From Alphaproteobacteria bacterium (GTDB lineage Bacteria; Pseudomonadota; Alphaproteobacteria; ATCC43930; Allostellaceae), in contig JBFWXJ010000001.1 in the NCBI GenBank assembly GCA_050187535.1, positions 1 to 59,439 on the forward strand: a DNA stretch of 59,439 bases, in the 5' to 3' direction. How positions within the stretch are numbered: the first letter of the stretch is position 1; every line of letters begins with the position of its first letter. A program made the position numbers and the translations under genes. Below are positions 1-59,439 of this stretch, piece by piece. The notes under the pieces are model-generated. The model was not told the DNA's origin. It saw only the letters and a program-made list of their open reading frames with translations, and did not search any database.

Positions 1-2
1 GG

Positions 3-320
3 CACCGGGCGAACCCGATGCTGCGCATGTGCTTCGCGAACGTCGTCGCGGTGAAGGACGACGCCGAGAACGAGAAGCTGACCAAGGCGCGCTCCCGGGG
101 CCGCATCGACGGTGCCGTTGCTGCCGCGATGGCGATCGGTCGCGCCATGGCGTCGGACGCCAAGCCATCGATCTACGATCGCCCCGAGTTCTGGACGAAG
201 CCCGAGGCGCCGGCCGTAGAGGACGAGGCAACCATTCTGCGCGATCCCCGGCATCCGCGCTGGCAGGAGATGCGGGAGCGATACGAGCGGCGCCTGGCGC
301 TCATGGACGAGGACTACTGA
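3..320 (+). CDS. Phage terminase large subunit, C-terminal part (5' truncated by window edge)
   Basis: HRANPMLRMCFANVVAVKDDAENEKLTKARSRGRIDGAVAAAMAIGRA matches the terminal 'NPxLxW..N..D..N.K..K.KS..RIDG.VA..MA..RA' motif of HK97-type TerL; directly precedes the portal gene. Confidence 0.88.
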   Translation, partial: HRANPMLRMCFANVVAVKDDAENEKLTKARSRGRIDGAVAAAMAIGRAMASDAKPSIYDRPEFWTKPEAPAVEDEATILRDPRHPRWQEMRERYERRLALMDEDY

Positions 321-321
321 G

Positions 322-1539
322 ATGGGATTGTTGGCGCGAATCTTCGGCCTGGGCGAGACGGTGCGCACGCCGGATCGGCGCGGCGTCTCCGTGCTGGTCG
401 GGAGCGACGCCGGGGTCTATCTGACCGAGGACGTCCTCATGGGCGAGAACACGGCGATGGCCGCGGCCTCGCTCATCGCCCGCTCGACCGCGATGCTGCC
501 GGCTGACGTGCTGGTGGCGAAGTCGAGCGATCCCCGGGACGGCAACGTCGAGCTGCGGGACCACCAGGTCGCGCGGCTGATGGCGCGCGAGGCCAGCCCG
601 GACATGACGGCGATGGCGTTTCGCGAGGGAATGCAGTTGACGGCCTGCCTGCGCGGGAACGCATACGCCGAGATCGAGCGCGACGCGGTGGGGCGGCCCT
701 ATGCGTTGTGGCCGATCCATACCGACCGCGTCGAAGTGATCCGCGACGAACAGGGCCGCGTCGCCTACCTCGTCCAGAACGGCGGCAGGGGGGCGAGCAT
801 CATCCTCGCGCAGGACATGCTGCATCTCATGGGGCCGTCGATCGACGGCGGGCTGACGGGCCTCTCGCCCTTGTCCTACGCTCGCCACACCATCGGCCTC
901 GCCGTGGCGCAGGAGCGTTTCGCCGCCAGCTTCATCAGGAATCAGGCGGCGCCGAGCGGCGTCATCAAGCTCAAACACACGCTCAACAGCCCCGAGGCCA
1001 TGGATCGGATGCGCGAGGAAGTCGAGAAGCGGTTGACCGGCCCGCGCCGCGCCGGCCGCGTCGCGATCCTCGACAACGAGGCCGACTGGCAGCAGGTCGG
1101 TCTTACCCTGGTCGACGCCGAGTTCCTGGCGCAACGCCGCTACAGCGCGGAACAGGTTGCCGCCATCTTCGGCGTCCCGCCCCAGCTTCTCGGCGACAGC
1201 ACGCGCCAGACCTTCGCGAACTTCGCCGAGGCCGGCTTGAACTTCCTCGCCTACGGCCTGCAACCCTGGGTGACGCGCTGGGAACAGGAAGTGAATCGGA
1301 AGCTGCTGACCGAGGACACCCGGCTTCGGAAACGGCCCTTCCTGCGCATCAATACGTCGGCCGTCGTGCGCTCCGACATCGAGAAGCGGACGGCCGCCTA
1401 TGCCCTCGGGCGGCAGTGGGGATGGCTCAGCGTCAACGACGTCCGCCGCCTCGAGGATATGGAGCCGATCGGCGCCGAGGGTGACGTCTACATCACGCCC
1501 GGCCCTGTGCCCGCGGCGCCGGGGAGGGGAACACGATGA
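322..1539 (+). CDS. HK97-family phage portal protein
   Basis: 405 aa; LRGNAYAEIER, GLSPL, FIRNQAAPSGVI, DAEFLAQRRYS, IFGVPPQLLG and GWLSVNDVRRLEDMEPI are typical HK97 portal motifs. Confidence 0.95.
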   Translation: MGLLARIFGLGETVRTPDRRGVSVLVGSDAGVYLTEDVLMGENTAMAAASLIARSTAMLPADVLVAKSSDPRDGNVELRDHQVARLMAREASPDMTAMAFREGMQLTACLRGNAYAEIERDAVGRPYALWPIHTDRVEVIRDEQGRVAYLVQNGGRGASIILAQDMLHLMGPSIDGGLTGLSPLSYARHTIGLAVAQERFAASFIRNQAAPSGVIKLKHTLNSPEAMDRMREEVEKRLTGPRRAGRVAILDNEADWQQVGLTLVDAEFLAQRRYSAEQVAAIFGVPPQLLGDSTRQTFANFAEAGLNFLAYGLQPWVTRWEQEVNRKLLTEDTRLRKRPFLRINTSAVVRSDIEKRTAAYALGRQWGWLSVNDVRRLEDMEPIGAEGDVYITPGPVPAAPGRGTR

Positions 1540-2354
1540 CCGACCGACATCCGCACCGCACGGGTGCAACCCGCGCAATCGCGGGGATGCGCCTATGCTT
1601 GGCCGAGAAGGTCTTTGCCGAGCAGCGCGTCCACATCTTCGGCGACCTCGGCGACGAGGTGAAGGGGCGAGACGTCGCCGCCGCCATCGCCCGCGTCCCG
1701 GCCCGCGACCCGATCGGCGTCATCATCGACAGCGCCGGCGGCGACGTCTCCGATATGCGGGAGATCATCGCCGCCATGGACGCCCGCCGAGCGCCAGTCA
1801 TCACATTCGCGGTCGGCCGGGCAAACTCGGCTGCGGCCATCATTCTGGCGTCCGGGACGAAGCGGTACGCCAACGACGATGCCGAAATCATGGTGCATCA
1901 GGCGGCGGTGCAGGACATCGGCCAGAGACGGGCAACGGCGGACGTGCTGCGCACCATGTCCCGCACTCTCGACGGAACCGACGAGTGGATCGCGGCGCGC
2001 ATCGCCCGCGTCACGGGCAAGACGAAGGCGGAGGCCATGCGGATGCTGGAGCGCGAGACCTACCTGACGGCTGCATCGGCGAAGGCCATGGGCCTCGTCA
2101 CCCACATCGTTGAGCGGAAGCGCGAGGCGTCGCCGCCGGCCCCGCAGCCGCGCGCCGGCCTCGTCAACCCGTCCCGGGCGGCATACCGGGCGATGGTCAT
2201 GCAGCGGCTCGACGGCCGCATGATCGGGATGCCGACCGCGGTGTTCCATCAGATGGTGGAACGCGAAGTCGATCGGATGGTCGCGGGCGAGGGGCCGACG
2301 CCGATCGGCCGGCCCCACCAGATGATGCCGAGGTATCGCGGCGCCATCGTCTGA
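1536..2354 (+). CDS. ClpP-like phage head maturation protease
   Basis: IDSAGGDV, ANSAAAII (catalytic Ser), IMVH (His), ETYLTAASAKAMGLVT; ATGA overlap with the portal gene. Confidence 0.85.
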   Translation: MTDRHPHRTGATRAIAGMRLCLAEKVFAEQRVHIFGDLGDEVKGRDVAAAIARVPARDPIGVIIDSAGGDVSDMREIIAAMDARRAPVITFAVGRANSAAAIILASGTKRYANDDAEIMVHQAAVQDIGQRRATADVLRTMSRTLDGTDEWIAARIARVTGKTKAEAMRMLERETYLTAASAKAMGLVTHIVERKREASPPAPQPRAGLVNPSRAAYRAMVMQRLDGRMIGMPTAVFHQMVEREVDRMVAGEGPTPIGRPHQMMPRYRGAIV

Positions 2355-2412
2355 TGACGGCCTAGAACTACCACCAGCAGCGCCGGACGGCGCCGCATCT
2401 CAGGAGAAAGAA

Positions 2413-3000
2413 ATGTTCGCTGCAACGCACCTCTGCGGCTTCGGGGCGGGCGGCAATGATGCCGTGCAACCGCTCTGGAACGCGGCCGACAAAGACAGCG
2501 ACATCAACCTCAGCGACGACGACCGCACCGCTACTGCGGTGGGAACCGGCGGCGTTCGTTCCGTGCTCGCGATAACCGGCAAGCGGTATTTCGAGTTCGT
2601 GTCGGGGCTCAACAGTTCCAGCAACGGCCGCTTCGGCGTCGCCAACGGCAGTTACGACGTGACCACGGCGCCGGGGGCCGGCTCCAACGAATGGGTGATC
2701 CAGGGTGACGGCCAGAAGCTGACGAGCGGCAGCGCATCCGGCTACGGCTCGGCGCTCGCCAACGGCACGACCGGAATGCTCGCGGTCGATCCATCGTCGG
2801 GGAAGATCTGGGTCGGCGCCGCCGGGTCCTGGTTCAACTCGGGCGATCCCGCGGCAGGGACGGGCGAGATGTTCTCGACCCTGACCGGCACGCTCTATCT
2901 CGTGATGGGGAGGCCGACCGGCTCCAATCGGTCGATCACGCTGCGCCTTGTCGCCGACTACACATACTCGCCCCCGACCGGCTTCGTGGCTGGCGGGTGA
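2413..3000 (+). CDS. SPRY/B30.2-like (concanavalin-type beta-sandwich) phage protein
   Basis: AGGAGA RBS; WNAADKDSDINLSDDDRTAT...VRS...GKRYFEF...G.A.D...GKIW pattern of SPRY domains; Gly/Ser/Thr-rich. Confidence 0.65.
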   Translation: MFAATHLCGFGAGGNDAVQPLWNAADKDSDINLSDDDRTATAVGTGGVRSVLAITGKRYFEFVSGLNSSSNGRFGVANGSYDVTTAPGAGSNEWVIQGDGQKLTSGSASGYGSALANGTTGMLAVDPSSGKIWVGAAGSWFNSGDPAAGTGEMFSTLTGTLYLVMGRPTGSNRSITLRLVADYTYSPPTGFVAGG

Positions 3001-3047
3001 ACTTCGCAGCGCCGTGACGGCGCCGCATTCCCTTGAGGGAGGCCGAG

Positions 3048-5174
3048 ATGGCCGCAGCAGCAGAAACTCGAGTTGTTCGGATCGTCGTAGACGGAGCACC
3101 GGCTCGGGATGGCGCCAACGTCGTCCGGCGCAGCCTTGGCGACATGGACTCCGCCGCCGCCCGGAACGAAGCCAGCATCGGCCGCGTCCGCACCGCGCTC
3201 GGCGACCTCCGCGGCGCGATGGCACGCATGGACGACGGCAACGCCGTGGCGGCACTGCGGCGGATCACGACCGAACTGGACGCGATGCGGACCTCGCTCG
3301 GCGCCAGCGCCGCGGCGCACGAGAAGATGGCCGGCAGCCTCTCGGCGCTGGCAGGTGTCGTGCGGATGCTCGCACCGCTGCTCAGCGGCCTCTTCGCCGG
3401 TGTGAGCGCGGGGGCGCTGGTGACTTCGATCATCGAGGCCGGCGACGCCGTGACCCGTCTGGAAGGGCGGTTTCGGGCATTGACCGGTTCCGGCATGGCG
3501 GCGAAGGAGGCGGTGCAGCAGACATTCGCGATCGCCAGCCGCACGGGCGCCGCGTTCGATGAGGTGGGGCAATCGTTGAGCCGCTTCACCATCGCCAGCC
3601 AGGCCGTCGGCGCCACGCGGGCGGAGGCGGCGCGCCTCGTCGAGACGGTGATGAAGCTGGGCACGATCGGCGGCAGCACGACGCAGGAACTCGCCGCCGG
3701 TGCGCTCCAGCTCGGGCAGGCGTTGTCGAGCGGCCGGCTGCAGGGCGACGAACTGCGGTCGATCCTCGAAAACATGCCGCTCGTCGCCAAGGCGATCGCC
3801 GACCAGCTCGGCGTATCGGTCGGCAAGTTGAAGGAAATGGGCAGCGCGGGTGAGTTGACCGCGGAGAAGGTGTTCGGCGCCTTGCTGGCGCAGGGGAAGA
3901 AGACCGACGAGATGTTCGCCGCGATGCCGCTGACGGTGTCGCGCGCGGCGGGCGAGGCCAAGGTGGCGTGGATGCAGTTCGCCGCCGCGATCGACGAGTC
4001 CCTCGGCCTCAGCCAGCGGCTCGCCGCCTCGCTCCAGGCCATCGCCGGCCTGCTGCGAAACCTCACCCCGGCGACGACCGCAGCCTCGATCGCGTCGCTG
4101 ACCGAGAAGCGCGCCGAGATCGAAGCCGGATTGCGGACGAGGGAGTTGGACGCGCTGCGGGCCGAACTGGCCGAGATGAGGCGGAACCCCGAGGCGTACA
4201 CGGCCGAGATCGCCAGCCGCGAGAAGCTGCTGAAATCCCGCGAAGCCGCGGTGGATGCCATCAATCGGGAACTCGAAGCCCTTCGAGAACAGCAGCGTCT
4301 CCAGCAGCAGGCCACGGCTTGGAATCAGACGGCGGAGCAGGCGGCGGCGGCTCAGGCGAAGGCGAACCTTGCCGCGGCCGAGGCGGCGAAGAAGCACGGC
4401 GAAGGGATGGCATTCCTGAATGACCATTTGAAGGACCAGGGCGCGCTTCAGAAGCGAAACGAGACGATCAGCAAAGCGACGCAGCTTTTCAATGCGGACG
4501 TCATCACGCAGCAGCAGTTCATCGACGTCCTGAAGGAAGCCGAGAAAACCTACGTCGCCGACATCAAGAAGACCGAGGAACGGATAAAGAAGAAAAAAGA
4601 GGAAAAGACCACCTGGGCCGAGCTGAATGAATCTGTGCGCGAAGCCACGGCGGTTGCGCTGGAGCATGAACGCCGTCTCGCCGCCGGGTCGAAGGAATAC
4701 CTCGCCATCGCGAAGGCCGACGACGATCTGGCCGACAGCCTCACCAAGCGGTTCATCCCGGCATCGCAGAAGGCGTCCGCCGAGATCGCCACCTACGACC
4801 GGCTCCTGCAGTCGGGCCGGATCACCCAGGACACCTATGCCGCGGCCGTGGCCGAGACCAACGAGCAACTGGAGCGATCCGACCCGGCGTTCAAGGCCGC
4901 GGAGAAGGCAGCCGAACGCTACGAGGACGTGATGGCCGAGCCCTTCAAGGAGGCGGCGCGGTCGATGCAGAACACGTTCGCCGACACGTTCGAGAAGATC
5001 TTCTCCGGCGGCATCAAGTCGTTCGGCGACTTCGGCGACAGCGTCTTGACCATCATCAAGCGGATGGCGGCACAGATCGCCGCACTGCTCGTCTTCCCGC
5101 CGCCCCCGGGCGCCACGTTCGGCGTCGTCGCCGGCATCGACCCCTCAGACCTCGAGGCCGAGGAGGCCGCCTGA
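3048..5174 (+). CDS. Phage tail tape measure protein (possibly C-terminally truncated)
   Basis: GAGGGAGG RBS; tape-measure motif QLGQALSSGRLQGDELRSILENMPLVAKAIADQLGV...GELTAE; long Ala/Glu/Lys coiled coil. Confidence 0.9.
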   Translation: MAAAAETRVVRIVVDGAPARDGANVVRRSLGDMDSAAARNEASIGRVRTALGDLRGAMARMDDGNAVAALRRITTELDAMRTSLGASAAAHEKMAGSLSALAGVVRMLAPLLSGLFAGVSAGALVTSIIEAGDAVTRLEGRFRALTGSGMAAKEAVQQTFAIASRTGAAFDEVGQSLSRFTIASQAVGATRAEAARLVETVMKLGTIGGSTTQELAAGALQLGQALSSGRLQGDELRSILENMPLVAKAIADQLGVSVGKLKEMGSAGELTAEKVFGALLAQGKKTDEMFAAMPLTVSRAAGEAKVAWMQFAAAIDESLGLSQRLAASLQAIAGLLRNLTPATTAASIASLTEKRAEIEAGLRTRELDALRAELAEMRRNPEAYTAEIASREKLLKSREAAVDAINRELEALREQQRLQQQATAWNQTAEQAAAAQAKANLAAAEAAKKHGEGMAFLNDHLKDQGALQKRNETISKATQLFNADVITQQQFIDVLKEAEKTYVADIKKTEERIKKKKEEKTTWAELNESVREATAVALEHERRLAAGSKEYLAIAKADDDLADSLTKRFIPASQKASAEIATYDRLLQSGRITQDTYAAAVAETNEQLERSDPAFKAAEKAAERYEDVMAEPFKEAARSMQNTFADTFEKIFSGGIKSFGDFGDSVLTIIKRMAAQIAALLVFPPPPGATFGVVAGIDPSDLEAEEAA

Positions 5175-5175
5175 C

Positions 5176-5862
5176 ATGAGTATCATCATCGCCTGCGCGA
5201 ACCAGCGCGAGGCCGTCCTGGCGGTCGACACGCTGGGCTATACGGTCGACGATCCGGGGCGGAAGTTCAATACGAGCAAGAGCTTCACGCTGTCGCATCT
5301 GGGCGCCGTCTATGGCGCTTCATGCTCGGCCGTCTTCGCGCTGCGCTTCGGGCACGAGATCGTCGAGCGTGGCATCGGCAGCTTCGATGAACTGGTCGGC
5401 CGCCTCGTCGACATCGTCGATGCCGCCTATGGCTTCGGCGCCGACATCCTGGCCGGCATGGGTGACAACGCCGCTGCCCATCTGGCCGTGGTCGGCTGGT
5501 CGGCCGCGCGCAACCGCCCGCTGCTGCTGGTGGCGAGCAATGTCGACGAGGCGGCGACCATCGGCAGCTTCAGGGTGCGGGAGATGAACGACCAGATCGT
5601 CGCCATTCCGACGCCGCAGGGAACGATCGGCCCCGCCGGGTCGCGGAAGAAGGTCGACCCCGACGATGCCCTCGTCGCCATCGCCGAGGCGCAGCGGTCG
5701 ATGATCCGCAACATCTACGGCGAGGGCGGTCATATGGGCGGCCGGCTCATCCGGCACCGGGTCACCCGCCACGAGATGACGACGAAGGTCATTCACGAGT
5801 GGAGGGGCGACGTTCCCGAGCGCGGCGCCGTGCCCTCCGCCCTCATCGCAAAGGCCGCCTGA
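5176..5862 (+). CDS. Hypothetical protein with proteasome-beta/HslV-like (Ntn-hydrolase) N-terminus
   Basis: 228 aa; MSIIIAC....AVLAVDT...SK gives Ser1/Asp17/Lys34 after Met removal; coupled to the tape-measure stop with an AGGAGG RBS. Confidence 0.55.
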   Translation: MSIIIACANQREAVLAVDTLGYTVDDPGRKFNTSKSFTLSHLGAVYGASCSAVFALRFGHEIVERGIGSFDELVGRLVDIVDAAYGFGADILAGMGDNAAAHLAVVGWSAARNRPLLLVASNVDEAATIGSFRVREMNDQIVAIPTPQGTIGPAGSRKKVDPDDALVAIAEAQRSMIRNIYGEGGHMGGRLIRHRVTRHEMTTKVIHEWRGDVPERGAVPSALIAKAA

Positions 5863-5885
5863 CCGGCCCGAAGCAGGAGATCGAG

Positions 5886-6101
5886 ATGGCCGACGAGACG
5901 CAGCCCGAGATCGAGATGGCGAAGCTGGCGGCCCGGGTCCGCGAGCTGGAGTCCGCAATGGTCGATGCCGGCAAGGCGATGACGATCGCCGCTAGGGGCA
6001 TCTCGGAGATGGTGGCGCGGCACACCGCGTTGGCGAAGCGCGTGGACGTGCTGGAACGTCGCGGCGGGCTTCGCGTCATTCAGAAGGATTCGGCAGCATG
6101 A
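5886..6101 (+). CDS. Small coiled-coil phage hypothetical protein
   Basis: AGGAG RBS before ATG 5886; MADETQPEIEMAKLAARVRELE...; ATGA overlap with the next ORF. Confidence 0.6.
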   Translation: MADETQPEIEMAKLAARVRELESAMVDAGKAMTIAARGISEMVARHTALAKRVDVLERRGGLRVIQKDSAA

Positions 6102-6361
6102 CTGAGAACACCGAGGTTGCCACGACCATCGAGATCGCCTTGCGGGCCAAGGACGGCAGCGTCAACGTGATGCCGCTGCCCGAATACCTGGCCGGCATCG
6201 AGACCCGCCTCGCCGCGCTGGAGGACGCGCTACCGCGGATGGCGGCTGCGGTGCAGCGGGCCGCGGCCAAGATCGGCAAGGACATCGAGGCAGTCGAGGG
6301 TGCGACCGCATTCGCCAACCGGGCGGCACGGCGGGCTGCGGGCCGCACGGGTCGGCGGTAG
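6098..6361 (+). CDS. Small phage hypothetical protein
   Basis: 87 aa, translationally coupled to the previous ORF, GC3-rich codons. Confidence 0.55.
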   Translation: MTENTEVATTIEIALRAKDGSVNVMPLPEYLAGIETRLAALEDALPRMAAAVQRAAAKIGKDIEAVEGATAFANRAARRAAGRTGRR

Positions 6362-6488
6362 CTACGGAGCTTGGTTCGGTTCGGCCGCCTGACCGGCCGT
6401 GGCCGATGGCGGGCCGCTAGGCTCTTCCGGCTCCCGAACAGCCGGGACGCCGTGGAGGGCTTCTGCGGGGCGCCTGCGGGCCGCACGA

Positions 6489-6772
6489 TGCGACCACGTC
6501 AGATTTTCCCGGCGCCGGGAAAATTGGTGCGCAGGTGCGGGGAGCTGCTGAAGCAGTTCGACGCGAGGCCGCAGAACGCCTCGAAACAAAAGGACGACAA
6601 CGGCCATTTGATTCCGTCGCGCTACGGCGTTGGCGCCGACGCCGGCATGTCCGAGCGTCAGGTCAAGACCGCCGTCCGCGTCGCCAACGTCCCGACCGAG
6701 ACGTTCGATTTTTCTCGCCGGCGCGAAAATTGGTGCGACCAGCTCAAATTTTCGCGGCGCCGCGAAAATTGG
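6489..6772. repeat. Three related ~39-bp units with palindromic cores (ATTTTC-N10-GAAAATTGG)
   Basis: 6503-6524 ATTTTCCCGGCGCCGGGAAAAT (perfect 22-bp palindrome); 6708-6730 ATTTTTCTCGCCGGCGCGAAAAT (near-perfect); 6747-6770 AATTTTCGCGGCGCCGCGAAAATT (perfect 24 bp). Units 1 and 3 share the upstream linker TGCGACCAnnTCA. Confidence 0.9.
6527..6709 (+). pseudogene. Start-less fragment of a phage protein with an HTH-like segment
   Basis: VRRCGELLKQFD...AGMSERQVKTAVRVANVPTETFD resembles the 'RRxGELL...AGLSERQxxxAxRVA' phage family; no own start or RBS; bracketed by palindromic units. Confidence 0.5.
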
Positions 6773-6793
6773 ACTTTCCCAGCCACCCACTGC

Positions 6794-7046
6794 GCGTCGC
6801 TCGGAACTGACCGAGATGGAGCGGGCACGGGCGCTGGCGCGGCGCAAGGAAATCTACGAGATCAGGCATCCGGAGACGCGACAGCATGTCGCCGGTGCCG
6901 CGGCGAAGCATGGGCGTGCAAACGACAAAATGTCGTTTGCAGCCGAGACGGCGAAGAAGACGGGTCGGGACGAAAGCTCGGTACGCCGCTCCGTTCGCAT
7001 CGGCGAGCGCCTATCGCCGGAAGCGGAAGAGGCGGCGAAGGCCTGA
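6794..7046 (+). pseudogene. Fragment of a ParB-like phage protein (HTH region only)
   Basis: RRSELTEMERARALARRKEIYEIRHPET...FAAETAKKTGRDESSVRRSVRIGERL matches the region following the ParB N-domain; N-domain and start codon absent. Confidence 0.65.
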
Positions 7047-7067
7047 AAGGTCGAGCGGCCAATTGGG

Positions 7068-7997
7068 TCAGGGTCCTTGGTACGGAACATCCGACAGTCG
7101 GACCCGCTGAAATACTTCGCTAGGATAGCCATTGGATCGCAGCAAATCACCCACGCTGACTTGCGAAATTTCCTTGTGACGAGACGGACCAATCCACGCC
7201 TCGACAATTGGTATTCGTTCGTCCCTGATCATCGACAATGGAACGTATCTGGATATAAATGTTCTTGTGGGACGAAACTCTAATCTACCCTCGTCCTCTC
7301 GCCTGAGTTCGTAGAGAAGGCGCCATTCAGATTCATCGCGAAACGATGGATGCTTTATGACCGGCGCGAAATAAGTAATGTGTTGCCGCCAGTTGTCGAT
7401 GAACACCTGAAACCAAGTGTCACGATCGATGCCGGGCCTCCTGTCTAGACCCTCTCGAAACTTGTTAATTGTAGCGTGTGCGACGTGAGTTGCGAGGCGC
7501 ATATGCATGTCGTGATCGTAGTTGACTCGTGCCATATAGGTCTTCTTGCCGAACAACTTAGCATTTAGAATTTGTCCATCTATCACGATCGCGTACCCGT
7601 TCTCTCCTCCACCATATCCACGCCACTGATTTAAGTCGTCTTCTCGCTCCGAGAGGCATGCGACGAACCAATGGCTCGTCCTTGCCGAATCTTCGGACAG
7701 GAGGTCCAGCATTCTTGCTGAAACGTACCCAGCAACTGGGTCCGAATCCCGAAATGAAATATCAGTAAATGCAAGCTTCAATAGTGAATACGAATAGCGA
7801 AGCTCGGAAGCATCGTTCAGACAAGAGATCTGAGTCGCCCACAACGTCTTCGTTGAGACGATACCAATAAGGCCGCGACCATCTGTATAGTGCCAAAGTC
7901 TCTTCGGGGGAGATGATTGTAAGCCGAAATCCGCAAGCGTCTCCATGACGAAGCGACCATACCCGCCATGCTCATCGGTGGTGACGTCAACAGACAT
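7068..7997 (-). CDS. DUF2971-like protein (putative defence-associated cargo)
   Basis: LWHYT...ATQISCLNDASELRY, CLSEREDDLNQWRGYG, IKHPSFRDESEWRL, IGP motifs; visibly more AT-rich than flanks. Confidence 0.8.
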   Translation of the reverse strand: MSVDVTTDEHGGYGRFVMETLADFGLQSSPPKRLWHYTDGRGLIGIVSTKTLWATQISCLNDASELRYSYSLLKLAFTDISFRDSDPVAGYVSARMLDLLSEDSARTSHWFVACLSEREDDLNQWRGYGGGENGYAIVIDGQILNAKLFGKKTYMARVNYDHDMHMRLATHVAHATINKFREGLDRRPGIDRDTWFQVFIDNWRQHITYFAPVIKHPSFRDESEWRLLYELRREDEGRLEFRPTRTFISRYVPLSMIRDERIPIVEAWIGPSRHKEISQVSVGDLLRSNGYPSEVFQRVRLSDVPYQGP

Positions 7998-8030
7998 AGC
8001 AGCCTCGCTCTGTGACAGCGCGGGTAGGTC

Positions 8031-8255
8031 TCACCTGGATCGTAGCCTCACCCCCGGCCCTCCGCCGTTCTCCGCGATAATCTCGACACCGGCCGCTTCA
8101 AGGGCGGCGCGGAGCGCATCGACGGTACGGGGATAGAGGCTGTCGCCACGCTCAAACCGCGCAACGGTGTCCGGCGAGACCTTCGCCGCAGCAGCTAGGT
8201 CGCGAACGCCCCAGCCGACAGCGGTTCGCGCCATGCGGCACTGAATGGGCAACAT
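8031..8255 (-). CDS. XRE-family HTH transcriptional regulator
   Basis: QCRMARTAVGWGVRDLAAAAKVSPDTVARFERG...ALEAAGVEIIAENGGGPGVRL, a typical alphaproteobacterial phage XRE protein. Confidence 0.92.
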   Translation of the reverse strand: MLPIQCRMARTAVGWGVRDLAAAAKVSPDTVARFERGDSLYPRTVDALRAALEAAGVEIIAENGGGPGVRLRSR

Positions 8256-8327
8256 CAGAACTCCGTTACGAACTTGTTGCGCGCCCTAATGGGTCGGCGC
8301 ATCATAACACGGTTCCGACATCGGAAC
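8255..8327. promoter_or_regulatory. Putative XRE operator sites in the divergent intergenic region
   Basis: TCAGAAC-tcc-GTTACGA (8255-8271), TCATAAC-acg-GTTCCGA (8302-8318) and a further half-site TCGGAAC (8321-8327); consensus half-site TCRKAAC. Confidence 0.6.
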
Positions 8328-8404
8328 GCAGACGGCGGCCGAGCGGTGCGGCTGGTACCCGTCCCGCCCGGCCTGACCACAACCTGAACCTTGGAGTTCT
8401 GGTC

Positions 8405-8662
8405 ATGGCTGCTTCTACGTCTACCACACCGAGGAAGGCGCCTCGCCCCCGCTGGAATGCCTACGAGGCGCGGTTCAAGCTCACCAAGAAAATCGACGCC
8501 GCCGGCAATCTCGCCCGCGCCGGGGGCTGCGATGTCCAGCTTGCCCATGTCCTGGTCGAGCTTGCCGCCGCTGCCCGAGAACTGGCGACGCGGACCCCGC
8601 AGTACGATGTGGAGCGGCTGCGCGCCCTTCTCGACCGTCAGGACGTCGGGGGTGCGGCATGA
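8405..8662 (+). CDS. Phage hypothetical protein
   Basis: GGAG RBS; 85 aa; ends GGAA* with ATGA coupling to the next ORF. Confidence 0.6.
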   Translation: MAASTSTTPRKAPRPRWNAYEARFKLTKKIDAAGNLARAGGCDVQLAHVLVELAAAARELATRTPQYDVERLRALLDRQDVGGAA

Positions 8663-9003
8663 CCCCCGACGCCGAGCTGGTGGCGCTGCTGCCCGAAATC
8701 GAACAGACGTATCGCGCCGAGCTGGCGGCAGCGGCGGCGCTGGAACTGATGCTCGACGGCGACCCCGACGAGCCGGTGTACGACCGGCTCTACGACCTGG
8801 CGCGGGAGCGGTTCGACGCCGTTCTCGCCAAGGCGACCGCGATGACGGCGACGACGCTCGTCGGTATCAGGATCAAGGCGAAGGTCGCGGCGATGATCGC
8901 GGCCCAAATGAGCGACAAGCAGCAGCACCCTGACCTGGACGTGCGCACCATGCGCAACGTCATCACCGACCTGCTGGCGCTGCCCGAGGGGGATGCGCCA
9001 TGA
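8659..9003 (+). CDS. Phage hypothetical protein
   Basis: 114 aa; DAELVAL...ATTLVGIRIKAKVA motif common in alphaproteobacterial prophage early genes; coupled on both sides. Confidence 0.7.
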   Translation: MTPDAELVALLPEIEQTYRAELAAAAALELMLDGDPDEPVYDRLYDLARERFDAVLAKATAMTATTLVGIRIKAKVAAMIAAQMSDKQQHPDLDVRTMRNVITDLLALPEGDAP

Positions 9004-9734
9004 CCCCCGCCGACGCCGTGCTGGCGCAGATCGTGGCTTCCGCGGACGTCATCGGCGCCACGGCGGACGGCCGCGCCTTCCTGCTGGTCGAGGCTCCGGC
9101 CGACCTTATCGACCGCATGGCCGAGTTCGGGGCCGCTCATGAGGACGATGAGGACGACGATCCGCCGGAAGACGGCGACCCCCGCGAGGACGACGACCCC
9201 GATACCTCGGTCGACGACGAAGGCGAGCCGCAGGTGGGCATCGCCCCGCAGTGGCCGCCGGGAAAAGCCCGCCTCGAAGCGGCGATCGCGGCCGGAAAGA
9301 CGGTGCGCGCCGTGGCGACCATGTTCGGTCGCTCGCAGACGGCGGTCTGGCGGTTGGCGAAGCGGCTCGGCGTCCGCTGGCCGAACGAGCGCAAGCCCCG
9401 GGCATCGGCTCCGCCGTCGAGGACGTGGCCGCCGACCGAGGACGAGGTGGCCGAGCTGATCGGGCAGGGCATCGGCGACAACCGCGCGTCGAAGCTCTTC
9501 GGCGTTCACGTCTCGACCTACCGGGCGCTGCGCCGCCGGTACTTCTGCGATGGCGTGGGCAGCAAGGACGACGGGCCGCCGGTCGACCCCGCGGAGTACG
9601 GCTACGTGGGCACGCCGCTGCCCTCGGGCATCACGTTCGATGACAGCCCTCGTGCCGCCGCTGCCGACCGCACCGGCCGGGTGCTGCGCCCGATGACGGT
9701 GCTGGAGCGGGAGTCGTCCATCGCGGCGTGCTGA
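9000..9734 (+). CDS. Phage hypothetical protein with acidic tract and HTH-like segments
   Basis: EDDEDDDPPEDGDPREDDDPD tract; GKTVRAVATMFGRSQTAVWRLAKRLG and GDNRASKLFGVHVSTYRALRRR are HTH-like. Confidence 0.6.
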   Translation: MTPADAVLAQIVASADVIGATADGRAFLLVEAPADLIDRMAEFGAAHEDDEDDDPPEDGDPREDDDPDTSVDDEGEPQVGIAPQWPPGKARLEAAIAAGKTVRAVATMFGRSQTAVWRLAKRLGVRWPNERKPRASAPPSRTWPPTEDEVAELIGQGIGDNRASKLFGVHVSTYRALRRRYFCDGVGSKDDGPPVDPAEYGYVGTPLPSGITFDDSPRAAAADRTGRVLRPMTVLERESSIAAC

Positions 9735-9761
9735 GACAATCGACCGGTCATCGACGCCCGA

Positions 9762-9810
9762 CCGAAAAGACAAACCCCGCCGGTTCGCGCTGGCGGGGTT
9801 TTGTTTTCGG
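9762..9810. terminator. Bidirectional intrinsic terminator
   Basis: AAACCCCGCCGG-loop-CTGGCGGGGTTT stem with A-rich 5' and T-rich 3' flanks, between the convergent phage ORF and tRNA. Confidence 0.8.
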
Positions 9811-9896
9811 CGGGTCCGCTGGGGGTCCGCTATTTTCTCGGAATTTTCGGCTCCGAGGCCGCCACCGTCAAAACCGCCCTGAATTCAGGGGGTTAA

Positions 9897-9972
<76 letters not shown>

Positions 9973-9984
9973 GCCGGGGCGCGG

Positions 9985-10013
9985 CATATAGCAACTCCCA
10001 CCCCCCTTGTCGA
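9985..10013 (-). promoter_or_regulatory. Sigma70-type promoter of tRNA-Lys
   Basis: TCGACA-17 nt-TATATG followed by a GC-rich discriminator just upstream of the tRNA. Confidence 0.6.
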
Positions 10014-10038
10014 TAGCGGCGAACGGTCACTCCGGCGG

Positions 10039-11193
10039 TCATTCAGGGCCGGCCTCGCCGCGGCGGTTGATCTCCATGTCGCGGTGGACGTAGACGCCCA
10101 TCACGAGGCCCATGCCGAACATCACCGTCAGCATGGCGGTGCCGCCGAAGGACACCATCGCCAGCGGCACGCCGACCACCGGCATCAGGCCCATGACCAT
10201 GCCGATGTTGATGAAGACGTAGAGGAAGAGCGTGGTGCTGACGCCGAGCGCCAGGACGCGGCCGAACTGGTTGCGGCTGCGCAGCGCGATCAGGAAGCCG
10301 TAGGCGATGACCAGCGCATAGAGACCGAGCAGCGTCAGCCCGCCCACCATGCCCCATTCCTCGGCCAGCATGGTGAAGATGAAGTCCGTCTGCTTCTCGG
10401 GCAGGAAGTTGAGATGGGCCTGGCTGCCGGCGAGGAAGCCCTTGCCGAAGACGCCGCCGGAGCCGAGCGCGATCTTCGACTGGATGATGTGGTAGCCCGC
10501 GCCCAGGGGATCGGCTTCCGGGTTCAGGAAGGTCAGCACCCGCTTCTTCTGGTAGTCGCGCAGGAACTCCCACGCGATCGGCACGACGGCGGCCACGACG
10601 GCGAGCGCAGCCGCGAACTTCCACAGGCGCACGCCGGCGATGAAGAAGACCGCCGCCCCGCCCGCCATCAGCATGATCGCAGTGCCGAGGTCCGGCTGCT
10701 TCAGCACGAGCGCGGCCGGGGCCAGGACCATGAGCGTCGGCAGGATCAGGAACACCGGCCGGCCGATCTCGTCCGCATCGAGCGTGTTGAAGTAGCGGGC
10801 CAGCGCCAGCACCAGCGAGATCTTCATGATCTCGGAGGGCTGCAGCTGGATGACGCCGAAGTCGATCCAGCGCTGCGCGCCCATGCCGATCTCGCCGCGA
10901 ATCTCGACCGCGACCAGCAGCGCGAAGGCGGCGAGATAGATGACGTAGGCCAGGCGCAGCCAGACGCGCAGATCGACCAGCGCGACCACGATCATGCCCG
11001 CGAGGCCGATGCAGAAGCGCAGGATCTGCTTCTCGGCCCAGGGCTGGAAGCTGCCGCCGGCGGCCGAGTAGAGCATGGCGAAGCCGACGCCCGCGATCGC
11101 CCCCAGCAGCAGCACGAGGCCCCAGTTGACCTGCCAGATGCGGTCGAGGAGCAGCGGCGCCCGCGATCGCGGCGATGCCTCGAAGCCGGTCAT
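10039..11193 (-). CDS. rodA: Rod shape-determining protein RodA (SEDS)
   Basis: MGAQRWI, QPSEIMK, QPDLGT, GYHIIQSKIALGSGG, LPEKQTDFIF; ATGA overlap with mrdA. Confidence 0.97.
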   Translation of the reverse strand: MTGFEASPRSRAPLLLDRIWQVNWGLVLLLGAIAGVGFAMLYSAAGGSFQPWAEKQILRFCIGLAGMIVVALVDLRVWLRLAYVIYLAAFALLVAVEIRGEIGMGAQRWIDFGVIQLQPSEIMKISLVLALARYFNTLDADEIGRPVFLILPTLMVLAPAALVLKQPDLGTAIMLMAGGAAVFFIAGVRLWKFAAALAVVAAVVPIAWEFLRDYQKKRVLTFLNPEADPLGAGYHIIQSKIALGSGGVFGKGFLAGSQAHLNFLPEKQTDFIFTMLAEEWGMVGGLTLLGLYALVIAYGFLIALRSRNQFGRVLALGVSTTLFLYVFINIGMVMGLMPVVGVPLAMVSFGGTAMLTVMFGMGLVMGVYVHRDMEINRRGEAGPE

Positions 11194-13061
11194 CCGCGAT
11201 CCGCCACGAGGCGCTGCGGCAGCCGCCGCGCGGGGTCGCGCCGCTGCACCTCGAGCAGCAGGTCGCGCACGATCGGGGCGGCGACGCTGCTGCCGCCGCC
11301 GCCGTGCTCCACCACCACCGCGGCGGCGTAGCGGGGCTGGGCCAGCGGCGCGTAGCCGATGAAGAGCGCGTGGTCGCGCTCGCGCCAGGGCAGATCCTCG
11401 TTGCGGCGCACGCCGCGCTCGCGCTCGGCCATGGTGATGCGCCGCACCTGCGACGTGCCGGTCTTCCCGCCCATCGCCATGTCGGCCTCGCGGATGCGCA
11501 TGGCGTAGGCGGTGCCGCCGACCTCGTTCACGACGGCCGCCATGCCGTCGAGGACGGCGGCCAGGCTGGCGGGCGCGATGCCGAGCGACGGGAAGAGGTC
11601 GCGGCGGGGCGCCGGCTCCTCGCTGCGCATCACGCCCTGCGGCCGCGTCAGGCGAGGGACCACGGCGCGGCCGCCGTTGACGAGGCGCGCGGTCATCACG
11701 GCCAGCTGCAGCGGTGTCGCCAGGACGTAGCCCTGGCCGATGCCCGTCAGGACCGTCTCGCCCTGCTGCCAGGGGTGGCGGCTCGTCGTCTGCTTCCACT
11801 CGCGGCTCGGGATGAGGCCGGTGCGCTCGCCCGGCAGGTCGAGGCCGAGCGACTCGCCCAGGCCGAAGCGCCGGCACATCGGCGCCAGCCGGTCGATGCC
11901 GACGCGCCGCGCCGTCTCGTAGAAATAGACGTCGCAGGAATTCTTCAGCGCCTCGTGCAGGTTCATCGGCCCGTGGCCGCCGCGCTTCCAGCAGTGGAAG
12001 CGCTGCTCGCCCAGCTCGAAATGACCGGGGCAGAGGATGCGCTGGTCGGGCGTGACCGCCTTGGTCTCCAGGGCGGCGATCGCCACCATCATCTTGAAGG
12101 TCGAGCCCGGCGCGTACTGCCCGGAGATCGCCTTGTTGGAGAGCGGCCCGCGCGGGTCGCCGCGCAGGCGGTTCCACTGCTCGGTCGTCAGCCCTTGCGC
12201 GAACACGGCGGGGTCGAAGCCCGGATGGGACACGAGCGACATCACCTCGCCCGTGTGGACGTCGAGGACGACGGCGGCCGCACTCTCCTCTCCGGCGAGG
12301 CGGTCGACGGTGTAGCGCTGCAGGCCGAGGTCCACGGTCAGGACGACGTCGCGCCCCGCCTGGCCCTCCTGCCGGCCGAGCTCGCGGATCACCCGGCCAT
12401 AGGCGTTGACCTCGACCTCGCTGGCGCCTGCCGCACCACGCAGCACCGTCTCCTGCGAGCGCTCGATGCCGCTCTTGCCGATGCGGAACTCCGGCAGCTC
12501 CAGCAGGGGGTCGCCGGTCAGCTCGTGCTCGGCGACGGGCGCCACGTAGCCGACGACATGGCCGGTGACCATGCCCTGCGGGTAGTAGCGCAGGAGGCCG
12601 GGATCGATCGCGACGCCCGGCAGGTCGGCGGCGTTGACCTCGATCCGCGCCACCTCGTCCCAGGTCAGGTTGCCGCGCACCAGGATCGGCACGAAGCCGC
12701 GCTTGCGCCTGACCTCGCGCACCACCCGCCGGCGGTCGGCCTCGCCGAGCGGCGCGATGCGGTCGATGATCTCGAGCGCCCGATCGAGGTCGCCGATCTG
12801 CTCGGGCACCAGGACGAGGCGGTAGTCCTGGTGGTTGACGGCGAGCGGCTCGCCGTAGCGGTCCGTCACCTGCCCGCGCGGCGGCGGCAGCAGGCGGACG
12901 TTGATCCGGTTCTCCTCGGCCAGCATCGTGTAGCGGTCGGCCTCGACCACCTGCAGGTAGTAGAGGCGGGCGCCCAGCGCGGCGAACAGCACCGCCTGCC
13001 CGCCCGCCAGCAACAGGGCGCGGCGGGTGAAGACCTTGGCGCGGCTGCGGTCCTGGCGCAT
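11190..13061 (-). CDS. mrdA: Penicillin-binding protein 2
   Basis: PGSTFK (SxxK), SCD (SxN position), GKTGTSQV; located in the mre operon. Confidence 0.97.
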   Translation of the reverse strand: MRQDRSRAKVFTRRALLLAGGQAVLFAALGARLYYLQVVEADRYTMLAEENRINVRLLPPPRGQVTDRYGEPLAVNHQDYRLVLVPEQIGDLDRALEIIDRIAPLGEADRRRVVREVRRKRGFVPILVRGNLTWDEVARIEVNAADLPGVAIDPGLLRYYPQGMVTGHVVGYVAPVAEHELTGDPLLELPEFRIGKSGIERSQETVLRGAAGASEVEVNAYGRVIRELGRQEGQAGRDVVLTVDLGLQRYTVDRLAGEESAAAVVLDVHTGEVMSLVSHPGFDPAVFAQGLTTEQWNRLRGDPRGPLSNKAISGQYAPGSTFKMMVAIAALETKAVTPDQRILCPGHFELGEQRFHCWKRGGHGPMNLHEALKNSCDVYFYETARRVGIDRLAPMCRRFGLGESLGLDLPGERTGLIPSREWKQTTSRHPWQQGETVLTGIGQGYVLATPLQLAVMTARLVNGGRAVVPRLTRPQGVMRSEEPAPRRDLFPSLGIAPASLAAVLDGMAAVVNEVGGTAYAMRIREADMAMGGKTGTSQVRRITMAERERGVRRNEDLPWRERDHALFIGYAPLAQPRYAAAVVVEHGGGGSSVAAPIVRDLLLEVQRRDPARRLPQRLVADRG

Positions 13062-13071
13062 CGCGGCCGCC

Positions 13072-13587
13072 TCAGGCCCGCGCCATGAAGGCGCGCTGCA
13101 CGCCGAGGAAGATGCCGGCGAAGAACGGGTAGACCGCGACCGTGATCAGGCAGCGGAACGCCGCCTCGCGCGGATCGAGCAACACCCCGGCGAGGGCGCT
13201 GCCCGCGGCCCACAGCGCCAGGAAGGTGACGGCGGCGACCAGGCCGAAGCCCCACCAGGCGATGAGGAAGGCCTTGCCGGCGAGGAAGCGACGCTGGGTC
13301 GCGACCAGGACGTGGACGGCCAGCAGCGTCAGCGACCCCGTGCCGAGCGGGCTGCCGGTCAGCAGGTCCTGCACCAGCCCGACCAGGAAGATCACCCCCG
13401 GCGGCAGCAGCTCCGGCCGATGCACCGTCCAGTGGTAGACGGCGATCAGCACGACGGCCGGCATCATGGTCCGAAACCCCACGATCGGCACGCGCACCGC
13501 GGACAGCAGCAGCAGCATGACCGTCAGCAGCGTCGGCAGCAGGTCGCGCGCCCAGCCGTCGAGGCGGTGCAGGAGGCCGGCGTTCAT
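13072..13587 (-). CDS. mreD: Rod shape-determining protein MreD
   Basis: Hydrophobic 171 aa, GLVQDLLTG motif, between mreC and mrdA. Confidence 0.92.
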   Translation of the reverse strand: MNAGLLHRLDGWARDLLPTLLTVMLLLLSAVRVPIVGFRTMMPAVVLIAVYHWTVHRPELLPPGVIFLVGLVQDLLTGSPLGTGSLTLLAVHVLVATQRRFLAGKAFLIAWWGFGLVAAVTFLALWAAGSALAGVLLDPREAAFRCLITVAVYPFFAGIFLGVQRAFMARA

Positions 13588-14480
13588 TGCCGGGCGCGGC
13601 CGCGGGTGCGCTGCGGGCCGGGGATCGCCTCGCTCAGCGTATGGGCGAGGCCGGTGTCGGCCAGCCGGACGTATTCCAGGCGGTCGAAGTCGACATAGGG
13701 CAGGACGCGCGCCACGCCGTCCTCGGCCAGCGCCACCTCGCCCACGGGGATGCCGGGCGGGAATACGCCGCCATGGCCCGAGGTCACCACCCGCTCGCCG
13801 CCCTTCAGCGCCTCCTTGCGCTGGCCGAGATAGAGCAGGCGCGGCCGCGGGCCGTTGTCGCCGGCCATGACCGCGCGCTCGCGCGTGCCCTCGATGATGA
13901 CGGGGATGCGCGAGTTGAGGTCGGTCACCAGCAGCACCCGCGCGGCGCGGTCCCCGGCCTCCACGACGCGGCCGGCCAGGCCGTGGTCGGCGAGTGCCGC
14001 CTGCCCCTTGGCGGCCCCCTGCCGGGCGCCGGCGTTGACCAGCACGCTGCGCACGAAGGTGCCGCCCGAATCGGCGATGACGCGGGCCGAGACGTAGCTC
14101 AGCATCGGCTCGGGCGTGACGTTCATCAGGCCGCGGATCTGGGTGTTCTCGGCCTCCAGCCGGCGCGCGACCTCCTGCCACTGGAGCAGCCTCGCGTTGG
14201 CCTCGCGCAGGCGGTCGTTCTCGGCGCGCAGCGCCGTCATCTCGCGCACTTCGTCGCTGACCCTTCCGACCGTGGCGAAGGGCCGGGAGATCGCGTCCAG
14301 CAGCGGGCCCAGCGTATCGGCGGTGCGGGTGCGCAGGCGCTCGACGACGACGGTGTCGGCCTTGCCCAGCACGATGAGGCCGAAGGAGGCGAGGATCAGC
14401 AGCAGCAGGGCGAATCGCTGCATCCATGCCCGGATCGGCATGGTCAGCCGCATCGGCGTTGTGGCGCGCGGCAGCCTCAA
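13584..14480 (-). CDS. mreC: Rod shape-determining protein MreC (start uncertain)
   Basis: TM helix plus coiled coil; ARVIADSGG, GLAGRV, VLLVTDLNSRIPV, VVTSGHGGVFPPGIPVG. Confidence 0.95.
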   Translation of the reverse strand: MRLPRATTPMRLTMPIRAWMQRFALLLLILASFGLIVLGKADTVVVERLRTRTADTLGPLLDAISRPFATVGRVSDEVREMTALRAENDRLREANARLLQWQEVARRLEAENTQIRGLMNVTPEPMLSYVSARVIADSGGTFVRSVLVNAGARQGAAKGQAALADHGLAGRVVEAGDRAARVLLVTDLNSRIPVIIEGTRERAVMAGDNGPRPRLLYLGQRKEALKGGERVVTSGHGGVFPPGIPVGEVALAEDGVARVLPYVDFDRLEYVRLADTGLAHTLSEAIPGPQRTRGRARQ

Positions 14481-14596
14481 GCGTCCACCTCATCCCCCTC
14501 CGGGGCACGGCGACGTCGCCGGCCGGAGCGGGGAAAGACTACACGATCTCGCCAAATCTGCCCGATTCGGCCACGGGCGAGACGCCCGATATCGGC

Positions 14597-15643
<1,047 letters not shown>

Positions 15644-15902
15644 CTACCGTCCTTGCTGCCAGCCGTGGTGGTTGCTCATGGCGAGCCGGAGCCGGCGCCA
15701 TCCCGTCGCGGCCCCGCCTCCGGCGGAGGGCGGCCCTTTGGCCCATTCGACGGCCGGGCAGTCTTACGCTCGCCAATGTCGATGGGGCAACGGCTTTCTG
15801 GCCGCACCACCCGTCCCTGCGGCATCCCGATGATGGTGGCGGACCCCGCATTGTCATACCATGTGGGCGAGGCGGCGATCGGTCGAGTGGAGAGAGCGGA
15901 TC

Positions 15903-17270
15903 ATGGCCAAGCATGTGCGGTGCGGGACCCTGTTCACGGGCGGCGAGGACACGGCGCGCACGGACTGCACCATCATCGTCGGCGAGGACGGCCGCATCGT
16001 CCATGTCGGCCCGACCGCCGACGCGCCGCCGCCCGCGCGCGGCGACACGGTCGTGGACTACTCCACGCGCTTCGTCATGCCGGGCCTGCTCGACGTGCAC
16101 ACGCATCTGGCCTACGGCAACGCCAAGACCGAGGAGGACATCGACCTCTACCAGCCGCTCGAGTTCCGCACGCTGCGCGCCCTCTTCTTCGCGCAGAAGT
16201 GCATCGCGGCCGGCTACACCTCGATCTGCGCGCCGGGCGACGCCGGGCAGATCAGCCTGTCCGTGCGCAACGCGATCCGCGCCGGGCTGTTCGACGGCCC
16301 GCGCGTCACGGCGGCCGGTCGCTACCTGACGACGCGCCAGGGCCTGACCGACTGGTACCCGACCTGGATCGGCGCGCCGGAGACCTCGATCGGCCGCCTG
16401 GTCGCCAGCAAGGACGAAGCGATCGAGGAGATCCGCGTCCAGGTGAAGAACGGCGTCGACTGCATCAAGATCGCCATGGACGGCTTCCACCGCCGCCCCG
16501 ACGGCGAGCTGGTCGCGGCCTTCAACCAGGACGAGACGGATGTGATGGTCGCCGAGGCCCATCGCCTCGGCAAGAAGGTGGTGGTCCATGCGCGCGGCCG
16601 CGAGGCGACGCTCTATTCCGCGCGCGCCGGCGTCGACCTCATCTTCCACGCCTATTATCTCGACGACGAATGCATCGACGCGATGCTGCAGTCGGGCAGC
16701 GCCATCGGCCCGACGCTGACCTTCCCGCGCAACATCTGCGACTTCACCCAGCCGCACGAGCCCGCCCACCTGAAGGGCCGCATCGCCGACACCGAGCGCG
16801 AGTTCGAGGTGGCGTGCGAGAACCTGCGCCGCGCCAGGAAGGCCGGCGTGCCGATGATGACCGGCACCGACAGCGGCTTCGCGGTGACGCCCTACGGCGA
16901 GTGGCACGCCCGCGAGCTGGAGATCTTCGTGCGCCACCTGGGGTTCACCCCGGCCGAGGCGCTGCGCGCGGCGACCGAGGTCACGGCGCGCTTCATGGCC
17001 GACGGTGCCCGCGTCGGCACGCTGGCGCCGGGCAAGGCCGCGGACTTCATCGTGGTCGACGGGTCGCCGCTCGCCAATGTCGGCATCCTGCTCGACAAGA
17101 AGCGCATCCTCGCCGTCCATATCGACGGCAAGGAGATCTCGATCCCGGCGCGTGGCTGGGACCCGCGCAAGGTGACGGACTTCGCCTGGACCAATTGGAC
17201 CGACCTCTACACCCAGGAGCGGGTGGCCGAGCTGCGCGGCCAAGTGCCGACCCTGGCGGCGGCCCAGTAG
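15903..17270 (+). CDS. Metal-dependent amidohydrolase (Xaa-Pro dipeptidase-like)
   Basis: MPGLLDVHTH, IKIAMDG, VVVHARG, GTDSG, GTLAPGKAADFIVVDGSPL. Confidence 0.9.
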   Translation: MAKHVRCGTLFTGGEDTARTDCTIIVGEDGRIVHVGPTADAPPPARGDTVVDYSTRFVMPGLLDVHTHLAYGNAKTEEDIDLYQPLEFRTLRALFFAQKCIAAGYTSICAPGDAGQISLSVRNAIRAGLFDGPRVTAAGRYLTTRQGLTDWYPTWIGAPETSIGRLVASKDEAIEEIRVQVKNGVDCIKIAMDGFHRRPDGELVAAFNQDETDVMVAEAHRLGKKVVVHARGREATLYSARAGVDLIFHAYYLDDECIDAMLQSGSAIGPTLTFPRNICDFTQPHEPAHLKGRIADTEREFEVACENLRRARKAGVPMMTGTDSGFAVTPYGEWHARELEIFVRHLGFTPAEALRAATEVTARFMADGARVGTLAPGKAADFIVVDGSPLANVGILLDKKRILAVHIDGKEISIPARGWDPRKVTDFAWTNWTDLYTQERVAELRGQVPTLAAAQ

Positions 17271-17304
17271 GACGCGCCGCCCCCGGCCGCCGCAGGAGGA
17301 GAAC

Positions 17305-17889
17305 ATGACGGGTCGAGGATCGAGGTCGGCCGGCTGCCTGCGCGCCGTCGCGGCCGCCGCGTTGCTCGCCACGGCGTCGCCGCCGGCCATGGCCGAGATC
17401 AGCCTGCTGGCGCCGCGCGACCAGCTCCTCGAGGCCGCATACAGCCAGAACATCGACGGCGTCCGCGCCCAGATCGCCGGCGGCGCCAGCCCGAACCGGG
17501 TCGACACCGAGGGGCGCACCGCGCTCATGTATGCCTCGGCCGCCGGCAACGTCGAGATCGTCCGGGTGCTGGTCGAGAGCGGTGCCTGGGTCGACCTGCG
17601 CGACCGCTTCGGCGACACCGCGCTGATGCTGGCCGCGGACCGCGGCCATATCGAGGTTGCCCAGTTCCTGCTCGCCCGCAGCGCCAAGGTCGACAACGAC
17701 AACCGCCGCGGTATGACGCCCCTGATGCAGGCCGCCGCGTCGGGGCGGCTGGAGATGATCCGCGTGCTGCTGAAGGCCGGGGCCGACCTCAAGCGCCAGG
17801 ACTATTCCGGATTCTCCGCCCTCGACTGGGCCGAACGGTCGAACCAGCGGCGCGCGGCCGAGGTGATCCGGCGCGCCGGCGGCGGCTGA
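17305..17889 (+). CDS. Exported ankyrin-repeat protein
   Basis: Signal-peptide-like N-terminus; repeats GRTALMYA, GDTALMLAA, GMTPLMQAA, GFSALDWA. Confidence 0.9.
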   Translation: MTGRGSRSAGCLRAVAAAALLATASPPAMAEISLLAPRDQLLEAAYSQNIDGVRAQIAGGASPNRVDTEGRTALMYASAAGNVEIVRVLVESGAWVDLRDRFGDTALMLAADRGHIEVAQFLLARSAKVDNDNRRGMTPLMQAAASGRLEMIRVLLKAGADLKRQDYSGFSALDWAERSNQRRAAEVIRRAGGG

Positions 17890-17947
17890 CGCCTTCGGGA
17901 ACCGTCGCGCTCTCCTGCCGTTGCGCCCCGGTGGGAGGTGCCGAACG

Positions 17948-18379
17948 ATGGCCGACCAGGAGCGCCGAAGCGGATCGACCGCGATCCCCTGCTTCAAGTA
18001 TCGCGACGCCACGGCGGCGATGGATTTCCTGTGCGAGGCGTTCGGCTTCGCGCGTCGGTTCGTCGTGCCGGGCGACGGCGAGCGGATCGCCCACGCCGAG
18101 CTGGTGCACGGCACCGGCATGGTGATGCTGGGGTCGAGCGACGCGAGCGACTACGGCCGGCTGATGGCCGAGCCGGACGAGATCGGCGGGCGCGCGACGC
18201 AATCCGCCTACGTCGTGGTCGAGGACGCGGACGTGCACTGTTCCCGAGCGCGCGCCGCCGGTGCGGAGATCGTCATCGAGCTCAGGGACGAAGGCCACGG
18301 CCGCAGCTACACCTGCCGCGACCCCGAGGGCCATGTGTGGACCTTCGGGACCTACGACCCGTGGCGCGACGGCGGCTGA
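17948..18379 (+). CDS. VOC/glyoxalase family protein
   Basis: YRDATAAMDFLCEAFGF, IAHAEL, CRDPEGHVWTFG; GGAGG RBS. Confidence 0.9.
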   Translation: MADQERRSGSTAIPCFKYRDATAAMDFLCEAFGFARRFVVPGDGERIAHAELVHGTGMVMLGSSDASDYGRLMAEPDEIGGRATQSAYVVVEDADVHCSRARAAGAEIVIELRDEGHGRSYTCRDPEGHVWTFGTYDPWRDGG

Positions 18380-18450
18380 GTGGCCACCCGCATCTCGACC
18401 GGCGCGGCCCCCCGCCCTAAGAATGGCGGCCCCGCCCGGCAGGAGAGCTC

Positions 18451-19623
18451 ATGCGCATCGTGGAGATCCGCGAGAAGTCCGTCTCGATCGCCTCCGACAT
18501 CGCCAACGCCTATATCGACTTCTCGAAGATGACCGCCTCGGCGGTGGCCGTCGTCACCGACGTGGTGCGCGACGGCAAGCCGGTGGTCGGATTCGGCTTC
18601 AACTCCAACGGCCGCTATGGCCAGGGCGCCCTGATGCGCGACCGCTTCATCGGCCGCGTGATGGCCGCGCCGGCCGATTCCCTGATCGACGCGGCGCACG
18701 GCAACATCGATCCGTTCGCCGTGTGGAAGGCGCTGATGACCAACGAGAAGCCGGGCGGGCACGGCGACCGCTCGGTCGCGGTCGGCACGATCGACATGGC
18801 GGTGTGGGACGCGGTCGCCAAGATCGAGGGCAAGCCCCTGTGGCGGCTGCTGGCCGACCGCTACCGCGGCGGCGTCGCCGACGAGCGCGTCTGGGTCTAT
18901 GCGGCGGGCGGCTACTACTACCCGGGCAAGGGGACCGACGCCCTCAAGGACGAGATGCGCTCCTACCGCGACCGCGGCTACCGGGTGGTCAAGATGAAGA
19001 TCGGCGGCGCACCGCTGGACGAGGACATCCGCCGCATCGAGGCGGTGCTGGAGGTGGTGGGCGAGGGCGCCAATCTCGCCGTCGACGCCAACGGCCGCTT
19101 CGACCTCGAGACTGCGATCGCCTATGGCGAGGCGCTGCGCCCCTACGGCCTCCACTGGTACGAGGAGGCGGGCGACCCGCTCGACTACGCGCTGCAGGCG
19201 GAGCTGGCGCGGCACTATCCGGGGGCGCTGGCGACTGGCGAGAACCTCTTCTCGCACCAGGACGCGCGCAACCTGCTGCGCTACGGCGGCATGCGGCCGG
19301 GCCGGGACTGGCTGCAGTTCGACTGCGCGTTGTCCTACGGCCTCGTCGAGTATCTGCGCATTCTCGACGTGCTGGCGGCCGAGGGTTGGTCGTCGCGCCG
19401 CGTGGTGCCCCATGGCGGCCACCAGATGTCGCTCAACATCGCCGCCGGCCTGCATCTCGGCGGCAACGAGTCCTATCCCGACGTCTTCCAGCCCTTCGGC
19501 GGATTCGCCGACGGGATCGCGGTGGAGGACGGCTTCGTGCGCCTGCCGCAGGTGCCGGGCGTCGGCTTCGAGACCAAGGCCAACCTGTACGCGGTGATGC
19601 GGACGCTGGTGGAAGACATCTGA
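18451..19623 (+). CDS. tarD: D-tartrate dehydratase-like enzyme (mandelate racemase subgroup, enolase superfamily)
   Basis: NAYIDFSKMT...VVGFGFNSNGRYGQG, NEKPGGHG, KMKIGG, VDANG, WYEE, TGENL, PHGGH closely follow the Bradyrhizobium D-tartrate dehydratase sequence as recalled. Confidence 0.85.
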   Translation: MRIVEIREKSVSIASDIANAYIDFSKMTASAVAVVTDVVRDGKPVVGFGFNSNGRYGQGALMRDRFIGRVMAAPADSLIDAAHGNIDPFAVWKALMTNEKPGGHGDRSVAVGTIDMAVWDAVAKIEGKPLWRLLADRYRGGVADERVWVYAAGGYYYPGKGTDALKDEMRSYRDRGYRVVKMKIGGAPLDEDIRRIEAVLEVVGEGANLAVDANGRFDLETAIAYGEALRPYGLHWYEEAGDPLDYALQAELARHYPGALATGENLFSHQDARNLLRYGGMRPGRDWLQFDCALSYGLVEYLRILDVLAAEGWSSRRVVPHGGHQMSLNIAAGLHLGGNESYPDVFQPFGGFADGIAVEDGFVRLPQVPGVGFETKANLYAVMRTLVEDI

Positions 19624-19630
19624 GCCCCGC

Positions 19631-19691
19631 GGCACCCGCCGACGGGTGCCGGACATGTGCCGCAGTCATCCGACGTGCGGCACATGTCCGG
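19631..19691. terminator. Two adjoining GC-rich hairpins after tarD
   Basis: GGCACCCG/CGGGTGCC (19631-19650) and perfect 16-bp arms CCGGACATGTGCCGCA/TGCGGCACATGTCCGG (19649-19691); no U-tract. Confidence 0.5.
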
Positions 19692-19789
19692 ACGTCAGAT
19701 GTCGACGCCCGCCTTTCCGCGTGTTCGCGCCCATTGCGCCGGCTCTCGCACCGAACCGGTCTGCTTGCGACGGGACGCCGAGCCGGCGC

Positions 19790-20212
19790 TCATTCTCCAT
19801 TGCAGTTCCAGTGGTCCGCCGGGAAGAAAGCCCCTTGAACCTTCAGGGTGGCCACCCGCCGGTCGCCGTCCCATCGTAGGACGTTGCCGAGATATCCTGA
19901 GCAGACCTGTCGCCAGCTCGAGCCGGTGTAGGCGTGCACCTGGTAATGGAAGAGGGAGTAGATCGAATCCCTGAATTCCATTGCGATCGACTGGCCGCCG
20001 ATCGCTTCTCTTCCGGGCGTCCATTGACCGCTCACGCTGAATTTGGCGCTGACGGTGGCCCAGGCTTCGTTACGTAACGTGATGACGTAGTCGGCCTGCG
20101 GATCGGAGCCGGTTCCGGTAGGCCCGTGGCCGGCACCGCCATCGACCGCGTGGGCTGCGCGGCCACCGAGCGCCACCGCCATCACCACCAACATCGCAAG
20201 GACCATCCCCAT
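19790..20212 (-). CDS. Small exported hypothetical protein
   Basis: MGMVLAMLVVMAVALGGRAAHA signal peptide (AHA cleavage site), beta-rich mature part with two Cys; AT-richer codon use. Confidence 0.6.
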   Translation of the reverse strand: MGMVLAMLVVMAVALGGRAAHAVDGGAGHGPTGTGSDPQADYVITLRNEAWATVSAKFSVSGQWTPGREAIGGQSIAMEFRDSIYSLFHYQVHAYTGSSWRQVCSGYLGNVLRWDGDRRVATLKVQGAFFPADHWNCNGE

Positions 20213-20445
20213 CGCTTTCCCCTGCGCTCGAGCCACGAGTGCATGGTCCTGCGGCTGGCCGCCCCGCGGATGAGACGGTCGTGGCGCCACTTGGACGACG
20301 ACCGCGGCTACGGCCGCGCCTATGGCATTCCACCGCAATCGGCACGGCCACGAACCATACGGAAATGAACCTAGCACTGGCACAGGCATCACCAAAGGGA
20401 CGTCGCCGATGGCTTCGATCGATCCGCTGCAGGAACGAGCAGCGC

Positions 20446-22122
20446 TCAGCGCCGGCGGTACAGCTTCAGCTCCGTCCAGCGGCCGCGCGAGTAGTTGAAG
20501 CCGCGTATTGCAGGACCTTCGGCCAAGTCGAGGCCGGCGGCGCGGGCGGCATCGGTGAAGCGCGTCCGGTCGCGGTCGCCGATCAGCGCGACCGCGCCCG
20601 GCTCGGCGACCAGCCGCGCCGCCGCGCCCGCGGCGTCCGCGAAGTCGATCTGCGTCCCCGCCAGGAACACGAGGCTGGGTTCGGCATAGCCGACGACGAC
20701 CGCGCGGGCGGCCGGGACACCCTCTGCGGCCAGGAGCGCGGCTGCGCCGCGGCCGAGCCAGAATGCGTCGAGCCGCGGCAGGACGAGCGCGAAGAGGAGG
20801 CCGAAGACGACGACCGCGCCCGCTGTCGCCGCCGCCAGCGCGGCGGTGCCGTCGCGGCGCAATCCCACGAGGGCGGCACCCACCGCCGCCGACCCGGCGG
20901 CGAGGGCCAGCACGGCGGCGCCCATCGCACCGCCGACCAGCGCACCGCCGACCAGCGCACCGCCGGCCAGCGCGATCGCCGCCGCAAGGCCGAGAGCGCC
21001 CAGCGCCACGCCGGCCGCCGCCCAGATAGCGGTCCATGTCAGGCTCGCCCAGCGCCAACGGCCGGTTGCCCGGACACCCGTGACGGCAGCATGGGCGGCG
21101 AGCAGCGCCAGCATCGGATAGAGCGGCAGCACGTAGTGGGGCAGCTTGGTCGGCACGATCTCGAACATGAGCCAGCCCGGCACCACCCAGGCGAGCGCCA
21201 GGCGCAGCGCCGGCGTCGCGCGGCCACGCCATGCGGCGACGAGGCCATGCGGCACCAGCAGCGAGGCCGGCCACAGCGTCACCACGAGCAAGGCCAGGTA
21301 GTAGCCGGGCGGGGCGCCGTGCGACTCCTGGCCGCCGATCAGCTTCGGCATGAGGTCCGATCGGATGGCATCGCCGACGAAGCCGCCATCGGTCGCGATC
21401 GTGACCAGCACGAGCCACGGCGCCACGATCGCCGCCGCGAGCGGCAGGCCCCACAGGGGCCGCAGCGTGGCCAGCCAGGGCACCCGCCGGTCCCATGCCC
21501 ACAGCGCCAGGCCGGCGAGCAGCGCCACCATCGGCACGACCGGCCCCTTGACGAGCCCGGCGACCCCGATGCCGGCCCAGAAGAGGACGGCGTTGGCGAT
21601 GCCGGCGGAGGAACCGTCGCGGGATGCGAGATAGGCCCGCGCCAGCGCCAGCTGGACGGCGACCGCGGCGGCCAGCAGCGCGGCATCGGTCTTGGCGAGA
21701 TGGGCCTCGACCACGGTGATGAGGGCGGCCGCCGTCGCCGCGGCACCCAGCAGCGCCGTCCGCCGGTCGAACAGTGCCGCCCCCAGCGCGAAGGTCAGCA
21801 GCGTCGCCAGCGTCGCCGCGACCGCCGAGACCAGGCGATAGGGCCACATCGCCCGCGATTCGGGATCGGACAGCGCGGCGACGGCGGTCGCCTGCAGCCA
21901 GTGGATGCCGACGGGCTTCTTGTTGCGCGCCTCATCCTGGAAGCGGATGCGGACGAGATCGCCCGATTCGAGCATCTGCCGCGTCGCCTGGACGAACCGC
22001 GCCTCGTCGCGATCGAAGGGCGGCAGTGCGGCGATCCCCGGCAGGTAGAGCGCGAGGCAGAGCAGGACGAGGGCGGCCCACGGCCGCCAGCCCGCCGACA
22101 GGCGGTCCAATGTCGCGGTCAT
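20446..22122 (-). CDS. ArnT/PMT-family (GT-C) membrane glycosyltransferase
   Basis: DRDEARFVQATRQM, KKPVGIHW, EAHLAKTD, KGPV, TKLPHYVLPLYP. Confidence 0.92.
   Translation of the reverse strand: MTATLDRLSAGWRPWAALVLLCLALYLPGIAALPPFDRDEARFVQATRQMLESGDLVRIRFQDEARNKKPVGIHWLQATAVAALSDPESRAMWPYRLVSAVAATLATLLTFALGAALFDRRTALLGAAATAAALITVVEAHLAKTDAALLAAAVAVQLALARAYLASRDGSSAGIANAVLFWAGIGVAGLVKGPVVPMVALLAGLALWAWDRRVPWLATLRPLWGLPLAAAIVAPWLVLVTIATDGGFVGDAIRSDLMPKLIGGQESHGAPPGYYLALLVVTLWPASLLVPHGLVAAWRGRATPALRLALAWVVPGWLMFEIVPTKLPHYVLPLYPMLALLAAHAAVTGVRATGRWRWASLTWTAIWAAAGVALGALGLAAAIALAGGALVGGALVGGAMGAAVLALAAGSAAVGAALVGLRRDGTAALAAATAGAVVVFGLLFALVLPRLDAFWLGRGAAALLAAEGVPAARAVVVGYAEPSLVFLAGTQIDFADAAGAAARLVAEPGAVALIGDRDRTRFTDAARAAGLDLAEGPAIRGFNYSRGRWTELKLYRRR
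20926..20970. repeat. 3 x 15-bp in-frame tandem repeat
   Basis: CGCACCGCCGACCAG twice plus CGCACCGCCGGCCAG; encodes (L[AV]GGA)3 in the ArnT-like gene. Confidence 0.85.
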
Positions 22123-22172
22123 CGTGCCCGGCCCGCGTTGACCCGGCGCGCCGGCCCGTCGAATGTCGCGCC

Positions 22173-23174
22173 ATGCTGCTCGCCGAACCGGGATCGGTCG
22201 CCCCGCTCGTCATCCTCTTCCTGGCGCTGCTGCTGGATGCGGCGGTGGGCGACCCGCCGCTGCTGTGGCGGCTCGTTCCGCATCCGGTAGTGCTGGTGGG
22301 CCGGCTCGTCGCGCTTCTCGACCGCCGTCTCAACCGCCCGGACCGCAGCGCCGCCGCACGGCGTATCCGCGGCATCCTCGTGGTGCTCGCCGTCGCGGCG
22401 GTCGCGACGACGGTCGGCGCGATCGGCGCCTGGATCGCTTCCCGCATGCGCCTGGGTGCTGCGATCGAGGTGGTTGCGATGGCGATCCTGCTGGCGCAGC
22501 GCAGCCTCCACGACCATGTCGCCGGCGTCGCCGCGGCCCTCGACGAGGGCGGGGTGGAGGCGGGCCGCGCGGCGGTCGCGCATATCGTCGGCCGCAGCCC
22601 GGAGGCGCTCGACGGGCACGGCGTGTCGCGGGCGGCGATCGAGAGCCTGGCGGAGAACTTCTCCGATGGCGTCGTGGCGCCTGCCTTCTGGGCCTTGCTG
22701 TTCGGCCTGCCCGGCCTCTGCCTCTACAAGGCGGTCAACACCATGGACAGCATGATCGGCCACCGTACCGATCGCTACGCCGCGTTCGGCTGGGCGGCGG
22801 CCCGTCTCGACGACGTCATGAACCTGGTGCCCGCGCGGATCGCCGGCCTCATCGTGGTGGCCGCCGCCGCGGCGACGCGCCACGCCCGCGCCTGGCCCGC
22901 CTTCCGCGTCATGCTGCGCGACGCGCGCAAGCACCGCTCGCCCAACGCCGGCTGGCCGGAGGCGGCGATGGCGGGCGCCATCGACGTCGCGCTGTGCGGC
23001 CCGCGCCGCTATCCCGGACTCGTGGTCGAGTCGCCATGGATCGGCGACGGCACCGCGCGGTCCGGGCCGGCGGATATCGCGCGGGCGCTGATGGTCTACG
23101 TCCACGCTTGCGTCATCCATGCCGGCCTGATCGCCGCGGCGGCCGCGGCCCTGTTCGTGATCGGCCGAACCTAG
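22173..23174 (+). CDS. cbiB: Adenosylcobinamide-phosphate synthase CbiB/CobD
   Basis: GDP...HPV, IESLAENFSDGVVAP, YKAVNTMDSMIGH, SPNAGWPEAAMAGA. Confidence 0.96.
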   Translation: MLLAEPGSVAPLVILFLALLLDAAVGDPPLLWRLVPHPVVLVGRLVALLDRRLNRPDRSAAARRIRGILVVLAVAAVATTVGAIGAWIASRMRLGAAIEVVAMAILLAQRSLHDHVAGVAAALDEGGVEAGRAAVAHIVGRSPEALDGHGVSRAAIESLAENFSDGVVAPAFWALLFGLPGLCLYKAVNTMDSMIGHRTDRYAAFGWAAARLDDVMNLVPARIAGLIVVAAAAATRHARAWPAFRVMLRDARKHRSPNAGWPEAAMAGAIDVALCGPRRYPGLVVESPWIGDGTARSGPADIARALMVYVHACVIHAGLIAAAAAALFVIGRT

Positions 23175-23301
23175 CCGCGGGGCGGCGCCCGGTCGAGCGT
23201 GCGCCGACGTGGCTGCTGTCCAATTGCGAGAACACCGCACAGACCGATTTGCAGTACCTTGATTTCACGCCGCTTTTGCTGCGGCGTGGCAGGGGTCGGG
23301 C

Positions 23302-23721
23302 ATGGTCAAGCGTGGAAGGTGCCTGTGCGGCGCCGTAACCTACCAATACTCCGGGACCGAAAACTGGCGCGCGCACTGCCACTGCGAAAGTTGCCGCCGC
23401 AATACATCATCGCCATTTACGACCTGGTTCGGTGTTCCCCAAGAGGCCTTTGCCTTCACAGGGAAGCTACCCAAGACCTATGCTTCATCTCCCGGTGCAC
23501 GCCGCATGTTCTGCAGCGACTGCGGCACTCCGATCGCGTTCGAGCACGACAGGTTCGAGCACGAGATTCACCTGTATGCGGCGAGCCTCGAAGACCCCGC
23601 AGATTTTCGGCCGGATTTTCACGTGCATTGGAACGAGCGGCTGCATTGGCTGCATTGGCACGACGGGTTGCCCAAATACGCGACGACAGGGACTGGAGCA
23701 CAGCCGCTCACGGAACTCTGA
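23302..23721 (+). CDS. GFA (CENP-V-like) family protein
   Basis: GRCLCGAV, HCHCESCRR, RMFCSDCGTP zinc motifs. Confidence 0.92.
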   Translation: MVKRGRCLCGAVTYQYSGTENWRAHCHCESCRRNTSSPFTTWFGVPQEAFAFTGKLPKTYASSPGARRMFCSDCGTPIAFEHDRFEHEIHLYAASLEDPADFRPDFHVHWNERLHWLHWHDGLPKYATTGTGAQPLTEL

Positions 23722-23736
23722 TCGAACGATCCCGAC

Positions 23737-25203
23737 TCAACTTGCCTCGGTGGTCGGCCGGCTTGCGGCGGTCGCCAGCAGCCGGTCGAGGTCCGTCGCC
23801 TGCTCCAATGCGTCGGCGACGGCGTCGATCGCGGCCTCTACGGTCGCCTCGTAGTCGATCCCGGCGCGCGCGGGAGCGCCGAGGCGGGCGAGCAAGGCAC
23901 GGCGAAGGCCGTCGGCTGCGAAGAGACCATGGAGGTAGGTGCCCATGATGCGGCCATCGGGGGAGGCGGCACCCTCGGGTCGGCCGTCGAGGACGAGGAA
24001 CGGGCGCTCGCGGCCGGGCCCTTCGGTCGCGCCCATGTGCATCTCGTAGCCGCGGACTTCCGTGCCGCTCGCATGGTCGACGCCGGCGACCGCGACCAGG
24101 CGCTTCTCGCCGCCGATCGTGGTCGCGACATCGAGCAGGCCGAGGCCGGGGTCGTCGCCGGCCGGCCCCTCGATGCCGGCCGGATCGGCGACGCGCCGGC
24201 CCAGCATCTGGTAGCCGCCGCACAGGCCCAGCACGGCGCCGCCGCGGCGGACATGGGCGGCGAGATCGATGTCCCAGCCCGCCGCGCGGAAGGACGCGAG
24301 GTCGGCCCGTGTCGCCTTGCTGCCGGGGATGACGACGAGGTCGGCGTCGCCCGGCAGGGCCCACCCCGGCGCCACGAAGTCGACCGCGACGCCGGGCTCG
24401 GCGCGCAGCGGGTCGAGGTCGTCGAAATTGGCGATGCGCGGCAGCAGCGGCACCGCGACGCGGAACGTGCCCGGCTCGCGCGCCGCCGGCCGCTCGACGA
24501 CGACCGCATCCTCCGCCGGCAGCGCCCGGGCGGCCGCGATCCAGGGGATGACGCCGAGCGCGTCGAGCCCGCAGGCATCGCGGACGATCGGGAAGGCCGG
24601 CGCCAGCAGCGTCGGGTCGCCGCGGAACTTGTTCACGAGGTAGCCCACGACCAGCCGCCGCTCGTCGGCCGGCAGCAGCGCCATAGTGCCGACCACCGAG
24701 GCCAGCATGCCGCCCCGGTCGATGTCCGCTATCAGCAGCACGGGCACGCCTTCCACCGTGGCGAACCCCATGTTGGCGATGTCGCCGGCGCGCAGGTTGA
24801 CCTCGGCCGGGCTGCCGGCGCCTTCGACCAGCACCAGGTCGGCGTCGGCGGCGATCCGGCGGAAGCTTTCGCGGACCAGCGGCAGGAGTTGCGGCTTCAG
24901 GCGCTGGTACTCCGCGGCGTCGGTCGCGCAGCGGACGCGGCCATGGACCACCACCTGCGCCCGACGGTCGCCCTCGGGCTTCAGCAGCACGGGGTTCATG
25001 TCGACCGCGGGCGCGACCCGGCAGGCGCGCGCCTGCAGCCACTGGGCCCGGCCGATCTCGCCCCCGTCGGCGGCGACGGCGGCGTTGTTCGCCATGTTCT
25101 GCGGCTTGAAGGGAAGGACACGCAGGCCCCGCCGGACATAGGCGCGGCCGAGGCCGGCGAGGAGGACCGACTTGCCGACGTCCGACCCCGTGCCCTGCAG
25201 CAT
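23737..25203 (-). CDS. cobQ: Cobyric acid synthase (true start may be CTG at 25242)
   Basis: [47 protein letters not shown]. Confidence 0.96.
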
Positions 25204-25238
25204 GAGGGCCGGGGTCGTGAGCCGGGAGGGTGCCGCCG

Positions 25239-25904
25239 TCAGTTGACCACGACGGCGCGACGCAACGCGTCGGCGCCGGGGTTGCCGACCTTGCGCTCGA
25301 TCACGATGTCGCGCACGGAGACGCGGCGGCCGTAGTAGCGCTCGTTCCACGAGCCACGCGGCTTGATCAGCGAGCCCTCGAAGCTGACGCCGCCGAACAG
25401 GCCCTGGGTGCGTGAGAACGAGAGGATGTCGGCACGCAGGTTGGCGGTGGTGCCCGCCTCGACGCCGGCGCCGATCGGCCCGATCGCCACCGAGGCGTCG
25501 GCGCCGATCTTGAACTCGTCCGCCATCACCGACTGCAGGCCGCGGTCGGTCATGATCATGAACAGCACCTCGGCGGTCTGCACGCCGATCTGCAGGCCGA
25601 TGGAGCCGGCACCCATCGTGACGAAGCTGGGGTTGCTCCACGAGCCGTCGCGGCCGCGCACCATCAGCACGCCCGAGCCGCCTTCGCCGCCGAGGATGAA
25701 GCCGCCCTTGACCAGCGAGGGGATGATGATGACGCCCTTGGCGCGGCGCATCTGCGCGCGCGCCTCGCGGAAGTCGGGGTGGGAGAGCATCGAGGAAGCG
25801 GTGATCCGGGCGCGGTCCACCACCTCCTGCTCCTCGGACTGGGCCTGGGCGGCCCCTGTCCACAGGACGAGGACGGCCAGCATCGACGCGAACCACTTCA
25901 CCAT
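25239..25904 (-). CDS. Exported SYLF/Ysc84 lipid-binding domain protein
   Basis: Signal peptide; [44 protein letters not shown]. Confidence 0.9.
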
Positions 25905-26030
25905 TGCCACTGCCTCCTGGCGTTTCTCGCCCGAGAACGGGGGGAGCGGACCTTCGTTCCCCCCATGCCCATTCTCCGCCGCGATCATGGCGCCTTTGCG
26001 GCGGCCACCCCCGGGACGTGGGCCGGAGGC

Positions 26031-27422
26031 TCAGGTCTCCAGCATCCGGCGCAGCAGCTCGATGTCCTCGGAGAGGTTGGGGTCGCTCGCCTTGAGCTCC
26101 TCGATCTTGCGCACCGCGTGCATCACCGTCGTGTGGTCGCGGCCGCCGAACTTCCGCCCGATCTCGGGCAGCGAGCGGGGAGTGAGCTGCTTGCAGAGGT
26201 ACATCGCCACCTGGCGCGGCCGGGCCACCGCGCGGGCCCGCCGGGCGGAATGCATGTCGGCCAGCCGGATGCTGAAATGCTCGGCCACCCGCTTCTGGAT
26301 CTCCTCGATGGTGATCCGGCGGTCGTTGGCGCGCAGCAGGTCGTGCAGCACCTCCTGCGCCGTCTCCAGCGAGGCTTGGCGGCCGACCAGCGAGGCGTGG
26401 GCGACGATGCGGTTGAGCGCACCTTCCAGCTCGCGGACGTTGGAGGTGATCTTGTGCGCCAGGAACTCGAGCAGCTTGGGCGGGGCGGCGAAGCCCATCT
26501 GCTCGGCCTTGGCCTGGAGGATGCCCAGGCGCAGCTCGTACGTCGTCGGATGGATGTCGGCGACCAGCCCCCAGCCGAGGCGGGAGCGCATGCGCTCCTC
26601 CAGCCCCTCCAGGTCAGACGGCGACTTGTCGGCCGAGATGACGATCTGGCGGTTCTGATCGACCAGCGCGTTGAAGGTGTAGAAGAACTCCTCCTGCGTC
26701 GAATCCTTGCCGCAGAGGAACTGGACGTCGTCGATCATCAGCAGGTCGACGGAGCGGAACTGCTCCTTGAACGCCATCGTGTCCTTGTAGCGGACCGCCC
26801 GGACGAACTGGAACATGAACTTCTCGGCCGACAGGTAGATGACGCGCTTGTCCGGCGCGCGGCGGCGGACATGCCAGGCGATCGCGTGCATGAGATGCGT
26901 CTTGCCGAGACCGACGCCGCCATAGAGGAAGAGCGGGTTGAAGGGCACCGTGTCGGCCTCGGCCACCCGGCGGGCGGCGGCGTGCGCCAGCTCGTTGGGC
27001 TTGCCGACGACGAAATGCTCGAAGGTGAAGCGCGGGTCGAGACGGCCGCCGAACTCGCCGCGGTCGGCCGGCGGCTCGTCCGGCACGGCGGCCAGCAGGT
27101 CGGACTCGACCTGGCTCTTCAGCGCCGGGGCCGAAGCGGCGGCGGGCGGACGGGCGAGCACCGCGTCGATCGCGATGTCGATGGTGCGCACCGAGGCGTT
27201 CTCGGCGGTCCACAACGCCCGCAGGCGATCGGCGTAGTTGGCGACCACCCAGTCGCGCATGAAACGGGTCGGCACCGCCAGGCGCAGGGTGCCGGCACGC
27301 AGGTCCTTGAAGGTTACGGGCCTGAGCCAGGTGCGGAACGCGGCCTCACCGAACTCGTCGCGCAGCCGTGCCCGTACGCGGGCCCATTGCGCCTGGACGG
27401 CGCCCTCGTCGCGTTCCGCCAC
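26031..27422 (-). CDS. dnaA: Chromosomal replication initiator DnaA
   Basis: [52 protein letters not shown]. Confidence 0.99.
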
Positions 27423-27425
27423 GGA

Positions 27426-27890
27426 CTACTCCTGGACCCAGGGGAGACCCGATGCCTTCCAGCCTGCGATGCGGCCGCGATGGCGCTCCCCGTCGGGGGG
27501 GCCTTCGAAGCCGTCGGATACGTTGTGGGCATGCAGATAGCCGGCCCTGGTGGCGGCGATCGCCGCCGATCGCGACCGCGCGCCGGAGCGGCAGATGAAG
27601 AGGACGGTCCGGTCCTTCGCCACGCCCGCCTTGGCCAGCTGCTCGGCGAAGTCGCCGGCGACCTCCATGGTCGGGAACACCTGCCACGACAGGAAGCTCG
27701 TCTTCTTGCCGATGGTGGAGAGATCGGGAACGCCGACGAACATCCATTCCGGGCGGGTGCGCACATCGACGAGCACGGCGCCCTGGTCCTCGGCGAGCAG
27801 TCGCCAGGCATCGCGCGAGGTCATGTCCCCCGCATATCCGGCGCCGCTTCCGCCTTCGCTCGCCGTCGCATGCACCGGACCGACCGACAT
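27426..27890 (-). CDS. Rhodanese-like domain protein
   Basis: LVDVRTRPEW, FICRSGARS, NVSDGFEG, GWKASGLPW. Confidence 0.92.
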   Translation of the reverse strand: MSVGPVHATASEGGSGAGYAGDMTSRDAWRLLAEDQGAVLVDVRTRPEWMFVGVPDLSTIGKKTSFLSWQVFPTMEVAGDFAEQLAKAGVAKDRTVLFICRSGARSRSAAIAATRAGYLHAHNVSDGFEGPPDGERHRGRIAGWKASGLPWVQE

Positions 27891-28226
27891 TGCGCCCCCC
27901 GCTCATGCCGGCCCGCGATCTGCGTCGGTGGCCGGCGAATCCCCCTGCCCCGAACCGGGAGAGAAGGCCGGCTCGGATCGTCCCATCGCCTCGCTTCCGC
28001 GACCGTCGCGAACCCCTCGACCGATGCCGGTCGCGACGTTCCGCGCGGTGGCGAGAACGAACTCTAGACCCCTCCCGATCGGACTCGCAACGGACTCCGG
28101 CGAGCCTTCGCGGACACCGGCGATTCCGCCTACGCGGCCTCGCCCGAGGGGTGAAACAGCGGACGCGCGGCACCGTTCCCGCGCGATCCCTCGGGGATCA
28201 CGCGGGGGCTGCCGCGCGGCGAAGAT

Positions 28227-28493
28227 TCAGTTGGCGAGCGCGCCGATGCGAGCGGACAGGCGCGACAGCTTGCGTGCCACCGTGTTGCGGTGGAGCACGC
28301 CCCGGGAGACTCCGCGATGGAGCTCCGGCTGCGCGGCCTGGTACGCCTGCTGAGCCGCCGCCTTGTCACCCGCCTCGATGGCGGTCTCGACCTTCTTGAC
28401 GAAGGTGCGGATGCGGCTCATGCGGGCGCCGTTGGTGGCGGTGCGGCGCTCGGTCTGCCGGGCGCGCTTCTCCGCCGACTTGTGCTGGGCCAT
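28227..28493 (-). CDS. rpsT: 30S ribosomal protein S20
   Basis: [13 protein letters not shown]...[10 protein letters not shown]...[15 protein letters not shown]. Confidence 0.98.
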
Positions 28494-28534
28494 GTCGGTC
28501 CCTGCCTTGCCTGGACGTTCCGAAAGAGGCGCGG

Positions 28535-28563
28535 CTTATAAGGCCGCGCGCCCGCCCCGTCAA
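28535..28563 (-). promoter_or_regulatory. Sigma70-type promoter of rpsT
   Basis: TTGACG-17 nt-TATAAG, about 40 nt upstream of the rpsT start. Confidence 0.75.
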
Positions 28564-28593
28564 GGCGGACGGCGACCCCTTCGCCGATGCCCG

Positions 28594-29370
28594 TCAGCGA
28601 TGCTTGAACGCGGGCGGGCGCTTCTCGACGAAGGCCGCCATGCCTTCCTTCTGGTCCTCGGTCGCGAAGGTCGAATGGAAGAGGCGCCGCTCGAAGCGCA
28701 CGCCCTCGGCCAGCGTCGTCTCGAAGGCGCGATTGACCGCCTCCTTGGCCAGCATCACGGCCGGGCGTGACAGGCCGGCGATCTTCTCCGCCGCCTTGAC
28801 CGCCTCGGCCAGCAGGTCGGCCGCCGGCACGATGCGCGAGACGAGGCCCGAGCGCTCGGCCTCGGCCGCGTCCATCATGCGGCCGGTCAGCACCATCTCC
28901 ATCGCCTTGGCCTTGCCGACGGCGCGCGTCAGGCGCTGGGTGCCGCCGGCACCGGGGATGGTGCCGATGGTGATCTCGGGCTGGCCGAACTTCGCGGTGT
29001 CGGCGGCGATGATGAAGTCGCACATCATCGCGATCTCGCAGCCGCCGCCCAACGCGAAGCCCGCCACCGCCGCCACGATCGGCTTGCGGCAGGTGGTGAT
29101 GCGCTCCCAGCCGGACGTGATGAAGTCCGCGAGATACACGTCCATGTAGGTCTTGGACGCCATCTCCTTGATGTCGGCGCCGGCCGCGAACGCACGCTCG
29201 CTGCCGGTCAGCACGACCGCGCCGATCGCCGGGTCGGCCTCGAAGGCGTCGAGTGCCGCACCGAGATCGGCGACGAGCTGGGCGCTCAGCGCGTTCAGCG
29301 CCTTCGGTCGGTTGAGGGTGACGATGCCGACGCTGCCCCGCGTCTCGACGAGGACCGTCTCGTAGGCCAT
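28594..29370 (-). CDS. Enoyl-CoA hydratase
   Basis: [44 protein letters not shown]. Confidence 0.96.
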
Positions 29371-29402
29371 TTGGCGGATCTCCGTTGATGGGGGTCGGCC
29401 GC

Positions 29403-29759
29403 TCAGCGCGGCGTCACCGAGAAGCGCACGACGAGGGCGCCGTCCCTGCCCTCGAAGCCGAGCCTGAGGACCTCGCCCTCGCGCCGCCAAGTCGGATTTC
29501 GCCCGGTCCAGCCGAGCTGCGGCAGGGTCTGGTCGTAGAAGCGCACGACGTCGCCGCGCTTCACCGCGCCCGTGGCATAGCTCTCGACGATGCGGCCGTC
29601 CGGCTTGTCGAAGACGAGGCTGCGGTCGGGCACGGCGGCGAGGCCGGGCATCAGCGGCACGTCCTCCAGCCCCTCGACGAAGGCGTCGGCCGCCCCGGCC
29701 GATGCCGGCGCCAGGAGCAACGCGCCTGCGAGCGCGAGCCGGGCCAGTAACCGCAGCAT
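29403..29759 (-). CDS. Conserved exported hypothetical protein
   Basis: Signal peptide; EDVPLMPGL...[10 protein letters not shown]...[11 protein letters not shown]. Confidence 0.75.
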
Positions 29760-29778
29760 GACGGCCGAGCCTATACCA

Positions 29779-30615
29779 TCAGCGCTGGCAGCGGGCACAA
29801 TAGAATGTCGACCGCCCGGCCTGCACCATCCGGCGCACCTTGTGGCCTGCGGCACAGCGCCGGCAGGCCTCGCCCTCGCGGCCGTAGACGGTCCAGTCGT
29901 GCTGGAAGTAGCCGAGCTCGCCCGAGGCCTGGACGTAGTCCCTGAGCGACGAGCCGCCGGCCGCGATCGCCCGCGTCAGCACGTCGCGGATGGCATCGAC
30001 GAGGCGGTCGGCCCGGGGGCCGACCACGGTCGCCGCCATGCGCCTCGGCGACAACCCGGACTGGTGCAGCGCCTCGCAGGCATAGATGTTGCCGATGCCG
30101 GCCACCACCCGCTGGTCGAGCAGCGCCGCCTTGATCGGCGTGTGCCGGCCGGCCAGGGCTGCCGCCAGCGCCGGCCCGTCGAAGGCCGGGTCCAGCGGCT
30201 CCGGCCCGATGCCGGCGATCAGCGGATGGGCGGCGAGCCCCGTGCGGTCGGAAAGGTCGATGCGGCCGAAGCGCCGGGCGTCGTTGAAGCGCAGCACCGT
30301 GCCGTCGTCGAGATGGATCACGACATGGTCGTGCGGGTCCCTTTGGTTCGGCGCGTGACCCGGTGCCGCGATGGTGATGCGGCCGGACATGCCGAGATGG
30401 GCGATCACCACCGTCGCGTCGTCCAGGTCGACCAGGATGTACTTGGCGCGCCGCCGGACGCCGTCGACGCGGCGCCCTTCCAGCCGCCGCACGAGGTCGG
30501 GCGGCATCGGCGCGCGCAGGTCGGGTCGGTTCATCTCGACGCGGGCGATGCGATGGCCGGTCATCGAGCGGTCGAGGCCCCGCACGACCGTCTCGACCTC
30601 GGGAAGCTCGGGCAT
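29779..30615 (-). CDS. mutM: Formamidopyrimidine-DNA glycosylase
   Basis: MPELPEVET, HLGMSG, GIGNIYACE, C-terminal zinc finger GRSTFYCARCQ. Confidence 0.98.
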   Translation of the reverse strand: MPELPEVETVVRGLDRSMTGHRIARVEMNRPDLRAPMPPDLVRRLEGRRVDGVRRRAKYILVDLDDATVVIAHLGMSGRITIAAPGHAPNQRDPHDHVVIHLDDGTVLRFNDARRFGRIDLSDRTGLAAHPLIAGIGPEPLDPAFDGPALAAALAGRHTPIKAALLDQRVVAGIGNIYACEALHQSGLSPRRMAATVVGPRADRLVDAIRDVLTRAIAAGGSSLRDYVQASGELGYFQHDWTVYGREGEACRRCAAGHKVRRMVQAGRSTFYCARCQR

Positions 30616-30664
30616 GGGCGCCTAAGTAGCGCAATCGCCGGGCCGTGGGCTATCGTCCGCCGCC

Positions 30665-31453
30665 ATGATCGCCAGGCCGCCCGACGACACGACCGCATCC
30701 CCGACCGCCGGTGCGGCGGAAGAGACCGACTTCGGCTTCCGCCGGGTCGCGGCGGCGGACAAGGCGGCGCTCGTGCGTGGTGTCTTCGACAGCGTCGCAC
30801 GGCGCTACGACGTCATGAACGACCTGATGAGCGCCGGCATCCACCGCCTGTGGAAGGACGCCCTGGTCGCCCGGCTGCGCCCGCGCGCGGGCGAGCACCT
30901 CCTCGATCTGGCCGGCGGCACCGGGGACGTGGCGCTACGCATCCGCGCGGCCGCGCCGGCCGCCGAGGTCCTCGTCGTCGACCTGACGCCGGCCATGGTC
31001 GCGGTCGGGCGCGACCGGGCGATCGACCGGGGCGTAGTTGCGGGCATCCATTGGGCGGCGGGCGACGCCGAGCGGCTGCCGCTGGCCGACCGCTCGGTCG
31101 ATGCCGTGACCATCGCTTTCGGACTGCGCAACGTCACCCGGCGCGACCGCGCGCTGGCGGAAGCGCGGCGCGTGCTGCGCCCGGGCGGACGCTATCTCTG
31201 CCTGGAGTTCAGCCGGATGCTGGTCCCCGGCCTCGACCGGCTCTACGACCTCTACTCCTTCTCCGTGCTGCCGGCATTGGGGGGGCTCGTGGCGGGCGAC
31301 CGCGAATCTTACCGCTACCTGGCCGAGAGCATCCGCCGCTTCCCCGACCAGGAGAGCCTGGCGGGCGAGATGACCGCCGCCGGCCTGGAACGGGTGCGCT
31401 GGGCCAACCTCTCGGGCGGCATCGCCGCCCTCCATGTCGGCTGGCGGCTTTAG
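30665..31453 (+). CDS. ubiE: Ubiquinone/menaquinone C-methyltransferase
   Basis: [50 protein letters not shown]. Confidence 0.96.
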
Positions 31454-31487
31454 GGCCGTCCCGCTACCGCCGCCGGCACCGGCCGCC

Positions 31488-33029
31488 ATGGCCACGCTCC
31501 TCGCCCTGGTCGCGAGCGTCCGCCACCTCTGGCGCCTCGTCGGCATCGCCTTCGTGCTGACGCGCCACGATGCGCTCTTCCCGCTGGAGCGCCTGGGCGC
31601 CTTCCCGGGCATCACGCTCTTCGCCCGCGTGCTGCGGCGCCCGGGGCAGGGCCGCCCGGGGCAGCGCCTGGCGGCCGCCCTGCAGGCGCTGGGCCCGTCC
31701 TTCATCAAGCTCGGGCAGACGCTCTCGACGCGCGCCGACCTGATGGGCGAAGAGGTGGCGGCCGATCTCGCCGGGCTGCGCGACCGGCTGCCGCCATTCT
31801 CGGGCGCGATCGCCCGGGCGACGATCGAAGCGGACCTCGAGCGGCCGCTGGACGAGCTCTTCCTCGAGTTCGATCCGGTGCCCGTCGCCGCCGCCTCGAT
31901 CGCCCAGGTGCATTTCGCGGTCGCCGCCGACGGCCGCCCGGTCGCCGTCAAGGTGCTGCGGCCGGGGATCGAGGCGGCCTTCGCCCGCGATCTCGACCTC
32001 TTCGCGTGGCTGGCGAGCCTGGTCGAGCGCACCCTGCCGATGAGCCGGCGCCTCAAGCCGCGCGAGGCCGTGCGTACCTTCGCCGAGACCGTGCGCCTGG
32101 AGATGGACCTGCGCTTCGAGGCCGCCGCCGCGGCCGAGCTCGCGGAGAACTTCGCGGGCGACGCGTCCTTCCGGGTTCCGGCCGTCGACTGGGCGCGTAC
32201 AGGGCGACGCGTGCTGACGACCGAGCGGGTGATCGGCGTCCCCATCTCCGACCGCGCGGCGATCCTGGCCGCCGGGCACGATCTCCACCAGGTGCTGGCC
32301 AACGCGGCCGGCGCCCTCTTCCAGCAGGTCTTCCGCGACGGCTTTTTCCACGGCGACATGCATCCGGGCAACTGCTTCGTCGCCGCCGACGGCGCGGTGG
32401 TCGCGGTCGATTTCGGCATCATGGGCCGCCTCGACCTCGCCACGCGCGAGTTCCTCGCCGACATGCTGGTCGGCTTCCTGGACGGCGACTACCGCAAGGT
32501 CGCCGACGTGCATTTCCGCGCGGGCTACGTGCCGCCGACACAGTCGCGCGACGCCTTCATGCAGGCATGCCGGTCGATCGGCGAGCCGATCTTCGGCCGG
32601 CCGCTGGCGGAGATCTCGCTGGCCCGGCTGCTGGGCCAGCTCTTCGCCGTGACCGAGCAGTTCGAGATGGAAACGCAGCCGCAGCTCCTGCTGCTGCAGA
32701 AGACGATGCTGGTGGCCGAAGGGGTCGGACGGCATCTCGATCCCGCGGTCAACATGTGGACGCTCGCGCGCCCGCTGGTCGAGGTATGGATGATCGAGAA
32801 CCGCGGCCCCGAGGCGCGCCTGCGCCGCACCCTCGACGACGTCGTCGGGATGGCGCGGCGCCTGCCGGCGCTGATCGACGCGGTCGAGGCGCTGGGCCAT
32901 GCGGCGAAGACCGGCATCCGCCTGCACCCGGAAGCGCAGCGCGCGCGCCTCGGCGACCGCCTCGCGATCTGGGCGCTGGCGGCGGCGGTCGCGGCGCTGG
33001 CGGCGGCGTTGTTCGCGCTCGCCCTGTGA
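31488..33029 (+). CDS. ubiB: UbiB (ABC1 atypical kinase family)
   Basis: LGPSFIKLGQ, AAASIAQVH, VAVKVLRP, FFHGDMHPGN, DFGIMG; follows ubiE. Confidence 0.96.
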   Translation: MATLLALVASVRHLWRLVGIAFVLTRHDALFPLERLGAFPGITLFARVLRRPGQGRPGQRLAAALQALGPSFIKLGQTLSTRADLMGEEVAADLAGLRDRLPPFSGAIARATIEADLERPLDELFLEFDPVPVAAASIAQVHFAVAADGRPVAVKVLRPGIEAAFARDLDLFAWLASLVERTLPMSRRLKPREAVRTFAETVRLEMDLRFEAAAAAELAENFAGDASFRVPAVDWARTGRRVLTTERVIGVPISDRAAILAAGHDLHQVLANAAGALFQQVFRDGFFHGDMHPGNCFVAADGAVVAVDFGIMGRLDLATREFLADMLVGFLDGDYRKVADVHFRAGYVPPTQSRDAFMQACRSIGEPIFGRPLAEISLARLLGQLFAVTEQFEMETQPQLLLLQKTMLVAEGVGRHLDPAVNMWTLARPLVEVWMIENRGPEARLRRTLDDVVGMARRLPALIDAVEALGHAAKTGIRLHPEAQRARLGDRLAIWALAAAVAALAAALFALAL

Positions 33030-33067
33030 ACTATCCTGCCACCCGCAATTCGAGGGGGGAGGAGCGA

Positions 33068-33547
33068 ATGCGCAACCGGGCCGGTCTCGCCATCGCCGTC
33101 GTCGCCGCGGGCGTGCTCGCGGGCTGCGCGTCGGAGCCCCCGCCCCCGCCCCCGCGGGCGCTCTATCCGGCACTCGACTGCACCCAGGCGATCTGGAGCG
33201 GCAGCCCCTATCCGAGCCCGCCGCACAGCGTGACGGTGCTGGCCGGCTCGCCTGCCGCCGTCGCCATCTACGGGACCCCGGGCACCACGCCCTGGGGCCT
33301 GCAATGCATGAACGGCTACGTTCGCACCGGCTGCCACATGGGCGCCGACACGCGCTTCGGCCCCTATGCCTATCCCGGCACCTTCCCGACCCCCTACGCC
33401 ATCGTCCCGGCTCCCGCGGCGGAAGCCGGCGGCTGGGATCTGCGCGTCGACGGCACACCCGAGGGCAACGGCTGCTACACCACCCGCCCGGACCTCGTGA
33501 CCCGCGCCTACATCGCGATATCCTGCTGCCGGGCGGTGCTGCGCTGA
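33068..33547 (+). CDS. Cys-rich lipoprotein with resistin-like C-terminal motif
   Basis: GGAGGAG RBS; lipobox VLAGC; Pro linker; C..GY..TGC...GWDLR...C...CCR. Confidence 0.75.
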   Translation: MRNRAGLAIAVVAAGVLAGCASEPPPPPPRALYPALDCTQAIWSGSPYPSPPHSVTVLAGSPAAVAIYGTPGTTPWGLQCMNGYVRTGCHMGADTRFGPYAYPGTFPTPYAIVPAPAAEAGGWDLRVDGTPEGNGCYTTRPDLVTRAYIAISCCRAVLR

Positions 33548-33631
33548 CGTAGCCCGGATTGCCGCGCAAGAAGCGGGGCGCGCCGCTGACGGCGTAAGCC
33601 TACTCAGCCATGGAACCCGAAGGAGGGATCC

Positions 33632-34921
33632 ATGGCTTCCGAGATCGCGTCGCCCGGCTTCCGGCGTCTCGCCTGGTCGAACCTCGCCGCCCAGGCGGGC
33701 GAGCAGATGGCGCTGGCGGCCGCACCCCTGGCAGCCGTTCTGGTGCTGGGTGCGGGCGTCGCGGAGACGGGGGCGCTGGCCGCCGCCCAGACGCTGCCCT
33801 TCCTGCTGCTGGCCCTGCCGATGGGCCTGCTGGCCGACCGCATCGCACGCCGTCGGCTGATGGCGACGGCCGAAGCCGTCCGCGCCACGGCGCTTGCGAT
33901 GGTGCCGGTCGCCGCCGCACTCGACCTGCTCTCGGTGCCGTTGCTGGCGGTGCTGGGCTTCGTTGCGGCGACGGGGACGCTCGCCTTCGGCGTGGCCGCG
34001 CCGTCGCTGGTGCCGGCCCTGGTGCCGCGCGCGGCGCTGGCGGCGGCCAACGGCCGGCTGGAGCTGGCGCGCAGCATCGCATTCGCCGCCGGCCCGGCGC
34101 TGGCGGGCGCCGCCGCGGCGTGGACGGGCGCATCCGCCGCATTCGTCGCGGCCGCCGCCCTGTCCGCGCTGGCGGCCCTGCTGCTGGCGGGACTGCCCGA
34201 GCCGCCACGGCCGCCGGTGCCGGCGCGCCGACCGCTGGACGAGCTGCGCGAGGGGGCGGCCTTCGTGCTGGGCCACAGGCTGCTGCGGCCGGTCCTGGCG
34301 ACGGCCGTCGGCTGGAACGTCGCGTGGTTCGTGCTACAGGCCGCGTGGGTCCCCTATGCCATGGACGTCATCGGCCTGACGGCGGCCGGCGTCGGCACGG
34401 TGCTCGCCTGCTACGGCGCGGGCATGGTCGCGGGGGCAGCAGCCACGCCCTGGATCGCCCGGCGCCTGACGATCGGGCGGATGATCGCGACAGGGCCGCT
34501 GGTCTCGGTCGCCGCCGCCCTGCTGATGGCCGCCACCATCTGCTGGCCGCATCCGGCCCTGGCGGCGGCCGGATTCTTCCTGTTCGGTGCCGGGCCCCTG
34601 ATCTGGACGATCGGCCAGACGACGCTGCGCCAGGCTGTTACTCCAGACGGGATGCTCGGCCGTGCGTCCGCACTGATGACCATGGCGACCTTCGGCGCAC
34701 GACCGATCGGTGCCGCGATCGGGGCGGCCGTCGGTGCGGCGGCGGGCCCCGCCGCCTGCATCGCCCTGGCGGCAGCCGGGTTCGTGGTCCAGGCGGCGAT
34801 CATCGCGCTTTCCGCCATCCCGCGCCTGGAAGCGCTGCCCGACGCGCCGACGGTTCAGGCGCGCGGCGTACCGTCGGCCGCGATGAATCGGGTGGCGGCG
34901 ACCTGCCAGCGCGCGACGTAG
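33632..34921 (+). CDS. MFS transporter
   Basis: FRRLAWSN, GLLADRIARRRLM, RQAVTPDGMLGRAS; about 12 hydrophobic segments. Confidence 0.9.
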   Translation: MASEIASPGFRRLAWSNLAAQAGEQMALAAAPLAAVLVLGAGVAETGALAAAQTLPFLLLALPMGLLADRIARRRLMATAEAVRATALAMVPVAAALDLLSVPLLAVLGFVAATGTLAFGVAAPSLVPALVPRAALAAANGRLELARSIAFAAGPALAGAAAAWTGASAAFVAAAALSALAALLLAGLPEPPRPPVPARRPLDELREGAAFVLGHRLLRPVLATAVGWNVAWFVLQAAWVPYAMDVIGLTAAGVGTVLACYGAGMVAGAAATPWIARRLTIGRMIATGPLVSVAAALLMAATICWPHPALAAAGFFLFGAGPLIWTIGQTTLRQAVTPDGMLGRASALMTMATFGARPIGAAIGAAVGAAAGPAACIALAAAGFVVQAAIIALSAIPRLEALPDAPTVQARGVPSAAMNRVAATCQRAT

Positions 34922-35018
34922 CGGTACTTCGGGTCGAGCTGTTTAGTATGTCACACAGGCAAACGTCGGACCCCCTCCCCGTTGCAACCGCCATCCGCAT
35001 CCACCGATCGGACCCCCC

Positions 35019-36143
35019 ATGAAGATCGCCATCCTCGGCAACTCCGCCCGCAATGCCGGCGTCCACCTCGCGGCCGACCTGGCGATGGCCGGCCATGAGG
35101 TGCGGCTGGCGCCGCTCGCGGGCGACCGTCTCGACATCGACGCGATCGCGCGCGACGGCATCCGCCTGGAAGGCCCGGCGGCCGAGCTCACCGGCGGCCG
35201 CCCCGGCGTGGCGCGGCTGGCCGCCGCGACGGCCGATCCGGCCGAGGCGACCGACGGTGCCGAGCTGGTGATCGTCGACATGGAGTCCCTGAAGTACGAG
35301 GCGCACGGGCCGGCGATCGCCGCCGCGCTGCGGCCGGGGCAGGTCGTCCATGTCGATACGCATGGCTACTGGGCCGCCCTGCGCCTGTGGCCGTTCCTGG
35401 TGGCCGCCGGCCGGACCGACGTGGTGGTGACGGAGACCGTCGCGCCGATCGCGTCGGCCAGCTGGGTGGATGGCACCGTCCATGTGCAGAAGCGGCGCCG
35501 TGCGCTCGACGCCGGCGCCTTCCCGTCCGAGCGGAGCGCGGCGGCACTCGGCCTGCTCGCCCGCGCCGTGCCCGCGATGCAGCCGGCCCGGGACGTGCTG
35601 CAGACGAACCTCGCCAATGGCAACCTGCTCGTCCATCCGGCGATGCTGCTGCTCAATGTCGGCTGGTTCGACCGGGCGGAGGCGGAAGGGCAGCGTGCCG
35701 ACTGCTACGGCGAGGGGGTGACGGCGCATGTCTCCCGCCTCGCCGCGGCGCAGGACCGCGAGGTCGCCCTCGTGGCCCAGGCCTACGGCGTGCCGTCGCG
35801 CAGCGCCGCGGAAGCCGTCCGCCGCCTCTATGGTGGCGAGGGCGACGATTTCCGCGCGGCCGTAAAAGGCTGCGACTACTACCAGTCGCTGGGGCCCCTG
35901 CCGGCCGCGACCTGGCGCGGCTGGGGCAAGGTCGACCTGACGCACACGCTGGTCCCGATGGTGGCGCTCGCCCGGATGGCCGGCGTGAAGGTGCCGATCC
36001 ACGAGGGCTACGTCGCCCTCTTCGCCGCCCTCCTGGGCTGTGACCCCGTGGCGGAGGGGCTGACGCCGGAGCGCCTCGGCATCGCCGGCATGGATCGCGC
36101 TGCCCTCGGCCACTTCCTGCGAACGGGACGCCGCGGCGACTGA
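35019..36143 (+). CDS. NAD/NADP octopine/nopaline (opine) dehydrogenase family protein
   Basis: N-terminal Rossmann-like MKIAILG...AADL...GHEV; NGNLLVHPAMLLLN, YGEGVT and GLTPERLG of the opine DH C-domain. Confidence 0.8.
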   Translation: MKIAILGNSARNAGVHLAADLAMAGHEVRLAPLAGDRLDIDAIARDGIRLEGPAAELTGGRPGVARLAAATADPAEATDGAELVIVDMESLKYEAHGPAIAAALRPGQVVHVDTHGYWAALRLWPFLVAAGRTDVVVTETVAPIASASWVDGTVHVQKRRRALDAGAFPSERSAAALGLLARAVPAMQPARDVLQTNLANGNLLVHPAMLLLNVGWFDRAEAEGQRADCYGEGVTAHVSRLAAAQDREVALVAQAYGVPSRSAAEAVRRLYGGEGDDFRAAVKGCDYYQSLGPLPAATWRGWGKVDLTHTLVPMVALARMAGVKVPIHEGYVALFAALLGCDPVAEGLTPERLGIAGMDRAALGHFLRTGRRGD

Positions 36144-36152
36144 CCCCCGACT

Positions 36153-36953
36153 TCAGCCGCGCACCGCCTCCACATAGGCGAGCGGGAGGGTCAGCGACAG
36201 CGGCGCCGGCAGCGCCGCCGTCGCCATGCGCAAGGTCTCGTCATCCGCGACGCTGCTCCATGCCGGCAGGAATCCGAGACGGATCAGGTGGTGCCCGAAC
36301 AGCGCCTCGCCGGAGGCGAATCGCATGGCGAGGCGCCGGCGACGGACACGTTCGACGACGAGCCCCGCGCCGGAGCAGAGGCGCTTCAGCCCGGCCACCG
36401 TCGCACGATGGCGGACATGGGCATCCAGCCGTTCGAGCGCGGCCGTGTCGCCTCGGTCGCGCAGCATGCCGGCCAGCGCCGCGTAGAGCTCCGCCATGTG
36501 GCCGACGAGGTTGGTCGTGAATGCCAGCCGCCCGCCCGGCCGCAGCACCCGCCGACACTCCGCGAAGACGGCCGGCGGATCATCGAAGTTGTTGACCCCG
36601 AAGTTGGAGACGGCGAGGTCGAAGGCGCCTTCGCGGAACGGCAGGCGGCCGCCCGACCCGGCGATCGCGACCGCGCCGGCGATGCCCCACGTCTCGGCCT
36701 TCGCCCGGGCACGGGCCAGTGCGGCGATCCACGGATCGACGCCGCAGACGAGCGCGCCCGGCCCCGACCGCTCCGCCAGCTCCAGCATGGGAAAGCCGGT
36801 GCCGCAGCCGAGGTCGAGGATGCGAGCACCCCGCGCCAGCGGCACATGGTCGAGCAGCAGCAGCCCGGCCGTGGCCGACCACAACGGAAGCTCGTCACAG
36901 GCGGCGACGACCCGGGGATCGGCGAGGTCGAAGCCGCCGACGATGGTGCTCAG
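36153..36953 (-). CDS. Class I SAM-dependent methyltransferase (start uncertain; CTG 36953 or TTG 36884)
   Basis: DELPLWS, ILDLGCGTGFP, FDLAVSNFG, RVLRPGG; frame open from just after the upstream stop. Confidence 0.85.
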   Translation of the reverse strand: MSTIVGGFDLADPRVVAACDELPLWSATAGLLLLDHVPLARGARILDLGCGTGFPMLELAERSGPGALVCGVDPWIAALARARAKAETWGIAGAVAIAGSGGRLPFREGAFDLAVSNFGVNNFDDPPAVFAECRRVLRPGGRLAFTTNLVGHMAELYAALAGMLRDRGDTAALERLDAHVRHRATVAGLKRLCSGAGLVVERVRRRRLAMRFASGEALFGHHLIRLGFLPAWSSVADDETLRMATAALPAPLSLTLPLAYVEAVRG

Positions 36954-36962
36954 CCCAGCACC

Positions 36963-38132
36963 TCAGCCGGTGACGGCCTGGTAGACGAGGCTGCGGAAGA
37001 GCTGGCGGTAGTAGAGGCGCAGGTTCGGCGCCTGCAGCATGAGGATCGCAATCAGCCGCTCGGCCGGGTCGATCCAGAAATATGTGCCGGCGACGCCGCT
37101 CCAGTAGTAGTCGCCGGTCGAGCCCGGCACCGGCGCGATGCCGGGCGCCAGCCGCACGCTGAAGCCGAGGCCGAAGCCGTAACCCGGCCCGGGCAGGTAG
37201 TTCGGCCCGCGGTCGATCTGGCCCAGATGGTCGGACGACATGAGGGCCACGGTCTTGGGCGAGACCAGCCGGACGCCGTCGACGGCCCCGCCGCCCAGCA
37301 TGAGGCGGCAGAACTGGAGGTAGTCGGCAGCGGTCGAGACCATGCCGCCGCCGCCCGACTTGAAGGCGGCGTCCCTGGTGACGTCGTTCAGCTCCATCAT
37401 CGCCTTGCCGTCCGGGTCGGGGGCGGCCTCGGCGATGCGGCCATGGCCGGCGGCCGGCACGGTGAAGCCCGAATCCGTCATTCCGAGCGGGCCGAGGATG
37501 CGGCTGGCGAGGAACCGGTCGAGCCCCTCGCCCGAGACGATCTCGACGATGCGGCCGAGCACGTCGGTCGAGACGCTGTATTCGAAGCCCGAACCGGGCT
37601 GGCGGGCGAGCGGCAGCAGCGCCAGCTTCTCGACGAGCTGTGCCGCCGTCTCGTCCCGCCGGCCGATCCCGGCCTCCCGATAGGCGCGGTGGACGGCGGT
37701 CTCGCCCTGCTGGCCGTAGACGAGGCCGGACGTGTGGCGCAGCAGGTCCTGCACCGTCATCTCGCGTTCGAGCGGACGGCGCGCCGCGCCGACACGCAGG
37801 CCGGCGAAGGCGGGGATGAAACGGCTGACCGGGTCGGAGAGCAGGAAATGCCCTTCCTCGACCAGCATCATGATCGCGAGGCTCACGATCGGCTTCGTCA
37901 TGGAGTAGATGCGGAAGATCGCATCCGTGGTCATCGCGGCACCGGTCGCCGGGTCGCGCTGGCCCACCGCCTCGCAATAGGCGACGCGGTCGTCGCGGCA
38001 GACCAGCGCGACCGCGCCGGCGATGCGGCCGCGGGCGACGTGGTCGCCCAGCACCTGGCCGATGCGGGCGAGGCGCTCGGACGAGAGCCCTGGCGTGGCG
38101 GAGTCGGCCGGCGCCGGTTCGATGCGGTCCAT
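36963..38132 (-). CDS. Serine hydrolase, beta-lactamase class C/EstB-like
   Basis: FRIYSMTKP (SxxK), LLRHTSG, FEYS, GGGGMVST, WSGVAGTYFWIDP. Confidence 0.93.
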   Translation of the reverse strand: MDRIEPAPADSATPGLSSERLARIGQVLGDHVARGRIAGAVALVCRDDRVAYCEAVGQRDPATGAAMTTDAIFRIYSMTKPIVSLAIMMLVEEGHFLLSDPVSRFIPAFAGLRVGAARRPLEREMTVQDLLRHTSGLVYGQQGETAVHRAYREAGIGRRDETAAQLVEKLALLPLARQPGSGFEYSVSTDVLGRIVEIVSGEGLDRFLASRILGPLGMTDSGFTVPAAGHGRIAEAAPDPDGKAMMELNDVTRDAAFKSGGGGMVSTAADYLQFCRLMLGGGAVDGVRLVSPKTVALMSSDHLGQIDRGPNYLPGPGYGFGLGFSVRLAPGIAPVPGSTGDYYWSGVAGTYFWIDPAERLIAILMLQAPNLRLYYRQLFRSLVYQAVTG

Positions 38133-38204
38133 GGAGGCGGCTCCTCGGGAGGATGGATATCCCGAGCCTAGCAGGGGGCGGCGGCCGCTCCCAGCCCGAG
38201 TGCG

Positions 38205-39581
38205 CTAATCGGTGTCGCGGCCGCGCGCGCACAGGCGGGCGAGGCTGACGACCATCCCGACGGCGGCGATCGCCGAGCCCAGCAGCAGCGCCCCGACCGC
38301 GCCATGGCCGTCGCCCGGCCGGGCCGCCGCCAGGCCGAGCACGACCGCGACGAGCGCGGCCCCGGTCGTCTGGCCCATCAGGCGCGAGACCGAGAGGACG
38401 CCGCCCGCCGCCCCGCTGCGCTCGCGCGGTACGCTGGTCAGCAGCGCGCGGTTGTTGGGCGCCTGGAAGAAGCCGAAGCCGAGACCGCAGAGCGCCATCC
38501 GCCAGATGATGTCGGGTGCCGCCGGCGAGGCGGGCATCAGTGCGAGCGCGAGCAGCCCCGATGTCATCGCCGCCAACCCGATGCCGGCGAGCACGCCGAC
38601 CGGCCAGGAATCGGCGAGCCGGCCGGAGATGGGGGCGACCGCGGCGACCGCGATCGGCCAGGCGGTCATGAGGAAGCCCGCCTCGACCTGGGTGCGGCCC
38701 GCTCCTTCGACGAGCAGGAACGGCAGCGACACCATGCCCAGCGCCTGCGCCGAATAGCAGAGGATCGCCGTTGCCGCCGAGAGCGAGAAGGCCGGGCGGC
38801 GGAACAGGTCGACGGCCAGCACGGGGGCGGCCAGCCCGCGCTGCCGGCGCACGAAGGTCCAGCCGCAGCCGATCGCGGCCGCCGCCGCCACGCCTGCGAG
38901 AAGGCGCTCGCCATGGGCGAGCCCGTCCATGGCGCCGACCGCGAGCCCGATGGTGATGACGGAAAGTGCCGCACTCGGCAGGTCGAAGGGATGGCCGCTG
39001 CCGGTCATCGGCGGGATCGAGCGCCGCGCCAGGAGGAAGGCCAGGGTCCCCGCCGGTACGCCGATGGCGAAGAGCCACGGCCATGACGCCACCGAGAGCA
39101 CCAGCGAGGACAGGGTGGGGCCGGTCGCCGACGCAGTGGCGACGATCAGCGAGTTGAGGCCGATGCCGCGGCCGAGATGGCTGCGCGGATAGACGTAGCG
39201 CACCAGGGCCGCGTTCACGCTCATGATGGCGCCGCCGCCGAATCCCTGGGCGAGCCGGGCGGCCACCAGCATGGCGAGCCCGTCGGCCGATGCGGAGACG
39301 ATGGCTCCCACGGCGAAGACGACGAGACCGGTCAGGTAGATGCGCCGATAGCCGACCACGTCGCCCAGCGCCGAGAGCGGCAGCAGTGAGACGGTGACCG
39401 CCATCTGGTAGGCGTTGACCACCCAGATCGCCGACGAGGAGTCGACGCCCAGATCGCGCGCGATGGTCGGCAGCGCGACGTTGGCCAGCGACATGTCGAT
39501 GACGATGATCGAGATCGAAACGGCGAGCGAAAGCACGGCCCAGCGCCGCTGACGCGGCGGCAGCCCGTCGGCGGCGTCCAT
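38205..39581 (-). CDS. MFS transporter, DHA2-like
   Basis: ANVALPTIA, WVVNAYQ, ARLAQGFG, GFGFFQAPNN. Confidence 0.92.
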   Translation of the reverse strand: MDAADGLPPRQRRWAVLSLAVSISIIVIDMSLANVALPTIARDLGVDSSSAIWVVNAYQMAVTVSLLPLSALGDVVGYRRIYLTGLVVFAVGAIVSASADGLAMLVAARLAQGFGGGAIMSVNAALVRYVYPRSHLGRGIGLNSLIVATASATGPTLSSLVLSVASWPWLFAIGVPAGTLAFLLARRSIPPMTGSGHPFDLPSAALSVITIGLAVGAMDGLAHGERLLAGVAAAAAIGCGWTFVRRQRGLAAPVLAVDLFRRPAFSLSAATAILCYSAQALGMVSLPFLLVEGAGRTQVEAGFLMTAWPIAVAAVAPISGRLADSWPVGVLAGIGLAAMTSGLLALALMPASPAAPDIIWRMALCGLGFGFFQAPNNRALLTSVPRERSGAAGGVLSVSRLMGQTTGAALVAVVLGLAAARPGDGHGAVGALLLGSAIAAVGMVVSLARLCARGRDTD

Positions 39582-39722
39582 GGGGCGGCGTCGATGGTGG
39601 AAGGGAAGCCGCGAGGATGGCCCCTGCCGGTTCATTTCGCAAGTGCGAGATGAGCCGCGCCCGCGCTTGCGGCGGCCGCACCCCGCGCCTACCTTCCGGG
39701 CGCCACAGGCGGAGCCCCTCAC

Positions 39723-40934
39723 ATGCTCGACGGCAGGCGCATCCTCCTCGTCATCGCGGGCGGCATCGCGGCCTACAAGTCGCTCGACCTCATCCGGCGC
39801 CTGCGCGAGCGCGGTGCGGCCGTGCGCTGCGTGCTGACGCGGTCGGGTGCCGAGTTCGTGACGCCGCTCTCGGTCGCGGCCTTGAGCGAGGACAAGGTCT
39901 ACTCCGAGCTCTTCTCGCTGACCGACGAGAGCGAGATGGGCCATATCCGCCTGTCGCGCGAGGCCGACCTCGTCGTGGTCGCGCCGGCGACCGCCGACCT
40001 GCTGGCGAAGATGGCGGCGGGGCTGGCCGACGACCTCGCCTCGACGGCGCTGCTGGCGACCGACAAGCCGGTGCTGGTCGCACCCGCCATGAACATCATG
40101 ATGTGGTCGCACCCGGCGACGCAGGCGAACATGGCGACCCTGGAAGCGCGCGGCGTGCGCCGCGTCGGCCCCGGCGCCGGCGCGCTCGCCTGCGGCGAGA
40201 CGGGCTCGGGGCGCATGTCGGAGCCGCTCGAGATCGTGGCCGCGATCGAAGCCTTCTTCGCCGCGAGCGCGGATCGGCCGCTGGCCGGCAGGCGCGCGAT
40301 CGTCACCAGCGGCCCGACGCGCGAGCCGATCGACCCCGTGCGCTACATCGCCAACCGCTCATCGGGGAAGCAGGGCCACGCGATCGCCGCCGCCCTGGCC
40401 CGCCTCGGCGCCGATACCGTGCTCGTCTCCGGCCCGACCGCCGAGCCGGATCCGGCCGGGGTCACGATGGTGCGCGTCGAGACCGCGCGCGAGATGCTGG
40501 CCGCCTGCGAGAAGGCGCTGCCGGCCGACGTCGCCGTCTGTGCGGCCGCCGTCGTCGACTGGCGGCCGGCCGATGCCGCCCCGTCGAAGCTGAAGAAGAA
40601 CGGCGGCGCCCCGCCGTCGCTGGCGATGGTCGAGAATCCCGACATCCTGGCGACCCTGTCGGCACCGGGCAACCGCCGCCCCGCCCTGGTCGTGGGATTC
40701 GCGGCGGAGACCGACGACGTCGTCGCCAATGCGCGGGCCAAGCGCGTGAAGAAGGGCTGCGACTGGCTGCTCGCGAACGACGTCTCGCCGGCCGCCGGAA
40801 CCTTCGGCGGCGAGCACAACACCATCCACCTCGTCACCGCCGGCGGCGTCGAGGACTGGCCGCGCATGACCAAGGCCGAGGTCGCCGACCGCCTCGCGCG
40901 CCGCCTCGCCGAGCACCTGCCGGTCGTGGTGTGA
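39723..40934 (+). CDS. coaBC: Bifunctional phosphopantothenoylcysteine decarboxylase/ligase
   Basis: GGIAAYKS, APATAD, PAMN, TSGPTREPIDPVRYIANRSSGKQG, VGFAAET. Confidence 0.98.
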   Translation: MLDGRRILLVIAGGIAAYKSLDLIRRLRERGAAVRCVLTRSGAEFVTPLSVAALSEDKVYSELFSLTDESEMGHIRLSREADLVVVAPATADLLAKMAAGLADDLASTALLATDKPVLVAPAMNIMMWSHPATQANMATLEARGVRRVGPGAGALACGETGSGRMSEPLEIVAAIEAFFAASADRPLAGRRAIVTSGPTREPIDPVRYIANRSSGKQGHAIAAALARLGADTVLVSGPTAEPDPAGVTMVRVETAREMLAACEKALPADVAVCAAAVVDWRPADAAPSKLKKNGGAPPSLAMVENPDILATLSAPGNRRPALVVGFAAETDDVVANARAKRVKKGCDWLLANDVSPAAGTFGGEHNTIHLVTAGGVEDWPRMTKAEVADRLARRLAEHLPVVV

Positions 40935-40938
40935 CCCC

Positions 40939-41553
40939 TCAGCTCTCCCGAGACGGCCGCGACAGCATTCGCGCGACAGCATCGCGGGCATCGGCATGTT
41001 GGGCATCGAGGATTAGCCGCCGCGACGGGTTTCTGCCCGCCTCCTCCGCACGCGCATAGACCGCGTCCGCCGAGTTTATGCGATGCGCGCGCTCCAGGCC
41101 GACCAGAAGATCCAGGGTCGTCATGACGATGAGACGATCACGGTCCTCCGGACCAATGAGAAATCCGCCGCGAACGACGCGATCGTCCTCCGTCACCAGC
41201 ACCGCCCTTTCGTCCGGTGCGAGACGGACGCCATAGCGGATCGCTTCGAGCGCGGCGCGCTCTCCGAGATCGCGTTCCCGATGTCGGGCGTTGCGCTCGC
41301 GCGCCGAGAGGAAGTTCGCATAGCTTTCGGTGACGATGGGAAACACTTCGCCTGGATGCTCCTGCATCCAGGCGGCAATTCCCGCCGCGCCGATCGCGTC
41401 GCTCCTGACGGTCGCTTCGTAGAGCACCGCGTCCGGCACATGCACGGGGAGGCCGGGGAAGAGCAGGTAGTCGAGCGAATCCGCGGCGGCCAGAGTGATG
41501 AGCGGCCCCGTGTCGGCAACGACGATGCGCGCGTTCAGATGCCGCTCGGTCAT
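40939..41553 (-). CDS. PIN-domain protein (DUF3368/VapC-like), putative toxin
   Basis: IVVADTGPLI, VPDAVLYE, DLGERAAL, LVTEDD acidic PIN residues. Confidence 0.75.
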   Translation of the reverse strand: MTERHLNARIVVADTGPLITLAAADSLDYLLFPGLPVHVPDAVLYEATVRSDAIGAAGIAAWMQEHPGEVFPIVTESYANFLSARERNARHRERDLGERAALEAIRYGVRLAPDERAVLVTEDDRVVRGGFLIGPEDRDRLIVMTTLDLLVGLERAHRINSADAVYARAEEAGRNPSRRLILDAQHADARDAVARMLSRPSRES

Positions 41554-41765
41554 GGCGCGGCACGCTCGGCCGCTTCCTGGATCAGCCGCACGCCCGCGGA
41601 ATTCGGGTCGACGGGTGGGCGAGGCAGCGGTAGGCGATGCTTGCGCAGCAGCACGAGCATGTCGGCGAAGTCCAGATCGCGGCCGAGCCGGCGGCCGGCC
41701 TCGGGGCGGCTGATCTCGCCCCGGCTGAAGGCGCCGACGATCGCCCGCTCCTCGCTTCTGCGCAT
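41550..41765 (-). CDS. UPF0175-like small HTH protein, putative antitoxin
   Basis: FSRGEISRPEAGRRLG...LRKHRLP; ATGA overlap with the PIN gene. Confidence 0.65.
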   Translation of the reverse strand: MRRSEERAIVGAFSRGEISRPEAGRRLGRDLDFADMLVLLRKHRLPLPRPPVDPNSAGVRLIQEAAERAAP

Positions 41766-41818
41766 GGCGAGGGTATAGAGACGGGAGACGCGAAACTCCA
41801 GCGCACGAGGCACCGCCC

Positions 41819-42199
41819 ATGAATGCCTATCTCATCGTCTTCGCCGGGGCGGGAATCGGCGGGATGCTGCGGCACGGCGCCAACATGGCTGGGCTTCGCC
41901 TGCTCGGCCCGGCGTCGCAATGGGCGACGCTGGCCGTCAACGCGACCGGCTCGCTCGTCATGGGGCTGATCGCGGGCTGGTTCGCGCTGCGGTCGGGCGG
42001 CGGGGGACAGCATCTGCGCCTCTTCCTGACGACCGGAATTCTCGGCGGCTACACCACCTTCTCCGCCTTCTCGCTGGATGCCGCCCTGTTGTGGGAGCGC
42101 GGCGAGGGCTGGACGGCAGCCCTGTACGTCGCGGCGTCGGTCGGGCTGTCGCTGGCCGGCGTCTTCGCCGGGCTGGCCCTGATGCGCCTGACGGAGTGA
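41819..42199 (+). CDS. crcB: Fluoride channel FluC/CrcB
   Basis: GAGIGGMLR, TLAVN..GS, TTGILGGYTTFSAFSLD. Confidence 0.96.
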   Translation: MNAYLIVFAGAGIGGMLRHGANMAGLRLLGPASQWATLAVNATGSLVMGLIAGWFALRSGGGGQHLRLFLTTGILGGYTTFSAFSLDAALLWERGEGWTAALYVAASVGLSLAGVFAGLALMRLTE

Positions 42200-42209
42200 G
42201 GGCCGGCGA

Positions 42210-42785
42210 TCAGGGCGCCGCCGCCGCGGCCGGGCGGGTCGCGAACAGGTATTCGATCCCCGCATAGAGGGCCGTGTCGGCGACGGCGACGGTGAGCGCG
42301 AAGGCGGCCGACGCGGCGGCGTCGACGCCGCCCAGCACGCTGCCGAGGGCGAAGCTCCGGACGGTGTTGACGACGCGATAGGTCGCGGACTTCCCGGCGA
42401 TCACCGCCGGGTCCGCCGGATCGCGATCGGGCCCCAGCGCGGCGTCCCAGACGAGGTCGTGGGCGACGTAGACCGTCGCCGCGCTGGCGAGGCTGGCGGC
42501 GAACACGACCGGCAGGCTCGCCGTCCCGGCACCGAAGAAGCCGTAGAAGGCGGCCGCCTCCAGCGTGCTCGACAAGGTCTCGAACACGGCCGCCTTGGTC
42601 AGCGTGCGCAGGATGCCGGGCGGAAGCTCCGATCCCGGCGGGTGCGGCGCGGCCGGGCCGGCGGACGCCGGCGGCACCGTAAGCGGCTCCGCGGCCGATG
42701 CGCCCGCGGACATGGCGAGCGGCATCGCCGCCGCGATCGTCGCGGCGACGGCGAGCGCCCGCAGGTGATGGAACCGCGCCGTCAT
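42210..42785 (-). CDS. Membrane hypothetical protein (DUF2061-like duplicated helices)
   Basis: Signal-like N-terminus; RTLTKAAVFE...YVAHDLVW and KSATYR...YAGIEYLF internal repeat; coupled to the upstream regulator. Confidence 0.55.
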   Translation of the reverse strand: MTARFHHLRALAVAATIAAAMPLAMSAGASAAEPLTVPPASAGPAAPHPPGSELPPGILRTLTKAAVFETLSSTLEAAAFYGFFGAGTASLPVVFAASLASAATVYVAHDLVWDAALGPDRDPADPAVIAGKSATYRVVNTVRSFALGSVLGGVDAAASAAFALTVAVADTALYAGIEYLFATRPAAAAAP

Positions 42786-43627
42786 CCGGCCGCTCGCATG
42801 GCGTTGTCCGTCGCCGCATCGGCCGGATGCAGGGTCTCGATACGCAGCTCCTGGAGCGTGATGTCCTGGGCGGTGCCGAGCGTCGCGATGGTGCTGAGGA
42901 AGCCGAGCGGCCCCGCGGGCGAGAGCAGCACGACCGGCACGATGAGCTCGGCCGGCCCGGCGGCGTCGAGGTCGGGCAGCTTCGGCACGCCGGGCTGGGC
43001 GAGGGCCTCCGCCAGCAGGGCGCGCCGCGTCGGATCGCCGTCGCGGGCGACCTCCCGCCGCGCGCGATCGAGGATCGAACGTACCACCTCCGGCCAGTTG
43101 CCGAGCTGGTGGCGGTAGCCCTCGGGATGGGTGAGCAGCCGCAGCAGGTTCGGCCGTGGCGCCGGCAGCAGCGTCAGCGCGGCGATCGGCGGCCCGCCCC
43201 GGGCGGCGGCACCGCAGGCGTTGACCGCCGCCGCGTAGGCGGGATTGGCCATGACGATGTCCCAGCGAGCGTCCAGGGCTACGCCGGGGAGCGGCGCGTG
43301 CCGCCCGAGGATCATGCGCAGCGCCGTCAGCACGTCGGCCATGGCGGGCGCGTCCAGCGGCGTCTCGCGGAACACCGGTGCGAATCCCGCCGCCAGCAGC
43401 ACCTCGTTGCGGGCGCGCTGCGGCACGGCCAGCGCCGCGCACAGGCGCAGCACCATGTCGCGGCTCGGCCGCGCCCGGCCGCTCTCGACGAAGCTCAGAT
43501 GGCGCGCGGACACCCCGGCCTCGCCCGAGAGGTCGAGCTGGCTCATGCGCCGCTGCCGCCGCCAGCGCGCGAGCAGCGTGCCGACGGGTGGCGCTGCGCC
43601 GGCGAGGCGTTCCTGGAGAGCCGTCAT
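42782..43627 (-). CDS. XRE-HTH / MmyB-type regulator
   Basis: RWRRQRRMSQLDLS...SARHLSFVESGRARPSR, LLAAGFAP, WDIVMAN, TLQELRIE. Confidence 0.93.
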   Translation of the reverse strand: MTALQERLAGAAPPVGTLLARWRRQRRMSQLDLSGEAGVSARHLSFVESGRARPSRDMVLRLCAALAVPQRARNEVLLAAGFAPVFRETPLDAPAMADVLTALRMILGRHAPLPGVALDARWDIVMANPAYAAAVNACGAAARGGPPIAALTLLPAPRPNLLRLLTHPEGYRHQLGNWPEVVRSILDRARREVARDGDPTRRALLAEALAQPGVPKLPDLDAAGPAELIVPVVLLSPAGPLGFLSTIATLGTAQDITLQELRIETLHPADAATDNAMRAAG

Positions 43628-43660
43628 GGCCGCAGCCTAGCATCCCGCCGCGTCGGCGCG

Positions 43661-43677
43661 ATTACCTCGGCGGTAAT
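43661..43677. promoter_or_regulatory. Palindromic operator upstream of the MmyB-type regulator
   Basis: ATTACC-tcggc-GGTAAT, 33 nt upstream of the start codon. Confidence 0.6.
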
Positions 43678-43686
43678 CCCGACGCG

Positions 43687-44664
43687 TCAGTCCGTGGGCG
43701 ACGGCTCGGCCGCGATCGGCGCGACGGCGCGGAAGGCACGCTTGAGCGCGAAGAGCTTGCGGTCGCGCTCCTGGAAGAGCTCGGCCGAGTCGCGGCCGCC
43801 GTAGTCGTACCAGCCCGCACCCGCCGCCACGCCGGTGCGCCCGGCCTCGACCAGCCGGTCGAGCGCGGCACAGCGGCCGGTCGGCTCCGGCGGCGCATAG
43901 GAGCGGTTGGCGAGAATCTGGCGCGACAGGGCGAGACTGGTGAAGTCCGCCTTCATGTAGTGGCCCATCAGCGCCATGCGCAGCGCCAGGCCGTGGCGGA
44001 TCGAATCGTCGATGTCCTCCGGCCCGGCGACGCCCGCATCGAGCAGCGCATTCACCTCCAGCCCGATCGCCGCCTGGATGCGGTTGGCGATGAAGCCGGG
44101 TACGAAGCGGCGCAACACGACCGGATGCTTGCCGAAGCCGGCATAGAGGGCGCGGATGCGCTCGGTCACCGCGGGGTCGGTCGCGGGGCCTGCCGCCACG
44201 TCGACGAGGTCGATGAGATAGGGCGGCGTGTACCAGTGCGCGACCAGCGTGCGCGGCAGGCGGCGGGCCGGCACCAGCGGGAAGATGTCCAGCATCGACG
44301 TGTTCGACGCGATGATCGCATCGGCCGGCGCTGCCGCGTCGACCGCCGCGAACACCCGCCGCTTGATCTCCACGTCCTCCGACACCGCCTCGACGACGAG
44401 GCCCGCATCGGCGACCGCCGTCGCGAGGTCGGGTGCGGCGGTGACCGCCTCGGCCAGCCGCTCCGCCGTCCACTCCGGCGGCGCCTCGCCCGCCTCGCGC
44501 ATAGTGGCCAGCGCCGTCGCCATCAGGTCCGGCGCGCGGGCGAGTGCTGCCGCGTTGGTATCGAACAGGCGCACGGGATGGCCGCCAAGCACGTGCACCA
44601 GCGCCAGCGCGTGCCCCATCAGCCCGGCACCGAGGACGGCAACCGGCATCGCGGTTTCGGTCAT
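43687..44664 (-). CDS. 3-hydroxyacyl-CoA dehydrogenase family protein
   Basis: VLGAGLMG, VVEAVSED, IASNTS, PGFIANRIQ. Confidence 0.92.
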   Translation of the reverse strand: MTETAMPVAVLGAGLMGHALALVHVLGGHPVRLFDTNAAALARAPDLMATALATMREAGEAPPEWTAERLAEAVTAAPDLATAVADAGLVVEAVSEDVEIKRRVFAAVDAAAPADAIIASNTSMLDIFPLVPARRLPRTLVAHWYTPPYLIDLVDVAAGPATDPAVTERIRALYAGFGKHPVVLRRFVPGFIANRIQAAIGLEVNALLDAGVAGPEDIDDSIRHGLALRMALMGHYMKADFTSLALSRQILANRSYAPPEPTGRCAALDRLVEAGRTGVAAGAGWYDYGGRDSAELFQERDRKLFALKRAFRAVAPIAAEPSPTD

Positions 44665-44720
44665 GTCGTGGGTTCCTTCGACGAAGCGAGAAGCGGCGGC
44701 AGGGTGCTGCGTATCGCCTC

Positions 44721-46403
44721 TCAGGTCATTTCCGGCGTCCAGCCGAGCGGTGCGCGCGCCGCCGGGTCCGTCGCCACGTCGATCACCGCCGGCCGGTCGG
44801 CGGCCAGTGCCGCGGCGAAGGCTTCGGCGAAGTCGGCCGGGCGCTCGACGCGGGCGCCGAAGCAGTCGAAGGAGCGGGCAAGTGCCGCATAGTCGGTCGG
44901 GCGGAAGACGTAGATCTCCTCCTTGTTGCCGTTGCGGCCGGCATAGGCGGCGTCGATGCTGCGTGTCCCCTGGGCGAGGCAACCGTTGTTGTTGACGATG
45001 GTGACGGTGCGGATGTCGTGGCGGCGCGCCGTCTCCAGCTCGGCCATGTGATACATGAACCCGCCGTCGCCGGTGAAGCACACGACCGGCCGCTCCGGCA
45101 GCGCGCATTTGACGCCGAGCGCGCCGGGGAAGCCCCAGCCGAGCGAGCCCGCCGCGCGCAGGTAGCGGTGCCCGGCGCCGAGGCCGACCAGCGTGCCGCT
45201 CCACTGCGAGGAATAGCCGGTGTCGGCGACCAGCACCGCGTCGGGCGGCAGCACGCGCTCCAGCTCCGCGCAGAGCCGCTCGGGCCGGATGGGCCGCATG
45301 TCCGCGGCCAGGAGCGGCGCCGTCTCCGCCCGCCATTCCGCAACCAGTGCTGCGCCGCGCGCCGCCCAGGCACCGGTCGGGCGCGATGCGACGGCGGCGG
45401 TCAGCTGCTCGGTCCCCGCGCGCACGTCCGCCTGCAGCCCGATGGTGCCGGGGTAGGAGCGCCCGAGCTCCGCCGGGTCGGGGTCGACCTGGACGACCGG
45501 GGTCCCGGGAGGGGGCAGCGTCCAGTTGTTCGTCACCTGGTCGCCGGTGTCGCAGCCGAGGAAGACCACGAGATCGGCCTCGGCGACGATGCGGTTGGCG
45601 CAGCTTCGCGAATAGGTGCCGACGATGCCGCCCCACAGCGGGTCGTCCTCGGCCAGCACCGTCTTGGCGTCGAGCGAGGCCACGACCGGCACGCCCAGCC
45701 GGCGGGCGAGTGCCGCCACCGCGGCTTCCGCGTTCGAGACGGCGACGCCCGCACCGGCCACCAGCACCGGCCGCTGGGCGGCGTCGATCGCGGCGACGGC
45801 GGCCGCCACCATCTCCGGGTCGGCGGGTGGCCGGAAAGCGGGGATGCGGCCGAAAGAGGCCTCGGGGAAGGCCGCTCCCGGGCAGTCGGCGAGTGCGGTC
45901 TGATCGCCGGTCATGCCGGCGATGTCGAGATGCACCGGCCCCGGCCGCCCGGTCACCGCCATGCGGAACGCCTGGCGCATCAGCAGGGGAAGCTGGGCCG
46001 GCTCGTCGACGCGCATCGAGGCCTTCGTCACCGAGCCGAAGAGCGGCTCGTGCGGCACCTCCTGGTAGGAGTTCCGGTACTGCTCCATCGGCAGCTTGCG
46101 GCCGGTCAGCGCGACGACGGCGGACTGGCCGAGCCAGGCGTCCTGCAGCCCGGCCGCGAGGTTGGCGGCGCCGACCGACTGCGCCATGCACAGGCCGGGG
46201 CGGCGCGATGCCCGCGACCAGCCGTCGGCCATGTAGGCGGCCGCCTTCTCGGAATGGGTCAGCACCCTGCGGATGCCGACATCCTCCATCTCGACCAGCG
46301 CGCGGCGCAACACCGCGTCGACGAAGAAGACATGGCCGATACCGAGTGCGGCCGCGCTCTCGGCGATGTAGCGGGCGCCCTTCATGGTGGGAATCTTCGT
46401 CAC
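44721..46403 (-). CDS. Thiamine-diphosphate-dependent enzyme (acetolactate synthase-like)
   Basis: HSEKAAAYMADG, GRPGPVHL, GSLGWGFP, TGDGG...NN; GGAGG RBS before GTG 46403. Confidence 0.92.
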   Translation of the reverse strand: MTKIPTMKGARYIAESAAALGIGHVFFVDAVLRRALVEMEDVGIRRVLTHSEKAAAYMADGWSRASRRPGLCMAQSVGAANLAAGLQDAWLGQSAVVALTGRKLPMEQYRNSYQEVPHEPLFGSVTKASMRVDEPAQLPLLMRQAFRMAVTGRPGPVHLDIAGMTGDQTALADCPGAAFPEASFGRIPAFRPPADPEMVAAAVAAIDAAQRPVLVAGAGVAVSNAEAAVAALARRLGVPVVASLDAKTVLAEDDPLWGGIVGTYSRSCANRIVAEADLVVFLGCDTGDQVTNNWTLPPPGTPVVQVDPDPAELGRSYPGTIGLQADVRAGTEQLTAAVASRPTGAWAARGAALVAEWRAETAPLLAADMRPIRPERLCAELERVLPPDAVLVADTGYSSQWSGTLVGLGAGHRYLRAAGSLGWGFPGALGVKCALPERPVVCFTGDGGFMYHMAELETARRHDIRTVTIVNNNGCLAQGTRSIDAAYAGRNGNKEEIYVFRPTDYAALARSFDCFGARVERPADFAEAFAAALAADRPAVIDVATDPAARAPLGWTPEMT

Positions 46404-46541
46404 GACCCGTTCCTCCCCTCGGCCCGTCCCGGCCATGGGCAGGGAGCCGGCCCCACGGGCGCACCCTTCGTCAAGAGCCGACGACTACGCGCGAGGTAAT
46501 GGCGGCCGTGGCACGGGGGATGCGACGATGCCGCCCGAACG

Positions 46542-47924
46542 ATGCCCGATTCCGCCCCCACCACTCCGCCACCGACCGAGCTGGCGCCGCGTACGCGCCG
46601 CATCCTCGAGGGGCCGGTCATGGCGACCTTGCTGCGGCTGGCCGCCCCCAACCTGGGCGAGGCGGCCGCGCGCATCGCCTTCGTCAGCTTCGACGCGGTC
46701 TTCGTCGGCTGGGTCGGCACCGACGCGCTGGCCGGCGTGGCGCTGGCCTTCCCGATCTTCCTGCTGATGCAGATGACCTCGGCGTCCGGTCTGGGTGCGG
46801 GCGTCAACGGCGCGGTCGCCCGCGCCATGGGGGCGGGAAGACGGACGGACGCGGCTGCCATCGCCTTCCACGCCCTGGTGCTGGCCGTCGCGATCGGCAT
46901 CGCCTTCGGCGCCCTGATGCTGGCGGCGGGGCCGGCCGTCTACCGCGCCATGGGCGCAACCGGCCGGGCGCTGGACGAAGCGGTCGCCTATTCGGCGATC
47001 GTCTTCGGCGGCGTCGTCATGGTGTGGACGATGAACCTGTTGGCCAACGTCGTGCGCGGCACCGGCAACATGGTGGTGCCGGCATCGGCCATCGTCGTCG
47101 GCGAGGCGGTGCACCTGACGGCCTCGCCCGTGCTGATCCTGGGCCTGGGGCCGGTGCCGGCCATGGGCGTCGTCGGCGCGGGCATCGCGATCGTCGCGAC
47201 CTATGCGGCCGGCGCCGCCGTGCTGGCCTGGCACCTGCTGCGGGGCAAGGGCGAGATTCGCCTTGGCCTCCATCGGCTGCGGCGGGCGCATTTCGCCGCC
47301 ATCCTGGGCGTCGGCGTGCCCGCCGCCCTCAATGTCGTCCAGGCACAGGCGACGATGATCGTCGCGACCGGGCTGATGGCGGCCTTCGGCACTGCGGCGC
47401 TTGCCGGCTACGGTGCGGCCGCGCGGCTCGACCTGCTGCAGATTCCGCTCACCTTCGCGCTGGGATCCGCGGTGATCGCCATGGTTGCGACCGCCATGGG
47501 TGCCGGCCGGCCCGAGCGAGTGCGCCGCGTCGCCTGGACCGGGGTGGCCGCCGCGGTTGCCATCGGCGCCGGCTTCGGGGCGGTTGCCCTCTTCCTGCCG
47601 GAGGGGTGGATGCGGCTCTTCACCGGCGACCCGGCGGCGGTCGCAGCGGGGGCCGCATATCTGCGCACCGTCGGCATCGCCTACCCGGTCCTCGGCGTCG
47701 GCTTCGGTCTCTTCTTCGCGCTGCTGGGCCTGGGACGGGCGGGCACGCCGTTCCTCGCCGGCACCTTGCGGCTGGCGATCGTCGCCGGCGGCGGCTGGTT
47801 CGTCGTCCACCGGCTGGACGGCGGCTTCGCCGGCATGTCGACGGTGGTGGCCGTGGCCGCCGTCGCCTTCGCGCTCGCCATGGTGGCGATCGCGCTGCGC
47901 ACGCCGGGGTTGAGCCGGGCCTGA
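46542..47924 (+). CDS. MATE family efflux transporter
   Basis: LLRLAAP, LAGVALAFP, RGTGNM, FGTAALAGYG. Confidence 0.92.
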   Translation: MPDSAPTTPPPTELAPRTRRILEGPVMATLLRLAAPNLGEAAARIAFVSFDAVFVGWVGTDALAGVALAFPIFLLMQMTSASGLGAGVNGAVARAMGAGRRTDAAAIAFHALVLAVAIGIAFGALMLAAGPAVYRAMGATGRALDEAVAYSAIVFGGVVMVWTMNLLANVVRGTGNMVVPASAIVVGEAVHLTASPVLILGLGPVPAMGVVGAGIAIVATYAAGAAVLAWHLLRGKGEIRLGLHRLRRAHFAAILGVGVPAALNVVQAQATMIVATGLMAAFGTAALAGYGAAARLDLLQIPLTFALGSAVIAMVATAMGAGRPERVRRVAWTGVAAAVAIGAGFGAVALFLPEGWMRLFTGDPAAVAAGAAYLRTVGIAYPVLGVGFGLFFALLGLGRAGTPFLAGTLRLAIVAGGGWFVVHRLDGGFAGMSTVVAVAAVAFALAMVAIALRTPGLSRA

Positions 47925-47953
47925 GATTGCCGCCGGCGACCGCCGGTGCGAAC

Positions 47954-48763
47954 ATGGCGGGCATGACCATCGAACTCACGGACGCGCAGCTCGAGCGCTA
48001 CGCCCGCCACGTCATCCTGGACGAGGTCGGCGAGGAGGGTCAGGCGCGCCTGCTCGCCGCCCGCGTGCTGGTGGTGGGTGCGGGCGGGCTCGGCGCGCCG
48101 GTGCTGCTCTATCTGGCGGCCGCCGGCGTCGGGCACCTGACCGTCGTCGACCCGGACACGGTCGACCTCTCCAACCTGCAGCGGCAGGTGATCCACCAGA
48201 CCGCCACCGTCGGCATGGCCAAGGCCGAGAGCGCCAAGGCCGCCATCGCCCGCCTCAACCCCGACATCGCCGTCGAGACGATCGTCGGCAGGGTCGAGGC
48301 CGGCAACGCGGCGCGCCTGATCGCCGGGCACCACGTCGTGGTCGACGGCACCGACAACTTCGCCGCCCGCTACCTTCTCAACGACGCCTGCTACTTCGCG
48401 GGCGTGCCGCTCGTCTCCGCCGCGCTGCTGCGCTTCGAGGGGCAGATATCCACCTACAAGGCGCATGAGCCGGGCGAGAACCGGCCATGCTACCGCTGCC
48501 TCTTCCGCGCCCCGCCGCCGCCCGACCTGGTGCCGCGCTGCGAGCAGGCGGGCATCTTCGGCGCGGTCGCGGGCGCGGTCGGCACGCTGCAGGCGGCCGA
48601 GGTGCTGAAGGAGCTGCTGGGCCTGGGCGAGACGCTGGCCGGCACGCTGCTGCTCTACGACGCGCTCGGCACCAGCTTCCGCCGCATCCGTGCCAGGCGC
48701 GACCCGGACTGCCCGCTCTGCGGCTCGCAGCCCTCGATCCGCGACCTCTCCGGGCACGGCTGA
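47954..48763 (+). CDS. moeB: Molybdopterin-synthase adenylyltransferase MoeB (ThiF family)
   Basis: ERYARHVIL, VVGAGGLG, DLSNLQRQ, DGTDNF, PCYRCLF, CPLC. Confidence 0.9.
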   Translation: MAGMTIELTDAQLERYARHVILDEVGEEGQARLLAARVLVVGAGGLGAPVLLYLAAAGVGHLTVVDPDTVDLSNLQRQVIHQTATVGMAKAESAKAAIARLNPDIAVETIVGRVEAGNAARLIAGHHVVVDGTDNFAARYLLNDACYFAGVPLVSAALLRFEGQISTYKAHEPGENRPCYRCLFRAPPPPDLVPRCEQAGIFGAVAGAVGTLQAAEVLKELLGLGETLAGTLLLYDALGTSFRRIRARRDPDCPLCGSQPSIRDLSGHG

Positions 48764-50782
48764 TTGGCCGCCGGGGTCGGCACGCCTTTCCCGCTGCTGT
48801 TCCAGCCGACGCGGATCGGCGGGCTGGCGCTTCCCAACCGCATCGTCATGGCGGCGATGGAGACCAACCTCGCCGACGCGGACGGATTCGTGACGCCGGC
48901 GCTGCTGGCGCACTACCGCACCCGCGCAGCGGGCGGCCCCGCGATGGTCACCGTCGAATACACCTGCGTGGAAAGCGGGCTCGGCAAGGGTAGTGCCATC
49001 CAACTCGCGATCGACGACGACGCACATATCGAGGGCCATCGCCGCCTCGCATCGGCGATCCGCGCGGAAGGGGCGGCGGCCTGCCTGCAGCTCCACCATG
49101 CGGGCCGCCAGACCAGTCCCCGCTTCATCGGCGGCCGCCGGCCGGTGGCGTCGTCCGAGCACGAATCGCCGATGTTCCGCACGACGCCGCGCGCACTCGA
49201 CGACGCGGAGATCGAGGCGCTGGTCGCCGCCTTCGCCGCCGCCGCGGCGCGCGCGGCCGAGGCCGGCTACGACGCGGTCGAGCTGCATGGCGCCCACGGC
49301 TATCTTCTCGGCCAGTTCCTTTCGCCCTGGACCAACCGGCGCGACGATCGCTGGGGCGGTGACGCGGCGCGGCGCCTCGCCTTCCCGATGCGCGTCACGG
49401 CCGCGGTGAAGGCGGCGATCGGCGCTCGGCCGCTCGTCTGGCGGATGTCCGCGGCCGAGCTGGTGCCGGGCGGCCTGCCGCCCGAGGAAGCCGAGGCGGC
49501 GGCGATCGCCCTGGTCGCGGCGGGGGCGGACGCGATCCACGTCTCGACCGGAGTCGCCGAGCGGCTCGATGCCAATGTCGACCCGATCGCCGCACCGGAA
49601 GGCTGGCGGCTGGTCCATGCGCGGCGCATCCGCCGGGCGCTGGCGGGCCGCGCGCCCGTCATCGCCGTCGGCGTGCTGCGCCGGCCGGAACTGGCGGAGG
49701 CCGCGATCGCCGAGGGCGCGGCCGACCTGGTGGCGCTCGGCCGGGCGCTCCTGGCCGATCCGCAATGGCCGGCCAAGGCGCGGGCCGGCCGCGTCGCGGC
49801 GATCCGCCCCTGCACGTCGTGCAACTGGTGCATCCAGCGTCTCGCGCGACACGAGGGCGTCGGCTGCGCCGAGAACCCCGCCGTCGGCCGCGAGCACGAG
49901 GCGGGGCCGCGGTTCGCAACCGGCCGGCGCGCCGTCGTCGTCGGCGCCGGGCCGGGCGGCATGGCGGGTGCCGTCATGCTGGCCGAAGCCGGCTGGCATG
50001 TGGTGCTGCTGGAGCGGTCCGCACGGCCGGGCGGCGGCCTCGATGTCTCGGCGCGGCCGCCGCTCAAGGACAAGCTCTTCTGGTACCGCGACCATCTCGT
50101 GCGGCGGCTCGGCGAATCGGGTGTCGATCTGCGCTGCGGCGTCGCGGCGGACCTCGCGACGATCCGCGCGGAGCGGCCGGACTTCGTCCTCCTGGCGACC
50201 GGGTCGGCGGAGCGCGATAGCGCGATCCCGGCCGGCGGAATCGCGGTTTCCGCCTTCGATGTGCTGTCCGGCATCCGCCCGCTCGGGCCCGGGCCGATCA
50301 TCGTCTGGGGCGGGGGCGAGACGGGCTGCGAGACGGCCGAGACGGCAGCCGCCGAGGGTTACGGCGTGACGCTTGTCACCCGGTCGCCCGCCTCGCGGCT
50401 GGCGCGCAGCGCGGAGCTGGTCTACCGCCGCACGCTGCTCGCCCGCATCGCCGCCCACCCGCGCATCCGGGTCATGGCGGAGGCGAGCCTGCTGCGGGTC
50501 GAGGGCGATCGGGTGGTCGTCGCCGCGGCGGACGGGACGGAGTCGACGCTCCCTGCGGGCCAGGTGCTGATCGCCCAGGGCCGGCGTCCCGCCGACGGGC
50601 TCGCCGCGGGCCTGTGCGCGGCCGGCATGCCCCATGCAGTGATCGGCGATGCGCGCAGGGGCGGGCGCATCGGGGACGCCGTCGAGGACGCCTGGGCGGC
50701 GGCGAGGTTCGCGACCGGGGCGGTGGCCGCGCTCCCCCCGCCCGTGCTATCGGGCGCCCCGGGGAGCCTGAAGGGGGACTGA
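48764..50782 (+). CDS. NADH:flavin oxidoreductase (old yellow enzyme with Fe-S/FAD domains)
   Basis: LPNRIVMAAM, ELHGAHGYLLGQFLSP..NRRDD.WGG, CTSCNWC, VVGAGPGG; TTG start abutting the moeB stop. Confidence 0.92.
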   Translation: MAAGVGTPFPLLFQPTRIGGLALPNRIVMAAMETNLADADGFVTPALLAHYRTRAAGGPAMVTVEYTCVESGLGKGSAIQLAIDDDAHIEGHRRLASAIRAEGAAACLQLHHAGRQTSPRFIGGRRPVASSEHESPMFRTTPRALDDAEIEALVAAFAAAAARAAEAGYDAVELHGAHGYLLGQFLSPWTNRRDDRWGGDAARRLAFPMRVTAAVKAAIGARPLVWRMSAAELVPGGLPPEEAEAAAIALVAAGADAIHVSTGVAERLDANVDPIAAPEGWRLVHARRIRRALAGRAPVIAVGVLRRPELAEAAIAEGAADLVALGRALLADPQWPAKARAGRVAAIRPCTSCNWCIQRLARHEGVGCAENPAVGREHEAGPRFATGRRAVVVGAGPGGMAGAVMLAEAGWHVVLLERSARPGGGLDVSARPPLKDKLFWYRDHLVRRLGESGVDLRCGVAADLATIRAERPDFVLLATGSAERDSAIPAGGIAVSAFDVLSGIRPLGPGPIIVWGGGETGCETAETAAAEGYGVTLVTRSPASRLARSAELVYRRTLLARIAAHPRIRVMAEASLLRVEGDRVVVAAADGTESTLPAGQVLIAQGRRPADGLAAGLCAAGMPHAVIGDARRGGRIGDAVEDAWAAARFATGAVAALPPPVLSGAPGSLKGD

Positions 50783-50786
50783 GGGG

Positions 50787-50993
50787 ATGAAGAAGGATCC
50801 GCTGACCGAGGACTATGTCCGCGACGTCGCACGCAGCGCCCAGGCCGTGAAGGTAGCCGACACGGACGCCGTCGCCATCGCCCAGGCGATCGGCCCGTTC
50901 AACCGCATCGTCCGCGCCGCGGCCGCCGACCTGCCCTTCGAGGCGGAGCCGGCTTCGCATCTCCTGGCGCTGGCGCCGGAGCGCCGGCCGTGA
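50787..50993 (+). CDS. Small GatC/AtzG-like amidase partner
   Basis: 68 aa, ends LPFEAEPA; overlaps the amidase start. Confidence 0.55.
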   Translation: MKKDPLTEDYVRDVARSAQAVKVADTDAVAIAQAIGPFNRIVRAAAADLPFEAEPASHLLALAPERRP

Positions 50994-52411
50994 GCGAGGC
51001 GAACCTGCTGCATCTCGACCTGGTCGAGCTGGCGGACGCCATCGCCGCCCGGAAGATCTCCGCCGTCGAGGCGACCACGGCCGCCCTCGAGGCGGGGCGG
51101 CGCCTGCAGCCGGACCTCAACCTCTACATCCGCATCGACGAGGAGGACGCGCTGGCGGACGCCGCCGCGGCCGACGCGGCGCTGGCCAGGGGCGATGCGA
51201 CGGGGCCGCTGCACGGCGTGCCGCTCGCCCACAAGGACATGTACTACCGCCGCGGCCGCGTCGTGACCTGCGGCTCCGAGATCCGCCGCAACTGGGTCGC
51301 CGACACTACCGCGACGGCGCTGGAGCGGCTGACGGCGGCGGGCGCCCTCAACCTCGGCACGCTCAACATGGCGGAGTTCGCCATGGGCGGCACCGGCCAC
51401 AACTATCATTTCGGTCACTGCCTCAACCCGTGGAACCCGGCCCATGTGCCGGGCGGCTCGTCCTCGGGCTCGGGTGCCGGCGTGGCGGCGCGGCTCTTCT
51501 GGGGTGCGCTCGGCTCGGACACCGGCGGCTCGATCCGCCTGCCGGCCGCCTTCTGCGGCGTCACCGGCATCAAGCCGACGCAGACCCGCGTCAGCCGTGC
51601 CGGCGCCATGCCGCTCAGCTTTTCGATGGACAATGTCGGGCCGCTCGCCCGCACCGCGCGCGACTGCGCCCGCCTGCTGACCACGATCGCCGGCCACGAC
51701 CCGAAGGACCCGACGTCGAGCCGCGAGGCGGTGCCCGACTACGAGGAAGGGATCGACGCGGGGGCCGCCGGCCTCACCATCGCGATGCCGCGCAACCACT
51801 ATCTCGACAACCTGCACGCCGACGTGCTCGCCGCCTACGAAGCGACGGTCGACCTGTTCCGCCGGCTGGGGGCGGAGATCGTCGAGGTCGACCTGCCCGA
51901 CCACGAGACGATGCTGGCGGCCATCCACGCCGTCATCTCGGTCGAGGCCGCGACCTGCCACGGGCCCTGGCTGCGCCGGCGCCCGCAGGACTACAGCCCC
52001 GCCGTGCGCACCCGCATCGAGCCCGGCCTCTACTACCCCGCCACCCGCTACCTGGAAGCGCTCAACCTACGTGCGCCGACGCTGGAGGCCTTCAAGGCCG
52101 CCGCCTTCGCCAAGGCCGACGCGGTCCTGACGCCCGTCCTGGCGACGCCCGTCCCGACGCTGGCCCAGACCGACGCCCATGTCTCGCCCGAGGCGTCGCG
52201 CGCGGCCGCCTCCGTCGCCCGCAACACGCGACCGGTCAACTACCTGGGCCTGCCCGCGCTGGCCTTCCCGGGCGGCTTCTCGGCCACCAACCTGCCGATC
52301 GGCATGCAGCTCATCGGCCGCCCCTTCGACGAGGCCACCCTCTTGCGCCTCGGCCACGCCTACCAGCGCGAGACGAGCTGGCACCGCCGCCTGCCGCCGC
52401 TGGCGGGGTAG
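50990..52411 (+). CDS. Amidase signature family enzyme
   Basis: GPLHGVPLAHKD, PGGSSSGS, GSDTGGSIRLPA. Confidence 0.95.
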   Translation: MSEANLLHLDLVELADAIAARKISAVEATTAALEAGRRLQPDLNLYIRIDEEDALADAAAADAALARGDATGPLHGVPLAHKDMYYRRGRVVTCGSEIRRNWVADTTATALERLTAAGALNLGTLNMAEFAMGGTGHNYHFGHCLNPWNPAHVPGGSSSGSGAGVAARLFWGALGSDTGGSIRLPAAFCGVTGIKPTQTRVSRAGAMPLSFSMDNVGPLARTARDCARLLTTIAGHDPKDPTSSREAVPDYEEGIDAGAAGLTIAMPRNHYLDNLHADVLAAYEATVDLFRRLGAEIVEVDLPDHETMLAAIHAVISVEAATCHGPWLRRRPQDYSPAVRTRIEPGLYYPATRYLEALNLRAPTLEAFKAAAFAKADAVLTPVLATPVPTLAQTDAHVSPEASRAAASVARNTRPVNYLGLPALAFPGGFSATNLPIGMQLIGRPFDEATLLRLGHAYQRETSWHRRLPPLAG

Positions 52412-52499
52412 GCGAGGTCCGGCGAACTGTCGAGCACGCTGGGCGACTCTCCGCGCGGCGAGTTGATCGATCGGTGTTTCCCGGCAGGTGGAGCGACAC

Positions 52500-53894
52500 C
52501 TACCCCCAAGCTTCCCGCCATGCAGCGAATTCGGACGGCCTGACCTGGTAGCGCGCGAAATTCCCTTCGTGCAGGCTGAGCAGTTCGCCTTCCGCTGTTT
52601 CGCGAAAGCGTTCGCGCTCCGCCGCATCGATGTGCTCGCTCGTCCATGTGGTGATGTGCTTTGCGGTCTGCTTCTTGTCCATGCGTCCGCGAACGACCGC
52701 ACCGACCACCTCGCGTAGCGCCGCCCGGTGCCGCAACCTGAACGGATCGGGTTCGCCGAGGGATTGCCTGACAGCGGCATAACGCGCGGCGGAACGTTCA
52801 TAGGCCCAGATGAACACGTCGCGCAGCAACTCGGTCTTGTTGAGCTCATAGACCCCGAGCATCGCGTCGGTATAGGCGCCGCGCGGCACGCCCTCGAAGG
52901 AGAGTGGCGAGAGATTGCCCTTGATCAGCGGGATGTTCGCGGACAGGCGCGATACCCGCTTGTTCACGTCGTCGAACGGCTGCAGATACGGAAGCTGCAC
53001 CATGACGAAGAATGCCTGCTCGAACGGGTCGGCAATGGCCGCGGCCGTTGCGAGTATCTGGTCGAAGCACTCTTCGATGAGCTGCGGCACTTCGAGCGGA
53101 TGGAAGACCGAACGTTCGATCCCGACGCCGATATGGCGGAGCCTCCCTGCTGCGTCGGGATTTGCAAGCAGGTTGTTCGCAAGCAGTGCGTGCAGGTTGA
53201 GGATGGTATAGCGGTTGAAGCCGATGTCTTCTGCTGAGCCAATGAGGAATTCGATCGCGTCCTTGTGGTTCAGGATCATCTGGGTCTCGAGGCGCTCCTT
53301 TCCCTCCGCCTCCTCGCCAAGATCGATGAGGCGCTTGGTGTCGAGCAGCGAGTAGGTGTTTCCCTCGAGGCGACTCGAATTCCAGGACAGGTCGATCAGC
53401 AGCCTGTTCAGTATCTGCTTCGCGTAGGTGCCGGCGGGCTGTGGTGCAATTGCCGGCGTGCCGATCGCGATCAGGTGCGTGCGCTCCGCCGCCGCCAGAT
53501 AGAAGGTTTCGTTGGGGCGATACGCATCGAGGAAGGCGCGGTTGTATCCGACCGGCTTGCGTGCCTCCGGCGGCCCTCGGACATATGCCTCGATCCGAAT
53601 GCCGGGCTTCGAGAGCGGCAGGACTGCTTCGCCCGTCGCCCGCGCGTCCGGGCGCCCGGCGGCCGTGCCGACCGCTACCTGGACTTGCGGCAACCGGTAG
53701 CGCGCCCAGCGACCCTCGCCTTTCATCACCAAGCGGCTATGATCGACGAGGTGTTTGAGGCGGTATTGCAGCGTGCGGCGCGGCGGCGGCTCTTGCAATA
53801 AATCGGCGATCTGCTGCGCCGTTGCCCCGTCGGGGTGGTGGCGCACCGCTTCCTCCATCGCCCGCAATTCTTCTTCCAGGATACGCCGTACCAC
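52500..53894 (-). CDS. Fic-domain protein with N-terminal HTH and non-canonical motif
   Basis: RRTLQYRL wHTH; SSRLEGN inhibitory-helix motif; YLQPFDDVNKRVSRL in place of HPFxDGNGRxxR. Confidence 0.9.
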   Translation of the reverse strand: MVRRILEEELRAMEEAVRHHPDGATAQQIADLLQEPPPRRTLQYRLKHLVDHSRLVMKGEGRWARYRLPQVQVAVGTAAGRPDARATGEAVLPLSKPGIRIEAYVRGPPEARKPVGYNRAFLDAYRPNETFYLAAAERTHLIAIGTPAIAPQPAGTYAKQILNRLLIDLSWNSSRLEGNTYSLLDTKRLIDLGEEAEGKERLETQMILNHKDAIEFLIGSAEDIGFNRYTILNLHALLANNLLANPDAAGRLRHIGVGIERSVFHPLEVPQLIEECFDQILATAAAIADPFEQAFFVMVQLPYLQPFDDVNKRVSRLSANIPLIKGNLSPLSFEGVPRGAYTDAMLGVYELNKTELLRDVFIWAYERSAARYAAVRQSLGEPDPFRLRHRAALREVVGAVVRGRMDKKQTAKHITTWTSEHIDAAERERFRETAEGELLSLHEGNFARYQVRPSEFAAWREAWG

Positions 53895-53904
53895 GTCGCC
53901 TCTC

Positions 53905-54009
53905 TATCTTGCGCATACGCTATATGCGCAAGATATATATGGTACACGCAGTTTTTAAGTTCAGACGTAACTATTCTGCTCTATGCGCAATCATAGTTGC
54001 GTATAGAGC
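53905..54009. promoter_or_regulatory. Two inverted repeats sharing the half-site TATGCGCAA upstream of fic
   Basis: TATCTTGCGCATA-N5-TATGCGCAAGATA (53905-53935, perfect) and GCTCTATGCGCAA-N6-TTGCGTATAGAGC (53978-54009, 1 mismatch). Confidence 0.7.
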
Positions 54010-54137
54010 CATTACCTGCGCGTAGAAGAGAAGCCACGACGCCGACGCTAAGTCTGCACCACTGCGCAGCCCTCCTTGACGTATCCTTCGTATTTTCTTA
54101 TATTTCCATATTCGCGTATTTTCGTATGGGACGTCAG

Positions 54138-54710
54138 ATGCCCCAGATTGCGATCGACAATGCGACATACGAGCGGCTCCAGCGTCACGCCAAGCCGTTC
54201 GTGGATACCCCGGACACAGTGATCAACCTTGCGCTCGACGCGCTCGATCAATTGTCCAGCCTTCCTACCGCTTCAAACGGGTCGGCAACCGAGTCAGAGC
54301 GCCGAATCGACCCGCGCCTGCTCCCCAGTCTTACACATGCGAAGGTGCTGGACGCATCGATCGACGGAGCGCCGATCCCGAAGGCGAACTGGAACCTGCT
54401 GCTGGATGAGGCTCTACGCCGGGCGATGAGACACTTCGGCAGTTTCGAGGATCTGCGCAAGCTCTGCCCAGTGAACATGGTCAAGGGGCGTAAGGAGGAT
54501 GAAGGTTACAGCTACCTTCCCGACATTGACGTGTCCGTGCAGGGCCAGGATGCAAACGCCGCCTGCCGGACGGTGGTTACGGCAGCACAGGGGCTCGGGA
54601 TCGCGCTCGACATCGGGTTCATGTGGCGCCCCAAGGAAGGAGCAGCACACCCCGGCGAACGGGCGCGAATCCGGATTCCGCCCCGGGCCGGGACCGCTTC
54701 GGGGCGATAG
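54138..54710 (+). CDS. Hypothetical protein with RHH/SeqA-N-like N-terminus
   Basis: MPQIAIDNATYERLQRHAKPFVDTPDTVINLALD is a ribbon-helix-helix pattern, followed by a globular C-domain. Confidence 0.7.
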   Translation: MPQIAIDNATYERLQRHAKPFVDTPDTVINLALDALDQLSSLPTASNGSATESERRIDPRLLPSLTHAKVLDASIDGAPIPKANWNLLLDEALRRAMRHFGSFEDLRKLCPVNMVKGRKEDEGYSYLPDIDVSVQGQDANAACRTVVTAAQGLGIALDIGFMWRPKEGAAHPGERARIRIPPRAGTASGR

Positions 54711-54779
54711 ACGGCGGCATGACGGGTATGACTCGTACAAAGTCCGGTTGACATGCAGCGCCGGGATCAGGCCGGCCTC

Positions 54780-54925
54780 GACCGACCGGCCCGGGTCATT
54801 GAACGTCAGCACCCGATCCCGCACTGTCAGCAACGCGACCCTGTCGGGCCTAGTCACATCCCCACGGCTACCGCCGTCGTAGGCTGTCGCCACCGCCAGC
54901 AGCCAGCGCGTCGCTCAGCATCCCT
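54780..54925 (-). pseudogene. IS630-family transposase N-terminal remnant
   Basis: LLAVATAYDGGSRGDVTRPDRVALLTVRDRVLTFN is a degenerate version of the IS630 HTH 'LLALAAIYDGGSR..AA..GGV.LQ.VRDWV..FN'. Confidence 0.6.
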
Positions 54926-55117
54926 CGACCTCTTCGGGAAGACCCGAAGCGCCGCGTCCTCATGGTTGCGCCGAAGCCGATCGCAGCCGCCGTGGCGAAC
55001 TCGAGATCGTTCGCCGCACTGTATCGAACCCGCCCTCCGGGAGGATCCCCGCGTCAGTCTCTTTGGGCAGGACTTCGTATAAGCCCCACTCGCTGGGGTC
55101 CGATCGACAGCCCCGCC

Positions 55118-56305
55118 TCACGCCACCCCGCCGGCCGTCGCCCGCGCGGCGCGCCTGACGCGGCGGGCGCGGCGGCGGCGCAGCCACATCCACAGGCCGG
55201 TCGCGAAGAGGCCGGCGGGTGCCAGGCCGGCCAGGCACATGAGGATGCGCCCGGCCAGGCCGGCGATCTCGCCAGTGTGGGTCGGCAGGATCCATTCGTG
55301 GAGCACGCGGCCGGCGACCGGGCGCTGCCCGGCACGGGCGACGCGCAGCACCGTGCCCGACCAGCGGTCGAGATGCACCAGGACCGAGCCGTCGGCATAG
55401 TGCTGCTTGCGGTCGTCGGGCAGGCGCAGGCGGACCTGGAAGGCGCCCGTCGGCTGGGTCGGGATCTGCACCGCGGTGGGCGTGCTGTCGATGACGGCCG
55501 CGCGGGCGGCCGCGACCGCGCGGTCGATGCCGACCGGTGCGGCACCCGCGATCGGCTCCGAGCGCGGGGCGCGGGGCGGGGCGGGGGCGTCCAGCACCGC
55601 CTTCAGGGGCGGGCGGACATAGCCCGGGAAGACGAGCACGATGCCCGTCAGTGCGGCCGCCAGCAGCGGCACCGCCATCGCCGCGCCGGTGACACGGTGG
55701 AGGTCGTAGTTGAGCCGCCACGTGCCCTGCCGCCGCTCGACCGCCAGTGCGCGGCGCCACTGGCCGCGGCGCGGCCACCAGAGGAAGAGGCCGCTCAGCC
55801 CGAACAGCACGAGCGCGATGCCGAAGAAGCCGACCGCCGTCTCGCCCGGCCCGTGGTCGCCCAGGAGCAGATGCGCGTGCAGGCCGATGATCCAGCCGAC
55901 CAGCCGGTCCTCGGGCGCGCGGTGCCCGAGCAGCCGTCCGGTGCCAGGGTCGACGAACGCCTCGTGGAAGGGATGGGAGCCCTGCCCGAAGCGGTCCTTC
56001 ATCAGCACCACGGCCGAGCGGTCGGCGTCGACCGGGATGCGCATCGAGAGGAAGCCGGGTGGCCCCCAGGGATGCGCGGTCATGGCAGTGGCCACGATGT
56101 CGTCGAGCGTGGCGTGGCGCCCATCGGCGGCCGGGGTGACGTAGTGCAGCCCCGGATTCAAGAGACGGTCGATCTCGGGATGGAAGACCGAGAGGCTGCC
56201 GGTCAGGCCGACGAATGCGACTGCCACGCCGATCGCCACGCCGAGCCAGCGGTGCAGCAGCGAGACCGCGCGCCGGACGCCGCCGCGCGGTCGCGCCGCC
56301 GCCAT
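55118..56305 (-). CDS. PepSY-associated TM helix protein
   Basis: LHRWLG, LTGSL.VF..EID, VDPGTG, LHAHLL, DLHRVTG; downstream of the TonB receptor. Confidence 0.92.
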   Translation of the reverse strand: MAAARPRGGVRRAVSLLHRWLGVAIGVAVAFVGLTGSLSVFHPEIDRLLNPGLHYVTPAADGRHATLDDIVATAMTAHPWGPPGFLSMRIPVDADRSAVVLMKDRFGQGSHPFHEAFVDPGTGRLLGHRAPEDRLVGWIIGLHAHLLLGDHGPGETAVGFFGIALVLFGLSGLFLWWPRRGQWRRALAVERRQGTWRLNYDLHRVTGAAMAVPLLAAALTGIVLVFPGYVRPPLKAVLDAPAPPRAPRSEPIAGAAPVGIDRAVAAARAAVIDSTPTAVQIPTQPTGAFQVRLRLPDDRKQHYADGSVLVHLDRWSGTVLRVARAGQRPVAGRVLHEWILPTHTGEIAGLAGRILMCLAGLAPAGLFATGLWMWLRRRRARRVRRAARATAGGVA

Positions 56306-58758
56306 CAGAAATTCGCCTGCAGCGAGACGAGGAAGGTGCGAGGCGCACCCGGCATCAGGAACGGCGCCCGCGTCGGGTTCAGGTAGTATTCCTTGTCGAA
56401 GATGTTGTTGACGCTAGCGCGCAGCGTGTAGCCCTCGCCGCGGTAGTAGACGGTGGCGTCGACGCGGGTGTAGCCGCCGACCGTGAAGTCGTTGGCCGCC
56501 GAGCCGAAGCGGTCGTCGACATAGACGAGGCCGCCGCCGAAGCCGAGGCCGGCCAGCGGGCCGTCGCGGAACTCATAGGTCGACCACAGGCTGGCGCTGT
56601 GCTCGGGGATGCCGGCCGGCCGCTTGCCCTGGGTGTTGTTGTTGGCGCGCGTGATCCTGGCGTCGGTGTAGGCGTAGGCGCCGATCACCTTCCAGCCCGG
56701 CACCAGCTCGCCCTGGATGCTGAGCTCGATGCCCTTGCTCTCCTGCTCGCCCTCGGAGACCTGGAAGCCCGGATTGGCGAGGTCGGCGGTGTTCACGTTC
56801 GAGCGCTCGATGCGGTAGGCCGCCAGCGTCGTCGCCAGGCGCCCCTCGAACAGCTCCAGCTTGACGCCCGCCTCGTAGAGGTCGGCGGTCTCGGCCTCCA
56901 GGATCTGGCCGTCGACGGTGAGCGGAAAACCGTTCACCGGCGTGAAGGAGCGCGCGTATGTGGCATAGAGCGAGAGCGGCTGGATCGGCTGCCAGACGAT
57001 GCCGGCGCGCGGGCTGAAGGCGGTGTCGGACTTGTCCGGGATCGCCGCGCCGGCGCTGGTGCGCTTCTGCTCGACATAGTCCAGCCGCCCGCCCAGCACG
57101 AGGGTGAGCTGGTCGGTCAGCGCGATCTGGTCCTGAAGATAGACGCCGGCGAGCCAGCGTTCCGCATCCTGGCGGAAGCGGGAGAAGGCGGCCGTCGGCT
57201 GGTTGTTGCCGTAGACCGGCGCGAACACGTCGATCGGCGAGGCCGCCGCGGAATCGAAGATCGAGACGGTCTTGCGCTGCCCCGCCTCGAGGCCGAGGAG
57301 GAAGCTGTGCTCCATCCCGGCGATCGTCGTCTTGTGGGTGAGGTCGGCCTGGGCGCCCAGGTCCTCGAACTCGAAGGCGCTGTCGATGATGGTGCGGTTC
57401 AGGGTCCGCCCGTCGGCCTGCAGCGCCGCGCCGCGGGTGTACCAGTCGTCGTTGCGGGTGCGCGACCAGAAGACCGACGAGCGGATGTTGGTCGTGTCCG
57501 AGAAGTCGTGGTCGAGGCGCAGGCGGACCTGGTGCTTGCGGCTGCGGTACTCGTCGGTCGGCTCGCCCAGGAACCGGCTGGTCGGCACCCCCGGCAGCGG
57601 CCCGTTGCCGGCGCGCGGGATGCCGACATCGGGCGTCTGGCGGAGGTCGGCGACCTCGCCGTCGAGGATGATGGTGGTGCCGCCCTGGGGCGACCACTGG
57701 AAGGCGGGGGCGACCTGCAGGCGTCGCGACGACACCTCGTCGCGGAAGCTGTCGGCGGTCTCGTTGACCACGTTCAGGCGGTAGGCGAACTGCTTCTCGC
57801 GGTCGAGCGGGCCGGTCAGGTCGACCTGCTGGCGGAAGAGGCTGTTGCTGCCGAAGGTGAGGCGGCCCTCGTAGGCCGGCGTGGTGCGCGGCCGCTTGGT
57901 GACGATGTTGATGGCGCCGCCGGGGTTGCCGCGGCCGTAGAGAACGGATGCCGGCCCCTTGAACACCTCGATCCGCTCGACCTTGTAGGCGTCGAAGTCG
58001 GTGGCGTAGCCGTCGCCGTCGGTGAACTCCGTGCGCAGCGCGCCGTCCTCGTAGAGCGAGGCGGAGAAGCCCCGGGAGAAGAAGGTCGAGCCCTCGCCGC
58101 CGTTGACGTAGACGGCACCCGGCACGTTGCGCAGCGCCTCGTCGATGCGCAGCGCCTGCTGGTCGTCGATGACGGCGCGCGGCACGACGTTGACGCTGGC
58201 CGGCACCTTGGCGATCGGCGTGTCGGTCTTGGTCGCCGTGGTGGCCGAGCGCGCGCGGTAGCTGCCGACGCCCTCGCGCCCCTCGACGGTGACGCCGGGG
58301 ATGGCGACGGCGCCCGACGGCGCCACCGGGATCGGCTCCAGCGTCACCGCGGCGGCACGCAGGAAGCGGTAGGCGAGGCCGGTGCCGCGCAGCATCAGGC
58401 CCAGCGCCTCGGGCACCGTGTAGGTGCCGACGACCGGCTGCGCCATGCGGCCGAAGGGCTGCTCGGCCGTGTAGAGAACCTGAACGCCGGTGACGGCCGA
58501 CAGCTCGGCGATCGCCTGCGGCAGCGGCTTGGCGGCGATGGCGAAGCGGTAGGCCGGCGCCTGTGCCACCTGCATTGCGGCGACCTGGTGCGCCGCCGCG
58601 GCGCGGCCCTGCCGCTCCATCCGGCGCAGCTTGTCCTGCCAGTCCTCGGCCGATGCGGGCGCGGCCGCCAGCACGAGGGCCGACGCACAGGCCAACGAGG
58701 CATGAGCCAGCATCGCCGCCGGCGCATGGCGCGCCCGGCCCCGTTCCATCCGAACCAT
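56305..58758 (-). CDS. TonB-dependent siderophore receptor with N-terminal signalling (STN) domain
   Basis: Signal peptide; FAIAAKPL..AI.ELS..TG STN domain; TATKTDTP, ERIEVFKGPASVLYG plug; NNIFDKEY; C-terminal Phe. Confidence 0.95.
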   Translation of the reverse strand: MVRMERGRARHAPAAMLAHASLACASALVLAAAPASAEDWQDKLRRMERQGRAAAAHQVAAMQVAQAPAYRFAIAAKPLPQAIAELSAVTGVQVLYTAEQPFGRMAQPVVGTYTVPEALGLMLRGTGLAYRFLRAAAVTLEPIPVAPSGAVAIPGVTVEGREGVGSYRARSATTATKTDTPIAKVPASVNVVPRAVIDDQQALRIDEALRNVPGAVYVNGGEGSTFFSRGFSASLYEDGALRTEFTDGDGYATDFDAYKVERIEVFKGPASVLYGRGNPGGAINIVTKRPRTTPAYEGRLTFGSNSLFRQQVDLTGPLDREKQFAYRLNVVNETADSFRDEVSSRRLQVAPAFQWSPQGGTTIILDGEVADLRQTPDVGIPRAGNGPLPGVPTSRFLGEPTDEYRSRKHQVRLRLDHDFSDTTNIRSSVFWSRTRNDDWYTRGAALQADGRTLNRTIIDSAFEFEDLGAQADLTHKTTIAGMEHSFLLGLEAGQRKTVSIFDSAAASPIDVFAPVYGNNQPTAAFSRFRQDAERWLAGVYLQDQIALTDQLTLVLGGRLDYVEQKRTSAGAAIPDKSDTAFSPRAGIVWQPIQPLSLYATYARSFTPVNGFPLTVDGQILEAETADLYEAGVKLELFEGRLATTLAAYRIERSNVNTADLANPGFQVSEGEQESKGIELSIQGELVPGWKVIGAYAYTDARITRANNNTQGKRPAGIPEHSASLWSTYEFRDGPLAGLGFGGGLVYVDDRFGSAANDFTVGGYTRVDATVYYRGEGYTLRASVNNIFDKEYYLNPTRAPFLMPGAPRTFLVSLQANF

Positions 58759-58879
58759 CGTCCCCCTCCGCCGTCGGTCAGCGCGATTGCGACGCGCTCG
58801 CATACTCTGATGACGGCGGAGACCGGGTTTTCCCCCATCTCCCGGGAGAGAAAATGCCGGTCGCCGGGCCGGCGTGTCC

Positions 58880-59439
58880 TCACCGCAGCAGGGCGATGCC
58901 GAACGGCAGGCGCAGCACCTCGACCGAGAGGGTGGCGGCGATCACGTCGAGGGCGTCGTCGGGCCGGGCGGCGTCGAACGCGCCGGTGACGCGCATCTCG
59001 CCGAGGCGGGCGGAGAGCGGCAGGATGCGGCCGCGGCGGTGGCGGTCGAGCTCCGCCACCACGTCGGCGAGCAGCGCCCGATAGAAGACGATGCGGCCCT
59101 GCCGCCACGCCGCGACGGCCTCGACATCCACCGGCTCCGGCCCGGCGGCGGTGCCGTCGGCCAGCACCGCACGCTGGCCCGCGGACAGCGGCACGGCGCG
59201 ATCCTCGTTGCCGGCCGGCGCGGCGACGACGCGGCCGGAGAGCACGGCGACCGAAGCGCGGCCGCCGTCCAGCCGCATGTCGAAGGCGGTGCCGACGACG
59301 CGCGCCGAGCCGGCGCCGGTGGCGGCGACGAAGGGCCGCGCGGGATCGGCCGCGACCTCGAAGAAGGCGTCGCCGCGCAACAGGCGCTCACGCCGCTCGC
59401 CGGCCGGCATCGCGACGACGAGGGCCGGGGCGCGGGTGA
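58880..59439 (-). CDS. FecR-family anti-sigma/sensor, C-terminal part (5' end beyond window)
   Basis: LLRGDAFFEVAADPARPFV, VVGTAFD, AWRQGRIVF...L..VVAELDR, VTGAF. Confidence 0.93.
   Translation of the reverse strand, partial: TRAPALVVAMPAGERRERLLRGDAFFEVAADPARPFVAATGAGSARVVGTAFDMRLDGGRASVAVLSGRVVAAPAGNEDRAVPLSAGQRAVLADGTAAGPEPVDVEAVAAWRQGRIVFYRALLADVVAELDRHRRGRILPLSARLGEMRVTGAFDAARPDDALDVIAATLSVEVLRLPFGIALLR

Follow-up and report, generated by a model that had tools for sequence, protein, structure and literature searches.

The stretch at 6489-7046 of the window (the whole 59,439 nucleotides of DNA analysed here) is a row of five phage-gene scraps, drawn from three gene families and lying in both orientations, and each of the five covers the palindrome of its parent gene. 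The row sits within a host element of ~18 kb that is PICI-like, located at tRNA-Lys and likely parasitic on other phages. On balance, we lean towards the reading that the array is a selected library, multi-family and variable, that would mimic the binding sites of helper phages.

Phage-gene scraps at 6489-7046

Three 39-nt units lie in the array at about 6488-6527, 6695-6733 and 6734-6772, with spacings of 206 and 39, confirming what the first-pass annotation had described, including the tandem arrangement of the second and third units at 39-bp spacing. Across the 6.2 Mb genome the pattern TTTTC-N10-GAAAA occurs three times, every copy inside the array stretch. Among 20,000 Markov surrogates of the region, 2 reached at least three matches to a looser pattern. 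A single fixed rule finds three palindromes in the 558 bp of the array, versus eight in 200 kb sampled from other contigs. The array was also present with 0 differences in run X2, a second sample from the same study, on two overlapping contigs, which rules out an assembly artefact; run X1 is the possible source.

Unit 1 (about 6488-6527, minus strand) is a 39-bp LmbU-like scrap that reads QFSRRRENLTWSH, contains a perfect 22-bp palindrome at 6503-6524 and is identical to the intact gene L129 at 34/39 positions. It is followed by a start-less scrap of phrog_33995 (6527..6709, plus strand; profile positions 72-133 of 224), with an imperfect version of the linker palindrome of that family at 6587-6610. 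Unit 2 (LmbU-like, about 6695-6733, listed without a strand) has its palindrome at 6710-6729, with one unpaired position (18/20). Unit 3 is a 66-bp LmbU-like scrap (6733..6798, minus strand) that includes the end of the recognition helix (DAQWVAGKVQFSRRRENLSWSH); its palindrome at 6747-6770 is perfect, and over its extended length it matches L104 at 51/66 positions. The 3′ insert is a start-less ParB-like scrap (6792..7046, plus strand; phrog_3264 positions 141-237 of 337) with a palindrome at 6917-6941. Three natural LmbU-like alleles are thus adjacent within 290 bp, and six junctions in the window fall outside the palindromes, which stay whole. The start-less nature of both inserts and the ParB type of the second had been recognised beforehand, and the idea that inserts always cover a palindrome-bearing segment was borne out for both. 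The self-complementarity ascribed to the unit cores holds for units 1 and 3 but is incomplete in unit 2.

Read on the minus strand (FSRRRENLSWSH), all three units are scraps of 39-66 bp from phage LmbU-like genes. The units encode QFSRRRENL[S/T]WSH, which continues in unit 3 to DAQWVAGKV. The 26-aa peptide of unit 3 had NF038070 (LmbU family) as its sole NCBIfam match (profile 66-85 of 171), with an E-value of 0.0068 that is weaker than the whole-protein cut-off, as expected of a scrap; the intact gene L071 matched the same profile at 5e-30. Over 39 nt, the best match among 28 intact LmbU-like genes covers 34 positions of unit 1 and 35 of unit 3, whereas the best among 3 DinD-type genes covers 27 and 26. 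The DinD-type origin suggested in the first-pass annotation was therefore dropped, since those 26-27 of 39 matches fall nearly all within the palindrome and the extended unit 3 matches at only 31/66. The three comparison genes are ones that we take to be DinD-type from their HF..KM motif. The DNA identity between units and LmbU-like genes, together with the homology to NF038070, shows that the 'repeat' is phage coding sequence, and the variable positions of the unit core are third bases in the codons for Ser-Arg-Arg-Arg. The initial picture of a structural repeat spaced by inserts does not describe the array, in which the unit is itself a captured fragment. That the region might be one decaying gene with frameshifts has in its favour two long overlapping frames that span it, but the pieces match three families on two strands; the origin from several phage genes proposed at the outset stands, and we give the single-gene account practically no credence.

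A scan of viral contigs with the palindrome pattern returned 11 loci, comprising DinD-type genes, chance matches, non-coding copies and one gene, L071, which reads FSRRRENLDWSLH at its palindrome. The DinD-type gene L075 contains an exact copy of the 22-bp palindrome of unit 1, in a different reading frame, and that of unit 3 is present in L076; two unrelated families share one DNA site shape, a likeness for which the scan pattern had selected. Similar palindromes lie outside long frames in L068, L070 and L073, and L066 belongs to the same group of loci.

Two other candidates were set aside. A tyrosine-recombinase site (11-6-11) was dropped once the coding origin became clear, and a coherent peptide product was rejected with the LmbU scraps antisense to the other two and, by eye, no evident ribosome-binding site before the long frames. 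The junction pattern of the unit had one match in viral contigs, which was unrelated, and the middle insert gave two short, chance-level blastn matches to phages. Upstream of the array, an exact 16-nt direct repeat (5853-5868 and 6383-6398) flanks two small ORFs.

Intragenic palindromes of the parent genes and their predicted readers

Scans for DNA encoding FSRRRENL[S/T]W found 5 genome, 3 viral and 53 metagenome loci; adding L071 and dropping five duplicates left 57 loci, which were sorted by eye from profile extents into 28 intact genes, 27 scraps and 2 contig-end cuts. In the 28 intact LmbU-like genes, 49 of 56 free pairs are complementary, compared with 25.0 +/- 2.9 when permuted (0/20,000). 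Palindrome-compatible residues flank the invariant Arg in 28 of 31 distinct heptamers versus 8.5 expected, a test on the 64 of 66 database proteins in which the segment was locatable. Since intact parents keep the palindrome, the cores that had been called compensatory are inherited from parent alleles: the pairing is indeed kept, but it is not a property of the array. Among 16 intact phrog_33995 genes the linker palindrome scores 4-16, with 15 of the 16 scoring above their own downstream control or equal to it at 5 or more; the score of 4 in the window is among the family's weakest. A palindrome at the matching place was found in four of six ParB-like parents and, by threshold, in neither of the other two. 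Three phage gene families therefore keep a variable palindrome within their own coding sequence.

A second family-type palindrome ~210-285 bp away in 5 of the 28 intact LmbU-like loci (L096, L099, L116, L118 and L127) suggests duplicated DNA-binding domains. The phrog_33995 gene is directly followed by a phrog_32407 gene in 7 of the 9 loci scanned (L014-L028), forming a conserved two-gene module in phage replication/recombination regions.

The array's own genome (G000, 93% complete) has no match to NF038070 for an intact LmbU-like gene and no intact phrog_33995 gene, the array scrap being the sole match, while phrog_3264 matches the array scrap and a chromosomal parAB-type gene. As far as this genome extends, the element carries candidate sites without the parent protein, as in SGI1-type mimicry. 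A search for an LmbU-like match among annotated phages found none.

The LmbU-like domain was modelled with a pLDDT of 96, and its best structural match was the Caulobacter ParB DNA-binding domain in complex with parS (6s6h; Z 9.7, rmsd 2.9, 92 aligned), followed by Spo0J (1vz0; Z 9.2), though for helical domains a Z under about 13 may reflect arrangement only. The top 12 fold-search matches comprised 8 ParB-family and 4 Raf1 structures, and a PDB sequence search with the domain gave no match. The LmbU-like family is thus predicted to adopt the fold of the ParB DNA-binding domain, the helix-turn-helix plus helical bundle of ParB/KorB/SopB, and the model suggests a ParB fold for LmbU, the regulator of an antibiotic cluster, and kinship with these phage proteins. 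The phrog_33995 model reached a best Z of 7.8, to designed helical proteins, with no family standing out, and in Atlas it fell only among unnamed viral clusters (0.97-0.98).

In the available portions of the published work, Streptomyces LmbU binds the palindrome CGCCGGCG, extended to TCGCCGGCGA, via its helix-turn-helix (PMC6510168, PMC10763038). This binding motif is the centre of the phage members' intragenic palindrome, and its 10-mer is exact in L092 and L098 and present at 9/10 in unit 2. With 4,139 copies of CGCCGGCG and 308 of the 10-mer in the genome, the motif is common in GC-rich DNA, so that a short match, as in unit 2 alone, proves little, and three additional sites would be of consequence only to a protein that reads all 20-22 bp. 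The intragenic palindrome was present in none of seven Streptomyces/Pseudonocardia LmbU-family genes (7 of 23 records), and the studied LmbU is therefore no direct precedent for self-binding; on these sequences, the palindrome is a feature of the mobile members of the family.

Residues of the recognition helix covaried with bases of the palindrome. Gly at residue -14 went with A at the first free base (6/6 vs 0/27 across 33 genes), and Asp at residue -10 went with G (4/6 vs 0/27, 33 genes). The rule was derived from 28 genes and afterwards held in L150, L153, L157 and unit 3; the exceptions are L152, where Asp occurs with T, the edge-cut L110, which breaks the Gly-A pairing, and the scrap L115, which breaks Asp-G. 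In the parent tree, 3 of 30 branches were starred and one independent pair was found, too few resolved branches to separate the association from kinship. By range offset, we infer that residue -10 lies near ParB N178, and a few such residues switch specificity in ParB/Noc (available portion of PMC7383237). Collectively, the intragenic palindrome is likely the binding site of its own protein.

Scrap loci elsewhere and the history of the array

Scraps make up 27 of the 57 distinct public loci with the LmbU-like motif. Further palindromes are concentrated around them, with 52 in 35.5 kb (20/27 loci) versus 7 in 35.1 kb around intact genes (6/28). Pairing is kept in the scraps at 49 of 54 free pairs, 9 of the 27 loci hold two to five family-type palindromes, and none of 29 co-resident pairs is identical. 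In 24 of 27 scraps, at most 11 codons are kept upstream of the palindrome, and only 3 of 27 reach helix residue -14. The public scan demanded a whole palindrome, so these counts cannot prove that scraps always cover it; in G303, a scrap piece occurs without the palindrome. Several of the records may come from related samples. The loci include a lone 40-bp scrap with nearly the boundaries seen in the window (L083, in a Hyphomicrobiales genome, flanked by a primase-helicase module and a tRNA) and a mosaic in an Acidobacteriota genome (L084). When 148 of 166 frames at 18 of the 27 scrap loci were compared with PHROG, roughly half of these loci had scattered genes of mobile elements (excisionase, TerS, integrase, helicase, HicB-like), so that the label 'satellite' may not apply to all scraps.

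HicAB-like pairs adjoin scraps in the place that DUF2971 takes in the window, at L033:2940-3520, L034:14800-15200, L083:1980-2300 and L102:1881-2309, labelled by PHROG match for L102 and by eye for the other three. One metagenome contig (L122:1400-2350 and L123:850-2150) holds two large arrays, one of about ten palindromes with a repeated linker between them and the other of five LmbU-like and at least three second-family variants in tandem.

In the window, an XRE-type HTH gene (8031..8255, minus strand) marks the orthologous locus of related elements. XRE-linked relatives carry different scraps in the same place, with six palindromes in G005, one in G004 and two in G560; G005 has several variants of one family plus another phrog_33995 allele that ends at almost the same codon. 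A further locus, in G240, has three palindromes, with two ParB-like variants enclosing a phrog_33995 scrap, which is the architecture seen in the window with another family as the 'unit'. G240 came from a phrog_33995 profile search of 401 genomes, alongside four other matches: the window array, a lone scrap, an intact distant gene and a broken piece without a palindrome. All four loci were found without any palindrome in the search, and their anatomy is the same as in the window. Among 29 other XRE loci, at least three have scraps within 1.5 kb (eight have a palindrome, of which three were inspected). In G016, a related element, L035:6905-7461 contains three isolated palindromes ~2 kb from the XRE gene, presumably of a Bro-N-like coding type.

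The expectation that relatives would show conserved units with variable inserts was borne out in part: the scraps at the locus do differ, but the 39-bp unit was not seen beside the XRE gene of G005, G004 or G560. This bears on whether the array could be a memory of CRISPR type, in which the 39-bp repeat would be conserved and spacers would be acquired by dedicated machinery. Three similar units with an insert between two of them, and inserts that vary among related elements, would suit such a memory; however, the unit is phage coding sequence, the inserts (183 and 255 bp) are irregular and overlap the units, whose spacings are themselves uneven, and no cas-like or effector gene turned up in the ORFs scanned from the element, nor is a dedicated acquisition enzyme evident. 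We regard this account as exceedingly unlikely.

How the LmbU-like units came to stand together can be read in part from their flanks. The three units have in common a right flank that just 1 of 28 intact genes shares, suggesting that a 39-bp piece was duplicated in tandem. Between units 1 and 3, 6 of 39 positions have changed while the family peptide and a perfect palindrome are kept, an outcome reached by random six-substitution trials at a frequency of 4e-5; this argues for replacement by other phage alleles rather than a drifting duplication. A contig from run X3 matches 6698-6730 at 31 of 33 positions in the sense orientation, with LmbU-like coding sequence continuing on both sides; runs X3 and X4 hold small shares and are the source of this one 33-nt match only. 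Unit 2 is likely a hybrid, which we infer to have its left arm from a sense-oriented allele and its right flank as in units 1 and 3, and a crossover inside the palindrome would explain its single mismatch. Short homology is present at the junctions, with 5 nt at 6527 and an ETFD-coding overlap with the phrog_33995 scrap at 6698-6709.

Such traces also suit neutral debris, in which a cargo hot spot by the XRE gene gathers phage DNA, palindromes promote recombination and the scraps sit idle. The short sequences shared at the junctions and the resemblance of unit 2 to a crossover within the palindrome are as this account would have them, as are the degraded phrog_33995 palindrome, the failure to find a capsid gene and the lack of scraps within 1.5 kb of most XRE relatives. 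Idle scraps would not, however, be expected to have six junctions in the window spare the palindromes, to be trimmed so closely upstream in 24 of 27 cases, to retain symmetry with no identical co-resident pair, or to differ as units 1 and 3 do with peptide and perfect palindrome kept. We consider neutral debris rather unlikely, and continue to favour a selected library of binding-site mimics.

A related possibility is that the scraps are a donor pool, silent templates that would recombine into an incoming phage gene and alter its site or specificity. Variant libraries of one segment in L123, L119 and G005 and the allele exchange evident in unit 2 agree with this, but the element has no intact target gene, few scraps reach helix residue -14, and no recombinase lies beside the array, the element's integrase being at its far end. 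This option, raised in the first-pass annotation, found no support, and we hold it to be highly improbable.

The array could instead act through RNA, if transcripts across it were antisense or hairpin RNAs that silence matching phage genes. A DUF2971 cargo gene (7068..7997, minus strand; GC 50% vs 71% for the genome) is convergent on the array, as had been noted; transcription units to either side run towards the array, the scraps consist of phage coding sequence, and their palindromes would form hairpins. Yet scraps lie in both orientations in the window and in G005, a mixture that fits DNA sites. A consensus scan found no promoter at the array, terminator-like sites are no commoner than in shuffles, and Rfam over 5000-10100 gave nothing beyond the tRNA. 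A self-complementary trimmed core would be a poor antisense target, and the helix-base association points to protein-DNA reading. Action through RNA is in our estimation very unlikely. Of the options first offered under an acquired memory or decoy locus, the decoy comes closest to what was found, whereas antisense RNA gained no support.

Proposed role, closest known systems and the host element

If the array is a library of mimics of helper-phage binding sites, each parent protein, supplied in trans by a helper or rival phage, would as a dimer recognise the palindrome within its own gene, and the recognition helix would set an allele-specific site preference. The element would have taken up palindrome segments by short-homology recombination, of which the anatomy is seen directly and the history is conjectural, and for the LmbU-like units a 39-bp piece would have been duplicated in tandem, with alleles replaced afterwards. 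On entry or induction of a phage whose allele matches, the phage protein would dock on the element, and the docked element might be treated as phage 'self' DNA; as the element replicates, it could deprive the phage of this protein, in the way that SGI1 parS copies act on IncC ParB. The benefit may be hijack, titration or sensing near the XRE gene.

SGI1 offers the nearest likeness, a parasitic element that carries a site of ParB type without the protein, with binding in our case predicted. In the portion of that report available, two parS copies bind the helper IncC ParB, stabilise SGI1 and, as copy number rises, destabilise the helper (PMC10954446). SGI1, however, has two fixed copies of one site from a true partition system, whereas the array sites are clipped from the coding sequences of three families with coding flanks attached, and their alleles differ within one array and wholly between sister elements. 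By homology, the units correspond to what follows the helix-turn-helix in Streptomyces LmbU (NF038070). Actinomycete members of that family bind promoters, as far as the available text of PMC6510168 and PMC10763038 goes, while phage members have the site in their own gene and frequently occur as DNA methyltransferase fusions. With ParB-parS and Noc-NBS the LmbU-like proteins share the same predicted DNA-binding fold and a palindromic site (PMC7383237, in part), but they lacked the N-terminal ParB CTPase domain in the scans run, and their site encodes part of the protein itself. In the accessible part of a recent preprint, orphan vrRNAs of satellites redirect phage VIPR, in a setting of RNA guides and host REP decoys (bioRxiv 10.64898/2026.10.15.759431); the proposed likeness is helper-derived non-coding satellite DNA diverting a DNA-targeting protein of the helper, and the difference is that the window element has DNA sites rather than the RNA guides described there.

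More broadly, it is possible, though we put it forward tentatively, that many phage ParB-fold proteins read self-tags in their own genes, the helix and the tag having diversified jointly into types of specificity, and that satellites across phyla collect these tags from past helpers as a protein-free, updatable and heritable DNA memory without RNA guides, such that helper proteins, often with a methyltransferase, would mark, dock on or drain to the satellite. Were this true, satellites would adapt to many helpers through collected binding sites instead of genes, and phage early proteins now labelled 'hypothetical', ParB-like or methyltransferase-fused would gain a testable target in their own-gene palindrome. 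The LmbU-like family is the cleanest handle, with a short domain, a published motif for a bacterial member and a two-residue candidate code. We found no literature describing such arrays or joining LmbU, ParB and phage, in a search that covered few subscription papers and no supplements. New here are the LmbU-like parent, its predicted ParB fold, the match to the published motif, the candidate helix code and the controlled counts.

The element that hosts the array has in the window a packaging module (18..5174, plus strand) of the TerL C-terminal end, portal, Clp-type head protease, an SPRY-like gene labelled by eye and tape measure. At the other side lie tRNA-Lys(CTT) (9897-9972) and a 50-bp att core (9896-9945) at the end of that tRNA gene (together 9896..9972, minus strand). 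The att core is exactly repeated at G000:C8:8146-8195, and the first 8.1 kb of contig C8 encode an integrase, an AlpA/excisionase-like protein, an O-like initiator, HNH, TerS and the first part of TerL (with matches to phrog_1, phrog_66 and phrog_391). The TerL halves abut in profile coordinates across C8 and C1, which suggests one ~18-kb element; with this probable join, the att repeats, int, an alpA-like gene and replication genes are those of a PICI. The gene set of int, alpA-like, rep, HNH, TerS, TerL, portal and protease in about 18 kb resembles that of cf-PICIs (bioRxiv 10.1101/2022.09.08.507074, in the part available), from which the element differs in that a major capsid gene was not found and a tape measure gene is present. 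PF05065 was found nowhere in G000 (the control was positive in 4/14 genomes), although a divergent capsid is possible, and no capsid PHROG matched among the scanned element ORFs; we therefore call the element PICI-like rather than a demonstrated cf-PICI, and it may be decaying.

In the part of the element on C8 (L198, G000:C8:1-8146), a SLOG-family gene lies between TerS and TerL. A non-coding leader at 8330-8400, located between the XRE gene and the rightward operon, is strongly conserved in G005 and G004 and has no Rfam match. The genome also contains a second, shorter element remnant near another tRNA (L199, G000:C108:1200-5150), with a protease segment that is 81% identical, an XRE piece and a terminal HTH gene.
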